A stretch of DNA of 64,000 nt from Candidatus Bathyarchaeota archaeon. GTDB taxonomy: Archaea; Thermoproteota; Bathyarchaeia; TCS64. Below are positions 1 through 64,000 of this stretch, one piece after another. Numbering within the stretch: the stretch's first letter is position 1; every line of letters begins with the position of its first letter. The notes below the pieces were generated by a model, which was not told the origin of the DNA, did not search any database, and saw only the letters and a program-made list of their open reading frames with translations. The DNA lies in contig CAVYVF010000023.1 of the NCBI GenBank assembly GCA_963771885.1, positions 448,001 to 512,000 on the forward strand. The letters run 5' to 3'. A program made the position numbers and the translations under genes.

Positions 1-477
1 GACGCGGTGCGGGACCACAAGTCGAAGATTAGCATCATCGCAGACGGCGGGCTCCGCAACCCCGGAGACATCGCCGTCGCCTTAAGCGTCGGCGCGAACG
101 CAGCTATGATGGGCAACGTCTTTGCCGGCTGTAGCGAGTCCCCTGGACGCCTCGTCGCCATGGAGGGACGCTACTATAAGGAGTACTATGGGATGGGTAG
201 CGCACGTGCACGCAAGAAGCGGTTCGCACAGGACCGCTATAGCCAGCCCAGTAAGGCAATAAATGAGGGCGTCGAGGGCTGGGTCCCTTACAGGGGCCCT
301 GTAGCCGACATCATTCACGAGTACGTTGGCGGGCTCAAGGCGGCGATGGGCTACATTGGGGCAGCGGACCTCCCCCAGATGTGGGAGAAGGCTCGCCTCG
401 CACTCGTCACCGAGCGCGGAGCACAGGAGATCGCTCCACATGATGTTATGACCCCCGGCCCCAATCGCCTCCTCTAG
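1..477 (+). CDS. guaB: IMP dehydrogenase, C-terminal part (5' end lies outside the window)
   Basis: Motifs IIADGG, MMGNVFAG, YYGMGS, EGVEGWVPYRG and GGLKAAMGYIGA; directly upstream of the purH halves. Confidence 0.93.
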   Translation, partial: DAVRDHKSKISIIADGGLRNPGDIAVALSVGANAAMMGNVFAGCSESPGRLVAMEGRYYKEYYGMGSARARKKRFAQDRYSQPSKAINEGVEGWVPYRGPVADIIHEYVGGLKAAMGYIGAADLPQMWEKARLALVTERGAQEIAPHDVMTPGPNRLL

Positions 478-568
478 TGTTTCTTTAAACGTGTAAATCC
501 TACCCCCAGTTTGGGGGCAAGTTCTAATACCGAGACACGGAGCCAATCCCAGCAAGGGAGTCATAGGC

Positions 569-1174
569 ATGATCAAGCGCGCCCTCATCAGTGTCTCCGA
601 CAAATCAGGCCTCGAGGAACTAGTCAAGGCTCTCGGCGCCATTGGCGCAGAGATCGTTAGCAGCGGTGGGACCGCTAAGAAGATCAAGGAACTCGGCCAC
701 GGGAAGCTCACAGAGGTAGGCGACTACACAGGCCACCCCGAGAGCCCCGGGGGGCTCCTCAAGACGCTCCACCCACGCGTCCACGGAGGACTCCTCCTCA
801 GCAGAGACGTCACCGAGCATAGAGAGTTCATGGATAAGCACGGCATCAAGCCCTTCGAGATGGTCGTCGTCAACCTCTACCCATTCGAGGCTACGGTTGC
901 TAAAGGAGCAGGTTTCCTCGAAGCGGCGGAGAACATCGACATCGGGGGCCCCACCATGATACGAAGCGCGGCGAAGGCGGCGCTCCTCTACGGGAAGGTC
1001 GCCGTCGTCACCGACCCAAAGCAGTATCCACAGATCATCAAGGCACTTAATGATAACAAGGGCGAGATAGGGAAAGCGCTTATTAGAGAATTGGCTGAGG
1101 CTGCCTTCCGCAGAACAGCAGCCTACGACTCAGCTATCACAGCATACCTGGAGAAGGAGGGTAAGATGAAGTGA
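569..1174 (+). CDS. purH: IMP cyclohydrolase / MGS-like N-terminal half of PurH, stand-alone
   Basis: RALISVSDKSGL, SSGGTAK, KTLHPRVHGGLL, VVVNLYPF, ENIDIGGPTMIRSAAK. Confidence 0.9.
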   Translation: MIKRALISVSDKSGLEELVKALGAIGAEIVSSGGTAKKIKELGHGKLTEVGDYTGHPESPGGLLKTLHPRVHGGLLLSRDVTEHREFMDKHGIKPFEMVVVNLYPFEATVAKGAGFLEAAENIDIGGPTMIRSAAKAALLYGKVAVVTDPKQYPQIIKALNDNKGEIGKALIRELAEAAFRRTAAYDSAITAYLEKEGKMK

Positions 1175-2235
1175 GCATAAAGAAGCTATATCGGACGAAA
1201 GTTGAGGAGACATTCCCCGAGAAGATCAAGATCACAATCGGTGATAGGGAGATGGAGTACCACAAGGCGCAGAGCCTCAGGTACGGCGAGAACCCGCACC
1301 AGCCGGCAGCCTACTACGCCCCCGTCGAGGGAAAACTGACTGTTGGCGCCATGAAGATACTCAAGACGGGCAAGGGCGGGCTCAGCAGGACGAACATCGA
1401 GGACATGAACAACGCGATGAACATCGTCCGCTACTTCGACGACGCCGCGTGTGCCATCATGAAGCACGTCAATCCAAGCGGCGTAGCTGCCGCCCGCAAA
1501 GGCGACAGCCTCAAGAATGTCTTTAAGCGAGCTTGGGACAGCGACCCTGTCGCCGCATTCGGTTGTGTTGCAGGCTTCAACAAACCCGTAGACGTCGAGA
1601 CAGCCACCGAGATCATGAATAACTACTGCGAGGCAGTCGTCGCCCCCGGCTTTGCCCCCGAGACGATGCCCATCTTCGAGCAGAAGAAGGATATACGAAT
1701 CATCCAGATCGACAACATCTACGCTGGGAGCAGATTTGTCGGAGAGCCCCCCGAACCTCTAGTCATCAGTACCATGGCTGACGGTAGCTTCGTCCTCAGC
1801 ACCCCCATGCTTACAAGGATCAAGAGCGTCAACGACCTCCGCTGGGTCACCGAGAGGAAGGGAACTGAGAAGGAGACGAAGGACCTAATCTTCTCATGGT
1901 ATGTGAACCTCAACGTCAGGAGCAACGGCGTCGTCCTCGCAGATGACCGCCAGACGCTCGGAGTCGGCACGGGGCAGCAGGACCGCGTCATCGCTGTTAG
2001 GCAGGCGCTGCAGAAGGCGGAGGAGCGCGGACACAAGGACAGACTCAAGGACGCCGTCCTAGCCAGCGACGGCTTCTTCCCATTCCGCGACAGCATCGAC
2101 GCCCTAGCCAAGCACGGCATCAAAGCATGCTGCCAACCCGGGGGAAGTGTAAAAGACGATGAGGTCATAGCCGCCTGCAACGAGCACGGCATCGCCATGG
2201 CATTCACCGACGAGCGGTGCTTCCGCCACTTTTAG
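1171..2235 (+). CDS. purH: AICAR transformylase, C-terminal half of PurH, stand-alone
   Basis: LRYGENPHQ, KHVNPSG, ASDGFFPFRD, QPGGSVKD, RCFRH; its GTG start overlaps the upstream TGA (GTGA). Confidence 0.9.
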   Translation: MSIKKLYRTKVEETFPEKIKITIGDREMEYHKAQSLRYGENPHQPAAYYAPVEGKLTVGAMKILKTGKGGLSRTNIEDMNNAMNIVRYFDDAACAIMKHVNPSGVAAARKGDSLKNVFKRAWDSDPVAAFGCVAGFNKPVDVETATEIMNNYCEAVVAPGFAPETMPIFEQKKDIRIIQIDNIYAGSRFVGEPPEPLVISTMADGSFVLSTPMLTRIKSVNDLRWVTERKGTEKETKDLIFSWYVNLNVRSNGVVLADDRQTLGVGTGQQDRVIAVRQALQKAEERGHKDRLKDAVLASDGFFPFRDSIDALAKHGIKACCQPGGSVKDDEVIAACNEHGIAMAFTDERCFRHF

Positions 2236-2273
2236 CCCCCATTTTAAAATACTTCCCCTAGCACCCGCTAGCT

Positions 2274-3059
2274 ATGAAGAGCGAATCCATCAAAGCAGGT
2301 CAATACAATCTCTCATACACCTACCATCAGGGCAAGAAGCCACTCACGATCCTGCCCATCCACGGGCTCGGCGGCTCCAAGGATTACTGGCAGCTCATCC
2401 ACAACTACTCCGAGCTGACACAGTACAACATACTAGTCCCCGACCTCGTCGGCTACGGCGACTCCCAGCCTCCGCCGAAAGGTTTCAATTACACGATGAG
2501 GGAGCAGGCTGCCGCTATCAAGGCTCTCATTGACGTACTCGCCGTCAAGGGTGACCTCCTCCTCATCCCCCATAGCATGGGTGGGCCCATAGGCATCTAC
2601 ACCGCGGAGCTGCTCGGCTCACGCGTCAAGGGCATCGTCTACTGTGAGGGCAACATCGACTTCGATGACTGCTTCGGAAGCAACCTCGTCATAACCAAGT
2701 ACACCTTTGAAGAGTACATAGCGACGGGCTTCGAGAAAGGTCTGAACGCGATGAGGAAAAGGGGTGAGCACCCTGGTATAATCCAGAGCCAGGCTAAAGC
2801 GGGAGCCGTTACAATTTACCGCAGCAGCGAGGACCTAGTTAAAGTGTCTAAAGAGGACAAGCTCGCGGGCGAGCTAAAAGCGCTCAACGTTCCGACGCTC
2901 GTTGTCTACGGAGAGAAGAACAAAGGACTCTGGACGAGCGAGGCTAAGATGGCAGCCCTCTTCCCTCTCGTCTACACACCGGGGGCAGCCCACGTGATGA
3001 TGGTGGACAACCCCGACCACTTCTATAGCGAGGTCGCTAGGTTCGCCAAGGGACTCTAA
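2274..3059 (+). CDS. alpha/beta hydrolase
   Basis: HGLGGS oxyanion motif, PDLVGYGDS, HSMGG nucleophile elbow, C-terminal catalytic His (GAAH). Confidence 0.85.
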   Translation: MKSESIKAGQYNLSYTYHQGKKPLTILPIHGLGGSKDYWQLIHNYSELTQYNILVPDLVGYGDSQPPPKGFNYTMREQAAAIKALIDVLAVKGDLLLIPHSMGGPIGIYTAELLGSRVKGIVYCEGNIDFDDCFGSNLVITKYTFEEYIATGFEKGLNAMRKRGEHPGIIQSQAKAGAVTIYRSSEDLVKVSKEDKLAGELKALNVPTLVVYGEKNKGLWTSEAKMAALFPLVYTPGAAHVMMVDNPDHFYSEVARFAKGL

Positions 3060-4399
3060 GCCCTCGAAAGCGGGCTCGTGCTACAGTGTGGCCCACCAAG
3101 TAGGTCGAGGTAACTGTCCTCCCACTCACGCACCTTTATCCCATTCTCTCGGAGAATGGCGATGGTCTTTCTATTCCTCTCGTAGGCGATGACCGTCTTC
3201 GGGCGTGTTGCGACGATGTTACCCGCTCCGCGTGCCTGCTCAAGGAATGCGGAGTAGAGGTGATTCACGTCGTTCTCCTTCTCAGGCAACCCGCCGACGT
3301 ACATCAACCCGTCAGCGTCGAGCTTTCCCTCCTTGACGAGGAAGTCTATTAGGCTCACCTCGGTGCGCAGTGATTCGGGCTTACCACCCTTGTTGACATA
3401 TATGGTGGTCCTGCCGCTGTGCCTGAAGCCGTCGGGGTGGATCAACGGTCCCATGGGGCGGTAGTCAGCGTCGCTCTGTGCTCGTAGCGCCTCTAGCGTC
3501 TTGAGCAGCAGCCTCTTAGGCGGCATCCCCTTGACGACATCAGTGTCCCAGACGTAGGGCATCACAAGCGCGCGCCTCTCATCGGGGTAGTTGATGGTGA
3601 CGTCGAGGTGCATGTAGTCGAGGGCGGGGTAGTCGGGGAGCTGAACTGCGCAGACGTATCTTATCTTTCCCTCGCGGTCGTGCCTGAACAGTTCCTCGGC
3701 GCAGCGCTTGATTCCGGTGAGGGTGCTTCTCTGCCCCATGCCGATTGCCACAGTCTCATGGTCAACGATGTGGGTATCCCCGCCCTCCACGTTCGGCGGC
3801 TCAGTTGAGACGCTCTCCGCCTCATTCGCATCCCATACTATCTCCACGTGCTTGGAGAGTGTCGGGTCGAGTTCATAGGCGAGCTTTACGACCTTGACCT
3901 CGTGGCGCCTGCTGTATCGACGCATGTTGCAGATGACTGTCCCAACCTGTGTTGTGAAGCTGGTGTCCCTGCTGTAGGGCCAGGCAACTCGGCGGAAGTC
4001 AGGGAGGACGACCCTGTCGCCTTTCGCGTCGTAGTAGGGTGCCTCGGGGTAGCCGTAGATTAGGTGCTCGAGTTTCAGCTCTTCGGGCTTAGGCTCGGAG
4101 GGGAAGCCCTCCCATATCTCGTTGATTATCTCCTTCTTCTCCTTGAGCGTCGCCTTCCCCAGCGCCTTGGCGAGGATATCCTTAACCTCGAAGACCTTTA
4201 CACCCTCCTCCCCTAGAATCTTCGGCAACTGAAGCCATTGTTCGTGCCCGCCCTCCATCTGGGGGTGCACGCACCGCGGGAGGTACTGCAGATTAGACTC
4301 TATGCCCTCGAAGGGGAGCCTCTTCTCCCAGAAGGACTCGACACTATCCTGGATGAGCACCGCGTCGAGCTTTCCGCACTCGGAGTTGACCGTCCACAT
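3056..4399 (-). CDS. arginine deiminase / amidinotransferase family protein
   Basis: V-N-SE-x-G-x-L N-terminus, YSRD, EGGD, MHLD and C-terminal GGPHCST with the catalytic Cys. Confidence 0.8.
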   Translation of the reverse strand: MWTVNSECGKLDAVLIQDSVESFWEKRLPFEGIESNLQYLPRCVHPQMEGGHEQWLQLPKILGEEGVKVFEVKDILAKALGKATLKEKKEIINEIWEGFPSEPKPEELKLEHLIYGYPEAPYYDAKGDRVVLPDFRRVAWPYSRDTSFTTQVGTVICNMRRYSRRHEVKVVKLAYELDPTLSKHVEIVWDANEAESVSTEPPNVEGGDTHIVDHETVAIGMGQRSTLTGIKRCAEELFRHDREGKIRYVCAVQLPDYPALDYMHLDVTINYPDERRALVMPYVWDTDVVKGMPPKRLLLKTLEALRAQSDADYRPMGPLIHPDGFRHSGRTTIYVNKGGKPESLRTEVSLIDFLVKEGKLDADGLMYVGGLPEKENDVNHLYSAFLEQARGAGNIVATRPKTVIAYERNRKTIAILRENGIKVREWEDSYLDLLGGPHCSTSPLSRA

Positions 4400-4439
4400 G
4401 CACTAGAATCGGGTGACTCCCGGTAAAACGGTTTGCAGC

Positions 4440-5651
4440 CTAGTCTATCACGACGTTGCCATAGGTCTCCCTCGTGTAGCGGAGGAGGACGACGAACGTC
4501 ACCGAGGCTATGGCTATGCTGAGGAGACCAGGTATGAAGAAGCTACCAGTTACGTCGACGAGGCTCCCGTAGAGGGGCGTCATTATGCTGCTGAATATGA
4601 TGCTTAAGCCGTTGAGGAGGCCGAGTCCTATGGTCGCCTTCTTCGAGGGCAGAACCTCGCCCACCATCGTGAAGTAGAGTACCCAGATGCTGTTGCCGAC
4701 GCCCATTAGGAACCAGACCGCAGCGTAAACGGCGAATGGGTACCCTGCAGGGACGAGGACTATCGAGACGAGTGCGAGCACGAATAGGCCAAAGAAGACG
4801 ACGAGGGGTGTCTTCCTCTTCCTGAGCCTGTCACTTACAAAGCCCATAACGAGGCAGCCAATGAATCCGGCGACTGTGCCTAAGCTAGATATGAAGCCCG
4901 CCTCGACATATGTCAGTCCCTTCGCCTCAATGAGGAACTGCGTGCCCCATGATAGTATGACGTAGTTAAACGCAAGCAGAGTGTAGGCGACGAGCATCGG
5001 CTGGAACCGCCGGTCAGATAGTGTTTCCTTGAAGGAGGCGATGACGTCCCTAATGGTCCTCTTAACCAATGTCACGGGAACGGGGCTGTCCTTGAGGACG
5101 AATATGTTGAGGATCCAGTTGATGACGAGCACTGCGAGCATGACCAGGTATAAGTCTCTCCAGTTGCCCCAGATGGAGGCGGCGAGTGGAAAGCCCATGT
5201 AACTTGTGAAGGCTCCTATGCCGCTCGCGGCACTGAGGACGCTTATCGCAGTCGCCTTCTTCTCTGGTGGGAACCAGCGTGCTACAATTGTGACGGCGTT
5301 TATGTAAAAGACGCTCGTGCCGACCCCCATTATCATCTGAGCCGCTAGGAGCAGCTCGTACCGGTAGCTCATCCAGAAGAGGCCTCCACCGATGCAGGTT
5401 AGAGCGGTGAACCAGAGTATCGCCTTGCGTGGTCCCAGAACGTCGGCTAGGACTCCCGATGGGAACTGCATGATGCCGTAGATTAGGAAGTAACCTGTGA
5501 TTAGGAGCCCCATCGAGCCGCGGCTGATCCCGAGCTCGGTGATGAGCACTGGGGTGAGCGCCGAGGCGGCACTTCGCAGGAAGTTCTCCACGTAGTATGT
5601 GAGGCACACTGCCGCGAGTATGGTGAGCGCTAGACGCCTATTCAGCTCCAA
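4440..5651 (-). CDS. MFS transporter
   Basis: About 12 hydrophobic helices; motif A GVLADVLGPRK and GFVSDRLRKRK; TTG start. Confidence 0.9.
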   Translation of the reverse strand: MELNRRLALTILAAVCLTYYVENFLRSAASALTPVLITELGISRGSMGLLITGYFLIYGIMQFPSGVLADVLGPRKAILWFTALTCIGGGLFWMSYRYELLLAAQMIMGVGTSVFYINAVTIVARWFPPEKKATAISVLSAASGIGAFTSYMGFPLAASIWGNWRDLYLVMLAVLVINWILNIFVLKDSPVPVTLVKRTIRDVIASFKETLSDRRFQPMLVAYTLLAFNYVILSWGTQFLIEAKGLTYVEAGFISSLGTVAGFIGCLVMGFVSDRLRKRKTPLVVFFGLFVLALVSIVLVPAGYPFAVYAAVWFLMGVGNSIWVLYFTMVGEVLPSKKATIGLGLLNGLSIIFSSIMTPLYGSLVDVTGSFFIPGLLSIAIASVTFVVLLRYTRETYGNVVID

Positions 5652-5760
5652 GGTCTCAAGTAGGTATCAGCCACTCCGATAAATACGGATCGAAAAAAGT
5701 AATTGTCAACCTTACCCGTGAGGTCGAACCTTCTTATCTTCCGATCAAGTAGAATCAATT

Positions 5761-6486
5761 ATGGAGGATCTATCCTACACCCGGGTCCTCGCGGATGACG
5801 CGGCGGAGCACGAGGCGTGTCCCCTTAAGTGGGACTGCGAGAACTGCACGAAGACACTCTGCGTCCACCTAGTCTCGGTCGCTGACTTCCCCAGCCTCTT
5901 TGGCCACTTCAGGATCCTCGGTTTCACAAACAACAAGGACGGCAGGGACCACACGATGGTCGTCAAGGGCGATGTCTCAGGTAAGGAGAATGTGCTGACG
6001 CGTGTGCATAGCAGCTGCCTCACCGGTGACGCCCTCGGTAGCTTGCGCTGCGACTGCGGTCCACAGCTCCGGCGGAGCCTCGCCATGATCGAGGAGGAGG
6101 GCCTCGGCGCGGTCGTCTATATGCAGCAGGAGGGGCGTGGAATAGGGTTGACGAACAAACTGCGCGCCTACATGCTGCAGGACGGGGGTCTCGACACGTA
6201 CGATGCGAATATTGCCCTCGGCTTCCCCGCCGACGAGAGGGACTACGAGGTCACCGCCGCGATGCTGGCGAAGGTGGGCGTCGGCGACATACGCCTTATA
6301 ACAAACAATCCAACCAAGGTCGACTCCCTCCGCAGGTACGGCGTCAGAATAAGAGACATCGTGCCAATCCAGGTTGAGTTAAACAAGTACAATGAGCGCT
6401 ACTTCGACACGAAGAGGGAGCGCTTTGGGCACAGCCTCGACCTTGACGGTAAGCGTGTCCGTGACCCATGCGGCTGCAATCAATAG
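5761..6486 (+). CDS. ribA: GTP cyclohydrolase II
   Basis: RVHSSCLTGDALGSLRCDCGPQL, QEGRGIGLTNKLRAY, DTYDAN, TNNP. Confidence 0.93.
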   Translation: MEDLSYTRVLADDAAEHEACPLKWDCENCTKTLCVHLVSVADFPSLFGHFRILGFTNNKDGRDHTMVVKGDVSGKENVLTRVHSSCLTGDALGSLRCDCGPQLRRSLAMIEEEGLGAVVYMQQEGRGIGLTNKLRAYMLQDGGLDTYDANIALGFPADERDYEVTAAMLAKVGVGDIRLITNNPTKVDSLRRYGVRIRDIVPIQVELNKYNERYFDTKRERFGHSLDLDGKRVRDPCGCNQ

Positions 6487-6538
6487 CCAGCCACACCTAC
6501 CCGCAGACGTTAAACCCCGAAACCGTCCCGTCTAAGCC

Positions 6539-7614
6539 ATGAGTCAGGGCAGGAGGAGTGCCATCAGGGTCAGGAGGGTGGACAAGCCCCCTTATACTAT
6601 CGATCCGGAGAAGGTCAGGAGGTACGACCAGAGGAACCTGATTTTCAACCGCGTTGGCAAGGACTCGAGTTGGGGCGGGTATATGAGGAGCGAGGAGGAG
6701 GTGGGGCTCCGCAACATAGCCAAAGGAAAGCCCGGCTACACCCGTGTCGACTACGCCCTCGCTGAGGCAGCTTGGACTGTCCACGAGTGCTTCCAGGAGG
6801 CGTGGAGCTGGGAGAGGATGGCGCGCCCGCTCGGTCCCAGTCTCATGGGGGATAAGTGGTATGGTAAAAAGTACCGCGTCAGGGATCCCGCTGAGATGGC
6901 GTCGAAGGTAAAGAAGGCTGCTAAGCTCTACGGCGCTAGCCTCGTCGGGGTGGCGGCGTATAACCCGCTTTGGATGCAGGTGAATAATAGGTTTGACCTA
7001 TCCCCTCTGGATATGCCCCAAGAGGTGAAGTGGGTCATCGTGGGCGCCATAGAGATGGATGAGTTAGGGATAGCCACGAGCCCCGAGTCACCCGCTGGTG
7101 CGGCGACCGGTACCGGTTACTCACGTATGGCATTTGTAGCTGCGACGCTTGCGGAGTTCATAAGAAATCTCGGCTATACGGCGGTACCCGCGGGGAACAA
7201 CGTGGGGCTCAGCGTGCCGATGGCGATAGATGCAGGGTTGGGGCAGCTTGGGCGCCACGGGCTCCTCATTACCCCCGAGTATGGGCCGAGAGTACGCCTC
7301 TTCAAGGTCTTCACGGACCTGCCACTCGTCACCTGACAAGCCCGATCGACTTCGGCGTAACCCAGTTCTGCAGGAGCTGCAAGCGCTGCGCCGAGGTATG
7401 CGAGGTCGACGCCATCAGCTTCAAGGACGACCCCGATTGGGAGCCGGCGACGAAGAGTAGCAGTCCCGGGGCGCTCAAGTGGTACATGGATGCGGAGAAG
7501 TGCTTCGAGTACTGGTGCGATAACGGGATGGACTGCAGCACCTGCATAAGCGTCTGCCCCTACACAAAGGGTAGGAGCGAGGCGCACGCCAAGGATTTCT
7601 GGGGCTCCCAGTAG
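6539..7614 (+). CDS. reductive dehalogenase-like cobalamin / 2x[4Fe-4S] protein; two single-base insertions near 7331 and 7341
   Basis: DYALAEAAW, YSRMAF..LAEFIRNLGY, GLGQLGRHGLLITPEYGPRVRL. After the indels the frame reads PDKPIDFGVTQFCRSCKRCAEVC...CFEYWCDNGMDCSTCISVCPY to TAG at 7612-7614. Confidence 0.8.
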
Positions 7615-7645
7615 CCTTATAGACCTCCCTTCTCTCTACCCTCTT

Positions 7646-7950
7646 GGTCGGTGAGCCGGTGGGCGGCTGCCGGGCCCGTGAGGGTCTGAGGAAACTCCAT
7701 CCACCGAGCAGGGCTGCGACGCTGAAAGGCGTGGCGCGAGAGCGTCGGCTCCGGACAGAAACGACACCTCCCCCGGCAAATGCCGTGAGCCCCGGTCAGG
7801 GGTGAGGACGCCGTGGGGCAGGGGTGAGACGGCCGACCCGCAGGGTGAAAGGGCGAATAGGCGCCGGGTCCCTCCTGCAGGGGGCGCGGGTAGCCCGTAT
7901 AGCTGAATGCTGCCTAGAACAGAAGGTGGGTTACGACCGGCACACCGACC
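7646..7950 (+). ncRNA. rnpB: archaeal RNase P RNA
   Basis: P1 pairing of GGTCGGTG.GCCGGT (from 7646) with ACCGGCACACCGACC (to 7950); GAGGAAACTCC at 7688; CAGAAACGA; 3' TAGAACAGAAGGTGGGTTAC; TTATA box about 25 bp upstream. Confidence 0.92.
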
Positions 7951-7980
7951 ACATCATACTGAATACCACTAAAACGTGTT
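7933..7980 (+). repeat. 48-bp direct repeat, copy 1 (rnpB 3' end plus trailer; attL-like)
   Basis: ACGACCGGCACACCGACCACATCATACTGAATACCACTAAAACGTGTT; 44/48 identical to 10779-10826. Confidence 0.9.
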
Positions 7981-8018
7981 TGGAGAATCAAGCGCGCGAC
8001 AACTTCACGAGTACGCTT

Positions 8019-8582
8019 CTACCCCTTGTTCGGAACTCGCCTCAGCCGCAAAGCAACGAGATAAAAAATGATTGGAGCCACAACCCAAACAAGCTGCGGT
8101 AAAAGCGTGATATCCGCATCGTTGAAACGGAAGATCACCGGGTTCCACCAATGTGGGACAAATACCCAGCCTGAGTTGCCGACCGCTAGGAGTTCCAAGA
8201 CCAGTTCCTGCAGTCCCCCCCAGATCAGTAACACGACTATTTCTGAAATGCGAAAATGGACGAAATGCGGTGGCCGACAGAGCTTCTTAACTAGGAAGTA
8301 GCCCGCGATGAACAGGCCACCATCCCAGAAACAATGCACTACATGGAGGAGTAAGAGGGGATATGGTATCGGCGTCTTAAGCACATACAAAGGAGTGGTA
8401 GAGAAATTCGGGCCGATGAAGTAGAATGGTATCTCCCAAAGTGAACCAATTATGCATCCAGCCCAATACAGCGTATAGCTGTAAGAGTCTATCTTACCCA
8501 TTTGGCGCAGAAACACTATTAGTAACGGTATGAAGAGGGCGATCGTAATATCAATCCAATAGAAAGTTTGGTCTGCCATCAT
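8019..8582 (-). CDS. hypothetical multi-pass membrane protein
   Basis: 187 aa, about 5 hydrophobic segments, Trp-rich, with a HCFWDGG motif; family not recognised. Confidence 0.7.
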   Translation of the reverse strand: MMADQTFYWIDITIALFIPLLIVFLRQMGKIDSYSYTLYWAGCIIGSLWEIPFYFIGPNFSTTPLYVLKTPIPYPLLLLHVVHCFWDGGLFIAGYFLVKKLCRPPHFVHFRISEIVVLLIWGGLQELVLELLAVGNSGWVFVPHWWNPVIFRFNDADITLLPQLVWVVAPIIFYLVALRLRRVPNKG

Positions 8583-8900
8583 TGACCAATGTTCATATGC
8601 GGATTAAAGTCTGTCATGTTGAACCCGCGCGCGCGTCGTCGACAAGTAGAACTATGATTGAAGAGCCAATCCAAGGTACAAGTTAACCTTCGAATGTGAT
8701 TCATCTGGCTTTATGAGCCTCCGCCTTTCCGTGGAGAGGTGTCTAGTGAATGGATGATTAACAATTATGCGTTATAGCGTGGATCTCGCTTTCCTTTCTT
8801 TCATAACACGTGCTTATATTAGCTCTGAGGGTCTTGCACGTATGCTCGGGTTCGGTTCATTAACTGCGCTTCCCTGAGTTGATTTAGAGTGTAGATAATT

Positions 8901-9032
8901 ATGAAGGATAAAACGGAGAAGAAGGGCCGCCGATTACCAACCGAATCGGAGAAACAGGACGACAAACTACGCGATGGGTTGAAGGCGGTTCGTGGGACAA
9001 AGAAGCATTCCCTATCACGGTCTAACTATTAA
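8901..9032 (+). CDS. possible small basic protein (43 aa)
   Basis: ATG at 8901 to TAA at 9032, MKDKTEKKGRRLPTESEKQDDKLRDGLKAVRGTKKHSLSRSNY; no recognised homology. Confidence 0.25.
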   Translation: MKDKTEKKGRRLPTESEKQDDKLRDGLKAVRGTKKHSLSRSNY

Positions 9033-9279
9033 CATGCACACGCCACTCCTATAGGATGAAGAAGACGTGCAGGTTGTAGGCCCGAAGAGTCCGCGATCCT
9101 CTACGACAACTACGCGAGTAACTATGCTAGATTGAGAACGGGTAAGGAGCGGATTTATCCTAGAATATTGCGTTCACCCAGCGTGCTGCGTCGACTCTGA
9201 TCTGCCCCTGGCCTTCACCGTCGCGCCCCTGAAGCATCCCTCAGGTCTATAAGTCTCCGCGAAAAGGATTACTGATTAA

Positions 9280-10611
9280 ATGCGTTCAGCTTGGATTACT
9301 ACCTTGAAGGCATTATGCTGTGCAGAGTTAAACGGTATGAGCGAAGAAGCCGCTATTAGAAAGACCTGCAAGCAGATCGGAATTAAGGACCATATAAATA
9401 TACAAAAAGCTAGCGAATTATTATACGCTGTATCGAAGAGGAGAAATGCACTCGATTATCGTATCAACCAAGCACTATTACCAGGCGACGTCGAAGCACT
9501 TGATGTCGGTGTAAGAAGCTTCCTCCGTATCTACACATACCTAGTACACTATGGTGGCTGTTCTCTCGCGGAGGCCCACAAATTTGTCGAGCACTCAAGA
9601 GAGATCCTTGGTAAAAAGACTCTCAGAGCCGTTGAGGAAGTGATTGACATAATTCCCCATCAGAAGATCCCGTGGGAGAATCTCAGTAGAGTTGAGGCGC
9701 TGGCATTTGAGAATTTTTTACCCCCTTGGTATGTCGAGTACATCAGCGACAACTTCGAGAAGGAGTTAGCGGCTGATCTCATGTCCCCCGTTGAGATCCC
9801 CAAGTATATTCGGATCAACTCTCTTCGTGGGGGTGAGTCAGTGATCCCCAAGTTAAGTGCTGATGGCTACCAACTCGAAGCTGTACCTGGAGTCCCCTAC
9901 GCTTACAAGGTTCAAGGATACTCAGTAGGGTTGACCGACACCGCCTCATACCGAGAAGGTGATTTCATGATGCAGGACAAGGCGAGTATGCTTGTCAGCG
10001 AGGTGGCGGCGCCGATGGCGGGAAATGTTGTGCTGGATGTATGTGCTGCGCCAGGGGCGAAGACAAGTCACCTCGCTCAGATCATGGGTAACCGAGGGAG
10101 AATAGTATCGGTAGATATCAACGTAGCCAGATTGGCGTCCTGGAAAGGGATAATGGAGAGACTTGGTGTTTCGATCGGAGAGGCAGTGATTGGTGACGCG
10201 TCTAAAGCTGATGGGCTCCCTGATGTTATCGCCGACTTGGTTTTGCTGGATCCCCCCTGCTCGGGTACGGGCACCTTCAATAAAATTCCGTCCCTGAAAT
10301 GGAGGGTAACTCACTCTTCAATCCTCGATTTTGCATCTCTCCAGAGTAGACTCTTGGAGAATGTGGCGGCGCATGTGAGGAGCGGAGGGTGGCTTGTTTA
10401 CAGCACATGCAGTGTATCTGTGGAAGAGAATGAGTTTGTTGTCAAGGGTTTTCTTGAGGGGCACCCGGAATTCAAGATTGTGGAGGCAAGTCCGAGATTG
10501 GGTTCACCGGGGTTACTTGGGCTGGTAGAGGCTCAGAGGCTATTCCCTAAAAGGCATGAGTGTGAGGGTTTCTTCATAGCTAAACTACGGAACAGTCCGG
10601 CTTTTGATTAA
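9280..10611 (+). CDS. RsmB/NOP2/Sun-family RNA cytosine-5 methyltransferase with NusB-like N-terminus
   Basis: QDKAS, DVCAAPGAKT, LLDPPCSGTG, YSTCS, EENE, EGFFIAKL; both catalytic Cys present. Confidence 0.92.
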   Translation: MRSAWITTLKALCCAELNGMSEEAAIRKTCKQIGIKDHINIQKASELLYAVSKRRNALDYRINQALLPGDVEALDVGVRSFLRIYTYLVHYGGCSLAEAHKFVEHSREILGKKTLRAVEEVIDIIPHQKIPWENLSRVEALAFENFLPPWYVEYISDNFEKELAADLMSPVEIPKYIRINSLRGGESVIPKLSADGYQLEAVPGVPYAYKVQGYSVGLTDTASYREGDFMMQDKASMLVSEVAAPMAGNVVLDVCAAPGAKTSHLAQIMGNRGRIVSVDINVARLASWKGIMERLGVSIGEAVIGDASKADGLPDVIADLVLLDPPCSGTGTFNKIPSLKWRVTHSSILDFASLQSRLLENVAAHVRSGGWLVYSTCSVSVEENEFVVKGFLEGHPEFKIVEASPRLGSPGLLGLVEAQRLFPKRHECEGFFIAKLRNSPAFD

Positions 10612-10778
10612 TTTGCGCACACGTTGCCTTGTCCCTAAATTCAGAACAAGCTTATTTTGACAGTTAGAGTCTCGTCATCCCATGGCGCCAACCAGAGGAG
10701 GTCCGATCTATAAGACAGGACGAACACGAGACCCTTGAGACACACGCGCGCCAAGTAACCTACCTCTAGAAGTCGGTA

Positions 10779-10826
10779 ACGACCGGCACACCGACCACCT
10801 CAGACTGAAAGCCACTAAAACGTGTT
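10779..10826 (+). repeat. 48-bp direct repeat, copy 2 (displaced rnpB 3' end; attR-like)
   Basis: ACGACCGGCACACCGACCACCTCAGACTGAAAGCCACTAAAACGTGTT; preceded by AGAAGTCGGTA, which resembles AGAAGGTGGGTT before copy 1. Confidence 0.9.
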
Positions 10827-10873
10827 CGATGGTCTTTTCTGAAAGCTTCTTTATGAAGAACTAAAGTAATCTA

Positions 10874-11623
10874 GTGATCCAGAGCTTGAGTCCTCAGGAT
10901 AAAATATCTGTAATCATGGCCATCCATAACGAGGAGACATATCTCCCAAAATCTCTAACTTGTTTGAAAAATGAGGACATAAAACTAATTGTTATATTAG
11001 ATCGTTGCACCGATAATTCAAAAAAAATTGTTGAAAACCTTTTTCCAGAAGCAATAATCGTGGAAAAAAAAGCAACAAGGTGGGTGAATAGCTACGCTGA
11101 GAATCTTCAAATTGGGTATGAAAAAACCACGGGAAAATACGTAGGGATACTCGACGCTGATATTTGTTGTCCTCCTGACACATTCGCATGTTTACAAAAG
11201 GAGTTGAACTTGCAGACAGCTTCGATTAGTGCAAATATTGTAACGGATAAGACAGCGTCTTTTATGAATCATCTTTATTATTTTTGGGAGAAAACCCACG
11301 ATTGGGGAGTTAAGGAAAGAGAACCTAGAGGCGCTATTCGAGTTATTCTAAGAGAGGCGTTAAATAATGTTGGGGGTTTTAAAGACACTCCTACTCCTGA
11401 TACCCAACTTGATTTAGATCTTAGAAAAGCCGGGTACATGTCAAATTTATCAAGAGATGTAGTATGTCTACACCTTAGGAAATTCTCCTTTAAAAAATCT
11501 ATTCAAACGCAAATTATCTCTGGTAGAACGAGGAGAAAGATGAAGATGCCTTTAATTAAGGTACTCGGCCACTCAATAGTCCGACTTAGACCTTTTGTTT
11601 TTTATGGATATTTAATTTCATAA
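10874..11623 (+). CDS. glycosyltransferase family 2 (AT-rich)
   Basis: ISVIMAIHNEE, DRCTDNS, DAD motif, VGGF. Confidence 0.85.
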   Translation: MIQSLSPQDKISVIMAIHNEETYLPKSLTCLKNEDIKLIVILDRCTDNSKKIVENLFPEAIIVEKKATRWVNSYAENLQIGYEKTTGKYVGILDADICCPPDTFACLQKELNLQTASISANIVTDKTASFMNHLYYFWEKTHDWGVKEREPRGAIRVILREALNNVGGFKDTPTPDTQLDLDLRKAGYMSNLSRDVVCLHLRKFSFKKSIQTQIISGRTRRKMKMPLIKVLGHSIVRLRPFVFYGYLIS

Positions 11624-11632
11624 TTGAGTTTT

Positions 11633-12790
11633 TTAGAATCGTTTTTTACTCTTCCCTTCCTTAATTTCTTCTAATGTTTTTTCCCACTTTAATGATGTTT
11701 CTTCTACAGAGAATTTTTTTACCCACAATCTACCTTGTTCAGATATTTGTTGATAGTATTTTTCGTCTGTAATTAATTGTTTTACATATTTTGCGAATTC
11801 ATTTGGGCCGTTTATTCTAAAGCCCGTTTCATTATGAATAACAGTTTCTTGTTGACCCCCGCCGTCAGCAACTATCGGAATACAACCTGCAGCTTGTGCT
11901 TCAATTGGGACAATACCAAAATGCTCCTCAGGGTTATAAGATAACAAAAATTTTGAATAGACTAACGTATCAATTATTTCATCGTAGGTAACATTCGTTT
12001 TTAACTCAATTGGATAAGACTTATTTTTTAATTCGTCAACTTTTTTAGTTATTTTTTCTGCATATAAAATACTCTCCGTTTTTTTAGACACTCCGCCTAC
12101 AATTTTTAAACTGCATTTATAATCGTCATATAAATCAAGATAAGCGTCGATAACATGATCAATTCCTTTAAAAGCATCTATTCTTCCAACATAGCATAAC
12201 TGGTTAATTTTTTCTTTTTTAATATTAAATTTGTTTATATCGACTGTTGGATATATCATTTTAAACGAAGATAAATTTACGTAATTACCCCATAATATTT
12301 TACAAATTTTCTCTGTATAATGAGAATTACATATAATGCAATCTAATCTAGATAATTGTTTATAATGCTGATACCAGTATGGTACTCTGTAAACCAGATA
12401 AGGTAAAGTATTTTTTCTTATTTTTAGCTCTGTCGGAAAATGACAATAATGAATTTTAATTATGTTATTAGGAACAGAATAAAAAACTCCTGGTTCAAGA
12501 TCAGCGGAAATTATTACATTAGGGTTAAACTCTTTAATGCATTTATTAATTGATGAACCAGAAGTCAGTAATGTTTTCCAAACAGTACCTTTAATATGAT
12601 TCCCAACCCATGAGGGTAAAAAAATATTTTCGATTCCATGAAATCCTTCAAAACTCTGTTCCTCTGGCCTTTCCCATGAACATAATGCAATTTTATGGTC
12701 AAATTTACTTAGCATCTGACATAGATCGGAAGCAAATTTATTTCCACCGCCTAGAATATTTGGATTTGTCACGGCAATAGCAATTTTCAT
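11633..12790 (-). CDS. glycosyltransferase family 4 (AT-rich)
   Basis: CNSHYT, YVGRIDAFKG, EHFGIVPIEAQAAG, GGQQETV. Confidence 0.9.
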   Translation of the reverse strand: MKIAIAVTNPNILGGGNKFASDLCQMLSKFDHKIALCSWERPEEQSFEGFHGIENIFLPSWVGNHIKGTVWKTLLTSGSSINKCIKEFNPNVIISADLEPGVFYSVPNNIIKIHYCHFPTELKIRKNTLPYLVYRVPYWYQHYKQLSRLDCIICNSHYTEKICKILWGNYVNLSSFKMIYPTVDINKFNIKKEKINQLCYVGRIDAFKGIDHVIDAYLDLYDDYKCSLKIVGGVSKKTESILYAEKITKKVDELKNKSYPIELKTNVTYDEIIDTLVYSKFLLSYNPEEHFGIVPIEAQAAGCIPIVADGGGQQETVIHNETGFRINGPNEFAKYVKQLITDEKYYQQISEQGRLWVKKFSVEETSLKWEKTLEEIKEGKSKKRF

Positions 12791-12952
12791 TATAATTAAT
12801 TCATACTAAGATCCATTTAAAGATAATATTGAATCATGTAAAGTTAGTAATTCAAATCACCTGTGTATAGTGGCCTATCTTTTATCTCTGTAAATAGTCC
12901 CTATTTTTATAATTTACATGAATTAACCTAAAACGCGTACATTAAAAGGAAT

Positions 12953-14293
12953 TTACCGTTTACGTAACTCGTCGAGGGAGACTATCGGGCAATCATTATA
13001 CTTGAAGCCCCCCGGAGGCATCCATCCCCCGAAGCGCTTCATCGCCTCTCCCAACTGCTTACCCGCAGGGTTCTCGGGCTTAAGCAGGGGATGGGTGAAG
13101 GCTGCCTCATCCCCTGATACCTCCGGGATGACCAGCTCATAGTCCTTAGAGCCCGCGCCGAGCAGGCTGCACGCGTTCGGGCTAATCCACTGACTCATCC
13201 CGTTTATCACAGTGAACTTTTCCTGGCCGGGCTCCATAACGTGCTTCTCTTCCGCGACGGAGCCGTGGATGCCATGTGCCTGAACAGACATATCGAGGGC
13301 CGCCACGTCGATAGCGACCATGTCTCGGGAAGCGAAGACGCCGAGGTTCGGCAGCACCGCCCTATCGGTGCCGGGGACGCAGTCACAGGCGGGGGTCAGA
13401 TCGAGGGCGTAGGTTAGGTATCCGATGCGCTCCTTACCGATGTGGCGCACGTAGCCCGCAGCGGCGTCTGCCATCGCAACGAGGAACCAGTTACTCCAGT
13501 CATCATACTTCTCCCTACCCCAGAGCCCACACCTGAAGAGCGGCCTCTGATGGCCGAAGCACCCTATGCACTTGGAGCCATCATAGGTCGCCCCGTCCTT
13601 CCCGATCTTGAGCGCGCCGGCTGGGCAGAGGTTATTGCAGACCACGTGGTTGGGGCACTCTTCCCCCTTGCACTTCTTGCCGTCGAAGCTCCAGCCGTTC
13701 CAGCCCACCTTCTGGTGGGTGCAGAGGTGCACGTTGAACTTTCCCCTCTTCGAGCTGCAGCCTATGGCGACGTTCTTTATGCTGCCCCCGTAGACGCCGT
13801 TGCCGTGCCCCTTGAAGTGGCTGACAACAATCACCGAGTCCGCGTCGGCGATCCCCCTCGCCAGGTACCCCTCCTTGAGCAGGAGACCATCGGGCAGGTC
13901 GACCCTGACGTCGTCCGTCCCGTACATGCCGTCGCTTATGATGATGGGGCACCCCATCGTCTCCGCCGTGAAGCCGTTGCGCGCTGCGTTCTCGAGGTAA
14001 AAGGACGCCGTGCAGCGGGCTCCATAGAAGTAGTAGGGCGCCGTCGTCGTGTCGGTCACGAAGGGCCTGCCCCCGAGCTCCTTCACCTTGTCGACTATCA
14101 CCCTGATAAGTATTGGGCGAAGGTATCCCGTGTTGAACCACTCACCCATGTGGCACTTTATAGCGACTGAGTCGCCGGGCTTGAAGCAGTCACCGAGGCC
14201 CGCGTGGTCAAACAGCTGCATCGCCTTCGCGGGTATGCTGGAGGACAGCGCCTTGTAGCGGTCATCCATGAAGTAGACTTTGCTCTTCATCAT
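12953..14293 (-). CDS. DUF362-family Fe-S protein
   Basis: VAIKCHMGE, GGRPFVTDT, SHFKGH...GGSIKNVAIGC, internal ferredoxin Cys motifs, CDC, ASRDMVAID. Confidence 0.85.
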   Translation of the reverse strand: MMKSKVYFMDDRYKALSSSIPAKAMQLFDHAGLGDCFKPGDSVAIKCHMGEWFNTGYLRPILIRVIVDKVKELGGRPFVTDTTTAPYYFYGARCTASFYLENAARNGFTAETMGCPIIISDGMYGTDDVRVDLPDGLLLKEGYLARGIADADSVIVVSHFKGHGNGVYGGSIKNVAIGCSSKRGKFNVHLCTHQKVGWNGWSFDGKKCKGEECPNHVVCNNLCPAGALKIGKDGATYDGSKCIGCFGHQRPLFRCGLWGREKYDDWSNWFLVAMADAAAGYVRHIGKERIGYLTYALDLTPACDCVPGTDRAVLPNLGVFASRDMVAIDVAALDMSVQAHGIHGSVAEEKHVMEPGQEKFTVINGMSQWISPNACSLLGAGSKDYELVIPEVSGDEAAFTHPLLKPENPAGKQLGEAMKRFGGWMPPGGFKYNDCPIVSLDELRKR

Positions 14294-14372
14294 CAGCCAC
14301 CAGATAATCGAGTATGAGTTGGCTCACGCTATTTAAAACAGGGCTGCGCTTAGACGGGACGGGTATCAGGCA

Positions 14373-14771
14373 TCAATCCAATGGCTTGGAGGGGGCCTGC
14401 GAGGCACTTCCCTTGTCGAATAGCACGCGCCATCGTCCCGGCGCCTCGAGCCGCCATATCGAGTTGAACCTACCTGTGACGTTCCCCGCCGGGTCACGTA
14501 CAGGACCCGTACTAAGAGCCAGGGTCCCCGAGGCGATGACCTCCACCTGATCCGGTTCCCAAGAGAACGGCGCCTCCTTCGAGGCGAAGTACCGAGACCA
14601 CCAGCTCAGCACAGCGGCTTTCCCCCGCAGCGGCGTCGGCCCGGTGAAGAATATGGCCTCCTCCGAAAGCCAGCTGGCGAAGGCTTCGACGTCACGGTCC
14701 GCCATCGACTTGGCGAACGCCCGCTCCGCGGCGATCACCGCTCTGCGTGCTTCCTCCAGTGCGCTACCCAT
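14373..14771 (-). CDS. NTF2-like / SnoaL-like (DUF4440-type) protein
   Basis: AERAFAKSMADRDVEAFAS, LRGKAAV, SWEPDQVEV, FNSIWR...WRVLFDKG. Confidence 0.75.
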   Translation of the reverse strand: MGSALEEARRAVIAAERAFAKSMADRDVEAFASWLSEEAIFFTGPTPLRGKAAVLSWWSRYFASKEAPFSWEPDQVEVIASGTLALSTGPVRDPAGNVTGRFNSIWRLEAPGRWRVLFDKGSASQAPSKPLD

Positions 14772-14864
14772 CTCGGTCTGTTGGCATGTTTTGCGTTTGG
14801 TTGCCTCGATTATTTAGCCTTGTCACTCTGTCGTCCACTTATCTTGGTGAGCCTATACGAAGAA

Positions 14865-15065
14865 TCAGCCGCCGCTTATCATGTGGATGACTGATACGGC
14901 TGCGTCTTCAGGGATATGGGTATCGCCGTACCTCTCCCTGGGTACGAGTTCCCCGTTTATAGCTACGTGGACGAGTGGGAACTTGTACCTCAGGCGGGCC
15001 AGCAGCTCGGTAACCGTCTCGTCCTCGACGTAGTCGATCTCATTCTTGTTGACGGTTATCTCCGT
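14865..15065 (-). CDS. ThiS/MoaD ubiquitin-like sulfur carrier (absent from the ORF track; begins ACG)
   Basis: xEITVNKNEIDYVEDETVTELLARLRYKFPLVHVAINGELVPRERYGDTHIPEDAAVSVIHMISGG-stop; C-terminal GG; AGGTGA SD 6 nt upstream; last gene of the AOR operon. Confidence 0.88.
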   Translation of the reverse strand, partial: TEITVNKNEIDYVEDETVTELLARLRYKFPLVHVAINGELVPRERYGDTHIPEDAAVSVIHMISGG

Positions 15066-15085
15066 GGCCCTTCACCTGCCTGATT

Positions 15086-17411
15086 CTACCACTTCTCCCA
15101 GTACCTTCGGTCGGCTGCGGGTGGCTTCTCGCTTCCGGCGTATTTTCCCCCCCAATTGTTCAGCCCCTTTTCCTCATCCTCGTCTATCTTCGTCTGCAGC
15201 ATCGAGAGCATCCTCTCATCGGTGCAGCCTAGGCTCCTCATCTTCTGCGGCGTCGGCACACCATTCTGCGTCCAGCCGCGTCGGTGGTAGACGGCGTCAG
15301 CGAGCCTCTGGTACTGGTCCTGTCTGTACCCATAGAGCCTACTAATCTTCTCCTCGACTGGCATAGCCTTCATCGCGTCCTTCGTTAAGCCGAGCTTCTC
15401 GATTAGCTGGGAGTCGTAGCGGTCTTTCCTAGACACGTACTCGAGGGTCGTCACTGGACCCATGGACCTGTAGGGTATCCAGTCGTCCTTCCTCCTGCCC
15501 CTACCCAGCCAGACGTTCATGGCGCGTTGCCAGTTGTAAGCTCTCTCGCTCTGATTGATCAGGTCGCTGGGACCCACTTTCATCCCGGTTACAGCAGAGA
15601 AGACTTCGGCGTAGTTCTGCACGTGCTCGGGCACCTTCGCAGGCTCGCTTGTCTTCGCGTTGTCGACTGGCTCGATGTCATTCCACGGCAGCTTGCAGAG
15701 GCCATTGAGACCGAACCACGTCCTCCACATCGGGAAGTAGTGAAGGGCCTCCGCCTTGTCCTTGAAGGTGGGGATCTGGTTGTTGACCATATCCATGAAG
15801 ATGAGCCAAGCCTCGTCGTGCTGCGGTCCTTTAAGCGTCAGCCCGTAGCCGCCTTGCATGGCGAGTGACTCCTTCGTCACGTACTGACTGTACTCGAGGC
15901 CCTTGCTCTCCATGCCGCACTCCTCAATGAGGTAGGGGTCTCCCCAGCCCTTCGTCTTGAGCCAGTCCTTTACGCGGCGTGCGCCTTTTGCGGCGACGCG
16001 TATGAACTCGCCCTCGTCCCCAGCGGCGATGCGGTGGAGTAGTTGGAGCGCCGCCTCGCCGTTGCCGAAGCATAGCTCGAGCCCGTCGCACCGCTCCTTG
16101 TTTAGGATGCCGTACTCGTACATCTCCATGTAGAAGGCGGTGGCCGTCCCCGCTGAGATAGTGTCCAGCCCATAGGTGTCACAGTAGAAGTTGAACTCGA
16201 GAATCCACAGCGGGTCCCAGAGGCTCATGTTTGATCCGGAGCCAAGGGTCTCGTACTCGGGGCCATCCACCGTGACTCGCTGCCCCTTGTATGGCCCCGT
16301 CATGACGGTGTAGTTGTCGACTGTCTTGGCGCACGCCATCGTGCAGCCGTGCCAGCAGCCGTCGGGGATGATCTTTGTGAATAACTTGTAGAGTTCGGGT
16401 GAGTAGAGGTTGGGTGCCTTTGGGAAGCTGCCGAAGCGATAGTTCTCCGTGGGGAGGAGGTCGTAGGCGTCCATGATCTCGACGAGGTGGGCGGTGCCGA
16501 CTGTCCTCATGTTGCACTGGAACTTATCCTGGTCCCTGATCTCCCTGTGTATCTTCACGCCTACCTCCGCAAGGGCATCTGGGTCGGCCGGGTGGTTGCT
16601 GACACCGTCGACCTTCTCGACTTTGACAACGATTGCCTTGACGCCCTTATCGCGCAGGACGGTGCCGAGTCCACCGCGCCCCGCCTGCTTAAGTCTAGGG
16701 GTCTTCCGGCGTATGTCGTAGAAGGAGAAGTTCATGCAGCCCCAGTAACTGTGCTCAGCGCCCTTCCCCGAGGAGACCGTTGACACCTTCTGGCGTGAGA
16801 GGTCTGTGTCCTCGGAGGCAGTACATGTGTGTGAGCTGCTCCGCGAGGAGGTGTGTGTTCGTCTCCTCGAGGGGCGCTGTCTCAATCGACACCGTGCCCT
16901 TCTCGCCGTCGATGACGATGAGTACATCCTCCTTTGACTTGCCCTGTATTTCGAGGGCGTCGAATCCGGCGAATTTTAGGTAAGGTCCGAAGAAGCCGCC
17001 GACGTTGCTGTCGCAGATGATATTCGTCGCTGGGGACACGGTGAGGCAGAGGCTCTTGCCTGAGCCTGGGTACTGCGTGGTACCGCAGAGAGGCCCGGTG
17101 GTTATGACGAGCTCGTTCTCTGGGCTGTCCCAGCGTGTATCTGGTTTAACGGCGTCCCAGAGGAGCTTGAGGCCGAAGCCCCTGCCACCAGTGAAGTACG
17201 CCTTCATCTCCTCGGGGACCCTCTTCTCACTGATCTCGCGAGTCGTGAGGTTGACGTAGAGTGTCCTGTTTGCGTAACCCTTTTCGACCATCCCCTTGGC
17301 ATAACTATACTGTACTAGCTCCCGGTGGGCAGAGCGAATCTTCGCGTAGTCCCATGAGTGCTTCGTGTTCTTTGCGTCGTATTCCTTGACGGGTACCTGT
17401 CCAACTGTCAT
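15086..17411 (-). CDS. aor: tungsten aldehyde:ferredoxin oxidoreductase family; 1-nt frameshift near 16820
   Basis: FTGGRGFG, DSNVGG.FGPYLKFAGFDA, QAGRGGLG, CWHGCTMAC, GPEYET, CDTYGLDTIS, GLCK; joins ORF-track pieces 16755-17852 and 15086-16927. Confidence 0.88.
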
Positions 17412-17413
17412 CT

Positions 17414-17852
17414 TTAGACCCCCAACTTGTGGTAGACAACTTTCTTTTGGTCGTCCACGCTCTTGTCGGCGAGCTCCAACGCGTTCTCCGGGCAGGCGCG
17501 GACACATGAGCCGCATGATATGCACTTGAACGGCTCTATCCTCGCAGGCGCCTTCCTCATGGCGGCGCTGGGACAGAATGCGACGCATGCCTGGCACCCG
17601 ACGCAGAGCTTCGCGTCCAGCGTGACGACACCCTTCGCGTTGCGCGACAGTGCACCCACGGAGCACATGTCGATGCAGAGGCCGCACTGGTTGCAGACGT
17701 TTGCACTTACGAACCCCCTTCTTCTCTGTTATCCGTATTGCTGACCTTTCCCCACCGCCCCCGGTGTTGAAGTGCACACTGGAGCAAGCTCCCTCACATG
17801 TGAGGCAGCCGGTACACTTCTCGGGGTGGAACTCGACGACCTTGACGCTCAT
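17414..17852 (-). CDS. 4Fe-4S dicluster ferredoxin-type subunit of the AOR operon; frameshift near 17705
   Basis: CTGCLTCEGAC, then CNQCGLCIDMC, CVGCQACVAFCP and CISCGSCVRACP in the shifted frame. Confidence 0.85.
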
Positions 17853-17903
17853 TTCGAAGACTATTGTCGGAACTCCTGAATAAAGTTTAACAACTGGGGC
17901 TTT

Positions 17904-18686
17904 CTAGCCGTAGAAGCCAGCGGTTAGACCACCGTCTACGAAGAGTATGTGGCCGTTGACGTAGCTGGACTCGTCGGAGGCGAGGAAGAGCGCCCCCTTG
18001 GCGATGTCCTCTGGCTGGGCGAAGCGCCCCATGGGTATTTTCTTGATTAGGAAGCTCTTAGTCTCCTCCGGGTTTGGCGCCGCCTCTATGGAGGCCGTCC
18101 ACTGCGGCGTTACTGTCTCACCGGGGACGAGGCCGTTGACCCTGATGCCATACTTACCGTAGTCGAGGCACATGCTACGCGTCAGCTCGCGCAGGCCTCC
18201 CTTAGAGGTACCGTAGGCGTGGTTGCCCATGTAGTTCATGTAGGCGTTGGTCGTGATGGTGTTGATTATCGAGCCGCCGCCCCTCTTGATCATAGCCGGT
18301 ACGACCTCCTTGCTTACGAGGAAGGTGCCGCGGAGGTTGAGGTTGATGAGCCTGTCCCACTCCTGCTCAGAGTCGTTGACGACGGTGTCGTTGTTCTCCT
18401 TCTGCCAGCCGCCGACGTTGTTGTGGAGGACGTCAACGCCGCCGTAGCGGTCGAGTACCTGCGCAACCATAGCCTTGACCTCGGCGTGCTTCGTGACATC
18501 TGCCCTGTAGAATGTGGCTTCTCCATTTTCCTTCTTGATGAGGCGCACAGTCTCTTCGCCGCCCCTCTCGCTGACGTCGTTTACAGCGACCTTAGCACCC
18601 TCCGAGGCGAAGAGTATGGCCACCGCCCTGCCTATTCCCGACCCCGCCCCCGTGATGAGGGCGGTCTTCCCCTGTAATCTGTTCAT
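17904..18686 (-). CDS. short-chain dehydrogenase/reductase
   Basis: TGAGSGIG, NNVGG, YGTSK, VDGG; likely start MNRLQGK. Confidence 0.92.
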   Translation of the reverse strand: MNRLQGKTALITGAGSGIGRAVAILFASEGAKVAVNDVSERGGEETVRLIKKENGEATFYRADVTKHAEVKAMVAQVLDRYGGVDVLHNNVGGWQKENNDTVVNDSEQEWDRLINLNLRGTFLVSKEVVPAMIKRGGGSIINTITTNAYMNYMGNHAYGTSKGGLRELTRSMCLDYGKYGIRVNGLVPGETVTPQWTASIEAAPNPEETKSFLIKKIPMGRFAQPEDIAKGALFLASDESSYVNGHILFVDGGLTAGFYG

Positions 18687-18792
18687 GACGGTTCTTCTTC
18701 CGCTGCGACGGTTAATATGTTTAAGGAGTCGCTTGCCCCCCGTGGGTCGCACTCATTAAATCACCGACGGCACTCATACACCTCGATCGTCC

Positions 18793-19668
18793 ATGGTGAA
18801 GCCGTCTAGATTCAGCGAAATCGTCCCTGAACCGAGGGTCGAGAAGATCATCGGTGGGTTCCAATTCACCGAGGGGCCACTCTGGGCAGGTGGTAGGCTG
18901 CTCTTCTCCGACATCCCCGCGAGCACAATCTACAGTTGGACCCCCAGCGCCGATCACGCCGAGGTCTACAGGAGGCCTAGCGGGCGTAGCAACGGGCTCA
19001 CCCTCGACGGTAGCGGCCGCCTCATAGCCTGCGAGCACGACAGGCGACTCACCCGAACCGAGCCCGACGGCACCGTTGAGGTGCTCGCCGAGAGCTACAG
19101 GGGAAAGAAACTCAACAGCCCAAACGACGCCGTCGTAGCGAGGAGTGGAGCCATCTACTTCACCGACCCACCCTACGGCCTCGGCGACAAATGTGAGGGG
19201 AAGGAGCTACCCTACCAGGGCGTCTTCAGACTCGGCACCCGAGGGAAGCTCACCCTGCTAGACGATTCTTTCGAGCGCCCAAACGGCCTCGCTTTCAGCC
19301 CCGACGAGTCAAGGCTCTACATCGACGACACGGCGAAGCGCCACATCAGGGTCTTCGACGTGAGAAAAGACGGGTCGATTAGCGGAGGCGAGGTCTTCGC
19401 CGAGCTGAAGGGACCTAAGCGTGGTAACCCCGATGGCATGAAAGTCGACACTCATGGCAACGTCTTCTGCACAGGCTCGGGCGGCGTCTGGGTCATCGCA
19501 CCCTCCGGGGAACCGCTCGGCGTCATCGAGAGCCCCGAGGTCACAACAAACGTTGCGTGGGGCGACGCAGACCTCAAGACCCTATACATAACCGCGCAGA
19601 CGAGTGTATACAGAGTGAGGACGACAACAGGCGGTATTCATTCGCCTAATCTTATGCGTGCATCTTAG
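18793..19668 (+). CDS. SMP-30/gluconolactonase family protein
   Basis: FTEGPLW, SNGL, NSPND, FTDPPYG, PNGLAFSPD, PDGMKVD. Confidence 0.92.
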   Translation: MVKPSRFSEIVPEPRVEKIIGGFQFTEGPLWAGGRLLFSDIPASTIYSWTPSADHAEVYRRPSGRSNGLTLDGSGRLIACEHDRRLTRTEPDGTVEVLAESYRGKKLNSPNDAVVARSGAIYFTDPPYGLGDKCEGKELPYQGVFRLGTRGKLTLLDDSFERPNGLAFSPDESRLYIDDTAKRHIRVFDVRKDGSISGGEVFAELKGPKRGNPDGMKVDTHGNVFCTGSGGVWVIAPSGEPLGVIESPEVTTNVAWGDADLKTLYITAQTSVYRVRTTTGGIHSPNLMRAS

Positions 19669-19721
19669 AAAATTAGTAAAACTCAGGTATCGATCGCTTC
19701 ATTAACCCTCTGCTCTGTTGC

Positions 19722-20492
19722 TCAGATTAGTGTAATGAGCCGCCCGAACCCGACATTTAGCTGCTTGATTCCGCCGTAGGAGTTTATGTAGCCCTTCTCA
19801 ACCCTGAGGCGCGCTCCAACCTTTACAACCTCGAACTGCTTGTCCCAGAGGACCATGACCACCCTACCTGTGGCGTCCTCGAGCGCGGCGTTGGCGACAG
19901 TGAGTTCTCCACCCGTCTTCTTCGACCGTACGGAGCGGGGGTACGACTTCTCCGTCACCTTGCCCTCGACTGTGACATTGCTCTGCCCGTCCCTTAGAGA
20001 GCCGATCGGCGCGATAGCCTCGTCGCCTGTGCGCTTCTCGAACCACCTAGTCTTGATCTTTGGGTCGCCATGCTCCCACCCGATCTGCCTGAAGCCCAAC
20101 GACTCTACGAAGGGCGGCACGCGTGTGTTCCACTCGGGAGTACCTAACGTCCAGATCGTCGCCTCAGGGTACCTCTCTCCGAGGAGTCCCACAACTTCGG
20201 AACCTATTCCCTCTCGTTGGTGATCAGGGTCGACGAAGAGTCTCTCGATGGTCGCGAGTGCCCCGCCTGCGCTTACCATGGCACCGCCGACGACCTCCTC
20301 CCCCTGAAGGACCGTGTAGCAGCCTAGGTACTTCAGTGAGCGCGTATAGAACGCGGGGGAGTCATATCCCTGTGGACCGCCAGGAGTTGGCGCACCATAT
20401 TCATCATCTGATCCGAAAGCCCTCTTCGCGATCTCGGCAAGGCGCTCTGAGTCTATCTCGGATGCCTCGACTAAGGTAACATCTGCGACCAT
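19722..20492 (-). CDS. GNAT acetyltransferase fused to a C-terminal SSB/RPA-like OB fold
   Basis: N-terminal LFVDPDHQREGIGS and FVESLGF; C-terminal NVTVEGKVTEK...VANAALEDATGRVVMVLWD...GYINSYGGIKQLNVG. Confidence 0.75.
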   Translation of the reverse strand: MVADVTLVEASEIDSERLAEIAKRAFGSDDEYGAPTPGGPQGYDSPAFYTRSLKYLGCYTVLQGEEVVGGAMVSAGGALATIERLFVDPDHQREGIGSEVVGLLGERYPEATIWTLGTPEWNTRVPPFVESLGFRQIGWEHGDPKIKTRWFEKRTGDEAIAPIGSLRDGQSNVTVEGKVTEKSYPRSVRSKKTGGELTVANAALEDATGRVVMVLWDKQFEVVKVGARLRVEKGYINSYGGIKQLNVGFGRLITLI

Positions 20493-20716
20493 ACGCTCAC
20501 ACGACTATTACTTTTCTGCCTCTATATCTCGTGTCTGGTAGGAGAACGTTATGTCCCTTTTCATGTCCTATAAGGGCTAGGTCGCTGGTCGCTATGTCAC
20601 TTAGTAGCGCTTGGATGGTGGGCATATGAACGTGCAGTTCACGCGCGCGACAATGCATATAGTGATCTCTACCGCCAACGCTAAAGCCAGATCGCGACAA
20701 GATTGAAACGGTAATC

Positions 20717-21472
20717 ATGTCGGGAAGACTTGCCGATAGGACAGCCCTCGTCACGGGCGCTAGCAGGGGAATAGGGGAGGCCATAGCACTCGCACTGGGA
20801 GAGGCAGGTGCGGTGATCGCCCTTGTAGCGCGTGAACCTATACAGCTTAGGCATGTCGCAGAGAAGGCGGAGAAGATGGGGATACGGGCCGAGACATTTG
20901 TAGCCGACGTCTCAAACGAGGATGACGTAGAACGCCTTAGGGGCGAGGTCCTCGGTAGCCTCGGAACCGTTGACATTGTAGTCAACAACGCTGGCATCAA
21001 CATACGAAAGCCAATCACCGACTTCCCTGTCGAGGAGTGGCGTCGAGTCATAGACACTAACCTAGTCGGACCCTTCCTCGTCTGCAGAGCCTTCGTGCCT
21101 CAAATGAAGGGCCGGGGCTACGGGCGCGTAATAAACACGACATCGACCATGAGCCACGTCGCCACCGCTAATCGTACAGCCTACGCAGCGAGCAAGGCTG
21201 GGCTCCTTGGCTTCACACGAGCACTCGCCATTGAGCTTGCTCCCGAGAAGATCACTGTCAACGGAATCAGCCCCGGTTGGTTCGAGACAGAGCTAACCAA
21301 GCCCATCTGGAGCGACCCTGCAAAGAACGACGACCTCATCTCTAAGATACCCCTTGGACGCTGGGGTGACGTCGCCGATGTCGCGAAGCTCGCCGTCTAT
21401 CTATGCACAGAGGAGGCTGGCTACATAACCGGCACCGACGTAAGGATCGACGGCGGATACACGGCGCAGTAG
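20717..21472 (+). CDS. short-chain dehydrogenase/reductase (gluconate 5-dehydrogenase-like)
   Basis: TGASRGIG, NNAGI, YAASK, PGWFETELT, IDGG. Confidence 0.9.
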   Translation: MSGRLADRTALVTGASRGIGEAIALALGEAGAVIALVAREPIQLRHVAEKAEKMGIRAETFVADVSNEDDVERLRGEVLGSLGTVDIVVNNAGINIRKPITDFPVEEWRRVIDTNLVGPFLVCRAFVPQMKGRGYGRVINTTSTMSHVATANRTAYAASKAGLLGFTRALAIELAPEKITVNGISPGWFETELTKPIWSDPAKNDDLISKIPLGRWGDVADVAKLAVYLCTEEAGYITGTDVRIDGGYTAQ

Positions 21473-22024
21473 CTATCCAATGTACCTGTCGTAGAGCGCC
21501 TTGACGTTCTCGGAGGTGAGTTCCAGCCTCATCTCCACCCCGATACTCGGATCTCTGTTCGTGACGCGGAAACCGAACTTACCCCAATACTCTACGAGCC
21601 TCCGCCCCGACTCGTCCTCGTCCTCCGTGATGCATTTTACCGCCTTGTACCCCGCCTCGTAGCTGTAGAGCGCGTCAAGCGCGGTCAGCACGGCTCCAAC
21701 GCCCTTTCTCTCGATTAGGGTCGCGGCGCTGTCTCCGAAGTACGCGTCCTCCGCGGAGTCTGTATAGCCAAGGTCGAAGGCGAAAGGTTTGCCGTCGAGT
21801 GTGAAGAGTATTACCGTGAAACCCTTTTTCTTTGACCTCTCGACGAGTTCATTTACGTTGTATTGCAGCTCCTGGCGGAATTTCCTGTTCTCTATCTCTT
21901 CGACTATGCGAGCTAGCCCCGAGGGAAACTCGTGATGGACAGTTATCCTGCACTCTCCTCCGAGAACCCCGCTAAGCTTCGCCTCAGCCCTTGCCAGCGC
22001 GTCTCGTAGATTTGGAACACTCAT
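21473..22024 (-). CDS. hypothetical protein, probable GNAT fold; paralogue of 22798-23355
   Basis: IERKGVGAVL (acetyl-CoA loop-like) and LVEYWGKFGF. Confidence 0.6.
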   Translation of the reverse strand: MSVPNLRDALARAEAKLSGVLGGECRITVHHEFPSGLARIVEEIENRKFRQELQYNVNELVERSKKKGFTVILFTLDGKPFAFDLGYTDSAEDAYFGDSAATLIERKGVGAVLTALDALYSYEAGYKAVKCITEDEDESGRRLVEYWGKFGFRVTNRDPSIGVEMRLELTSENVKALYDRYIG

Positions 22025-22074
22025 TAAATCTGGAACTGTCGATGGTGTTTTTATAATGTCGTACTCCCCGGGGT

Positions 22075-22755
22075 CTAGATTCTATCTGGGTAGTCGGAGA
22101 TGATGCCATCCACATCGAGCTTTGATAATCTCTGGATATCCGCAGGAATGTTCACGGTCCACGGATAAACCCGGAGACCAGCTTCGTGTGCGCGATTCAT
22201 ATATGCAGTGTTGATTCTGCTGTGATGAGGATTGACACAAAAAGCATCGAGCTCAGCTGCGGTGGTTAGTGCTCCCTCCATGTCCTCGTAAGTGAGTGGA
22301 CCGAGACGTGTCTCCTCCGACAGCTCACGCATCCTCCCGAGCATCCTCCAATCGAAGGATGTAATGAGCACGTCGTCTAGGCGCCATTCCCCCCTCTTGA
22401 ACGCACGGGTTATGAAGTCGTGGACAGAGTCGGAAGTTCCTTTCCCCTTCAGTTCAATGTTGATGCCTACACTCCCCCTCATCGTGGAGAACACCTCCGC
22501 GAGTGTTGGTATCTTCTCGCCGATCCCCGCGTCGAGAGCCTTCAGTTCGTTAAGGGTCAAGTTGGCTATGGTTCCTGAGCCGTTTGTCGTTCGATTTACG
22601 GTTTCGTCGTGGATGACCACGATTTCACTCGAGGCACAAACATGCACGTCCAACTCAACCATATCAGCGCCGAGGGAGACTGCCGCTTTAAAGCTACGAA
22701 GGGTGTTCTCAGGCTCGTATCCAGCAGCTCCCCTATGCCCTATCTTGAGGACCAT
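22075..22755 (-). CDS. glycerophosphodiester phosphodiesterase
   Basis: GHRGAAGYEPENTL, ELDV, IHDETVNRTTNG, NIELK, WTVN, IISDYPD. Confidence 0.93.
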   Translation of the reverse strand: MVLKIGHRGAAGYEPENTLRSFKAAVSLGADMVELDVHVCASSEIVVIHDETVNRTTNGSGTIANLTLNELKALDAGIGEKIPTLAEVFSTMRGSVGINIELKGKGTSDSVHDFITRAFKRGEWRLDDVLITSFDWRMLGRMRELSEETRLGPLTYEDMEGALTTAAELDAFCVNPHHSRINTAYMNRAHEAGLRVYPWTVNIPADIQRLSKLDVDGIISDYPDRI

Positions 22756-22797
22756 GATGTGAACTTGACGCGAAGCCTAATGAAGGAAACGGATAAC

Positions 22798-23355
22798 CTA
22801 GGGTAAGTACTTGGCCAGAAGTCCCTGTACGACGGCGGGTGTGAGTTCTAGTCTCATCTCGACGCCTATCTTCGGGTTGCGGTTCGTGACGAGAAACCCG
22901 AAGCGCCCCCAGTATTCTACTAGCCTGCGCCCTGACTCGTCCAGGTCCTCGGTTATCATTTTTTCTGACTTGTACCCGTTCTCGATGCAGTAGAGTGTCT
23001 CGAGGGCCGTGAGAACCGAGGCTATACCCTTTCTCTCGATTAGGGTGGCGGCGCTGTCAGAGAAGTAGGCGCCACTCTCAGGGTCGTCGAATCCGAAGAC
23101 GAAGGCGATGGGCCTCTCCTCGAGGTAGACTATGAAGCAGGTGAAACCTTTCTTCTTGGAGCGATTCGTGATTTCGCGCTCGCTGTATCTGAGCTCGCTC
23201 CTGAAGCGCTCGTCCTCGATCTCGCTTATGATCTTGAGGAGATCCTTGTTGATCTCGTGGTAGACCGCTATCCTACATGTACCGCCGAGGGCGCTGCCGA
23301 GCTTTGCCTCGGCTCGCTTGACGTATTCGCTAAAAACAGGCGCCCCTGAATCCAT
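22798..23355 (-). CDS. hypothetical protein, probable GNAT fold; paralogue of 21473-22024
   Basis: Shares DSAATLIERKG, ITED.DESGRRLVEYWG.FGF and IGVEMRLELT with its paralogue. Confidence 0.6.
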   Translation of the reverse strand: MDSGAPVFSEYVKRAEAKLGSALGGTCRIAVYHEINKDLLKIISEIEDERFRSELRYSEREITNRSKKKGFTCFIVYLEERPIAFVFGFDDPESGAYFSDSAATLIERKGIASVLTALETLYCIENGYKSEKMITEDLDESGRRLVEYWGRFGFLVTNRNPKIGVEMRLELTPAVVQGLLAKYLP

Positions 23356-23461
23356 TTCGACCCATATCACTTCCGACGGTTTTTATATCTATCTCCTCCA
23401 TAGGGGCAACTCGCAGGTTTTAAGAGGCGCCGAAGCCATGCGCCCCTGATAGGCGAGGGCG

Positions 23462-25123
23462 GTGAGGCTAGACAGAAGGGACGCGGCGATCGCTGTGGCG
23501 ATCACGGTTATCTTCTTCGTCTCCGCCGCCTACAACGTTGGGTTCAGAGAGATACCTTCGACACCGTGGCGGGTCAGGCAGGGGGACATCATCCTAACCC
23601 TCGCCGAGCCTGCGAGTGTATCAACTATCTACATCTACGCATCCTCCGACACCGATATCACGGCGAGCTTCTCGGTGCCGATCGAGGGTATGTGGAGGGA
23701 CAGGGCGTGGATGAACAACCACACATACTACAAGTGGATACCCGTCGAATTCAACCAGACAATCACCGAAAGAATACGGATGCGCCTCTACTTCAACGCG
23801 GGGGACATCTTCGAGATCGCCGCGGTCGACACGAACTTGAACCAGATCATCTTCACCAAAGCGGAGTCCACCAACCTCGAAAATACCCCCATTGGTAATC
23901 TCATCGACGAGCAGGGACTCTTCGAAAACCCCCCGACCTACAGGTCGGAGTCTATGTTCGACGAGGAGCTATTCGTCCGAGCCTCCCAGCAGCTCCTGAA
24001 CGGCGAGGAGCCTACAGCTGAGGAGACGCATCCTCCGCTGGGCAAGCTCATCATAGCCGCGAGCATCTCGATCCTCGGCTTCAACCCATTCGCCTGGAGG
24101 ATACCCGCCGTGCTCTTCGCGTCGCTGATGATTCCGATCATCTACGCTCTCGGGCTGGGACTGTTCAAGACGCGCGCCGCGGCAACGATCGCCTCCACCC
24201 TACTAGCTCTCGACTTCATGCACTTCACCATGGGGCGTGTGGGGACCGTTGACACCTATCTAGTCTTCTTCATATTACTCTCGACTCTCCTCTTCTATCT
24301 CAACTACGAGAAGATGACACTAGGTGCAGAACCCGACTATCGACTAATCGCATTAGCCCTTGTCTCCTTCAGCCTCGCATTCTCCGTCAAATGGATTGCG
24401 ATATTCGGCTTCATAGGCGAGGCTGTGCTTTTCTTAATCGCCGGCGTCTACAGCGCGGACCGCAGGGGAAACGTAGTAGCACGGCTCAAGTCACTCGCCA
24501 AGCCGATCGCGGTTATCGCCTGCCTCACCCCCCTAATCGGCGCAGGCGTCTACTTCGCCACATGGATCCCATACGCGGGGCTTGGGCACGACCTGGGCGA
24601 TATCTGGGCGGCACAGTGGGGGATGCTCGGCTACCACTCCGAGATGGGCCAATACTCGCACCCGAACGCCTCAGGCTGGTACGAGTGGCCCCTCGCCCTC
24701 AAGTTCCTCCCATTCACATCCGATAGACTCCAAGGCGATTTATACTCAGGCATCTCCGCACTCGGGAACCCCGTCCTCTGGTGGATCGGGCTAGTCGCGA
24801 TAATACTCTCAATACTAGACGCCGCCAAGCTGAAGTGGCCCCAACTCTTCCTCGGGGCTCTCTACCTCGCCCAGCTCATCCCCTACGCCCTCATCTCCCG
24901 CTACCTATTCATCTACCACTACTACGCGGAGGTCCCCCTACTCGCTCTAGCCACAGCGGGGCTCACCCACGAGCTATGGTACGCCCCAAAACAGAGGAAA
25001 TACATCTTATTACTCGTCGCGATCGCGGCGATAGTATTCGTCGCATTCTACCCCGTCATCTCGGGGCAGATCGTCCCACGCTGGTATATCGATTACCTGC
25101 GGGTCCTCGGATGGAGGTTCTAA
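23462..25123 (+). CDS. PMT/GT39-like dolichyl-phosphate-sugar protein glycosyltransferase
   Basis: MFDEE acidic motif, HPPLGK, FAWRI, SVKW, YH...HPNASGWYEWP, LGNPVLWW, FIYHY; multi-TM. Confidence 0.85.
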   Translation: MRLDRRDAAIAVAITVIFFVSAAYNVGFREIPSTPWRVRQGDIILTLAEPASVSTIYIYASSDTDITASFSVPIEGMWRDRAWMNNHTYYKWIPVEFNQTITERIRMRLYFNAGDIFEIAAVDTNLNQIIFTKAESTNLENTPIGNLIDEQGLFENPPTYRSESMFDEELFVRASQQLLNGEEPTAEETHPPLGKLIIAASISILGFNPFAWRIPAVLFASLMIPIIYALGLGLFKTRAAATIASTLLALDFMHFTMGRVGTVDTYLVFFILLSTLLFYLNYEKMTLGAEPDYRLIALALVSFSLAFSVKWIAIFGFIGEAVLFLIAGVYSADRRGNVVARLKSLAKPIAVIACLTPLIGAGVYFATWIPYAGLGHDLGDIWAAQWGMLGYHSEMGQYSHPNASGWYEWPLALKFLPFTSDRLQGDLYSGISALGNPVLWWIGLVAIILSILDAAKLKWPQLFLGALYLAQLIPYALISRYLFIYHYYAEVPLLALATAGLTHELWYAPKQRKYILLLVAIAAIVFVAFYPVISGQIVPRWYIDYLRVLGWRF

Positions 25124-25124
25124 C

Positions 25125-25838
25125 ATGAATGATATTGAGGTAAGCCTCGTGTTCCCCGCCTACAACGAGGCTGGGGACATAGAACGCTCTGTCAACGCAG
25201 CGCTTGAGGAGCTAAAGCAGATCACGCCACGCTTCGAGGTCATAGTCGCAGAGGACGGAAGTACGGACGGCACCGCCGAGATCGCTAAGCGGCTCGCCCG
25301 GGAGCACCCTGAGGTGCGACACATCCACAGCGCGGATCGCCTAGGTCGGGGTGAGGCTCTGAAAAGGGCGTTCAAGGAGGCGAGTGGGTGCATCCTCGTC
25401 TATATGGACGTCGACCTCGCCACAGACATACACAAACTCGGCGAGCTCATAGACGCGATACGCGGCGGAGCAGACATCGCGACGGGCTCACGCCTTCTCC
25501 CAGATAGCAGGGTGAAACGCTCGGCGCGCAGAAGCTTCGCATCGCAATCCTACAACACCCTCATCAAGGTGCTCTTCAACACGCCCGTGCACGACCACCA
25601 GTGCGGCTTCAAGGCCTTCAAGCGAGAGAGCCTCATGGGCTTCATCGACGATGTCGAGGACAGGCACTGGTTCTGGGACACAGAGGTGCTCATCAGAGGG
25701 GCGAGAAAGGGTCTCAAGGTCGTCGAGATACCCGTCGACTGGTCAGAGGCGAGGGGGACGAAGGTCAAGCTCCTCAGGGACTCGTGGAGGATGGGCTCTA
25801 AGGCCCTGAGCCTCTGGTGGAGCCTGCACACCTCGTAG
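25125..25838 (+). CDS. dolichyl-phosphate sugar synthase (GT2)
   Basis: PAYNEA, EDGSTDGT, DVDL, GSR, DHQCGFKAF, WFWDTEVL, EIPVDW. Confidence 0.88.
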   Translation: MNDIEVSLVFPAYNEAGDIERSVNAALEELKQITPRFEVIVAEDGSTDGTAEIAKRLAREHPEVRHIHSADRLGRGEALKRAFKEASGCILVYMDVDLATDIHKLGELIDAIRGGADIATGSRLLPDSRVKRSARRSFASQSYNTLIKVLFNTPVHDHQCGFKAFKRESLMGFIDDVEDRHWFWDTEVLIRGARKGLKVVEIPVDWSEARGTKVKLLRDSWRMGSKALSLWWSLHTS

Positions 25839-25886
25839 CGGGCAACGGCTGTTATTAACGCAGTGCGACAAGATAGACCGATACAC

Positions 25887-27048
25887 ATGCCTAGGAAGAA
25901 CCTCTTCAACTCCTCAACCGTGGAATCGATGCTACGCGCACCGGGATTGAAGTGGCACACGAACCCTCCCGACGTCATTCCAATGTGGATTGCCGCCCCC
26001 GACTTCCCAATCGCACCTGAAGTCAAGCAGGCTCTCCGCGACGCCGTCGAAGCGGAGGACGTATTCTACAACACCGACACAGCCGCGAAGGCGGCAATGG
26101 CTGAGAAGATCATCCGATTCAACAAGATCAGCGTCACACCAGACGATATTCAAGTCATACAGGGAGTCGATCCCAGCCTCTGGCTCGCAGCGAAATACGC
26201 ATGCAAGCCGGGCGACGAGGTCATACTCACGGACCCTATGTACACGCCCTTCAAGAATGGACTCGACGCAGCAGGCGCCAAGGCGGTCTACTGGAAGCTC
26301 GACGAAGACGATGGTTACCGCTTCGACGAGGAGACGCTGAAGAAACTCGATCACAAAGAGGACGCGCCTCATCGGCGTCTGCAACCCACACAACCCCACC
26401 GGACGCGTCATGACGAAAAAGGAGCTCAAGGCGATAGCCGACGTAGCCGCCGAGAAGAAGATCAACATCGTCTCCGACGAGCTTTGGGAGGACATCGTCT
26501 TCGACGACCACCAGCACCTCAGCATAGCGAGCCTCAGCCCCGAGGTCAGCGACCTCACACTCACAAGCTGGGGCTTCAGCAAGACGTTCGGAGTCGCAGG
26601 GCTACAGCTAGGTTACATGGCTACTACGAACAAGGCGATGATGGCTGAGATGCGTAAAGCCTCGACGGGGATACAGCGAGGCTCAAACACCCTTGCCAAA
26701 GCAATAGCACCCGTCATGCTCGGCTCAAAGACCAACTACTGGCGCCGCGACATGATGAAACACCTCACAAAGATCAGGAACCTCTGCGCCAAGAGGATGA
26801 ACGCGATGAACGGAGTCACATTCCCCGACCTCGAAGGCACATACGTCCCCTTCCCACGCTTCGACCTCGGCATCCCCAGTAAGGAACTCGCTGAGCGTCT
26901 CATCAAGGAGTACAAGGTCGGTCTCAGCGCAGGCATCGGCTTCGGACCCCTCGGCGAGAACCACCTCCGGATATGCATCGCCACGAGCGAGGCGATAATG
27001 CTGGAGGGCCTCAACAGGATCGAGTCTGCTACAAAGAAGCTCGGTTGA
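25887..27048 (+). CDS. PLP-dependent class I/II aminotransferase (MalY/PatB-like); frameshift near 26350
   Basis: IPMWIAAPDF, CNPHNPTGRV in the shifted frame, SDELW, SKTFGVAGL. Confidence 0.85.
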
Positions 27049-27082
27049 TCCCTTTTTTAGCCCGTCAGTTATACTCAATCTC

Positions 27083-27779
27083 ATGATCCCCGCCGTCATT
27101 ACGAAGATCACGCAGGCGACACCCACCATAAGAGCTCTCAGGATTGAGCCACGAGGCAGCTTTTCATTCAAAGCAGGGCAGTGGATCGACTTCTACGCCG
27201 ACGTAGCCGGGGAGAGGCGCGTCGCAGGCTACTCGATGACGAGCTCCCCGCTTTCAAAGGACTTCTTCGACCTCGCCGTGAAGAACGTGGGCGAGAACCC
27301 CGTGACGAGGCACATTCACGCCGACGCCCGAGAGGGGGAGATCGTCCACGTCGACGGCGGGAACGGGGAAATATTCTACGAGGCGGGCGCCGCGAAGAAC
27401 GTAGTACTTCTCGCCGGGGGAATCGGCATCTCCCCCCACATGAGCATATTCAGGTACATCGACGAAGGCGACCCCGCCGCCCAGGCCACACTAATCTACA
27501 GCGCCGCGAGCGGAGACGAGTTAATCTTCCGTAGCGAGATCGAGGAGATCACGCGCCGCAACCCACGCATGAAGGCGCTGCTAACTGTCACCGACGACGC
27601 CTCAGGCTGGATTGGGCGTGTGGGAAAAATTGACGAGGCGACTCATACGCGAGGCTGGGGTCGACCCCGAGGCACTCTACTACATCTGCGGGCCACCCCC
27701 TATGATCCACGGGCTCGTCGACACCCTACGCGAGCTCGGCATTCGCAGGAAGCAGATGCGCTACGAGCTCTGGTGGTAG
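27083..27779 (+). CDS. FNR-family FAD/NAD-binding oxidoreductase; frameshift near 27641
   Basis: FKAGQW, GYSMTSSP, LAGGIGISP; the shifted frame gives YYICGPPPM...MRYELWW-TAG (27777-27779). Confidence 0.85.
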
Positions 27780-27829
27780 GGCGGGTAACCTCTTATCCCC
27801 CCGCCACCGCCATTCAAGGCGAAGCTAAG

Positions 27830-29578
27830 TTGGACAACCGCCGTAGGCTCATGGACGTAGCCCTCGGGAAGACCCACCCCGACACCATCATAACAAATGG
27901 AGTCCTCATCGACGTCTCTACGAGGAGGCTCGTCGAAGGCGTCAACATCTCGATAAGCGGAGGAAGAATCGCATCCATATCGAAGGAGAGGCAGAGGGCG
28001 GGTCCCAGCACCAAAATCATCGACGCCGGCGGCACCTACCTCGCCCCCGGGCTCGTCGACGCCCACTACCACATCGAGAGCAGCCGCCTAACCCCCCGCC
28101 GCCACGCACAGATCACCCTCCCACACGGAACAACAACACTATTCGAGGGTAGCCACGAGATATGCAACCCCCTCGGGCTCGACGGCGTCAGGTACATCCT
28201 CGATGAGGCGGAGGGACTCCCCCAGAAGATATTCGTCGGGCTAAGCTCCGCCACGCCCCCGACCCCTTTCGAGACTGCGGGCGCATACATCGGGGGCAAG
28301 GAAGCGGAGCAGGCGCTCAAGCTACCGGGGGTAGCGGGCGTAGACGAGGTCATGGACTACACCGCCCTCTTCAACGGGGAAGCGCGCCTACACGAGGTCA
28401 TAGAAGCGGGTCTTGCCTCCGGCAAAGTTGTCGAGGGACACGGCGTCCCCCCACCGCCTCAGGCTGATGCCTTCCTCGCAACCGGAGTCTCCTCAACACA
28501 CTTCAGCGGAGACGGAGCAAAAGCAATCGCTCTACTCGAGCGCGGCTGCTTCCTCGAGCTCAAGCCACGCGACGCGCGCCAGGCTATACGGGAACTCGTC
28601 GCCGCCGGGATAGACTGGCAGATGGTCGGCATGTGCGTCGACGACCGCCCCGCCGAGAGAATAAGCCAGCTCGGTCACCTCGACTACGAGTTGAGAATAT
28701 GCATCGAAGAGGGCCTTGACCCCATCATAGCGATACAACTGGCGACGTTGAACAACGCCCGTCACTGGCGGAAAGAACACGAGGTTGGCATCATTGCACC
28801 CGGGCGACACGCCGATATCCTCTTCCTGAGGAATCTCACCGCCTTCGAGATCGATAAAGTGATGGCTGAAGGAGTGATCGTTGCTGAGGGTGGTAGGCTG
28901 ACCGCGGACATACCGATACGTCCTGCCCCCGCATACGTGCTCAACTCGATCAAGCTCACCAAGCCCATGGTAGCGAAAGACTTCGAGGTGAAGACGGCGA
29001 AAGATGTGACGAAGGTCAGCGCCGCTGTGCTCCGCCCATTCTACTATAGTGCTGACCTCCCGCCGATTACGCGTGAACTCCTCGTAAAAGACGGGCTCGT
29101 CCAACGCGACCTCGCCAACGAAGTAAACAAAGTCGCCATCGTGCGTCGCGATGGGGGAGGCGTCGGCATAAGCTTCTGGGAACTCGGCTACCAACACGGC
29201 GCAGTAGCCATGAGCGTACTCCATGACACCCACAACATAAGCGTCGTCGGCGCCACAGACTCAGACATGGCGGCCGCCGTGAACCGCGTCGCCGAAATAG
29301 GCGGTGGAATAGTCGTCGTCAGGGACGGCGTTGTAAAGGCGGAGGTGGCCCTACCCATCGCAGGGCTCATGACTGATAGACCTCTGCCCGAGGTCATCGC
29401 AGGCCTCGACAAGATTAACGAGGAGGCGGCGAAGTTGCGCCCTGGAAAACTACTCGGCTCCAACCCCGTGGACACACAGACCTTCATCTTTCTCACCTGC
29501 TTCCCCTGGGGGATAGTTCTGACCGACCGCGGGCTCGTGAATGTGAGAAGTGGCGAGGCTGTCCCCGCCGTCTGGTGA
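27830..29578 (+). CDS. ade: adenine deaminase family amidohydrolase
   Basis: PGLVDAHYHIESS, HGTTT, HEICNPLG, ATLNNA, IAPGRHAD, HDTHN, LPIAGLM; TTG start at 27830. Confidence 0.85.
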   Translation: MDNRRRLMDVALGKTHPDTIITNGVLIDVSTRRLVEGVNISISGGRIASISKERQRAGPSTKIIDAGGTYLAPGLVDAHYHIESSRLTPRRHAQITLPHGTTTLFEGSHEICNPLGLDGVRYILDEAEGLPQKIFVGLSSATPPTPFETAGAYIGGKEAEQALKLPGVAGVDEVMDYTALFNGEARLHEVIEAGLASGKVVEGHGVPPPPQADAFLATGVSSTHFSGDGAKAIALLERGCFLELKPRDARQAIRELVAAGIDWQMVGMCVDDRPAERISQLGHLDYELRICIEEGLDPIIAIQLATLNNARHWRKEHEVGIIAPGRHADILFLRNLTAFEIDKVMAEGVIVAEGGRLTADIPIRPAPAYVLNSIKLTKPMVAKDFEVKTAKDVTKVSAAVLRPFYYSADLPPITRELLVKDGLVQRDLANEVNKVAIVRRDGGGVGISFWELGYQHGAVAMSVLHDTHNISVVGATDSDMAAAVNRVAEIGGGIVVVRDGVVKAEVALPIAGLMTDRPLPEVIAGLDKINEEAAKLRPGKLLGSNPVDTQTFIFLTCFPWGIVLTDRGLVNVRSGEAVPAVW

Positions 29579-29617
29579 CCGCAAACTAATTCACCCGGTT
29601 ACTCCATAGACGCGTGT

Positions 29618-30074
29618 ATGTTGTCTAAGGAAGAGACCCTCAACTTAGCCCAGTCATACGCAGACCAGCACTTCCTCTGCTCCGAGTCCTGCCTTCTAGC
29701 GCTAGCTAAGGCTCAGGGTGTCGAAAGTTCACTCATTCCCCGCATCGCCACAGGCTTCGGTGCAGGAATTGGTAGAAGCGGAGAGACCTGCGGCGCCGTC
29801 ACAGGGGCTGTCCTCGGTCTCGGTATCAAATACGGGCGTGACAAGGTTGAGCCGATCCAAAGATCGGCGCCCATACTGGTATGCAACGGAGTTCCTCGAG
29901 CGATTCAAGCGGGAGCACGGGGAGCTCACCTGCCCCGCCCTGTTGGAACTCGACATAGCCAAACCTGCAGATTATGAGGAGTATAACCGGAGGAACCTCT
30001 GGGTCCACAAGTGTACGAAGTATATCCTCGGGGCTACAGGAATCGCGTGGGATATTCTGAATGAAGAGAAGTGA
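29618..30074 (+). CDS. C_GCAxxG_C_C family redox protein; frameshift near 29858
   Basis: CSES, GFGAGIG..GETCGAVTG, then FKREHGELTCPALL and KC in the shifted frame. Confidence 0.82.
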
Positions 30075-30077
30075 CTC

Positions 30078-31250
30078 TCAACTCTTGTAGCCGAGGAGAT
30101 CTAGCGTCGACTTCGTCAACACCCGCGTTGTAGGTAGTAGTGAATCAATGTCCACCCACTCATTCGCCTCACACGTGTTTCCCCCTGTGGGGCCGCATAT
30201 TAGAGTCGGGACGCCGCCGTGGCCGGCGATATGGTTCGTGTCCGCCACGCTCCTCGCGAGCACGTGCTTGACGCACCAGCCTGTCTCCTCGGCTAGGTTT
30301 CTCGTGACAGTTTTAACCAGTTTTGAGTCTTTTGGTACTATGAAGCTGGGAGGCGCGGGTGTCGGGCGTTCGTCCCACTTCAACTCGTAGCTCCCCTCTA
30401 TACCCGCAGCGTCTACGATTGACTTGATCTGCTCTGCAGCCCAGTTAGCGGTCTGTCCCGGGAGAACGTGTCTATCGATCCATAGCTCTGCGGTCTCTGG
30501 GACATAGATCATCGTTCCGCCGCCGCGTAGACCAATAATGCATAGGCTTCCTCCGAGGTCGAACTCCTCGTTGTGTCCTAACTCAGCCTTCCCAAGACTC
30601 GCCAGCGCAACCGCCGCCTTCGACGCGTCCACGACGGCGTTTACACCCTTGTCGTAGGCGGCGCTTACCGATTCGCCGTGGAAGGTGAGGTGGAAGACGT
30701 GTCTGCCACGCTCTCCGATTGTCAGTGTCTCAGCAGCTGAAGGCTCGGGCACTATGCAGTAGTCGCAGCCCTTCAAGTAGCCCCCGTTTATGAGGGCGTG
30801 TGCGCCGCGGCTCCAGTTCTCTTCGTCCGATGTCCCCGAAACTATTAGCTTACCCCCGAGCTTCACGCCGGACTCCACGATTGCCTCAACAGCAGCAATC
30901 AGGCAGGCACCGCCCCCCTTCATATCGTGAGCACCGAGCCCGTATATCCTCCCATTCTTGACCACCGGATTGAATGGCTCGGTGTCCCAGCCCCTGAAGG
31001 CGTCGAATGTGTCCATGTGGAAGTTCAGCATCATTGAAGAGCCAGTGCGTGGGCCGTCGAGCCACCCGACGATGGTGTCCCCCGACTCCTCGACGGGGAG
31101 CCTCTTCACATTCAGCCCTAGTAACCTGAGCTTGTCATAGGTCCAATCACTCATCGCGCCTTCCTTGTTCGTGGTCGAGGGAATAGCGACCATCTCCTTG
31201 ACAAGCTCGACGACTCTTTCCTTCCTAAGCAGACTCAGCGGATCGGTCAT
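30078..31250 (-). CDS. M20 family metallopeptidase/deacylase (ArgE/DapE-like)
   Basis: HMDT, GLGAHDMKGG, SDEE, PEP, ANEWV. Confidence 0.88.
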   Translation of the reverse strand: MTDPLSLLRKERVVELVKEMVAIPSTTNKEGAMSDWTYDKLRLLGLNVKRLPVEESGDTIVGWLDGPRTGSSMMLNFHMDTFDAFRGWDTEPFNPVVKNGRIYGLGAHDMKGGGACLIAAVEAIVESGVKLGGKLIVSGTSDEENWSRGAHALINGGYLKGCDYCIVPEPSAAETLTIGERGRHVFHLTFHGESVSAAYDKGVNAVVDASKAAVALASLGKAELGHNEEFDLGGSLCIIGLRGGGTMIYVPETAELWIDRHVLPGQTANWAAEQIKSIVDAAGIEGSYELKWDERPTPAPPSFIVPKDSKLVKTVTRNLAEETGWCVKHVLARSVADTNHIAGHGGVPTLICGPTGGNTCEANEWVDIDSLLPTTRVLTKSTLDLLGYKS

Positions 31251-31342
31251 TGGATGTACCTAGACGGATCACCCCCCTATACCAGTGAAAAGACTTGGGA
31301 ATCAGAAACCTTGAAACCCTCCTCTACCCAAGTGATAATTGC

Positions 31343-31493
31343 ATGAAGGGAGAAAGGGAGAGCCACGTTTGTCCCCGCCGTCGTCGCGGTCGCAGGCGTC
31401 GTAGCCTTCACCATCCTTGTCTACCTGCTCCTCACCGGGGCAGACTGGCTACTCAAACGTCTGCTCGGCTCGAACGTGGGTACGCCGTTCTGA
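31343..31493 (+). CDS. possible 49-aa single-TM membrane protein (needs a 1-nt correction in GGG at 31348-31350)
   Basis: MKEKGRATFVPAVVAVAGVVAFTILVYLLLTGADWLLKRLLGSNVGTPF; codon usage matches the neighbouring genes. Confidence 0.45.
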
Positions 31494-31527
31494 TAGCCGT
31501 TTTAAGCCCCGAGGGCAACCATCTTCC

Positions 31528-32268
31528 ATGAGACTCGAAAATCAGATCGCCCTCGTATTCGGGGGAGGCAGGGGGCTCGGCAGGGCGACGGCTCTTGTCT
31601 TCGCCGCGGAAGGTGCTGACATCGCCGTTGCAGCCCGTACAAAGAAGGAGATTGACGCTGTCGCCAAAGAAGTGCAGAAACTCGGCAGACGCGCCATAGC
31701 CATCAGAGCTGACGCAACCAAGCCACAAGAAGTTCAGAACGCTGTAGACAAGACGATAGAATCCTATGGCAAGATAGACGTACTCATCAACAGCCAGGGC
31801 GACTGGCTTATCAAGCCCACACTCAAGACCACGGAGGATGACTGGAACCACATAATCGACACCAACCTCAAGTCCGTCTACCTGACCTGCAAGGCGGTCC
31901 TTCCGCACATGATCACCCAAAAGAGTGGGCATATCTTCAACATAGGCTCCGCCTCAGGCCTTTGGTACCCCGGAGGAGGCATCATAACCATCTACAAGGC
32001 ATCGAAAATGGGGCTCGCCGGGTTTAGCAAGGCACTCGCAGAAGAACAAGCGCCGAACGGGATAGGCGTTCATCTGATCTCTCCCCACCCTATGGACACG
32101 CCTATGCGCTGGGAGTCGACGCCGAACGCGGACAAACCCGCACTTATACGGCCCGAGATCGTTGCCGATCTCATGGCGACCATCGCCAGCCACCCCGAGC
32201 TCCGCATAAGCGAGGCGATCGTCCCGGAGATCAACCTTCCCTATACGAGCAGCTACAAGAAGCGTTAG
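31528..32268 (+). CDS. short-chain dehydrogenase/reductase
   Basis: GGGRGLG, IDVLINSQG, YKASK; start MRLENQ. Confidence 0.9.
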   Translation: MRLENQIALVFGGGRGLGRATALVFAAEGADIAVAARTKKEIDAVAKEVQKLGRRAIAIRADATKPQEVQNAVDKTIESYGKIDVLINSQGDWLIKPTLKTTEDDWNHIIDTNLKSVYLTCKAVLPHMITQKSGHIFNIGSASGLWYPGGGIITIYKASKMGLAGFSKALAEEQAPNGIGVHLISPHPMDTPMRWESTPNADKPALIRPEIVADLMATIASHPELRISEAIVPEINLPYTSSYKKR

Positions 32269-32412
32269 GCGGCTTTTTCTAACACATTTGTCTAGTCCTT
32301 TGGGTGGATGCCCATTTTTTTTTCACGAGTATCGAAGCGATTCAAAAATTCACGCCACATGAAGCGTTGAACAATCCACTCATTTCTGAAGCCTAGACTC
32401 AAAAAAACTGGA

Positions 32413-32763
32413 TTACTCGGGTTGCTCAATCTCCTCGATGATGTGGAGGAGGGCACGAGCAATTATTGCATTTTCCCAGTTCTCCGTCTCGGACACCATC
32501 AGGAGACCTAGCTTGACCGCCTCGACACCGCTCTCAGGCGGCGCCACTGGGTCGACGATGATATAGTTCTGAGCAATGAAGCTGACCCTGACCTCGACGA
32601 GCATACCGGGTTCAAGGTCGCTGAAGATAGGGTTCTCGCGATTGAATAGGATGACTCTTCCATCACGCATGCGGCTAATTAGGCTGTCCGCCTTCCCCTT
32701 CAATACGAGGACCGTGAATTGGTCCCCGAGACTCACTTCGGGCTTGGTTTCAATATTAGACAA
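32413..32763 (-). CDS. hypothetical protein with a possible TRAM/OB-like beta domain
   Basis: DGRVILF...LEPGMLVEVRV...NYIIVDPV pattern followed by a helix; TTG start. Confidence 0.5.
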   Translation of the reverse strand: MSNIETKPEVSLGDQFTVLVLKGKADSLISRMRDGRVILFNRENPIFSDLEPGMLVEVRVSFIAQNYIIVDPVAPPESGVEAVKLGLLMVSETENWENAIIARALLHIIEEIEQPE

Positions 32764-33292
32764 TTCAAATCCCGTTTCATATTAATTCTCATCATTTTAT
32801 TAAATCTACTGCCTTCTCCGTCCAACAAACCCCGGAAACAGGCCGATTTTAGCCACTCAGGTTTTTGCTTGTATCATGCGAAGTAGGGGTCGCAGATCTA
32901 CCTATACTACCATCGTTTAATCAATTTTCTACTATGTGGAAACAATCGGCTGAATCATCCTAGAACTTTTTAGGTCAAGACTCTGCGGCTCCAATGGTCC
33001 CTCATTTATAATCTTTCCGTGGCAAATCATAAACTGGCATAAAAATACTTCGAGATCAAATTACCCACATTCAGCTTCACAGACGTCCCCGGGTAACTAC
33101 ACCTTGTTTAGAAAACATAACGTTTTTAACTACACACAGATGTATGGCTGTTGGCGCGTCGAGCGTCTTCCGCCCATAGTCGGCGGCTTCGATCCGACGG
33201 AGGCGTTTGGCCTCAGGATGAAGGATCGGCTCCAGTGGCGGAAACAGGTATGACGACCTGAGCAAAGGGGTCACACCCTTCGGGTCGGATAT

Positions 33293-33327
33293 GGGTCGAG
33301 TAGGTACGTTAGAACTCCTCCGCATTC
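33293..33327 (+). other. 5' strand of the 16S pre-rRNA processing stem (pairs with 34876-34903)
   Basis: GGGTCGAGTAGGTAC pairs with GTATCTACTCGACCC; TCCTCCGCATTC pairs with GAATGCGGAGGA. Confidence 0.85.
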
Positions 33328-33355
33328 CTGTGTAGAACAGCATTTGCGGTATATC

Positions 33356-34853
<1,498 letters not shown>

Positions 34854-35046
34854 AAGACAAAAAATTCGACGCAGTGAATGCGGAGGAAGTATCTACTCGA
34901 CCCAAATCAAACTCACAATATGCGGCTCCCGAGCGTAAGCTTGCGGGGCTAAGGGCGAGCCAGGGGGGATGGAATCCCCTGAAGTGGCTATGAAGCCGTG
35001 CACAGGTTCCGACTCCAGCTGTGGGACCGGGTCAATGCTGATATAC

Positions 35047-38037
<2,991 letters not shown>

Positions 38038-38246
38038 AATATCAGCAATCAAGTACTCGATCCCACAGGAGAATTCGGAACCTATGTCCACGGCTTCACA
38101 GTTTTATTTGAAGCAACCAACCCCAGTGGGTACTGGGTTTATGTTTTCCATATTCGCGTTCGGAGTCGGAACCAGTTTCTTCCATCGAGTTTCTCGTAAC
38201 AGTGTTATACCCTTACCTGCTGTATCTCCCATTCAAGGGTGAAGTA

Positions 38247-40112
38247 ATGGTGCATGGAGCGGACCGTATTCATCTCCTCATGGGGAACGAGGCCGCTGCG
38301 AGGGGCGCCGTCGAAGCCGGGGTGAGGTTCGCGATAGGATACCCCGGGACGCCTTCGACCGAGGTAATAGAGACGCTGATTCAGGGATCTAGGGAGATCG
38401 GGGTTGCGCGCCGAGTGGGCGGTCAACGAGAAGGTTGCCTTCGACATAGCCACGGGTGTGAGCTTCGGAGGGCACCGCTGCCTCGTCACCATGAAGAGCG
38501 CTGGGCCTCAACGTTGCCAGCGACTCCATCCTGTCGGTGGCCTACGGGGACGTGATAGGCGGTCTCGTCCTCTACGTCGCCGACGACGCGGGCGCCCACG
38601 CGGGGATGGAGGAGCAGGACGCGAGGACCTTCACCGCGACCTGCCCCCTGCCGATGTTCGACGCCTCCGACCCGCAGACGAGTAAGGACATGGTTGCGGC
38701 GGCGTTCAAGTTATCGGAGGAGAGCCGCCTCCCCGTGATGGTGCGAACAACCTCCCGAGTAGCCCATGGCAAGGCCCCCGTCGCCTACGGCGCCGTCAAG
38801 GTGGCTGAGCCTAAGCCGCCGATGGTGAAGGACATCGCCCGATTCACGAGGGCTTCACCCGTCTGGGTGAAGAGCCAGCACCGAATCCTCAACGAGCGGG
38901 TTGAGGCTATCCGGGAGGGGTTCGAGTCCTCGCCCTTCAACGAGTGCGTCATCAAGCCGCGGTCACGGCTCGGCGTCATCGCCTCGGGTGCGCCGCTGGC
39001 CTACCTTCAGGACGTCGTCGCGTCGCAGGGATACCAGGTGTCCACGCTCAGGATCGGGACCGTGCATCCCCTTCCGTTGAAGTTGGTGAGGCGGCTCCTC
39101 GAATCCGTCGACTCCGTCCTCGTCCTGGAGGAGCTTGAGCCGTTCATCGAGCTTCAGGTGAAGGCCCTCATCGCGGATATGGGGAAGCAGGTCAGGGTCA
39201 TCGGCAAGATGGATGGGACGCTGTCACGTGTCGGGAGAGTACGACAGCGAGATAGTCGCCGCGGCGCTGGCGAAGCTCGTCGGTGAGACCCCGCGTCTAC
39301 CCGACCCCGCGCTCGAGGCGGCGCGTGCGGAGGCGAAGGCCCTTGCACCGGGTCGCAGCCTGCCCTTCTGCCCCGGGTGCCCCCACAGGGGAACCTACAC
39401 CGCCCTGACACGCGCATTGAGGGAGCTCGGGTACAGGAAGGACGAGGTCATAGTCACCGGCGACATCGGCTGCACCATCCTCGGCATGTACCCGCCGTGG
39501 AGCAGCTGCTGGAACGAGGTCAGCATGGGCGCCAGCATAGGGAACGCCATCGGCTTCAAGTACGCGGGCGTCAAGCTGCCCGTCGTCGCCACGATAGGGG
39601 ACTCGACCTTCTTCCACGCCGGCATCCAGCCAGCCGTCAACGCGGCTTGGAACGGCACACCAGTCGTCATAGCGGTCCTCGACAACGAGATCACAGGCAT
39701 GACGGGGCATCAGCCCTCGCCGGCGTCGGGGAGAACAGCTGTGAGCTCCGAGGCGCCAAGGATCAGCATCGAGGGCATGCTTAGGGCCGCGGGTATAGCC
39801 AACGTCGCTGTGGTCGACCCCTACGACCTCAAGGCGAGCACGGCGGCGCTAAAGGAGGCGCTATCCTCTGACGGTCCCTCGGGCGTCGTCCTGAGGAGGG
39901 TCTGCTCACTCGTCGCGAGGAGGATGGGCACACTCGGCAAGCCTCTGAAGGTTGACGCTGACAAGTGCACGGGGTGCCTAGCCTGCATAAGGACACTCAG
40001 CTGCCCCGCGATGCTCGTCGAGGAGGGCAGGATGGTGATAGATGGGGCTGCCTGCGCGGGCTGCGGCATGTGCGCTCAGGTCTGCCCCAGCGGGGCGATT
40101 GGAGGCGACTGA
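38247..40112 (+). CDS. iorA: indolepyruvate:ferredoxin oxidoreductase alpha subunit; indels near 38403, 38503 and 39235
   Basis: LMGNEAAARG, GYPGTPSTE, EWAVNEKVA, FCPGCPHR, GDIGC, IGDSTFFHAG, LDNEITGMTGHQ, C-terminal 2x[4Fe-4S]. Confidence 0.92.
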
Positions 40113-40113
40113 C

Positions 40114-40707
40114 GTGGAGCATAACATACTCATCACAAGCGTCGGGGGACAGGGCGGGATCACCCTCGCCCGGGTCATCGCACACGCGGCGCTCAAGCAG
40201 AGGCTCAACGTCCGCGTCGGTGAGACCCTCGGCATGGCTCAGCGCGGAGGCTCCGTTCAGAGCCACGTCAGGATAGGGAAGAGCGTCCACTCCTCCCTGA
40301 TCCCGCGGGGCGAGTGCGATGTGCTGCTCAGCCTAGAGCCCAGCGAGGCGGTCAGGGTCCCAGAGTACCTCGGCCCCGGAGCAGTCGCCATCATCAACAC
40401 CACTCCGGTGTTGCCGATGCCCGTTCTACTGGGTGAGGCCAGGTACCCGCCGCTCCAAGTCATCACCTCGGCGCTGGAGAAGATTGGCTGCACAGTCTAC
40501 ACCATAGACGCGAAGCGTATCGCTGAGGAGGTTGAGGCGCCGACGAGCCTCAACGTCGTCGTCCTCGGAGCGTATTCTGCTATGTCGAGTGTCCTCAGCT
40601 CGGAGTCCCTCCGCTATGCGCTGGGCGAAGCACTCAACAAAAGGTTCCTGGACGCCAACCTGCGCGCCTTCAACGCGGGCTACGCCGAGATGAAGAAGAG
40701 AAAATAG
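40114..40707 (+). CDS. iorB: indolepyruvate:ferredoxin oxidoreductase beta subunit
   Basis: VGGQG, ETLGMAQRGGSVQSHVRIG, NVVVLGA, NLRAFNAG; GGAGG SD followed by GTG. Confidence 0.92.
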   Translation: MEHNILITSVGGQGGITLARVIAHAALKQRLNVRVGETLGMAQRGGSVQSHVRIGKSVHSSLIPRGECDVLLSLEPSEAVRVPEYLGPGAVAIINTTPVLPMPVLLGEARYPPLQVITSALEKIGCTVYTIDAKRIAEEVEAPTSLNVVVLGAYSAMSSVLSSESLRYALGEALNKRFLDANLRAFNAGYAEMKKRK

Positions 40708-40715
40708 CCCGAAGA

Positions 40716-41468
40716 CTATACGCCGATGCAGGGGGCGAGGTAGTAGACGAGCTTACCCTTCGGGAGCTCGAAATCCATCTTGATGGGCATGTCGGTGCTC
40801 AGCTCGATGGTGGCGACCTCACTGCTGTTACCCGCCGCGTTCGCGATCTCGTTCAGGTAGCTCAGCGTGAATGTGGCGCTGCTGTCCTCCTCCACCTTGA
40901 GGTCGATGAGGTCGTCGCTGCCCTTCTCCCACTCGCTGTGGGCGCTCCCCATGTCCCCGGTTGCGCTGATCTTGAGCACCTCGCCCTCGACGGCGACCTT
41001 GACGTGCTCGCTGACGAGGTTCGCGTCCCTGATAGCGTTGCGGAGGCTGTCCGTTATGAGGCGGGCCTTCGCCTTGAAGAATATCTTCGGCTGAGGCACC
41101 TCGTCGTCCATCGGCTCGAGGACGGGCATCTCGAAGCGCCTGCTGTGGCCGCCCCGCTTGCAGAGGATAACGAGCCTCGCCTTCTCCTCGTCGAGGCGTA
41201 TCCGGGTCTCCTCATCCTTGTCGACGCGGTCGAGGAACTTGAGGAACTCCTTTATGTTTATGCTTAGGCGGGGCTCGCCCTCGCACTTGTAGGCGTCGAA
41301 GAAGTCGGCGGGGAGCTCGAAGTCGACCATCGCGACGTGGCTTGGGTCCATCGCGAGGAGCTTTATCTGTGCCTCGTTCATCACGAATGTGCCCTCCTCG
41401 ACTATGACGCTGAGGGCTTTGATCAGGTTGCGGAATGGGTCTATGCGGCTTACCTCTACCTCGAACAA
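40716..41468 (-). CDS. pcn: DNA polymerase sliding clamp PCNA
   Basis: AMDPSHVAMVDFEL, FTLSYL, DMPIKMDF, KLVYYLAP. Confidence 0.95.
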   Translation of the reverse strand: MFEVEVSRIDPFRNLIKALSVIVEEGTFVMNEAQIKLLAMDPSHVAMVDFELPADFFDAYKCEGEPRLSINIKEFLKFLDRVDKDEETRIRLDEEKARLVILCKRGGHSRRFEMPVLEPMDDEVPQPKIFFKAKARLITDSLRNAIRDANLVSEHVKVAVEGEVLKISATGDMGSAHSEWEKGSDDLIDLKVEEDSSATFTLSYLNEIANAAGNSSEVATIELSTDMPIKMDFELPKGKLVYYLAPCIGV

Positions 41469-41629
41469 ATCACTGTCTCCTTAGGTTATGGATTGGTTGT
41501 CTTAGCCTAGGAGCAGGCGGATAAAAGCGTATTCACGGGTTCAAATAGGCTTCAGTGGATGTGGCTGAAACAGCTATGGAGGTGGGATGGTGGAACCTTT
41601 TTACGTGCCTGGGGTGGCTAAAGGATTGG

Positions 41630-41739
41630 GCGGGGGTACCCGAGACTGGCCAAAGGGGCGGGACTTAAGATCAGGCAGTCCCTGGGTAGAGATCCCGTAG
41701 CTCAGGCTTTCGAGGGTTCAAGTCCCTCCCCCCGCACCA
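41630..41739 (+). tRNA. tRNA-Leu(TAA) with a 22-nt intron at 37/38 (41670-41691) and encoded CCA
   Basis: Acceptor GCGGGGG/CCCCCGC-A-CCA; anticodon stem CGGGA/TCCCG around CT-TAA-G; long variable arm; T arm GAGGG-TTCAAGT-CCCTC. Confidence 0.9.
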
Positions 41740-41977
41740 AACCTCAGGCTTGAATGGGACGGTTTTACGGGGTGTTTTACCCGTTTAAGCCATTTTCTGC
41801 CCCGTTGTTTGCCGGGTGAGTGTCGATTTCTCTGCTGCGTTTTTATGCTTGTTTCAAGAGTGTAAAATTTGCTGTTACACGCGCGCATTAGCTCGCAGCC
41901 TAATCCATTTTCCCTCACGTCCCACCTCTCACAACCTGAATCCGGTTTAAATCCCCCACAGGGCAGGGCAACATGCC

Positions 41978-42979
41978 TTGTCAGGTTTCACCCCCGCAAG
42001 CCAAATCGCCGTCGCCGCCGAGACGACAACAGTCTCCACCGGCAGCAGCGAGCTTGACGCACTAATCGGGGGCATCGCCGGCGGCGTCTTCTACCTATTC
42101 TACGGCGAGGAGGAGCTAGTCGAGGAACTATTCCCCCGACTCATGGTCTCATCCCTAACCCCACGAAAACACAACACACACCCCAGAGTGGTCTACGGCG
42201 TCTGCGGCAACTACAGAGTCGAGAGAAACATCATCGACGTAGAACCCCTAATGCGCCTCCTCGAATCAGCAGGACTCACACCCGAAGAAGCCCTGAGACG
42301 AGTCAGGATACTGACCGCCTCATCCGCAGACCAGCAGTCACTGCTCGCCGACTCTCTCGAGGCCGACCTCCATCGAGGCGGGGTCGCACTGGCGATGATC
42401 CGGGGCATCTACAAGCTCCAGCTAGACGACGCCCGCAAACGGGGCAGGGAGAAGGTCGCCATAGAGATGCAGACAAGCATCGCCAAGATGAAGCGAGCCT
42501 GCTCGACACACGGCGTCCCACTCGTCGCCTCCGCACGCGCCGTAGAAGCCAAGAGGATGCCCCGCCCAGAGGCGAGCAGCTACCTCGACCACCTCGCCAA
42601 CGTCATCGTCTACCTCCGCAGACGCGACAAGAAGGCCACCTACAACAAGGCGTTCCTTCTCAAGAGCCCGACAAGGCCGATGCAGTCAACAGAGTACAGG
42701 TTCAAGGAGGTGAAAGAAACGGGAAGAATAACGCCGCCGATAAGGATGAGCTTCAACGACCAAGTCGCAAGACTCCGCACCGAGTACAGGGAAGCCATAG
42801 TCAAACCCGCGAGAAAAGAGGCATTCGACAGACTCATCGAAGCCTGGTCGAGCGAACTAGGGGCAATCACATACGCCGAGTCCATCAGCATGTTCGACCT
42901 GATGCTCCTAACCGCCATCGTCGAAAACCGCCGACTCATCGATGACCTCACGGACAAGCTCCAAAACCGCACAGGATGA
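41978..42979 (+). CDS. inactive RadA/RecA-like protein fused to the small helical PolB2-associated protein
   Basis: STGSSELDALIGG.....YLFYG followed by a degenerate Walker A; YLDHLANVIVYL; C-terminal GRITPP.RM...YREAI.KP.RKEAFDRL domain from 42719. Confidence 0.75.
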   Translation: MSGFTPASQIAVAAETTTVSTGSSELDALIGGIAGGVFYLFYGEEELVEELFPRLMVSSLTPRKHNTHPRVVYGVCGNYRVERNIIDVEPLMRLLESAGLTPEEALRRVRILTASSADQQSLLADSLEADLHRGGVALAMIRGIYKLQLDDARKRGREKVAIEMQTSIAKMKRACSTHGVPLVASARAVEAKRMPRPEASSYLDHLANVIVYLRRRDKKATYNKAFLLKSPTRPMQSTEYRFKEVKETGRITPPIRMSFNDQVARLRTEYREAIVKPARKEAFDRLIEAWSSELGAITYAESISMFDLMLLTAIVENRRLIDDLTDKLQNRTG

Positions 42980-45073
42980 CCCACATGATCCACCGCGGCT
43001 GGCTCCTCGACCCCTACCTCGACGGCAACCACGCCTACCTCTGGTTCAAAACCGAGGATGGGGAAACACTCAGGATAAAGGAAAGATACAGGCCCCACAT
43101 CCTCGCCGAGCCAAAGGGGGAAGCCAACACAGACGAGCTAAACGCAGCACTGGAAAGCCACCCCTACATCCACTCCGTAAAAACCGTCGAACGATACACC
43201 GACCTACGCCGAGAAATACCCAAGAAACTCATCGAGGTACGAGCCGACTCCATCAACTCCTACCACAAAGTCGAGGAGTACACCCGGGGACTCCGACAGG
43301 TCAGAGAGGTCTACAACACCGGCCTCGCACCCATCCAGTGGTACATGATAGAGAGGAGAGTCGCACCCAGCAGCCTATGCGAATTCAACGAGCAGGACGG
43401 ATTACTCCAGACCCTAAAAACACTCGACGACTCAGGGGAGGTCGCCCCGCCCCCATTCAAAGTACTCCGATTCCAAGCACCCGAAGACGGAGACAATCGA
43501 CACAATCAAGATCTACAACACCGATGGAAAAGAAACCGCCGCACACACCGGCTCCGAGAAGGATGTCCTCGAAGCCTTCAACCAGACCCTAACAACGGAG
43601 GACCCCGACGTAATCATCACCGACAACGTCGCCCAGACGACGAAGCGGCTACTGAGGCGAGCACAGGGAAACGATATCAAGCTCAGCCTCGGCCGCGGAG
43701 GCGACCCCAGACGCGGCAGGATACTCCTCGGCCTATACAGCTACCTCGACATGGGCCTAGCCGGCCTCGTAGAGAGCGCCCGCTTCACACTCGCCCCAAT
43801 GGGAATAAGCAGCGACTGGGAAGCCGGAAAAACAATCGACAGCCGCCAATGCTACGAGGCACACCGCCTCGACATCGCCGTCCCCGACATGAAGGGAGGA
43901 GTAGCCTACGAGTCCGACGCCTGGGACATGGTCCGCAGGGACCGGGGCGGGATGCTCTTCAGCCCACAGCCCGGCCTCCACGAGAACGTCGGCTGCCTCG
44001 ACTTCGAATCCATGTTCCCCAACCTCATAGTGAGGAGAAACATCAGCTACGAGACCGTCACAGACTCCGAAGTCGACACAAGCAGACCCGGCTTCATGGG
44101 AGGATTCACACGCGAGTTCCTGGAGAGGCGCCTCCGGTTCAAACACCTCCGAGGCGAATACCCCCAGGGGAGCCAAGAGTGGGAGTGGTGCGAGCAGCGG
44201 CAGAGCAGCCTCAAACTCATGCTCGTGGTCATCTACGGCTACAGCGGCTGCTACGCCAACAGGTTCGCAAACGTCCGCGTCTTCCAAGAGATAAACAGGC
44301 AGGCACGCCGAACCCTCGTCAGAGCCATGAACATCGCCTCAGATAGGGGCTACGAGGTCGTCTACGGCGACACCGACTCTCTATTCGTAAAGAAGCTAAA
44401 CGCCACAAAGAGGGACTACGAGAACCTGGCCGCCGAGATCAGGGAAGACGTAGACCTCCCCATCAAGCTGGACAAGCACTTCAAGTTCCTCGTTCTCCTC
44501 CACAAGAAACAGGACCCCCAGCAAGCGGCAACCCGCAGATACTATGGCCGACTCACGGACGGCTCCCTCTTCTGCCGCGGCATCGAGGTCCGAAAACACG
44601 ACACACCCCCCTACATCAAGGCTATGCAGGAGAAGACGATGACCGCTCTCCTCGACGCCGCCGACTCAGACGACGTAATACGGCACGGCGTCCCACGCGC
44701 CAGAGCCATCGTCAACAGGGCTCTCGGCGAAATAAAAGCGAGGAAGATCGAGTCGCGAGAACTCGTCGTCTCCAAGAGGCTGCGCAGGGAGCTAAGTGAA
44801 TACAGGAGCCTCCAAGCCCACGTCGTCTCCGCCCTAGTCGAGGGTGTTGAGGATGGGGACTCCCGCTTCATCTACATGGGCGCAACGAGAAGTAACCCAT
44901 ACACCCGGGTAACCCCGGCCTCAATGCTTGGCGAAGATGCGAGGAATTACGACTGGCGGAGATACGTCGCGCTGGCGAGGCGAGCCGCATCCAACGTCCT
45001 CGAACCATTCACAGACGAATACGATGTTGAGGGGAGCGTGCTCAGGATGACTCAGCTGACGATGTACACCTAG
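42976..45073 (+). CDS. B-family DNA polymerase, PolB2-like, about 698 aa after a frameshift near 43491
   Basis: GWLLDPY..YLWFK N-terminus; DRGGMLFSPQPGLHENV; motif A LDFESMFPN; motif B LKLMLVVIYGYSG; motif C YGDTDS; RYYG; RGIEVRKHDTP; exonuclease motifs degenerate. Confidence 0.9.
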
Positions 45074-45319
45074 CCAGATACGAGGAATTCTTTAGAGTAG
45101 TTCTTCTACGCCTCTTAAGCGCCGCGCACGCGTCAAGCTGCTTCAGGTTCGTCGCCTGGAGAACAAGCTTCTGAAGCTGCAAGCGCATTCTGGGGAAAAC
45201 TCAAGCAACACCGAAGATACATTAAAGAATCTAAAATCGACGGCACGCGCGGTCCTATTCCTAGCATCTTTCCGTTCTAAAAAGTAGTCTTAAGTCGGAG
45301 CAGACCCTAGTTTAGTCCC

Positions 45320-45658
45320 ATGAATACAAAGTATCTCGTCATAATGATTGCGTGCATCATTGGAGGCCTCGCGGGTGGCTACCTGATCGCGAACAACCTA
45401 ATGCAGAACCAGCTAGCCTCATACGATCTTCAGCTACAGAGCGCCGAGGCAGCGCTGAATGCGAGCCAGGCACAACTCCTAGCGAAGGACGCCCTCCTGC
45501 AGGCGCAGGAGGCGCAGCTCCAAGCCCAGTACGCCGTCATACAGGCAAACCTGGCTCAGTCCGACGCACTGACCGCCCAGATACAGCAATTACTTGCACT
45601 CACCCAGAGCCAGGACGCACTAATCAAGCTCCTGCAGGCTCAACTGGGCATCCCATAG
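45320..45658 (+). CDS. membrane-anchored Q/A/L-rich coiled-coil protein
   Basis: N-terminal TM (LVIMIACIIGGLAGGYLIA), then about 10 heptads. Confidence 0.75.
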   Translation: MNTKYLVIMIACIIGGLAGGYLIANNLMQNQLASYDLQLQSAEAALNASQAQLLAKDALLQAQEAQLQAQYAVIQANLAQSDALTAQIQQLLALTQSQDALIKLLQAQLGIP

Positions 45659-45835
45659 CCATCTCATTCGTCACGAGTCACCGCTATATAATCAAAATGA
45701 AAAATGATTCGCGAGCGCCCTCACCTACTCTATGTGCGCATAAGCAGATAGTCGACGCGATCACATGCCCCGAGTCACTCGGTGATCATGCTAACTCTTT
45801 TGAGGCACGAATAAACGTGTTCTCCATAGGATGCT

Positions 45836-46597
45836 ATGAGCGCCAGCGAGAACTATATGCGCGTCGAGGCGGCACTGACTGAAGAGGGTGCACGACGAGG
45901 ACTCCGACACGCCATGGGCGTCGCCCCCTTCAAGGCAGTGCATGATACGTTGCTGTCGGCACAGAAGGAGACACTCAAAGGCATCTCCGAAAACGGCTTC
46001 GAGGAGCTGATGCGCGACGGCTCCGTCATAAGCATCGCCTACGCCTATCCTCACTACGCAGTGGAGGCCATCGCCTCCGGGGCAGAGGGCAAGTGGAACA
46101 AGGAGCGCTGGAACATCTACTCTAGGGCATACGCCCGCCTAAACAAGGCGCTCAACGAGACGTCCTCCGCCATAGCAGCGGTCGTCGGCGGCATCGCCAT
46201 CCCCGCTACCATCGAGGGCATAGCCAGCAAGGTCGACACCGTCGAGGAGTACTACGCCTCGCGTGTCAGCCACCGCGTCGCCGCAGAGCTTAGCGGCGTC
46301 GGCTGGAGGGGGCGGCACGAGCTGATCATCCACCCCGTCTACGGCCCCGCGATAAGGCTCGCCAGCATCCTGACCCCACAACCCATAACCCGCACGCAGC
46401 CTCTCAATAAGAGCTGCAACGGGTGCCACGCCTGTGAGGATGCTTGCAAGTTCCTGAAGCACAAGGACAAGCTCGACAACTACCGGGAGCAATGCCGCAG
46501 GTACATCAACTACCTCGGCCTCGAGGACGAGGTCTGCGGCAAGTGCATAAAAGCATGCGTCAGGGACGGCGTATACGCGGCGAGCTTCAATCTCTAA
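45836..46597 (+). CDS. QueG/reductive dehalogenase-superfamily Fe-S protein
   Basis: SHRVAAELSGVGWRGRHELIIHPVYGPAIRLASILT, CNGCHACEDAC, CGKCIKAC. Confidence 0.8.
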   Translation: MSASENYMRVEAALTEEGARRGLRHAMGVAPFKAVHDTLLSAQKETLKGISENGFEELMRDGSVISIAYAYPHYAVEAIASGAEGKWNKERWNIYSRAYARLNKALNETSSAIAAVVGGIAIPATIEGIASKVDTVEEYYASRVSHRVAAELSGVGWRGRHELIIHPVYGPAIRLASILTPQPITRTQPLNKSCNGCHACEDACKFLKHKDKLDNYREQCRRYINYLGLEDEVCGKCIKACVRDGVYAASFNL

Positions 46598-46656
46598 CGC
46601 CACCAAACGGTTTGGTTCATAAATCAACGTTCCCATAAATAATTCCGGAGATCGCT

Positions 46657-47070
46657 TTGCAGGAGATACCCGGGCTCAAGGAGAGCTTCAAGAAGGCCAA
46701 GATAGTTTTACTCACGACGTTCTCGCCAGCTGGCGAGAAGCATATCAGACAGATGACGAACCTTAACGAGGACCCCTACTCGGTAATGTGGTTCACGAGC
46801 TACACCGACTCACGGAAGGTCGCGGACGTGAAAGGCGACCCAAGGGTCGTCATATCGTTCCCCTCCGGGAGACCCGGTGAGGTCTTCGAGATAGAAGGAA
46901 AGGCGAGCCTGGAGAGTCAGAACGTCGTGAATAATAGGTGGAGCTGGTGGTACCTCTACTGGCGACCCGAGCAGTCAGATAGGTTCTGGTTCCCCCGTGG
47001 TGGTGACCACCCAGAGTGGGCTATCCTAAACGTAGAGCCTGTCTCTGCAAATCGGGTTCTGCGTGGCTAG
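46657..47070 (+). CDS. pyridoxamine 5'-phosphate oxidase-like flavin-binding protein
   Basis: LLTT...HIRQM, MWFTS..SRKVADVKGDPRV, IEGKA. Confidence 0.75.
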   Translation: MQEIPGLKESFKKAKIVLLTTFSPAGEKHIRQMTNLNEDPYSVMWFTSYTDSRKVADVKGDPRVVISFPSGRPGEVFEIEGKASLESQNVVNNRWSWWYLYWRPEQSDRFWFPRGGDHPEWAILNVEPVSANRVLRG

Positions 47071-47423
47071 AATGTCACTACCCTATCTGCTTCCTTGACC
47101 CAGTTAGCGAGGATCATCATTGTGCCCCTCTGGGCGCCACCTACGAGTTCCTCGTCCTTTATTCCGCGTGCCTTGAGGCAGGTGCCGCAGAGCTTGACCT
47201 CGACGCCCTTCGCGACGAGGTCGGCTGTCATCTTCTCGAGGTTGTAGTAGCCCTCGGGTGTGACCTGACCCTTCTTTGCTGCACCGACGGAGTCCCCCAT
47301 GAGGAAGACCCTGACCTGCATCCCTATCTCGGCCGTCGCGGATGCCCCGGCGAGGCGCAGGGCGTTCCACGTCTTCTCGCCTCCATAGGGGGCGTCATTC
47401 GCGATAATCAGTAGCTTTACCAT
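47067..47423 (-). CDS. DsrE/F-family sulfur relay protein (YchN-like)
   Basis: NDAPYGGEK.WNALRLA, FLMGDSV..AKKGQ, CGTCLKARG. Confidence 0.85.
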   Translation of the reverse strand: MVKLLIIANDAPYGGEKTWNALRLAGASATAEIGMQVRVFLMGDSVGAAKKGQVTPEGYYNLEKMTADLVAKGVEVKLCGTCLKARGIKDEELVGGAQRGTMMILANWVKEADRVVTF

Positions 47424-47458
47424 GGATGTACGGAGGCACCTTTAGCGTAAAACGGTAA

Positions 47459-48208
47459 CTATTTGCGCCCGACGAAGAGTGTTATCATCTCATCGTTACG
47501 GATAGGCTCATCGGGGTGTTCTGCCTTCCATTTCCTGAGCATCGCGACGCCCCTCTCCAGCCCCTCCTTTGTGATGGGGCGGAACATACTCCACAACTTC
47601 CCCTCAGCGATCTCTATGAACTCGTCCGCCGTCTGGTACCTCTCAATGAGGTAGGGGTGTACCTCAATTTTCAAGCCTGCGGCGGCGAAACACTTCTTGA
47701 ACTCCTCGTCGCTCGGGTAGGCGTCGAGTTGGCCTTGCTTTATCTCGGGGAAGAACTTGAAGACTACCTTTTCGTGCAACTGCGCATGACCGATGGTGTG
47801 GGCGATCTTCGTCCCACCCCTCCTGAGCACTCGCCCGCATTCCTTCGCTGCGAGCGCTCTGTCGCGTACGTGGTGCCAGACCTGTGCCGCGTAAATGAGG
47901 TCGACAACGTCATCCCTGTAGGGCATATACTCGCCCACCGCCTGCACAATAGGAAAATCTGGCGTCTTCTCATGCGCCTGCTTGAGCATCCCTATGCTAG
48001 GGTCGAAGCCGACGACAGTGCAGCCCGTTCGTGCCTGTATACCAAGGCCGTAATTGCCCGTACCGCAGCCCATATCGACGACAAGTGAACCCGCGTCGAG
48101 TCGCGCAATCTTCTCCGCCTCACCCGCCCAGAACCAGATGTCTTCGCTCACGCGTCCCCGGTCGTAGTTCCCACTCACCTTGTTGAAGTGTGGGTTGCTG
48201 ATGGCCAT
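47459..48208 (-). CDS. class I SAM-dependent methyltransferase
   Basis: VVDMGCGTG, GFDPSIGML, WHHV, RVLRRGG. Confidence 0.88.
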   Translation of the reverse strand: MAISNPHFNKVSGNYDRGRVSEDIWFWAGEAEKIARLDAGSLVVDMGCGTGNYGLGIQARTGCTVVGFDPSIGMLKQAHEKTPDFPIVQAVGEYMPYRDDVVDLIYAAQVWHHVRDRALAAKECGRVLRRGGTKIAHTIGHAQLHEKVVFKFFPEIKQGQLDAYPSDEEFKKCFAAAGLKIEVHPYLIERYQTADEFIEIAEGKLWSMFRPITKEGLERGVAMLRKWKAEHPDEPIRNDEMITLFVGRK

Positions 48209-48325
48209 GCAGGTAGAGTTGCACTCAAGTGGGATAAATCCTGGCACTGCGCGTGCGAGAATAGTTTAGCGTACCATCGCCTAATCCTACAATATTCTAA
48301 ATACCGAGGCGGAGAGAGTTAATTC

Positions 48326-48715
48326 ATGCCTGACTACGGAGTACGCGGCACGATAACTTGGCTCTACTACCGGGACCTACCCCGGGCGATGAGGTTCTAC
48401 GAGGATGTCATGGGCTTCAAGATGACAGTCGATCAGGGCTGGAGTAAAATTTACAAGACTTCACAAGACGGTTATCTTGGCCTCGTCGATGGCGCCCATG
48501 GGCACCACAAAGCAAACAACATCAAGCCAGTCATCTTCTGCCTCAACGTTGTTGACGCCGAGGCGTGGTACAAGCGGGTCACCAAGGCGGGTGTTGAGAT
48601 AGAGGAGAAGCTACAGGAGTCGCAGCGCCTCAAGGTCAGGGTCTTCATGTTCAAGGACCCCGAGGGCTACGTCGTCGAGATACAACAGAGCCTACCCGGG
48701 GCGCTGAGCATCTAG
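48326..48715 (+). CDS. VOC/glyoxalase family protein
   Basis: DLPRAMRFYEDVMGF, FMFKDPEGYVVEIQ. Confidence 0.88.
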   Translation: MPDYGVRGTITWLYYRDLPRAMRFYEDVMGFKMTVDQGWSKIYKTSQDGYLGLVDGAHGHHKANNIKPVIFCLNVVDAEAWYKRVTKAGVEIEEKLQESQRLKVRVFMFKDPEGYVVEIQQSLPGALSI

Positions 48716-48766
48716 CCGGGTGCATCCAAACCTTAATATTTCAATCCGGGGGATTCCTGTTGTCGT

Positions 48767-48843
48767 GCCGCCGTAGCTTAGTCAGGTGGAGCGTCTGGCT
48801 GTTAACCAGTTGGTCAACGGTTCAAGTCCGTTCGGCGGCGCCA
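48767..48843 (+). tRNA. tRNA-Asn(GTT) with encoded CCA
   Basis: Acceptor GCCGCCG/CGGCGGC-G-CCA; anticodon loop CT-GTT-AA with GTT at 48801-48803; T loop TTCAAGT. Confidence 0.95.
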
Positions 48844-48933
48844 ACCTCCTAAAAAGGAATCATTTATAGCCCCAAGCACCCGCATGAAGTAACTAAGTTT
48901 CAGAAAACCTGTTAAGGAGTATGTGAGCGGTGG

Positions 48934-50910
48934 ATGGACCTTATTCTTCTGGCGTTCTCAGTCGGGCTTCTATCGTTGCTTGTCGTCGCCTATCTTAGTC
49001 ACTGGATTCTCAAACAGTCCGACGGTCCGCCCGAGATGCGTGAGGTCGCCTCCGCCATACAGATCGGCGCAAACGCGTTCATCAAGAGGCAGTACACAAC
49101 AATCGCAATCGTAACCGCAATCGTAGCCATCCCCATCGGCTACTTCTACAGGGACCCACGCGTCGTCGCCACGTTCCTCGCAGGCGTCGCCATGAGCCTC
49201 TCCGCCGCCTACGTCGGCATGAACATCGCAGTCAGGGCCAACGTGCGCACAACCGCCGCGGCGCAGACCTCCTCCTCACTCGCCTTCAAGATCGCCTTCA
49301 GGGGCGGAGGCGTCATGGGGCTGCTTGTCACGGGGCTCAGCCTCACCGGCATCAGCCTGCTCACGTGGCTCTGGGGCGACCCGAACGCCATAATCGGCTT
49401 CGGCTTCGGCGCAAGCCTCGCAGCCCTCTTCGCGCAGCTCGGCGGCGGCATATTCACGAAAGCCGCCGACATAGGCGCCGACCTCGTCGGTAAGATAGAG
49501 CAGAGAATACCCGAGGACGACCCACGAAACCCCGCCGTGATAGCTGATCAGGTCGGGGACAACGTCGGCGACTGCGCCGGCAGAGGCTCAGACCTCTTCG
49601 AGTCGATAAGCGACGACTACATCACCGCGATGCTTCTCGGAACCACCGTCATGAGCCTCATGGGGGGCCTGGCACTCATCTTCCCGCTGCTGCTCGGCGC
49701 CGTCGGCATCATAGCCACAATCGTAGGCGTCTTCGTCACGACAGCCCTCTCAGGTAAGCCCATGAGAAGCTTCAACCTCGGACTGGGCACATCATCCCTC
49801 CTCAGCATCATAGGGGCTTACATCGTGTGCACGATGGTGCTCGGGGACATTCACGTATTCTACGCCGTGACCGCGGGGCTGCTCGCGAGCCTCGCCGTCG
49901 GACTAACCGTGCAGTACTACATAGGAATCAACAGCGGCCCCATAAAGGACGTAGCATCCTCCAGCCAATATGGCCCCGCGATAAACATAATCACCGGCCT
50001 CGGATACGCCCTCCAGAGCCCCTTCCTACCACACATATTCGTCCTCGCCACCATAGTCTTCGCCCTCTGGGTGACCGGCGGGAGCCTCTACGGACTCGTC
50101 GGCGCCAACATAGGCACAGACCTCGCCATCGGCATGATCATGTCAAGCGACGCCTTCGGGCCAATAAGCGACAACGCCGCCGGCATCGCTGAGATGAGCA
50201 AGGCAAAGGTGAACAACGACGCCCTCGAGGAGCTCGACGCTATGGGGAACACGACGAAGGCGATCACAAAGGCCTTCGCCTCTGGCAGCGGCACGTTCTC
50301 GACACTCGTCATCTTCATGACCTACGCCGAGCTCGTCGGCCTGACGAAGGCGAGCGTTGGGCTAACCGACCCGATACTCATCATCGGCCTGCTGCTCGGC
50401 GGCGCCTTCCCCTTCCTCTTCAGCAGCTTCGCGATACAGGCGACCGCAAAAAGCGCCTACAAGATAATGGAGGAGGTTAGGCGCCAGTTCGCGGAGAACC
50501 CACGCATAATCAAGGGTGAGGATAAGCCAGACTACGCTACCTGCGTCGATATAGCGACGAAGGAGGCCCTGCGCCAGATGGTCGCTCCTGGCCTGCTCGC
50601 CGTCGTCGCCCCAATAGCAGTCGGACTCCTCCTTGGTAAGTTCGCCCTCGGCGCCATGTTGCTCGGCGGCCTCGGCACCTCGGCGCTGCTCGCCCCCTTC
50701 TTCACCTTCGGCGGCGGCATCTGGGACAACGCCAAGAAGCAAATTGAGCGCGAGTTCTGGATGAAGGGCACGCCCACCCACGAGGCGGCCGTAGTCGGTG
50801 ACACCGTCGGCGACCCACTCAAGGACGTGGCAGGTCCGAGCCTCAACATCTTCATGAAGCTCACGAACATGACGGCGCTCATCCTCGTGCCTCTACTTCT
50901 CCTGCTCTAA
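48934..50910 (+). CDS. hppA: membrane-bound ion-translocating pyrophosphatase
   Basis: GGGIFTKAADIGADLVGKIE, PEDDPRNPAVIAD.VGDNVGDCAG, GPISDNA, GNTTKA, GDTVGDPLKD. Confidence 0.96.
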   Translation: MDLILLAFSVGLLSLLVVAYLSHWILKQSDGPPEMREVASAIQIGANAFIKRQYTTIAIVTAIVAIPIGYFYRDPRVVATFLAGVAMSLSAAYVGMNIAVRANVRTTAAAQTSSSLAFKIAFRGGGVMGLLVTGLSLTGISLLTWLWGDPNAIIGFGFGASLAALFAQLGGGIFTKAADIGADLVGKIEQRIPEDDPRNPAVIADQVGDNVGDCAGRGSDLFESISDDYITAMLLGTTVMSLMGGLALIFPLLLGAVGIIATIVGVFVTTALSGKPMRSFNLGLGTSSLLSIIGAYIVCTMVLGDIHVFYAVTAGLLASLAVGLTVQYYIGINSGPIKDVASSSQYGPAINIITGLGYALQSPFLPHIFVLATIVFALWVTGGSLYGLVGANIGTDLAIGMIMSSDAFGPISDNAAGIAEMSKAKVNNDALEELDAMGNTTKAITKAFASGSGTFSTLVIFMTYAELVGLTKASVGLTDPILIIGLLLGGAFPFLFSSFAIQATAKSAYKIMEEVRRQFAENPRIIKGEDKPDYATCVDIATKEALRQMVAPGLLAVVAPIAVGLLLGKFALGAMLLGGLGTSALLAPFFTFGGGIWDNAKKQIEREFWMKGTPTHEAAVVGDTVGDPLKDVAGPSLNIFMKLTNMTALILVPLLLLL

Positions 50911-50960
50911 GAGGCCTAATCCTTATAGCGGCTGGGCTTGGAACGAGTCTGGATCGTGGC

Positions 50961-51746
50961 TTGCTCGACGGCGTCCTGCTCCTGAAGATAGGGCTCGCCC
51001 CCCTTCTCATCGTCGCAGCTAGTGTTGCTGGGCACCGTTGGGGCAACACGGTCGGCGGCTGGGTAGTGGGGCTCCCCCTAGTCTCCGCCCCCGTCATATT
51101 GCTCCTCGCCATTGAGAGGGGGAGCGAGTTCGCAGCCGCGTCGGCGCAGGGTTCCCTGCTGGGAATAGTATCGCTGTCGGCATTCAGCCTCGCCTACGCT
51201 TGGCTATCGCTACGCAAAAGCCTAAACTGGCTCCCCTCAATGCTTCTCGGCTGGGGCGTCTACTTTGTCACCACGTTTGTCCTCGGCTTCTCGGCGGTTT
51301 CCATCATTGCGGCGTTCATCGTGGTCGCCGCATGGCTGCGCCTCGTAACAAGAGTCTTCCCGGAGACGCACGCATCCTTGGCGCCGAAGCCCAGTGGGTT
51401 CCCGTGGGGCGACGTCGCGGTAAGGATAGTCGCGGCGGTCGGGCTGATATTCGCAATAACCGAGTATGCCCCAGCGCTGGGGCCGACGCTCAGCGGGCTA
51501 CTCACACCCTTCCCTATATACACGAGCGTAATGGTGACATCTATACATCGCCGGCAAGGCGCCGAGTCGGCGTCGCAGTTTGTGCGCGGAGCCATAGTAA
51601 GCTCATACACACCCGCGTTGTTCTGGCTGATAGTCGGCTCGACGATCATTTCGTGGGGCATCGGCTTCTCATACGCCCTCGCCATAGCTGCGTCGGTTGT
51701 ACTGCACTATGTTCTTCTCAGAACGCTCAGAAAGAGCGTTACTTGA
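50961..51746 (+). CDS. hypothetical multi-pass membrane protein with two homologous halves
   Basis: RWGNTVGGWVVGLP in the first half and LGPTLSGLLTPFP in the second; about 8-9 TMs. Confidence 0.7.
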   Translation: MLDGVLLLKIGLAPLLIVAASVAGHRWGNTVGGWVVGLPLVSAPVILLLAIERGSEFAAASAQGSLLGIVSLSAFSLAYAWLSLRKSLNWLPSMLLGWGVYFVTTFVLGFSAVSIIAAFIVVAAWLRLVTRVFPETHASLAPKPSGFPWGDVAVRIVAAVGLIFAITEYAPALGPTLSGLLTPFPIYTSVMVTSIHRRQGAESASQFVRGAIVSSYTPALFWLIVGSTIISWGIGFSYALAIAASVVLHYVLLRTLRKSVT

Positions 51747-52734
51747 GCCCCTTGAAGTGCTCCCAACCGCCCTTGCCGACTGGCTTCTCCACCCCATCCT
51801 CGATGTATACGATCCTCTTTTCCTTCGTGACGACCCCGATTTCCAATAGATCGGCACCCGCGCCTCGCAGTGCCCTCTTCGCCTCCTCAACCATCCCCGG
51901 CTTGACGGTGAAGACCAGTTCGTACTCCTCGCCGCCGTAGAGGGCAAGGCAGGCGCGGTCCACGCCGATCTCCTCGGCGAACCTCTCCGCATCCATCGTC
52001 AGCGGGACGTCGGTGAGTCTAAAACCGTTCCCGCTGCTCCTCTGGAGATCGTGAAGACTTACGGCGAGTCCATCGCTCGAGTCCATACTGCTCGTGGCAG
52101 CCCCGGATTGGGCGAGAGCGATGCCCGCTTTGACGCGTGCATGGGGCATGTATACGGATTCTACAAGGCGATCCCGGAGCAGTTTCGATACCTCCATGTT
52201 CTCTAAGATTATCTTGAAGGCTGAGGTCGTGTTTCCGAAACCACCCGTCGTGGCCAGTACGTCACCGGGCTTGGATGTGCCCCTGAGGACGAGCCTCCTC
52301 TCCTCGGCAAGGCCGTATGCCATCCCTGAGATTACTATGTCGCATGCCTCATTCGTGTCGCCGCCAACCATGTAGCCGCCGTACTCCCGGGCGCCGGCCT
52401 CGAAGCCGCGGGCGATGTCTTCGACCCAGTCGGCTGGGGTTGTATCGGGGGCACCTAGGGCTGCGAGGAATGCTTGGGGCTGGACGCCCTTTGAGCCGAG
52501 GTCGCTAAAGTTCATCACCACCGCTTTGCGCCCCGCTTGGAAGGGGGTCATGCCCTTGGGTATGTCGGTCTTCCAGACGAGCATATCCGTCTTGAGGACG
52601 ACGCAGCGCCCGTCGCCGAGGCTTATCGCGTTTACATCGTCCCAGTTGGGCACGGGCATCCCCGGCATGATCGTAAGGTGTTTCATTATACGGCTGATGA
52701 GCTCCCGCTCCCCGACTTCGGCTATGGTCGCCAC
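51739..52734 (-). CDS. thiL: thiamine-monophosphate kinase
   Basis: GERELI, DD, KTDML, NFSDL, GGDT, MDSSDGL, GGEEYELVFT, GWEHF. Confidence 0.93.
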   Translation of the reverse strand: MATIAEVGERELISRIMKHLTIMPGMPVPNWDDVNAISLGDGRCVVLKTDMLVWKTDIPKGMTPFQAGRKAVVMNFSDLGSKGVQPQAFLAALGAPDTTPADWVEDIARGFEAGAREYGGYMVGGDTNEACDIVISGMAYGLAEERRLVLRGTSKPGDVLATTGGFGNTTSAFKIILENMEVSKLLRDRLVESVYMPHARVKAGIALAQSGAATSSMDSSDGLAVSLHDLQRSSGNGFRLTDVPLTMDAERFAEEIGVDRACLALYGGEEYELVFTVKPGMVEEAKRALRGAGADLLEIGVVTKEKRIVYIEDGVEKPVGKGGWEHFKGLK

Positions 52735-52833
52735 GTCTAAGGCTAATGACTATGCCATTATAAGCATCTGCCCGCGCTAATTGTTCTATAAACCTTAAAC
52801 CAGATCTAAGGGTTATCATGATCAGAGGTCAGC

Positions 52834-53901
52834 ATGGTCCTCGGACTTCAATACCTGGAAAACACCATTCTCTTAGGCGGAATGGTCGTCATCGTCGCCT
52901 TAGCGTTCGACCACATGCTGAACCACGCTGGCATCCCCGCCTTCGTCAACAGGATACCCGTCATGCTCGGCGCATTTTCGGTCAGCGCCGTGTCGATGAG
53001 GCTCGTGTTCGCCGTCGCCGCGTCAGCGGGGGTGCAGCTGCTCGACTGGGGCAGCATGCAGGGCTGGATCTACAACAATAAGGAGAACACGCAGCTCGTG
53101 AACTTCTTCCTAGCTGATAACCCTGCGCTCTGCATAGGGTTGATCCTGTTCACATTCGCCGCCTCTATGGTGCTCGGGGGACTGGGCGGTTGGCTACTGG
53201 CTAGGGTCGCCATTGGGTTAAGCCCCGCCTTGATGCTAATGGTGACACTTAGCTTAACCGACCTGGGTTGCATCTTCGGGAGGAACGTCACATGGTTAAG
53301 CGCCGGCACTCTGGGGCTTTTCGTGCCTGACTTTCTCGCCTTCGCACAGGGGTATCAGGGCATCTTACTCATGGGCATCACGGCCGCCGTCGTCGCCGCT
53401 ATCTACCTTCTCTTGGATAGGCTGGAGGCTTCTCCCTGGGGGCGGCTTGTCGCCGCGGTCGCAGACGACCCGGTCGCCGCGGCGAGCCTCGGGAAGGACA
53501 TATTGTCCGTGAGGGGGCAGGTCGTGTTCTTAACATCCGGTTTGATGGCTCTCGCGGGGGGGCTTTGGAGCTTTTACACTTTGTTCGTAGTCGAGTCGTC
53601 CTTCCATAACGGGTTGTGGCTCTTCTGGCCCATGATGGCCGCCATCCTCATAGGGGGATCGGGTGGCAGGTGGAGGATCATATTCGGAACAGGTGTGTTT
53701 TACTCCGTTAACTTACTCATCATATCCTTCAAGTTTGAGATACAGAACGTTTTACCCTTTCCCGTCAGCTACGTTCAGGACATTCTACTCTCACTGATCA
53801 TTCTTCTCGCCCTTACCCGGCTGCCCCGTATCATGGCTCGGCGCAGAACCATGAGCATGAGAGGCATCTGGTACGAGGACGAAGTTGGCAGCGCAGCCTG
53901 A
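52834..53901 (+). CDS. branched-chain amino acid ABC permease (LivM-like)
   Basis: SPWGRLVAAVADDPVAAASLGKD, LAGGL, ILIGGSG. Confidence 0.8.
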   Translation: MVLGLQYLENTILLGGMVVIVALAFDHMLNHAGIPAFVNRIPVMLGAFSVSAVSMRLVFAVAASAGVQLLDWGSMQGWIYNNKENTQLVNFFLADNPALCIGLILFTFAASMVLGGLGGWLLARVAIGLSPALMLMVTLSLTDLGCIFGRNVTWLSAGTLGLFVPDFLAFAQGYQGILLMGITAAVVAAIYLLLDRLEASPWGRLVAAVADDPVAAASLGKDILSVRGQVVFLTSGLMALAGGLWSFYTLFVVESSFHNGLWLFWPMMAAILIGGSGGRWRIIFGTGVFYSVNLLIISFKFEIQNVLPFPVSYVQDILLSLIILLALTRLPRIMARRRTMSMRGIWYEDEVGSAA

Positions 53902-53956
53902 AAAATATCTTATACGCCCATCCAGATGGATATAGAACCACCCGGTGAATGGCTTG

Positions 53957-55108
53957 ATGCGTAAACCCCTCGAAGACATAAGGGTCGTCGACATGACCCA
54001 CGTCTGGTTCGGCCCTTGGGCTACCATGAACCTCGCGGACATGGGCGCCGAGGTTATAAGAGTCGAGCCACCGTGGGGCGCCATAGATAGGATCAGTGAG
54101 GGCATGCTCTACGGTAGAGCCCCCTATACCTTCCACCACCTAAACCAGAACAAGAAGGACCTCACCCTAAACCTGAAGAGCCCAGAAGGTATGCGCCTCC
54201 TCAAGGAGCTCATAAAGAAGAGCGACGTTGTCGTCCAGAACATGAGCACAGGCACCATGGAGAAGCTAGGCCTCGGCTACGAGGACCTGAAGAAGCTCAA
54301 CCCAGGCATCATCTACGCGGCGCTGAGCGGCTTCGGCCAATACGGGCCCTACAAGAACAGGAACTGCTACGCCGTCTTCGCGGAGGCGATGAGCGGCCAC
54401 ACACGTATGACGGGGGACGGTGTCGACCCAGAGGGTCCGCCGATCGAGATGGCGATGGCTCTCGGTGATACGCTGCCGGGGAGCCTCGCCGCGATGGCGA
54501 TCCTCGGCGCAATCCGCTACCGCGACAAGACTGGCCTCGGCCAGATGATCGACGTCGCCCAACTCGACTGCATGGTCGCCGTCAACCCAGGCATAACAGG
54601 CTACTTCCTCAGCGGTTTGACTAACTGGGAGATGAGGAAGAAGTTCCCCACCGGAGGCATAGGCGGTATTTTCAAGGCTAAGGACGGCGGCTGGGTCCGC
54701 ATCGGGGCATATAGCCCGAGCGCGTTGGAGAACCTGAAGAACTTCCTCGGAGTCGAGGAGCCGACGAAGGAGGACTGCGCCAAGTACATCGCCACGAAGA
54801 ATAGGGACGAGGCGGTTACCGAATTCGTAGCCGCCGACCTCCCCTCCTCACCCATCTACCAGATCGACGAAACGGTGAAGGACCCCCACCTCGCGGCAAG
54901 GGGCATGTTCATCGAGGTCGACCACCCCCTCGCAGGGAAGTATAAGACGGTGAACAACCCCATCAAGTTCAGCCTTACCCCCGTCGAGAGGAAGACCGCG
55001 GCGCCGACGCTAGGACAACACAGCAGGGAAATTCTCACGAATGTGCTGGGGCTCACCGACGCGCAGGTAGACGAACTGATCAACGCCGGTGTCGTAGCAC
55101 CCACATAG
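53957..55108 (+). CDS. family III CoA transferase (CaiB/BaiF)
   Basis: PLEDIRVVD, LADMGAEVIRVE, NQNKK..TLNLK, SGFGQYGP, GD, APTLGQH. Confidence 0.93.
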   Translation: MRKPLEDIRVVDMTHVWFGPWATMNLADMGAEVIRVEPPWGAIDRISEGMLYGRAPYTFHHLNQNKKDLTLNLKSPEGMRLLKELIKKSDVVVQNMSTGTMEKLGLGYEDLKKLNPGIIYAALSGFGQYGPYKNRNCYAVFAEAMSGHTRMTGDGVDPEGPPIEMAMALGDTLPGSLAAMAILGAIRYRDKTGLGQMIDVAQLDCMVAVNPGITGYFLSGLTNWEMRKKFPTGGIGGIFKAKDGGWVRIGAYSPSALENLKNFLGVEEPTKEDCAKYIATKNRDEAVTEFVAADLPSSPIYQIDETVKDPHLAARGMFIEVDHPLAGKYKTVNNPIKFSLTPVERKTAAPTLGQHSREILTNVLGLTDAQVDELINAGVVAPT

Positions 55109-55153
55109 ACACCGATTTTCTTAAAAACAGGGGCTTCACCCGTATGGTGGAGT

Positions 55154-55229
55154 GGCCCGGTAGCTCAGCGGTCAGAGCGGCAGCCTCGTAAGTTGTAGGT
55201 CGCGGGTCCGAATCCCGCTCGGGCCTCCA
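55154..55229 (+). tRNA. tRNA-Thr(CGT) with encoded CCA
   Basis: Acceptor GGCCCGG/TCGGGCC-T-CCA; anticodon CGT at 55187-55189; T arm GCGGG-TCCGAAT-CCCGC. Confidence 0.9.
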
Positions 55230-55267
55230 TCTTTTAACCAACTTGCCTCCAATCAGTTTGGGCCGCG

Positions 55268-56605
55268 TTGAGCGTCACTATCGTTAATGCCAGGGTTTTC
55301 ACAGGTGGGGGACTCAGGGAAGGCACAGTCGTCGCCGAGGACGGCGTGATCACGGCGATCGGGCGGAACCCGAGCCCCGTCGGTGAAGTAATCGACGCCA
55401 GAGGAAACCTCCTACTCCCCGGGCTCGTTGACCTGCACGTCCACTTCCGCGAGCCCGGTGCGACGCAGAAAGAGGACTTCTACACAGGTGGCTGCGCCGC
55501 GGTCGCAGGTGGCGTTACCACAGTACTCGACGAACCAAACAACACACCTGTCATCGAAACCCCCCAAGCGCTCAAGCTGAAGCTTGACACGATCCGAGGC
55601 AAGTCGCTCATTGATTACGGTGTCACCGTAGCCCTCAACGACCACAACCTCGACGTCCTCACCGAGTTCGTAAGGCTGGGCGCCACGGCCTTCGCCGAGT
55701 TCGACGAGCTGGGGGACAAGCCCACAGGACTCACCAACGCCGGCGCCTTGCTCGACGCGATGAAAGCTGTCAAGGCGGTCAGCGGACTCCTACTGATGAA
55801 CTGCAGGGAGGCTGAGATCGTAGACCACGAGATGGCGAAGATACGGCGTGAGGGAAGGAAGGGCTTCAGAGACTACAACGCGTCCTTCCCACGAGTCGCA
55901 GAGTCAGCCGCCGCGGCGAAGAGGCTGATCATGGCAGAGAGCGTCGGCGTCCGCGCGCATCTCCGCGAGGTATCTACCATCGAGACTCTCCGCGTCATCG
56001 GTGCGTTAAAGGGCAATGTTACAACTGAGGCAAGGCCCGACCACCTGTTCCTAAACGATGAGGACTCTGCGCAACTCGGACCACTAGCCCAGCAGTGGAC
56101 ACCGATACGGGGAAGAAGTGATAATAACGTATTGCTCAAGGCGCTCTCAGCAGGCCTCGTTGATGCCGTAGCCTCCGACCACGCCCCGCACACCCTCGAG
56201 GAGAAGCAGCCCGGCTACCAGAACATTTGGGGCTCTCCTCCAGGCATACCAGCGGTCGAGACGATGCTCCCTCTGCTGCTCACCGAGATCAACCGGGGCA
56301 CGCTCACACTGGCGCGCCTTGTTGAAGCGTCTTCCATAACACCTGCGAGAATTCTTGGCATCCACCCGCGAAAGGGGGAGATAGCTGTCGGCTCGGACGC
56401 TGACCTCGTCATCGTTGATCTGAACGAGGAGTGGACTATCAGGGGCGAGGTGTTGCATGGGAAGACCCGCTGGACGCCCTACGAGGGGCGCAAGGTCAAG
56501 GGAAGGGTCCTTAATACAATCGTTCGGGGCATGCCCGCCTACGACCACGGCGAGGTCATCGGCAAGCCAGGTCAGGGCAGACATCTCAAACTCGAAACCC
56601 ATTAA
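55268..56605 (+). CDS. dihydroorotase/allantoinase family cyclic amidohydrolase
   Basis: PGLVDLHVHFREPG, AGGVTT, PN, ASDHAPH, TPYEG; some downstream metal-ligand His residues appear substituted. Confidence 0.85.
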   Translation: MSVTIVNARVFTGGGLREGTVVAEDGVITAIGRNPSPVGEVIDARGNLLLPGLVDLHVHFREPGATQKEDFYTGGCAAVAGGVTTVLDEPNNTPVIETPQALKLKLDTIRGKSLIDYGVTVALNDHNLDVLTEFVRLGATAFAEFDELGDKPTGLTNAGALLDAMKAVKAVSGLLLMNCREAEIVDHEMAKIRREGRKGFRDYNASFPRVAESAAAAKRLIMAESVGVRAHLREVSTIETLRVIGALKGNVTTEARPDHLFLNDEDSAQLGPLAQQWTPIRGRSDNNVLLKALSAGLVDAVASDHAPHTLEEKQPGYQNIWGSPPGIPAVETMLPLLLTEINRGTLTLARLVEASSITPARILGIHPRKGEIAVGSDADLVIVDLNEEWTIRGEVLHGKTRWTPYEGRKVKGRVLNTIVRGMPAYDHGEVIGKPGQGRHLKLETH

Positions 56606-56637
56606 ACGTGGTCTATTAAACAATAGAGTGAAGCTCC

Positions 56638-57816
56638 ATGGGCGTCGACTTGGGCATCGAACCGGTCTGGCAGTTCATAGCCCGCGCATCATCCGCGAGG
56701 GACAAGGGCGACTACCCGGAGGCGGAGTTCTACGCGAGAAAGGCAGTCTTCTCCGACCAGAGCCTCGGCGCTGCATACGTCCTCCTCTGCGAGATACTCG
56801 AAAAGGAGGGGAAGAAGGACGAGGCAGAGAGGTGCCTAAGAGCGGGCCTTGATTAATGCCCCGGAGATGTCGCACTCACAAGCATGGGGGCGCAGTTCCT
56901 CATTAGGAACGGCCGCCTCGACGACGCCGAGAGGTTCCTCCGCAACGCGATAGCAGCCGAGGCGGACGTCGCCGGCTACAGGCTCCTCCTCTCCGTCGTC
57001 CTCCAGCAGAAGGGGGACATCGAGCACGCAGAGGAAGCAGTCCGTAGGGCAATACTCCTCGACGATACGAGTGGGGACGCCTACTCGATGTACGGTGTCA
57101 TACTCTGGAAGAAGGGACTGCACGAGCAGGCTATGAAGTACGTTGCCCACGCCCTCGAGCTCAAGCCGGAGGACGCGACAATCCACCTAAACCTCGCCAT
57201 AATCATGGAGGGCGCCGGCAAGTTCGCCGACTCCGAGGGGCATTACAAGAAGGCGCTAGAGCTCCACCCCAACTGGCCCGAGGTACAGGCACGCTACGAC
57301 AAACTCAGGTACAGGCTCAACGACCCCGCGGAGACGCTCAAGAAGGCAGCCGCCATCAAGGCAACGAGCCCAGAGGAGGCCGAGGCCCTCTATAAGAAGG
57401 CGCTTGAGATGCGCGCTGACTCCCCCGATGCCCACAACGAATACGGCGTCTTCCTCTGGGAGAGGAAAAGGCTCCCAGAGTCGGAGGAGCACCTCAAGAA
57501 GGCGGCGGATCTCAAGCCTAGCTGGGTAACGCCCCAGTACAACACTGCCCTCAACCTCATCAACCAGGGCAGGCTCTCCGACGCCGAGGTATACCTGAAG
57601 CGGACACTCGGCCTCTACCCCACCTTCACCGACGGACACCTCGTCTACGCCAACACCCTCTTCAAGCTCCGCCGCCTCCCCGAGGCCGAGGAGCACTACA
57701 AGAAGGCGATCGAGCTAAAGCCCGACAACAAGAAGGCGCACGAGAACTACGCCCAGCTATTAAAGGCGCTGGGAAGGCTCCCCGAGTCCGAGGATCAGGC
57801 GAAACTCGCTCAGTAG
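56638..57816 (+). CDS. TPR-repeat protein interrupted by one in-frame TAA at 56854-56856
   Basis: ORFs 56638-56856 and 56884-57816 share a frame; repeated A..Y.KAL.L.P TPR units on both sides. Confidence 0.75.
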
Positions 57817-59009
57817 AAGGTAGGCTGCCCCTCGTAGACGAGCTTGGGGGGCTGCATCTTCGCCGTCACGGCCGGCGGGAGCACCTCGACGAGCCTATAC
57901 TTCCTTGTGCCGAGACCCAACTCCTCAGCATACTCTATCTGATCGTATGGATTCTTCATCGAGCCGAAGATGCGTTGGAACGGGTGAAGCCTTGGATCAC
58001 GGCTGAAGTCAGAGATGTAAGGGGGGATCATCTCAGTTAGGAAGGGGGCCTTGGCTATGAGGTCGAGAGTCGCCTGCTCCACGGCGCAGATGTCCCTGCT
58101 CGCCGTGACGCCGATGTCGGGGACTAACTGGGGCTGGATCATGCCGAGGCAGTTGCACTGCGGCGTCACATCCATGGCGAAGTTGAAGTAGAACCTCTTA
58201 TCGCGGTCGAAGTGGCTAAGGATCTCCTCCGTCGTGAAAGCCATGAGCCTGTTAAAGGCCTGGAAGAACTCTGGCTTGATTTCGAGGCAACCGATACCCT
58301 TGTCCACCTCGAGGCACTTGAGGCAGTTCGTGTTCGTGCATGTTCCCTCGGCGAGGCTCAGCTTGTGCTTTTTCTCATCGTACTTTAAGGCACCCTTAGG
58401 GCAGGACTTGACGAGTTCCTCGGCGTGAGCGGGGGTGCACTTCTCGGCGTCCCACCACTTAACACTGTTCTCGACGCCGTGAATCTTATGCCAACGGCTC
58501 CCCGCAACGAGTCCGCCTAATGCTAGGTTCTTGATGGCGCCACCGTACCCACTACATGCGTGCCCCTTAGCGTGGCTCACGTCAATCAGCACATCCGCGT
58601 CGCGGAGCACTCCGGCAAACCCTATGTCACCTACGCCGCCGAACTCGATGTCACGGTGATAGACGTACCTGTCCTTGATCCCCGCAATGGGAACGAGAGG
58701 GCAGCCGCAGGTCTCGCTCGTGTAGCCGCGGTCGACTGCGTTGTAGATGGCTGTGGGATTATCGGTGACGAAGGGGTAGCCTCCCACCTCCTTGACCGCC
58801 TTCACTATCTTGCGGACGAAGAAGACGGGGATGGTCTGGAAGTCATCCGCGAAGCCCAAATGCATCTTTAAGGCTACCTTGTCCCCCTTACCGATCGTGC
58901 AGAAGTCGAGCTGCTTAATCATCTCGTCGAACTTTGCGCCTAGACTGGCGAAACGCGCTGCCTGACCGTGTATCATAGAACCGTACCAGACGGTTGAAGT
59001 CTTGACCAT
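57810..59009 (-). CDS. DUF362-family Fe-S protein (second paralogue)
   Basis: VALKMHLG, GGYPFVTD, SHAKGH...GGAIKNLALG, CNC, ASRDICAVE. Confidence 0.85.
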   Translation of the reverse strand: MVKTSTVWYGSMIHGQAARFASLGAKFDEMIKQLDFCTIGKGDKVALKMHLGFADDFQTIPVFFVRKIVKAVKEVGGYPFVTDNPTAIYNAVDRGYTSETCGCPLVPIAGIKDRYVYHRDIEFGGVGDIGFAGVLRDADVLIDVSHAKGHACSGYGGAIKNLALGGLVAGSRWHKIHGVENSVKWWDAEKCTPAHAEELVKSCPKGALKYDEKKHKLSLAEGTCTNTNCLKCLEVDKGIGCLEIKPEFFQAFNRLMAFTTEEILSHFDRDKRFYFNFAMDVTPQCNCLGMIQPQLVPDIGVTASRDICAVEQATLDLIAKAPFLTEMIPPYISDFSRDPRLHPFQRIFGSMKNPYDQIEYAEELGLGTRKYRLVEVLPPAVTAKMQPPKLVYEGQPTFY

Positions 59010-59070
59010 AGAGACACCTGAAGTTAAGGAATGGACATGTCGGACCTTATTAAACGAAACCAAGTCGCTG

Positions 59071-59460
59071 CTAGACGAGCTTCAGCTCCACCCTGAAATC
59101 GGGGGTGTTCTTTATGGTGTTGCTTACGAAGCAGCGCCCCGCCTCCCTAAGCATCTCCTGCCTCTGCTCCTCAGTGAGGTCCGCCTCCATCTCAACCTCC
59201 ATGGCGATCTCGGTGGCGCGGTTCATATCCTTGCTCACCTTGGGCCTGATGTTGACGCGGACGGCGCCCACCTCCCAACCCCGTCTTTCCATCTGCTCGA
59301 CGAGGCGCGTCCCCGTACAGAGCCCTATCGCAGCGAATAGGACCTGCCCCGCTGCCATACCCGACGGGGGCGAGTCCGCTCCCTCCCGGCCCGTGACGAT
59401 CTCGAACCCACCTACGTTCGCCTTAAACTTGGTTCCCTTTACTCGTCTCAATCTTGGCAC
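59071..59460 (-). CDS. OsmC/Ohr-family protein
   Basis: AAIGLCT and RCFVSNTI two-Cys pattern. Confidence 0.8.
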   Translation of the reverse strand: MPRLRRVKGTKFKANVGGFEIVTGREGADSPPSGMAAGQVLFAAIGLCTGTRLVEQMERRGWEVGAVRVNIRPKVSKDMNRATEIAMEVEMEADLTEEQRQEMLREAGRCFVSNTIKNTPDFRVELKLV

Positions 59461-59518
59461 TCATAGCTCTACGAAAAAGTATCGGGCTGTAAGAACCTTT
59501 CCAGTCCCGCTAATCGGG

Positions 59519-60703
59519 CTATACCTTGGCGAGTGCCTGTTCGAGATCAGCTATTATATCGTCCACATCCTCGATGCCTACACTGAAGCGGACTAGGCCG
59601 TCAGTGATTCCCGCCTTTACGCGGTCCTCTTTGGGAACGACGGCGTGGGTCATCGTGGCTGGGTGGCTGATTAGGGACTCCACAGCGCCGAGGCTAACGG
59701 CAAGGCTACAAAGCCTGACGTTGTTCATAACCTTGCGACCTGCCTCTACTCCGCCCTTGAGCTCGAAGCTCATCATGCTGCCGAAGCCGTCCATCTGCCT
59801 CTTGGCAAGGGTGTGCTGCGGGTGGCTCTTGAGGCCGGGGTATTTTACCCACTCGACCTTGGGATGACCCTCCAGCCACTTTGCGATTTTCTCGGCACTC
59901 TCCGTCTGGCGCTGCATCCTGACGTGCAGCGTCTTTATGCCACGCAGGGTGAGCCACGCCTCGAAGGGGCCGAGGTTGGCGCCCATGTTCTTATACATGG
60001 GATCCATCGCCTTCAGGAACGCATTCGTGCTGACGATTGCTCCGCCGAGGACGTCGCTATGCCCGCTCAGGCTCTTCGTGATGCTGTGTACGACGACGTC
60101 AATACCATGCTCTATGGGGCGCTGTAGGTATGGGCTCATGAAGGTGTTGTCCGCCATCGTCGTGATGCTCTTCTTCTTCGCTATCTTGGCGACGGCTTTC
60201 ATGTCGGTGAGTTTCATCATCGGGTTCGACGGCGTCTCGATGTAAATGAGCTTCGTGTTCGGCTTGATAGCCTCCTCGACGGCGGCTAGGTTACTGGTGT
60301 CGACGAGCGTGCACTGAACGCCGTAACCCTTGAGTATGTCAGTGAAGACTTTGTGGGTGCCACCGTAGAGAGCATCCCCCGCCAGAATGTGATCGCCACT
60401 TTTACAGACCGCCATTGCGGCCGTGCTAATCGCCGCCATACCTGACGCGGTTACCCTACAGTCCTCGCCCCCCTCGAGATCTGCTATGCTCTCCTCGAGT
60501 GCTCGAACAGTTGGGTTGCCGAGCCTACTGTATATGTAACCCGGCTCCTTCCCCTGAAACCTCGCGGCCCCCTGCTCAGCATTCTTGAACACGAAGGTGC
60601 TCGAAGCGTAGATAGGGACCGAGACCGCCCCCGTCGCGGGGTCAGGGTGCTGCCCTGCGTGTACGGCTCTAGTAGCGAACTTATCCTTTGACCATACCAA
60701 CAC
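59519..60703 (-). CDS. methionine gamma-lyase / cystathionine gamma-lyase family
   Basis: YSRLGNPT, ASGMAAI, YGGT, ETPSNP, DNTF, HSITKSLSGH, AVSLG.VESL, RFSVGIE. Confidence 0.93.
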   Translation of the reverse strand: MLVWSKDKFATRAVHAGQHPDPATGAVSVPIYASSTFVFKNAEQGAARFQGKEPGYIYSRLGNPTVRALEESIADLEGGEDCRVTASGMAAISTAAMAVCKSGDHILAGDALYGGTHKVFTDILKGYGVQCTLVDTSNLAAVEEAIKPNTKLIYIETPSNPMMKLTDMKAVAKIAKKKSITTMADNTFMSPYLQRPIEHGIDVVVHSITKSLSGHSDVLGGAIVSTNAFLKAMDPMYKNMGANLGPFEAWLTLRGIKTLHVRMQRQTESAEKIAKWLEGHPKVEWVKYPGLKSHPQHTLAKRQMDGFGSMMSFELKGGVEAGRKVMNNVRLCSLAVSLGAVESLISHPATMTHAVVPKEDRVKAGITDGLVRFSVGIEDVDDIIADLEQALAKV

Positions 60704-60810
60704 TACCTAGATTCCTATAGTAACTCGATTATCCTTCAGATAACGGCTTCTAAAAATTTGATGCTTGACACACTCTTATACGGGCAAGGTCAGATGAAAA
60801 TGGGATCGGT

Positions 60811-61354
60811 ATGAAGGTTCTCGGCATCGTAGGCGGTTCAAAGGGTAACGGCAACACAGTCAAGCTAGTGGAGGAGGTGCTCGCCGGGGCGCGTGAGGCG
60901 GGGCACGAGACCATCCTCTTCAAGTTGGCGGAGATGAGAATCGGCCACATCGGAGACAGGGGCGGCGAGGTCACCTTCCCCAAGGACGACTTCAATGATA
61001 TAATGCCCCACATTGAGTCGATGGGTGCACTCGTCCTAGGAGCGCCCAATCTGGTTCAGCACAGTCGACTCACGCACCCACGCCTTCATCCAACGCCTCT
61101 ACTACTATAGCAGCTACTACAGCGAAGAGAACAGAAAGAAGTGGCCAGCTGGCGCCAAGGCGGTCAACGTCATCACATACGGCTGGGACGACCCTCACAT
61201 CTACGATGGCGTACTCGAGTGGCTCAAGGACATGGAGAAGGGTTACGGTATGAAAAACATCCAGGGCATAGCCGCCGAGAACACCGGCGAGAAACCTGTA
61301 GAAACCCGCATTGCCCTCCTCAAGAAGGCACATGACGCAGGAAAAAAACTCTGA
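60811..61354 (+). CDS. flavodoxin-like NAD(P)H-dependent FMN reductase; frameshift near 61048
   Basis: VLGIVGG...GNT..LVEEVL.GA, LVLGAP; the shifted frame continues IWFSTVDSRTHAFIQRLY...KAHDAGKKL-TGA. Confidence 0.8.
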
Positions 61355-61363
61355 AAAGAATAA

Positions 61364-61756
61364 TTAGACTGTCTTTACCTCGTAGCTGAACCGCGGGTAG
61401 CCGCGCATCGTGTTTCCTACGTAGCACCGCCTGACCTCGGTGAGAAGCCCCTCAATCTGCTTCTGGTCCAGTTTTGCTCCAACCTTCAGGGTGATGAGGA
61501 ACCCTGCCGCTCTGCTCGGCTCCTTGTCATTTGTCTCATCCACCTCTATCTCTAAGCGGGAGGCCTCTATGCTGTTCCTTTTCAGGAACCAGGCGGCGTG
61601 GAAGGCACTGCAGAGCCCCAGGCTCGCAACCATGAGCTTCCCCGGGGACATCCCCACAGGTGGGCTCTGCTCATTCAACCTACCGCTGACGACGACGTAC
61701 CCGTCCGACTCGGCACGGAACGTGTCACCTTCGGTGCGCACTATCTTGACTGTCAT
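61364..61756 (-). CDS. OsmC/Ohr-family protein (second paralogue)
   Basis: GMSPGKLMVASLGLCS and RCYVGNTM; real start MTVKIV. Confidence 0.8.
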   Translation of the reverse strand: MTVKIVRTEGDTFRAESDGYVVVSGRLNEQSPPVGMSPGKLMVASLGLCSAFHAAWFLKRNSIEASRLEIEVDETNDKEPSRAAGFLITLKVGAKLDQKQIEGLLTEVRRCYVGNTMRGYPRFSYEVKTV

Positions 61757-61849
61757 ATCGTGGACATGGGGGCGAGCCGGGATAAGTACCTTCCCGACAC
61801 GGTATAAGGTGAAACATTTATGTGGGCTTCGAGTGTTTTGTGGTGGTGT

Positions 61850-61927
61850 GCCCTGGTAGCTCAGCCTGGCCAGAGCGGCAGCCTTGTAAGCTGTAGGTCG
61901 CGGGTCCGAATCCCGCCCGGGGCTCCA
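61850..61927 (+). tRNA. tRNA-Thr(TGT) with encoded CCA
   Basis: Acceptor GCCCTGG/CCGGGGC-T-CCA; anticodon TGT at 61885-61887; T arm GCGGG-TCCGAAT-CCCGC. Confidence 0.92.
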
Positions 61928-61965
61928 AACAAGTGGTATCAGAATCAAGATGTTTTTTGGCGGGG

Positions 61966-62712
61966 CTACTTCGCCGCCTTTAGCGCCTGCTCGGCGCCGT
62001 AGGCAAGGAAGCCGTCGGCCTCGCCGACGGTGTTATAGATGAAGCCCTTCTCCACCGCCCACTTGATATTGCCCATATTCGAGTATAAGCCGGGCGCCTT
62101 GTCGTACTTGTCGCAGGCGTGGAGCACAGCCTCGATTGCTCCGAGGAAGCGGGGGTTATCCCACTGCGGCGGGATGCCGATGCCCATGTTGTTGCTCAGG
62201 TCATAAGGCCCGATGAAGAGAGCGTCGATACCATCGACGGATGCGATCTCCTCAAGGTTGTCAACCGCTGTCTGGGTCTCCACCTGCACGCTGACAAGTA
62301 TCTCGTCGTTTGCCGTGGCACGGTAGTCGGGGTCGAAGCGCGCCGCCCTACGGGGACCCCAGCCCCTGATGCCCTTCGGCGGGTACTTGCACGCCTGCAC
62401 TACTGCCTCAGCCTCCTCCTTCGTGTTGACCCACGGGACGAGTACGCCATATGCGCCAATGTCGAGGACACGCTTGATGATGACTGGGTCGTTCCACTGG
62501 ACGCGGACTATAGGGGTGCAGTTGCTCCCATTCATCGCCATGAGCATCGTCTGCATTGTCTCGAGTCCCAGCGGCCCATGCTCGCCGTCGATGAGCAGCC
62601 AGTCGAATCCCGCCCTGCTCAGCGTCTCAGTCACGTCTGGGTGTCCGAGTCCTACGAAAGCACCTACAACGGCCTTCCCCTTCTGCAGTTTATCCTTGAG
62701 TGGGTTCTTCAT
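61966..62712 (-). CDS. HpcH/HpaI aldolase family
   Basis: GFDWLLIDGEHGP, IKRVLDIGA, YPPKGIRG, QVET, FIGPYDLS. Confidence 0.93.
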   Translation of the reverse strand: MKNPLKDKLQKGKAVVGAFVGLGHPDVTETLSRAGFDWLLIDGEHGPLGLETMQTMLMAMNGSNCTPIVRVQWNDPVIIKRVLDIGAYGVLVPWVNTKEEAEAVVQACKYPPKGIRGWGPRRAARFDPDYRATANDEILVSVQVETQTAVDNLEEIASVDGIDALFIGPYDLSNNMGIGIPPQWDNPRFLGAIEAVLHACDKYDKAPGLYSNMGNIKWAVEKGFIYNTVGEADGFLAYGAEQALKAAK

Positions 62713-62758
62713 CCTATCATCAATCCCCTGAATGGAGGAGGGTTGGCGATATAAGCAC

Positions 62759-63538
62759 TCAGTCAAGGACTGCGTACAGGGCGGAGACGCGCCCCGGGTA
62801 CTTTTTAGCTATCCTTGCCTTTCCGAGATTCTCCTTGACGATGCTCCTCCAAGGCTTGACACCCGCCCTGATCCACACCTCGAACTGGTCCAGGTAGCTC
62901 TCGTCGGCTTCCGCCGCTACGGAGAGGGTAAAGCCCAGGCTCTTGGCCAGAACCTCTAGATTGGCTGTCTTCTCTGAGCTTGCGACAAGTTCCATTCCGA
63001 TATGATTGTATTTTTTCAATGCGTCGAGTTGCTCTACGCTATCGATTAACTGGTTTGGGTGGGCGAGGGCGACTATGGCGTTCCTAACGACGATGGGATT
63101 CGTTTCGGTGCACCACTTATCGATCAGGGTGAGGGAGAAGTTCCGCCTCCTGGATAGAAGTTCTTCTAGTGCGAAAGTTACGCCCTCGCGCGCCCTCCAG
63201 AGCTTGCTGAAGTTACCCTCATAGAGTATCGGCACCGCCCAAGGCTCTTCGGCGGGACACACCGAGAGTATATAACCAAGCGCCATGTGGGCGGTAAACA
63301 ACAAATATTCGTCGCCTGATGAGACCCAACTCTCGATTAGTGCACGTAGGAACCGCTCCTCAGCGCCCCAGCCACCAGCTATGAGCCTTGAAGCCTCTGT
63401 AGCGAGGGTGATATTCCCCCTTGGACCGGGTAGACCCGAGTGCCTCGACATAAAATCAGTCAGCGGCTCTGAACGACGATCAGCTACAAGCCTGCTCCAC
63501 GAGCGTCGTAGTTCCTCCGCCGACTCTATCTCCCCCAT
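62759..63538 (-). CDS. hypothetical helical-repeat (HEAT-like) protein
   Basis: SGLPGPRGN motif, WRAREGV, LGFTLSVA, IVKENLGKAR; function unknown. Confidence 0.65.
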   Translation of the reverse strand: MGEIESAEELRRSWSRLVADRRSEPLTDFMSRHSGLPGPRGNITLATEASRLIAGGWGAEERFLRALIESWVSSGDEYLLFTAHMALGYILSVCPAEEPWAVPILYEGNFSKLWRAREGVTFALEELLSRRRNFSLTLIDKWCTETNPIVVRNAIVALAHPNQLIDSVEQLDALKKYNHIGMELVASSEKTANLEVLAKSLGFTLSVAAEADESYLDQFEVWIRAGVKPWRSIVKENLGKARIAKKYPGRVSALYAVLD

Positions 63539-63615
63539 AGACACCACAAACCAGTGAGGACAATCTATTTAATAAGAGACCGCAACCATTACTCGAAACA
63601 CTAGGGTGAAATAGA

Positions 63616-64000
63616 ATGGTACAGTATCTGAGCCTCGACTTCTGGAAGAAGGTCCAGGAACTAGCCAACGTCGATCAGGAGTTCGGTATCAAGGCGAAAC
63701 TCTTCGCCGCCACATTCACGTTCAAGGTCAGCGACAAAGCCGACCTCAAACCCGTCTACGTAAAGTTCGCCGACGGCAAGATAGCCGAGCTACGCAACGT
63801 CAACGAGGGAGAGAAGACAGACTTCAGCCTTGAGGGCACATACGATGTCTGGAGCAAGGTCAACAAGGGCGAGCTAGATGGCAGCAACGCCATCATGCAG
63901 CGCCAGCTACAGTTCAAGGGTAACATGAGTAACATCATCCGCTATAGCAAGAGCTTCCTCAGGCTCTTCCAGCTGATGCAAAAGGTCCCTGTCGAGTACT
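63616..64000 (+). CDS. SCP2 sterol/lipid-binding domain protein (runs to the window edge; absent from the ORF track)
   Basis: MVQYLSLDFWKKVQELAN...TDFSLEGTYDVWSKVNKGELDGSNAIMQRQLQFKGNM. Confidence 0.85.
   Translation, partial: MVQYLSLDFWKKVQELANVDQEFGIKAKLFAATFTFKVSDKADLKPVYVKFADGKIAELRNVNEGEKTDFSLEGTYDVWSKVNKGELDGSNAIMQRQLQFKGNMSNIIRYSKSFLRLFQLMQKVPVEY

What the first reader, a model, noticed from the sequence alone, without database searches (positions are those of the whole stretch)
7933..10826. RNase P RNA gene 3' end appears to serve as an integration site
Seen: the last 18 nt of rnpB plus 30 nt of trailer (7933-7980) recur 2.8 kb downstream (10779-10826) at 44/48 identity, the first 20 nt being identical. 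A decayed trace of the preceding P4 strand also survives before copy 2. The interval has lower GC and is gene-sparse. Known: this attL/attR geometry is the signature of tyrosine-integrase elements at tRNA and tmRNA 3' ends. I do not know of rnpB being described as such a target in archaea. Inference: an element family targets rnpB and restores helix P1 on insertion. No integrase lies inside, so the islet is either a remnant or mobilised in trans.
Basis: partly seen in the sequence, partly recalled or inferred. Interest (0 to 1): 0.8.

Follow-up and report, generated by a model that had tools for sequence, protein, structure and literature searches.

The report
Mobile-element landing site in rnpB
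The tail of the essential RNase P RNA gene of this sediment-type archaeon holds about 5 kb of leftover foreign DNA, and relatives show that one clade of integrases, whose own gene appears to be cut in two on insertion, uses this ribozyme gene as its landing site instead of the usual tRNA genes.

Summary
Confirmed and extended. The 48-bp repeat is real (44/48, first 20 identical). Rfam places rnpB at 7651-7945, and helix P1 closes at about 7951. Among Bathyarchaeia relatives, 14 of 37 family genomes with the 3'-end motif carry 2-5 copies. Tyrosine integrases lie directly behind rnpB in four families and form one clade (SH-aLRT 99, quick tree) among tRNA-targeting relatives. In 16 of 16 clade members the frame is open from the att core, and 15 have no start codon of their own, so integration probably splits the gene (SSV-like, but without the SSV Pfam domain). 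In 5 of 14 loci the displaced copy pairs better with the host P1 strand than the strand now in rnpB, as strand replacement predicts. Corrections: the 30-nt 'trailer' is a broken 5' stub of that integrase. The 'P4 trace' is better read as an element arm. The insertion runs on to about 12943, where a near-empty allele (G017) rejoins. G000 has no integrase match, so this is a remnant. No paper on rnpB as a target was found. The scan has noted the same target before in other Bathyarchaeia genomes.

The parts
7645..7951 (+). RNase P RNA gene (rnpB); target gene
   Evidence: Rfam RF00373, 184.9 bits, 7651-7945; P1 helix 7645-7951 fully Watson-Crick
7930..7952 (+). att core, copy 1 (attL): 3' strand of helix P1
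   Evidence: Same 21-38 bp block bounds complete elements in relatives
7952..7991 (+). Broken 5' stub of the integrase C-part (intC), ending at a GCGCGC run
   Evidence: 17 of 24 nt identical to intact intC starts in L149 and L150; only 5 positions on the + strand of the genome reach 17; stop codon and frameshift relative to intact copies
8019..8582 (-). 187-aa predicted membrane protein, cargo
   Evidence: ORF; no Pfam or NCBIfam match; atlas look-alikes are unnamed clusters, low recognition score
8901..9032 (+). 43-aa small ORF, multi-copy in G000 and the genus
   Evidence: Translation; DNA matches on C2 and in relatives; no Pfam match
9280..10611 (+). RsmB/NOL1-type RNA methyltransferase, cargo
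   Evidence: PF01189 E 3e-51. Homologs in G002, G013, G008 and G016 sit at another locus, whose G000 counterpart (C23 about 394.7-397.9 kb) lacks the gene
10622..10743 (+). Truncated left end of a DDE insertion sequence, cut off at a GCGCGC run
   Evidence: Multi-copy in the genus; in relatives followed by a transposase ORF, PF01609
10755..10775 (+). Element arm before copy 2 (GTAACC...CTAGA type; forms a short inverted repeat with the core start)
   Evidence: 9 of 68 motif hits listed carry this arm, in G000, G008, G012, G014, G007, G177 and L151
10776..10798 (+). att core, copy 2: displaced original rnpB 3' end (attR of the younger islet, left end of the older module)
   Evidence: a contig of independent run X1 bridges this junction, skipping 10800-10831
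10799..10845 (+). Second broken intC stub, sharing the frameshift of stub 1
   Evidence: 17 of 24 nt identical to L149 and L150
10874..11623 (+). Family 2 glycosyltransferase, cargo of the older module (GC 0.37)
   Evidence: PF00535; the gene pair lies in a different cluster in G012
11633..12790 (-). Group 1 glycosyltransferase, cargo of the older module (GC 0.30)
   Evidence: PF00534, PF13439
12944..14293 (-). Host backbone resumes (DUF362 gene and its 3' flank)
   Evidence: In G017 this DNA (91% identical) follows rnpB after about 16 nt

Best explanation
The 3' strand of RNase P helix P1 is an attB site for a clade of small (about 4-8 kb) integrative elements of Bathyarchaeia. Their tyrosine integrase recombines an attP that carries a 21-38 bp copy of the rnpB end (inferred), so rnpB is rebuilt with an element-supplied strand and the host's own strand is pushed downstream. 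attP appears to lie inside the integrase gene near its start. Integration leaves the long catalytic part (intC), without a start codon, behind rnpB and a short start-bearing part (intN) before attR. Repeated use of the site builds tandem arrays that then decay. This window holds such a decayed array of two modules (7952-10778 and 10799-12943). Each begins with a broken intC stub. The integrase is gone and ordinary genes remain as cargo. Shown: repeat geometry, integrase adjacency and clade, open frames, near-empty allele, P1 pairing pattern. Inferred: recombination itself, the crossover position (within about the first 12 nt of the core), the role of intN, the order of events.
For: (1) 14 of 37 family genomes with the motif (71 searched) have 2-5 copies; the reversed-pattern control gave 2 single hits. 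Most extra copies are co-oriented downstream of rnpB where the contig allows. (2) PF00589 integrases start at the rnpB end in G009, G014 and G077, in 7 of 20 further top loci and in 4 of 80 metagenome loci plus one duplicate of G009. (3) Tree of 101 rows: all 14 rnpB-adjacent rows and 2 rows behind a displaced core fall in one 19-row clade, SH-aLRT 99, one label change against about 13 in shuffles; 28 relatives sit on tRNA genes. (4) Eight integrase-bearing elements are bounded by the repeat at 3.9-8.2 kb. (5) 16 of 16 clade members are open from the core to the first conserved helix, and 15 of 16 have no ATG/GTG/TTG there. An ATG-led frame before the first displaced copy is in frame with intC in 4 of 8. 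(6) In 5 of 14 loci the strand in rnpB has a wobble or mismatch where a displaced copy is Watson-Crick. (7) G017 joins rnpB to the DUF362 gene. (8) Contigs of independent runs end or diverge at 7952, and one bridges copy 2.
Against: G000 has no integrase match, and no excised circle or joint from 10826 to 7933 was seen in 4 runs of contigs. intN is out of frame in 3 of 8 pairs and trivial in 1; 1 of 16 intC has its own ATG. The tree is the quick search without bootstrap; the careful search and the one-clade test did not finish. In 5 of the 14 loci there is no difference, and in 5 a displaced copy pairs worse at some position (G301 counts on both sides). One of the five positive cases (G046) is a common G-U polymorphism. 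Copies also occur far from rnpB (G000 C23:140669, G047, G012). G017 is not pristine: its 10 nt after the core resemble an intC start. Two other integrase types lie next to copies in single genomes (G002, G008), and their homologs were not next to rnpB.
Confidence: 0.88

Rival explanations
1. Same target, but a classical unsplit integrase: the gene starts downstream of the core (non-canonical or internal start), and the upstream short ORFs are unrelated.
For: intN is out of frame in 3 of 8 pairs; G185 has an ATG after the core; all three frames through the core are used; the closest solved relatives are XerA-like, unsplit enzymes.
Against: The frame is open from the core in 16 of 16, with no canonical start in 15. 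There are in-frame ATG-led leaders of 9-54 codons in 4 of 8. Mismatched pairs are expected in tandem arrays of different elements (inference; PMC7253208 passages describe frameshifted hybrids).
Confidence: 0.2
2. The window's 48-bp repeat arose in one event, by an element whose attP had picked up 30 nt of an earlier occupant's stub, or by a non-autonomous element mobilised in trans, rather than by decay of two once-complete elements.
For: Both stubs share the same frameshifting deletion relative to intact intC starts. The same arm recurs before displaced cores in several integrase-less arrays.
Against: 0 of 20 mismatches in the core but 4 of 28 in the stub fits two related elements slightly better than one duplication (weak; my estimate p about 0.05). 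No helper integrase was found in G000. This rival changes the history, not the target.
Confidence: 0.4
3. Passive duplication or homologous or IS-driven rearrangement at a variable locus; integrases merely accumulate nearby.
For: An IS end and GCGCGC-bounded breakpoints lie in the islet; remote copies exist.
Against: Integrases abut the RNA end in frame and are monophyletic by target. The identity block starts and ends at similar places across four families. A decaying duplicate should not pair better than the working strand.
Confidence: 0.05
4. Misassembly.
For: Metagenome-assembled genome, 6.7% contamination; no single contig of the 4 laid runs spans the stretch.
Against: The copies differ at 4 of 48 positions; an independent contig bridges copy 2; the same architecture is found in many genomes.
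Confidence: 0.02

Closest known systems
Genomic islands integrated in tRNA and tmRNA 3' ends by tyrosine integrases (Islander, PMC4383910, passages seen)
   Same: Target gene restored, displaced 3' fragment marks the far end, tandem arrays, PF00589 integrase at the att site.
   Different: The target is the RNase P ribozyme gene (P1 3' strand). The identity block is only 21-38 bp. The term RNase P does not occur in that paper's main text.
Archaeal suicidal (SSV1, pTN3, pT26-2) integrases (PMC8371274 sections 9 part 1 and 18 plus passages; PMC7253208 passages)
   Same: att site apparently inside the integrase gene; catalytic intC separated from intN on integration; different frames through att.
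   Different: Pfam gives PF00589 only, not PF16795. Closest solved structures are XerA-like. intN is only a short leader. Tandem arrays are common here, whereas PMC7253208 reports them as essentially absent for its suicidal set. The target is not a tRNA.
Phage phiEf11 integration in ffs, the SRP RNA gene (PMC12540744, passages seen)
   Same: Integration into an essential non-tRNA structural RNA gene with a short (27-nt) core.
   Different: Bacterial phage, different RNA.
Cryptic integrated elements of Thaumarchaeota (PMC6563490, passages and supplement search)
   Same: Small integrase-only elements of a related archaeal group, with short att sites and tandem re-use; one has a split SSV1-like integrase.
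   Different: Of 68 mapped sites, 39 were tRNA, 15 intergenic and 14 protein-coding; RNase P is not mentioned in the text or 4 supplements.

Membership tests
Tyrosine-integrase island in a structural RNA gene | Intact target gene plus co-oriented displaced 3' fragment downstream | tested here: met
Tyrosine-integrase island in a structural RNA gene | Integrase gene at an att end | tested here: not met
   Not met in this window: stubs only. Met in relatives
Tyrosine-integrase island in a structural RNA gene | Empty-site allele in a relative | tested here: met
   G017 rnpB joined to DUF362 after about 16 nt, flanks 87% and 91% identical; may itself be a deletion scar
Tyrosine-integrase island in a structural RNA gene | Excision to a circle or demonstrated recombination | tested here: inconclusive
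   Only contigs were available; no such joint in 4 runs; no relative in viral contigs
Tyrosine recombinase | Catalytic domain with R, K, (H/Y)xxR, H and Y residues | tested here: met
   PF00589 above cut-off; invariant R139, K164, Y232/R235, H258, Y267 in 3 of 3 aligned sequences; roles of the residues recalled
Suicidal (SSV-type) integrases | att site within the integrase reading frame | tested here: inconclusive
   Open frame from the core in 16 of 16, no own start in 15 of 16; in-frame intN in only 4 of 8; no circular form seen
Suicidal (SSV-type) integrases | Phage_integr_3 domain (PF16795) | tested here: not met
   No PF16795 hit at E up to 0.001 for 3 of 3 clade members scanned
Suicidal (SSV-type) integrases | Phylogenetic grouping with SSV1, pTN3 and pT26-2 integrases | not tested
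   No reference sequences of those families were in the tree
Chromosomal XerA/dif | NCBIfam XerA equivalog cut-off | tested here: not met
   89 and 95 bits against a cut-off of 220

The most novel reading that the evidence does not exclude
A Bathyarchaeia integrase clade has switched from tRNA genes to the RNase P ribozyme gene. It represents a second, independent origin of self-splitting ('suicidal') integrases within the XerA-like lineage. Each insertion swaps the P1 3' strand of an essential ribozyme for an element-encoded one, sometimes leaving mismatches, and tandem insertion rebuilds working integrase genes at the junctions.
Probability: 0.5. Interest if true: 0.75.

Novelty: new variant of a known kind. 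Interest (0 to 1): 0.6.

Why it matters
rnpB is single-copy, essential and nearly universal, and island finders keyed on tRNA and tmRNA genes will miss this hotspot. It appears to be a main gate for accessory DNA in an abundant group of sediment archaea. It gives a short, conserved attB for future genetic tools in Bathyarchaeia. It is also a natural test of how integrases change targets and how much P1 mismatch RNase P tolerates. If the split-gene reading holds, it contradicts the published single origin of suicidal integrases. The copy in this window is itself a dead remnant.

Tried and rejected
An integrase in G000 was not found with PF00589, four relatives' integrases or profile A1; the assembly is 92% complete. 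Viral contigs gave no relative of A1. The 120-bp repeat at 10622-10743 was considered as an RNA: no Rfam match, and it proved to be an IS end. The short inverted repeat in the arm before copy 2 was considered as the recombination core and rejected, because its spacer is not shared with rnpB (from sequence). An integron attC reading was rejected on length and on the core not fitting GTTRRRY (recalled). The G002- and G008-type integrases as further rnpB-specific families: none of the other homologs fetched had an rnpB copy or tRNA within 1.5 kb, so this is left open. No RNA holder was listed among public runs, which says nothing on expression. 8005-8727 was almost uncovered in the 4 laid runs, which is no evidence either way. 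The careful tree and the one-clade test did not finish in two runs. Literature searches found no report of rnpB as an att site. Most hits were seen only as listings. One relevant island-mapping paper was not held, and subscription journals are not covered.

Full report
Observation. Rfam finds an archaeal RNase P RNA at 7651-7945 on the + strand, 184.9 bits; helix P1 pairs fully from about 7645 to 7951. The repeat is as described: 44 of 48, first 20 nt identical, E 1.6e-14 against the whole genome, and the 48-mer occurs nowhere else even with 14 mismatches. GC is 0.487 between the copies, 0.322 for the next 2.1 kb and 0.58 on both flanks. Between the copies lie a 187-aa membrane ORF, a 43-aa ORF, an RsmB-type methyltransferase and the cut-off left end of a DDE insertion sequence. 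A third, 31-nt copy lies 315 kb away behind a tRNA-Leu. No integrase was found in this 92%-complete assembly. Record titles of close integrase hits name Bathyarchaeia.

The site is a hotspot. A 21-nt motif for the rnpB end matched 37 of 71 family genomes, and 14 of these have 2-5 matches; the reversed pattern gave 2 single hits. A few of the extra matches look like chance or a second strain (G076, one in G014, G052). The rest are mostly co-oriented arrays downstream of rnpB, up to five copies in G046. G017 has rnpB joined after about 16 nt to the DUF362 gene, with flanks 87% and 91% identical to G000. The insertion in G000 therefore spans about 7952-12943, in two modules separated by copy 2. 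The cargo sits at other loci in relatives. In four public runs, held as contigs only, matches end or diverge at 7952. One contig bridges copy 2 while skipping the stub, and no circle junction was seen.

The integrase. PF00589 matches begin at the rnpB end in G009, G014 and G077. A profile of these three matched 201 of 401 class genomes. Among the next 20 best loci, 7 have a complete rnpB directly upstream on the same strand and 6 have a tRNA there. Of 80 metagenome loci, 4 more have rnpB, plus one duplicate of G009. I built a tree from 101 of 117 loci, dropping 12 near-duplicates and 4 short matches. All 14 rnpB-adjacent rows fall in one clade of 19 rows with SH-aLRT 99, covering families f1, f11, f27 and f29. 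Two of the five unlabelled rows sit behind a displaced rnpB core, two are cut by contig ends and one is unexplained. The label needs one change against about 13 in shuffles, and 28 rows on tRNA genes lie outside. This is the quick tree, without bootstrap; the one-clade test did not finish. Eight elements with an intact integrase are bounded by a repeat of 21-38 bp at 3.9-8.2 kb. The repeat begins 0-6 nt before the GTTAC motif (14 nt in G077) and ends at or just past the RNA end.

Direction of the event. If copies were passive duplicates, the displaced one should pair no better than the working strand. In 14 loci examined, 5 have a wobble or mismatch in rnpB where a displaced copy is Watson-Crick with the host's own 5' strand (G185, G396, G301, L151, G046). 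Five show no difference, including G000. In 5 an older copy is worse somewhere (G077, G048, G013, G045 and one position in G301). This fits replacement of the host strand by an element-supplied one. The G046 case is weak because that wobble is a common variant.

A split gene. In 16 of 16 clade members the reading frame is open from the att core to the first conserved helix (14-28 codons where the motif was located), and 15 have no ATG, GTG or TTG in that stretch. Before the first displaced copy, an ATG-led frame of 9-54 codons is in register with the catalytic part in G009, G185, G363 and L151. It is out of register in G396, G142 and G301, and trivial in G077. I infer that attP lies within the gene, as in SSV-type suicidal integrases. 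These proteins, however, match PF00589 and not PF16795, resemble XerA structures most and stay far below the XerA cut-off. PMC8371274 (section 9 part 1) states that suicidal integrases carry PF16795 and arose once. An independent origin here is plausible but untested, as no SSV reference was in the tree.

Reading the window. The 30 nt after each core align with the starts of intact integrases of the clade: 17 of 24 nt with L149 and L150, a level reached at 5 positions of the genome's + strand. Both stubs share a frameshift. The DNA before copy 2 is an arm found before displaced cores in six other genomes or contigs, including G177, where a full integrase follows. It is therefore better read as element DNA than as a decayed P4 strand. 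The window is a decayed tandem array: rnpB, core, stub, cargo, arm, core, stub, cargo, with the last right end lost. Whether two related defective elements arrived in turn or one event duplicated all 48 bp cannot be settled.

What is known. Integration into tRNA and tmRNA 3' ends with tandem arrays is standard (PMC4383910, passages), and the SRP RNA gene is a described target (PMC12540744, passages). RNase P or rnpB does not occur in the main text of the archaeal recombinase review (PMC8371274, passages, section 18), the suicidal-integrase paper (PMC7253208, passages), the thaumarchaeal survey or its 4 supplements (PMC6563490) or the Bathyarchaeia virus paper (PMC10848311, passages). A provirus border survey gives 13.5% of RNA targets as unnamed ncRNAs and has no RNase P term in its text or its one held supplement (PMC13626063), so rnpB could be hidden in its data. 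PMC2386152, PMC2864759 and PMC13573593 mention the gene in unrelated contexts (passages). Nine searches found no report; other hits were seen only as listings, and one island-mapping paper was not held. This scan has noted the same target in other Bathyarchaeia genomes, and in some bacteria; those notes are not independent support. A word search for the split-gene reading found nothing.

Verdict. Real feature; new variant of a known kind. The target is well supported (about 0.88), the split gene is likely (about 0.7) and its independent origin is open. The copy in this window is a dead remnant. Interest 0.6.

Noticed in passing
G000 C23:140669-140699 (L285): Third rnpB-end copy (31 of 31 nt) with a different arm type, 41 nt behind tRNA-Leu(GAG), which is itself a variable site (an integrase follows it in G016). 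The same junction is in G003 and in runs X1 and X6. How an rnpB attR came to lie in a tRNA-Leu site is unexplained.
   Followed up: partly
window 7992, 8626-8635, 10745; G000 C2:170901-171192: Breakpoints of the islet fall at GCGCGC/CGCGCG runs. On C2, pieces matching window 8634-8748 and 10567-10700 are joined at a similar motif.
   Followed up: partly
window 8901-9032: 43-aa ORF with further copies on C2 and in several relatives; no Pfam match.
   Followed up: partly
window 7334-7345: The reductive-dehalogenase-like gene before rnpB (6539-7336) is frameshifted against relatives (358 aa). Contigs of runs X1 and X6 lack two single bases here, so this may be an assembly error.
   Followed up: no
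L008 and L029 (G036:C6): Two full-length, divergent RNase P RNA genes 5.4 kb apart on the same strand.
   Followed up: no
L131, L135; L125-L127: Related integrases sit behind what looks like the 3' end of a zinc-ribbon transcription-factor gene (L131, L135; label recalled) or behind an unidentified conserved motif (L125-L127, sister group of the rnpB clade).
   Followed up: no
L269 and L264: Two more integrase loci (G223, G219) with a full or partial rnpB match within 1.5 kb; not placed in the tree.
   Followed up: no
window 55154-55229 and 61850-61927: Two tRNA-Thr genes (CGT, TGT), 92% alike over 60 nt and 6.7 kb apart; both intact by ARAGORN.
   Followed up: no
window 57224-57726: Five copies of a 102-nt-spaced repeat, probably TPR-like coding repeats (label recalled).
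   Followed up: no
L062 (G014:C172): T and A homopolymer runs just after attL differ by one base from G009 and shift the frame through the core; indel or frameshift site not resolved.
   Followed up: no
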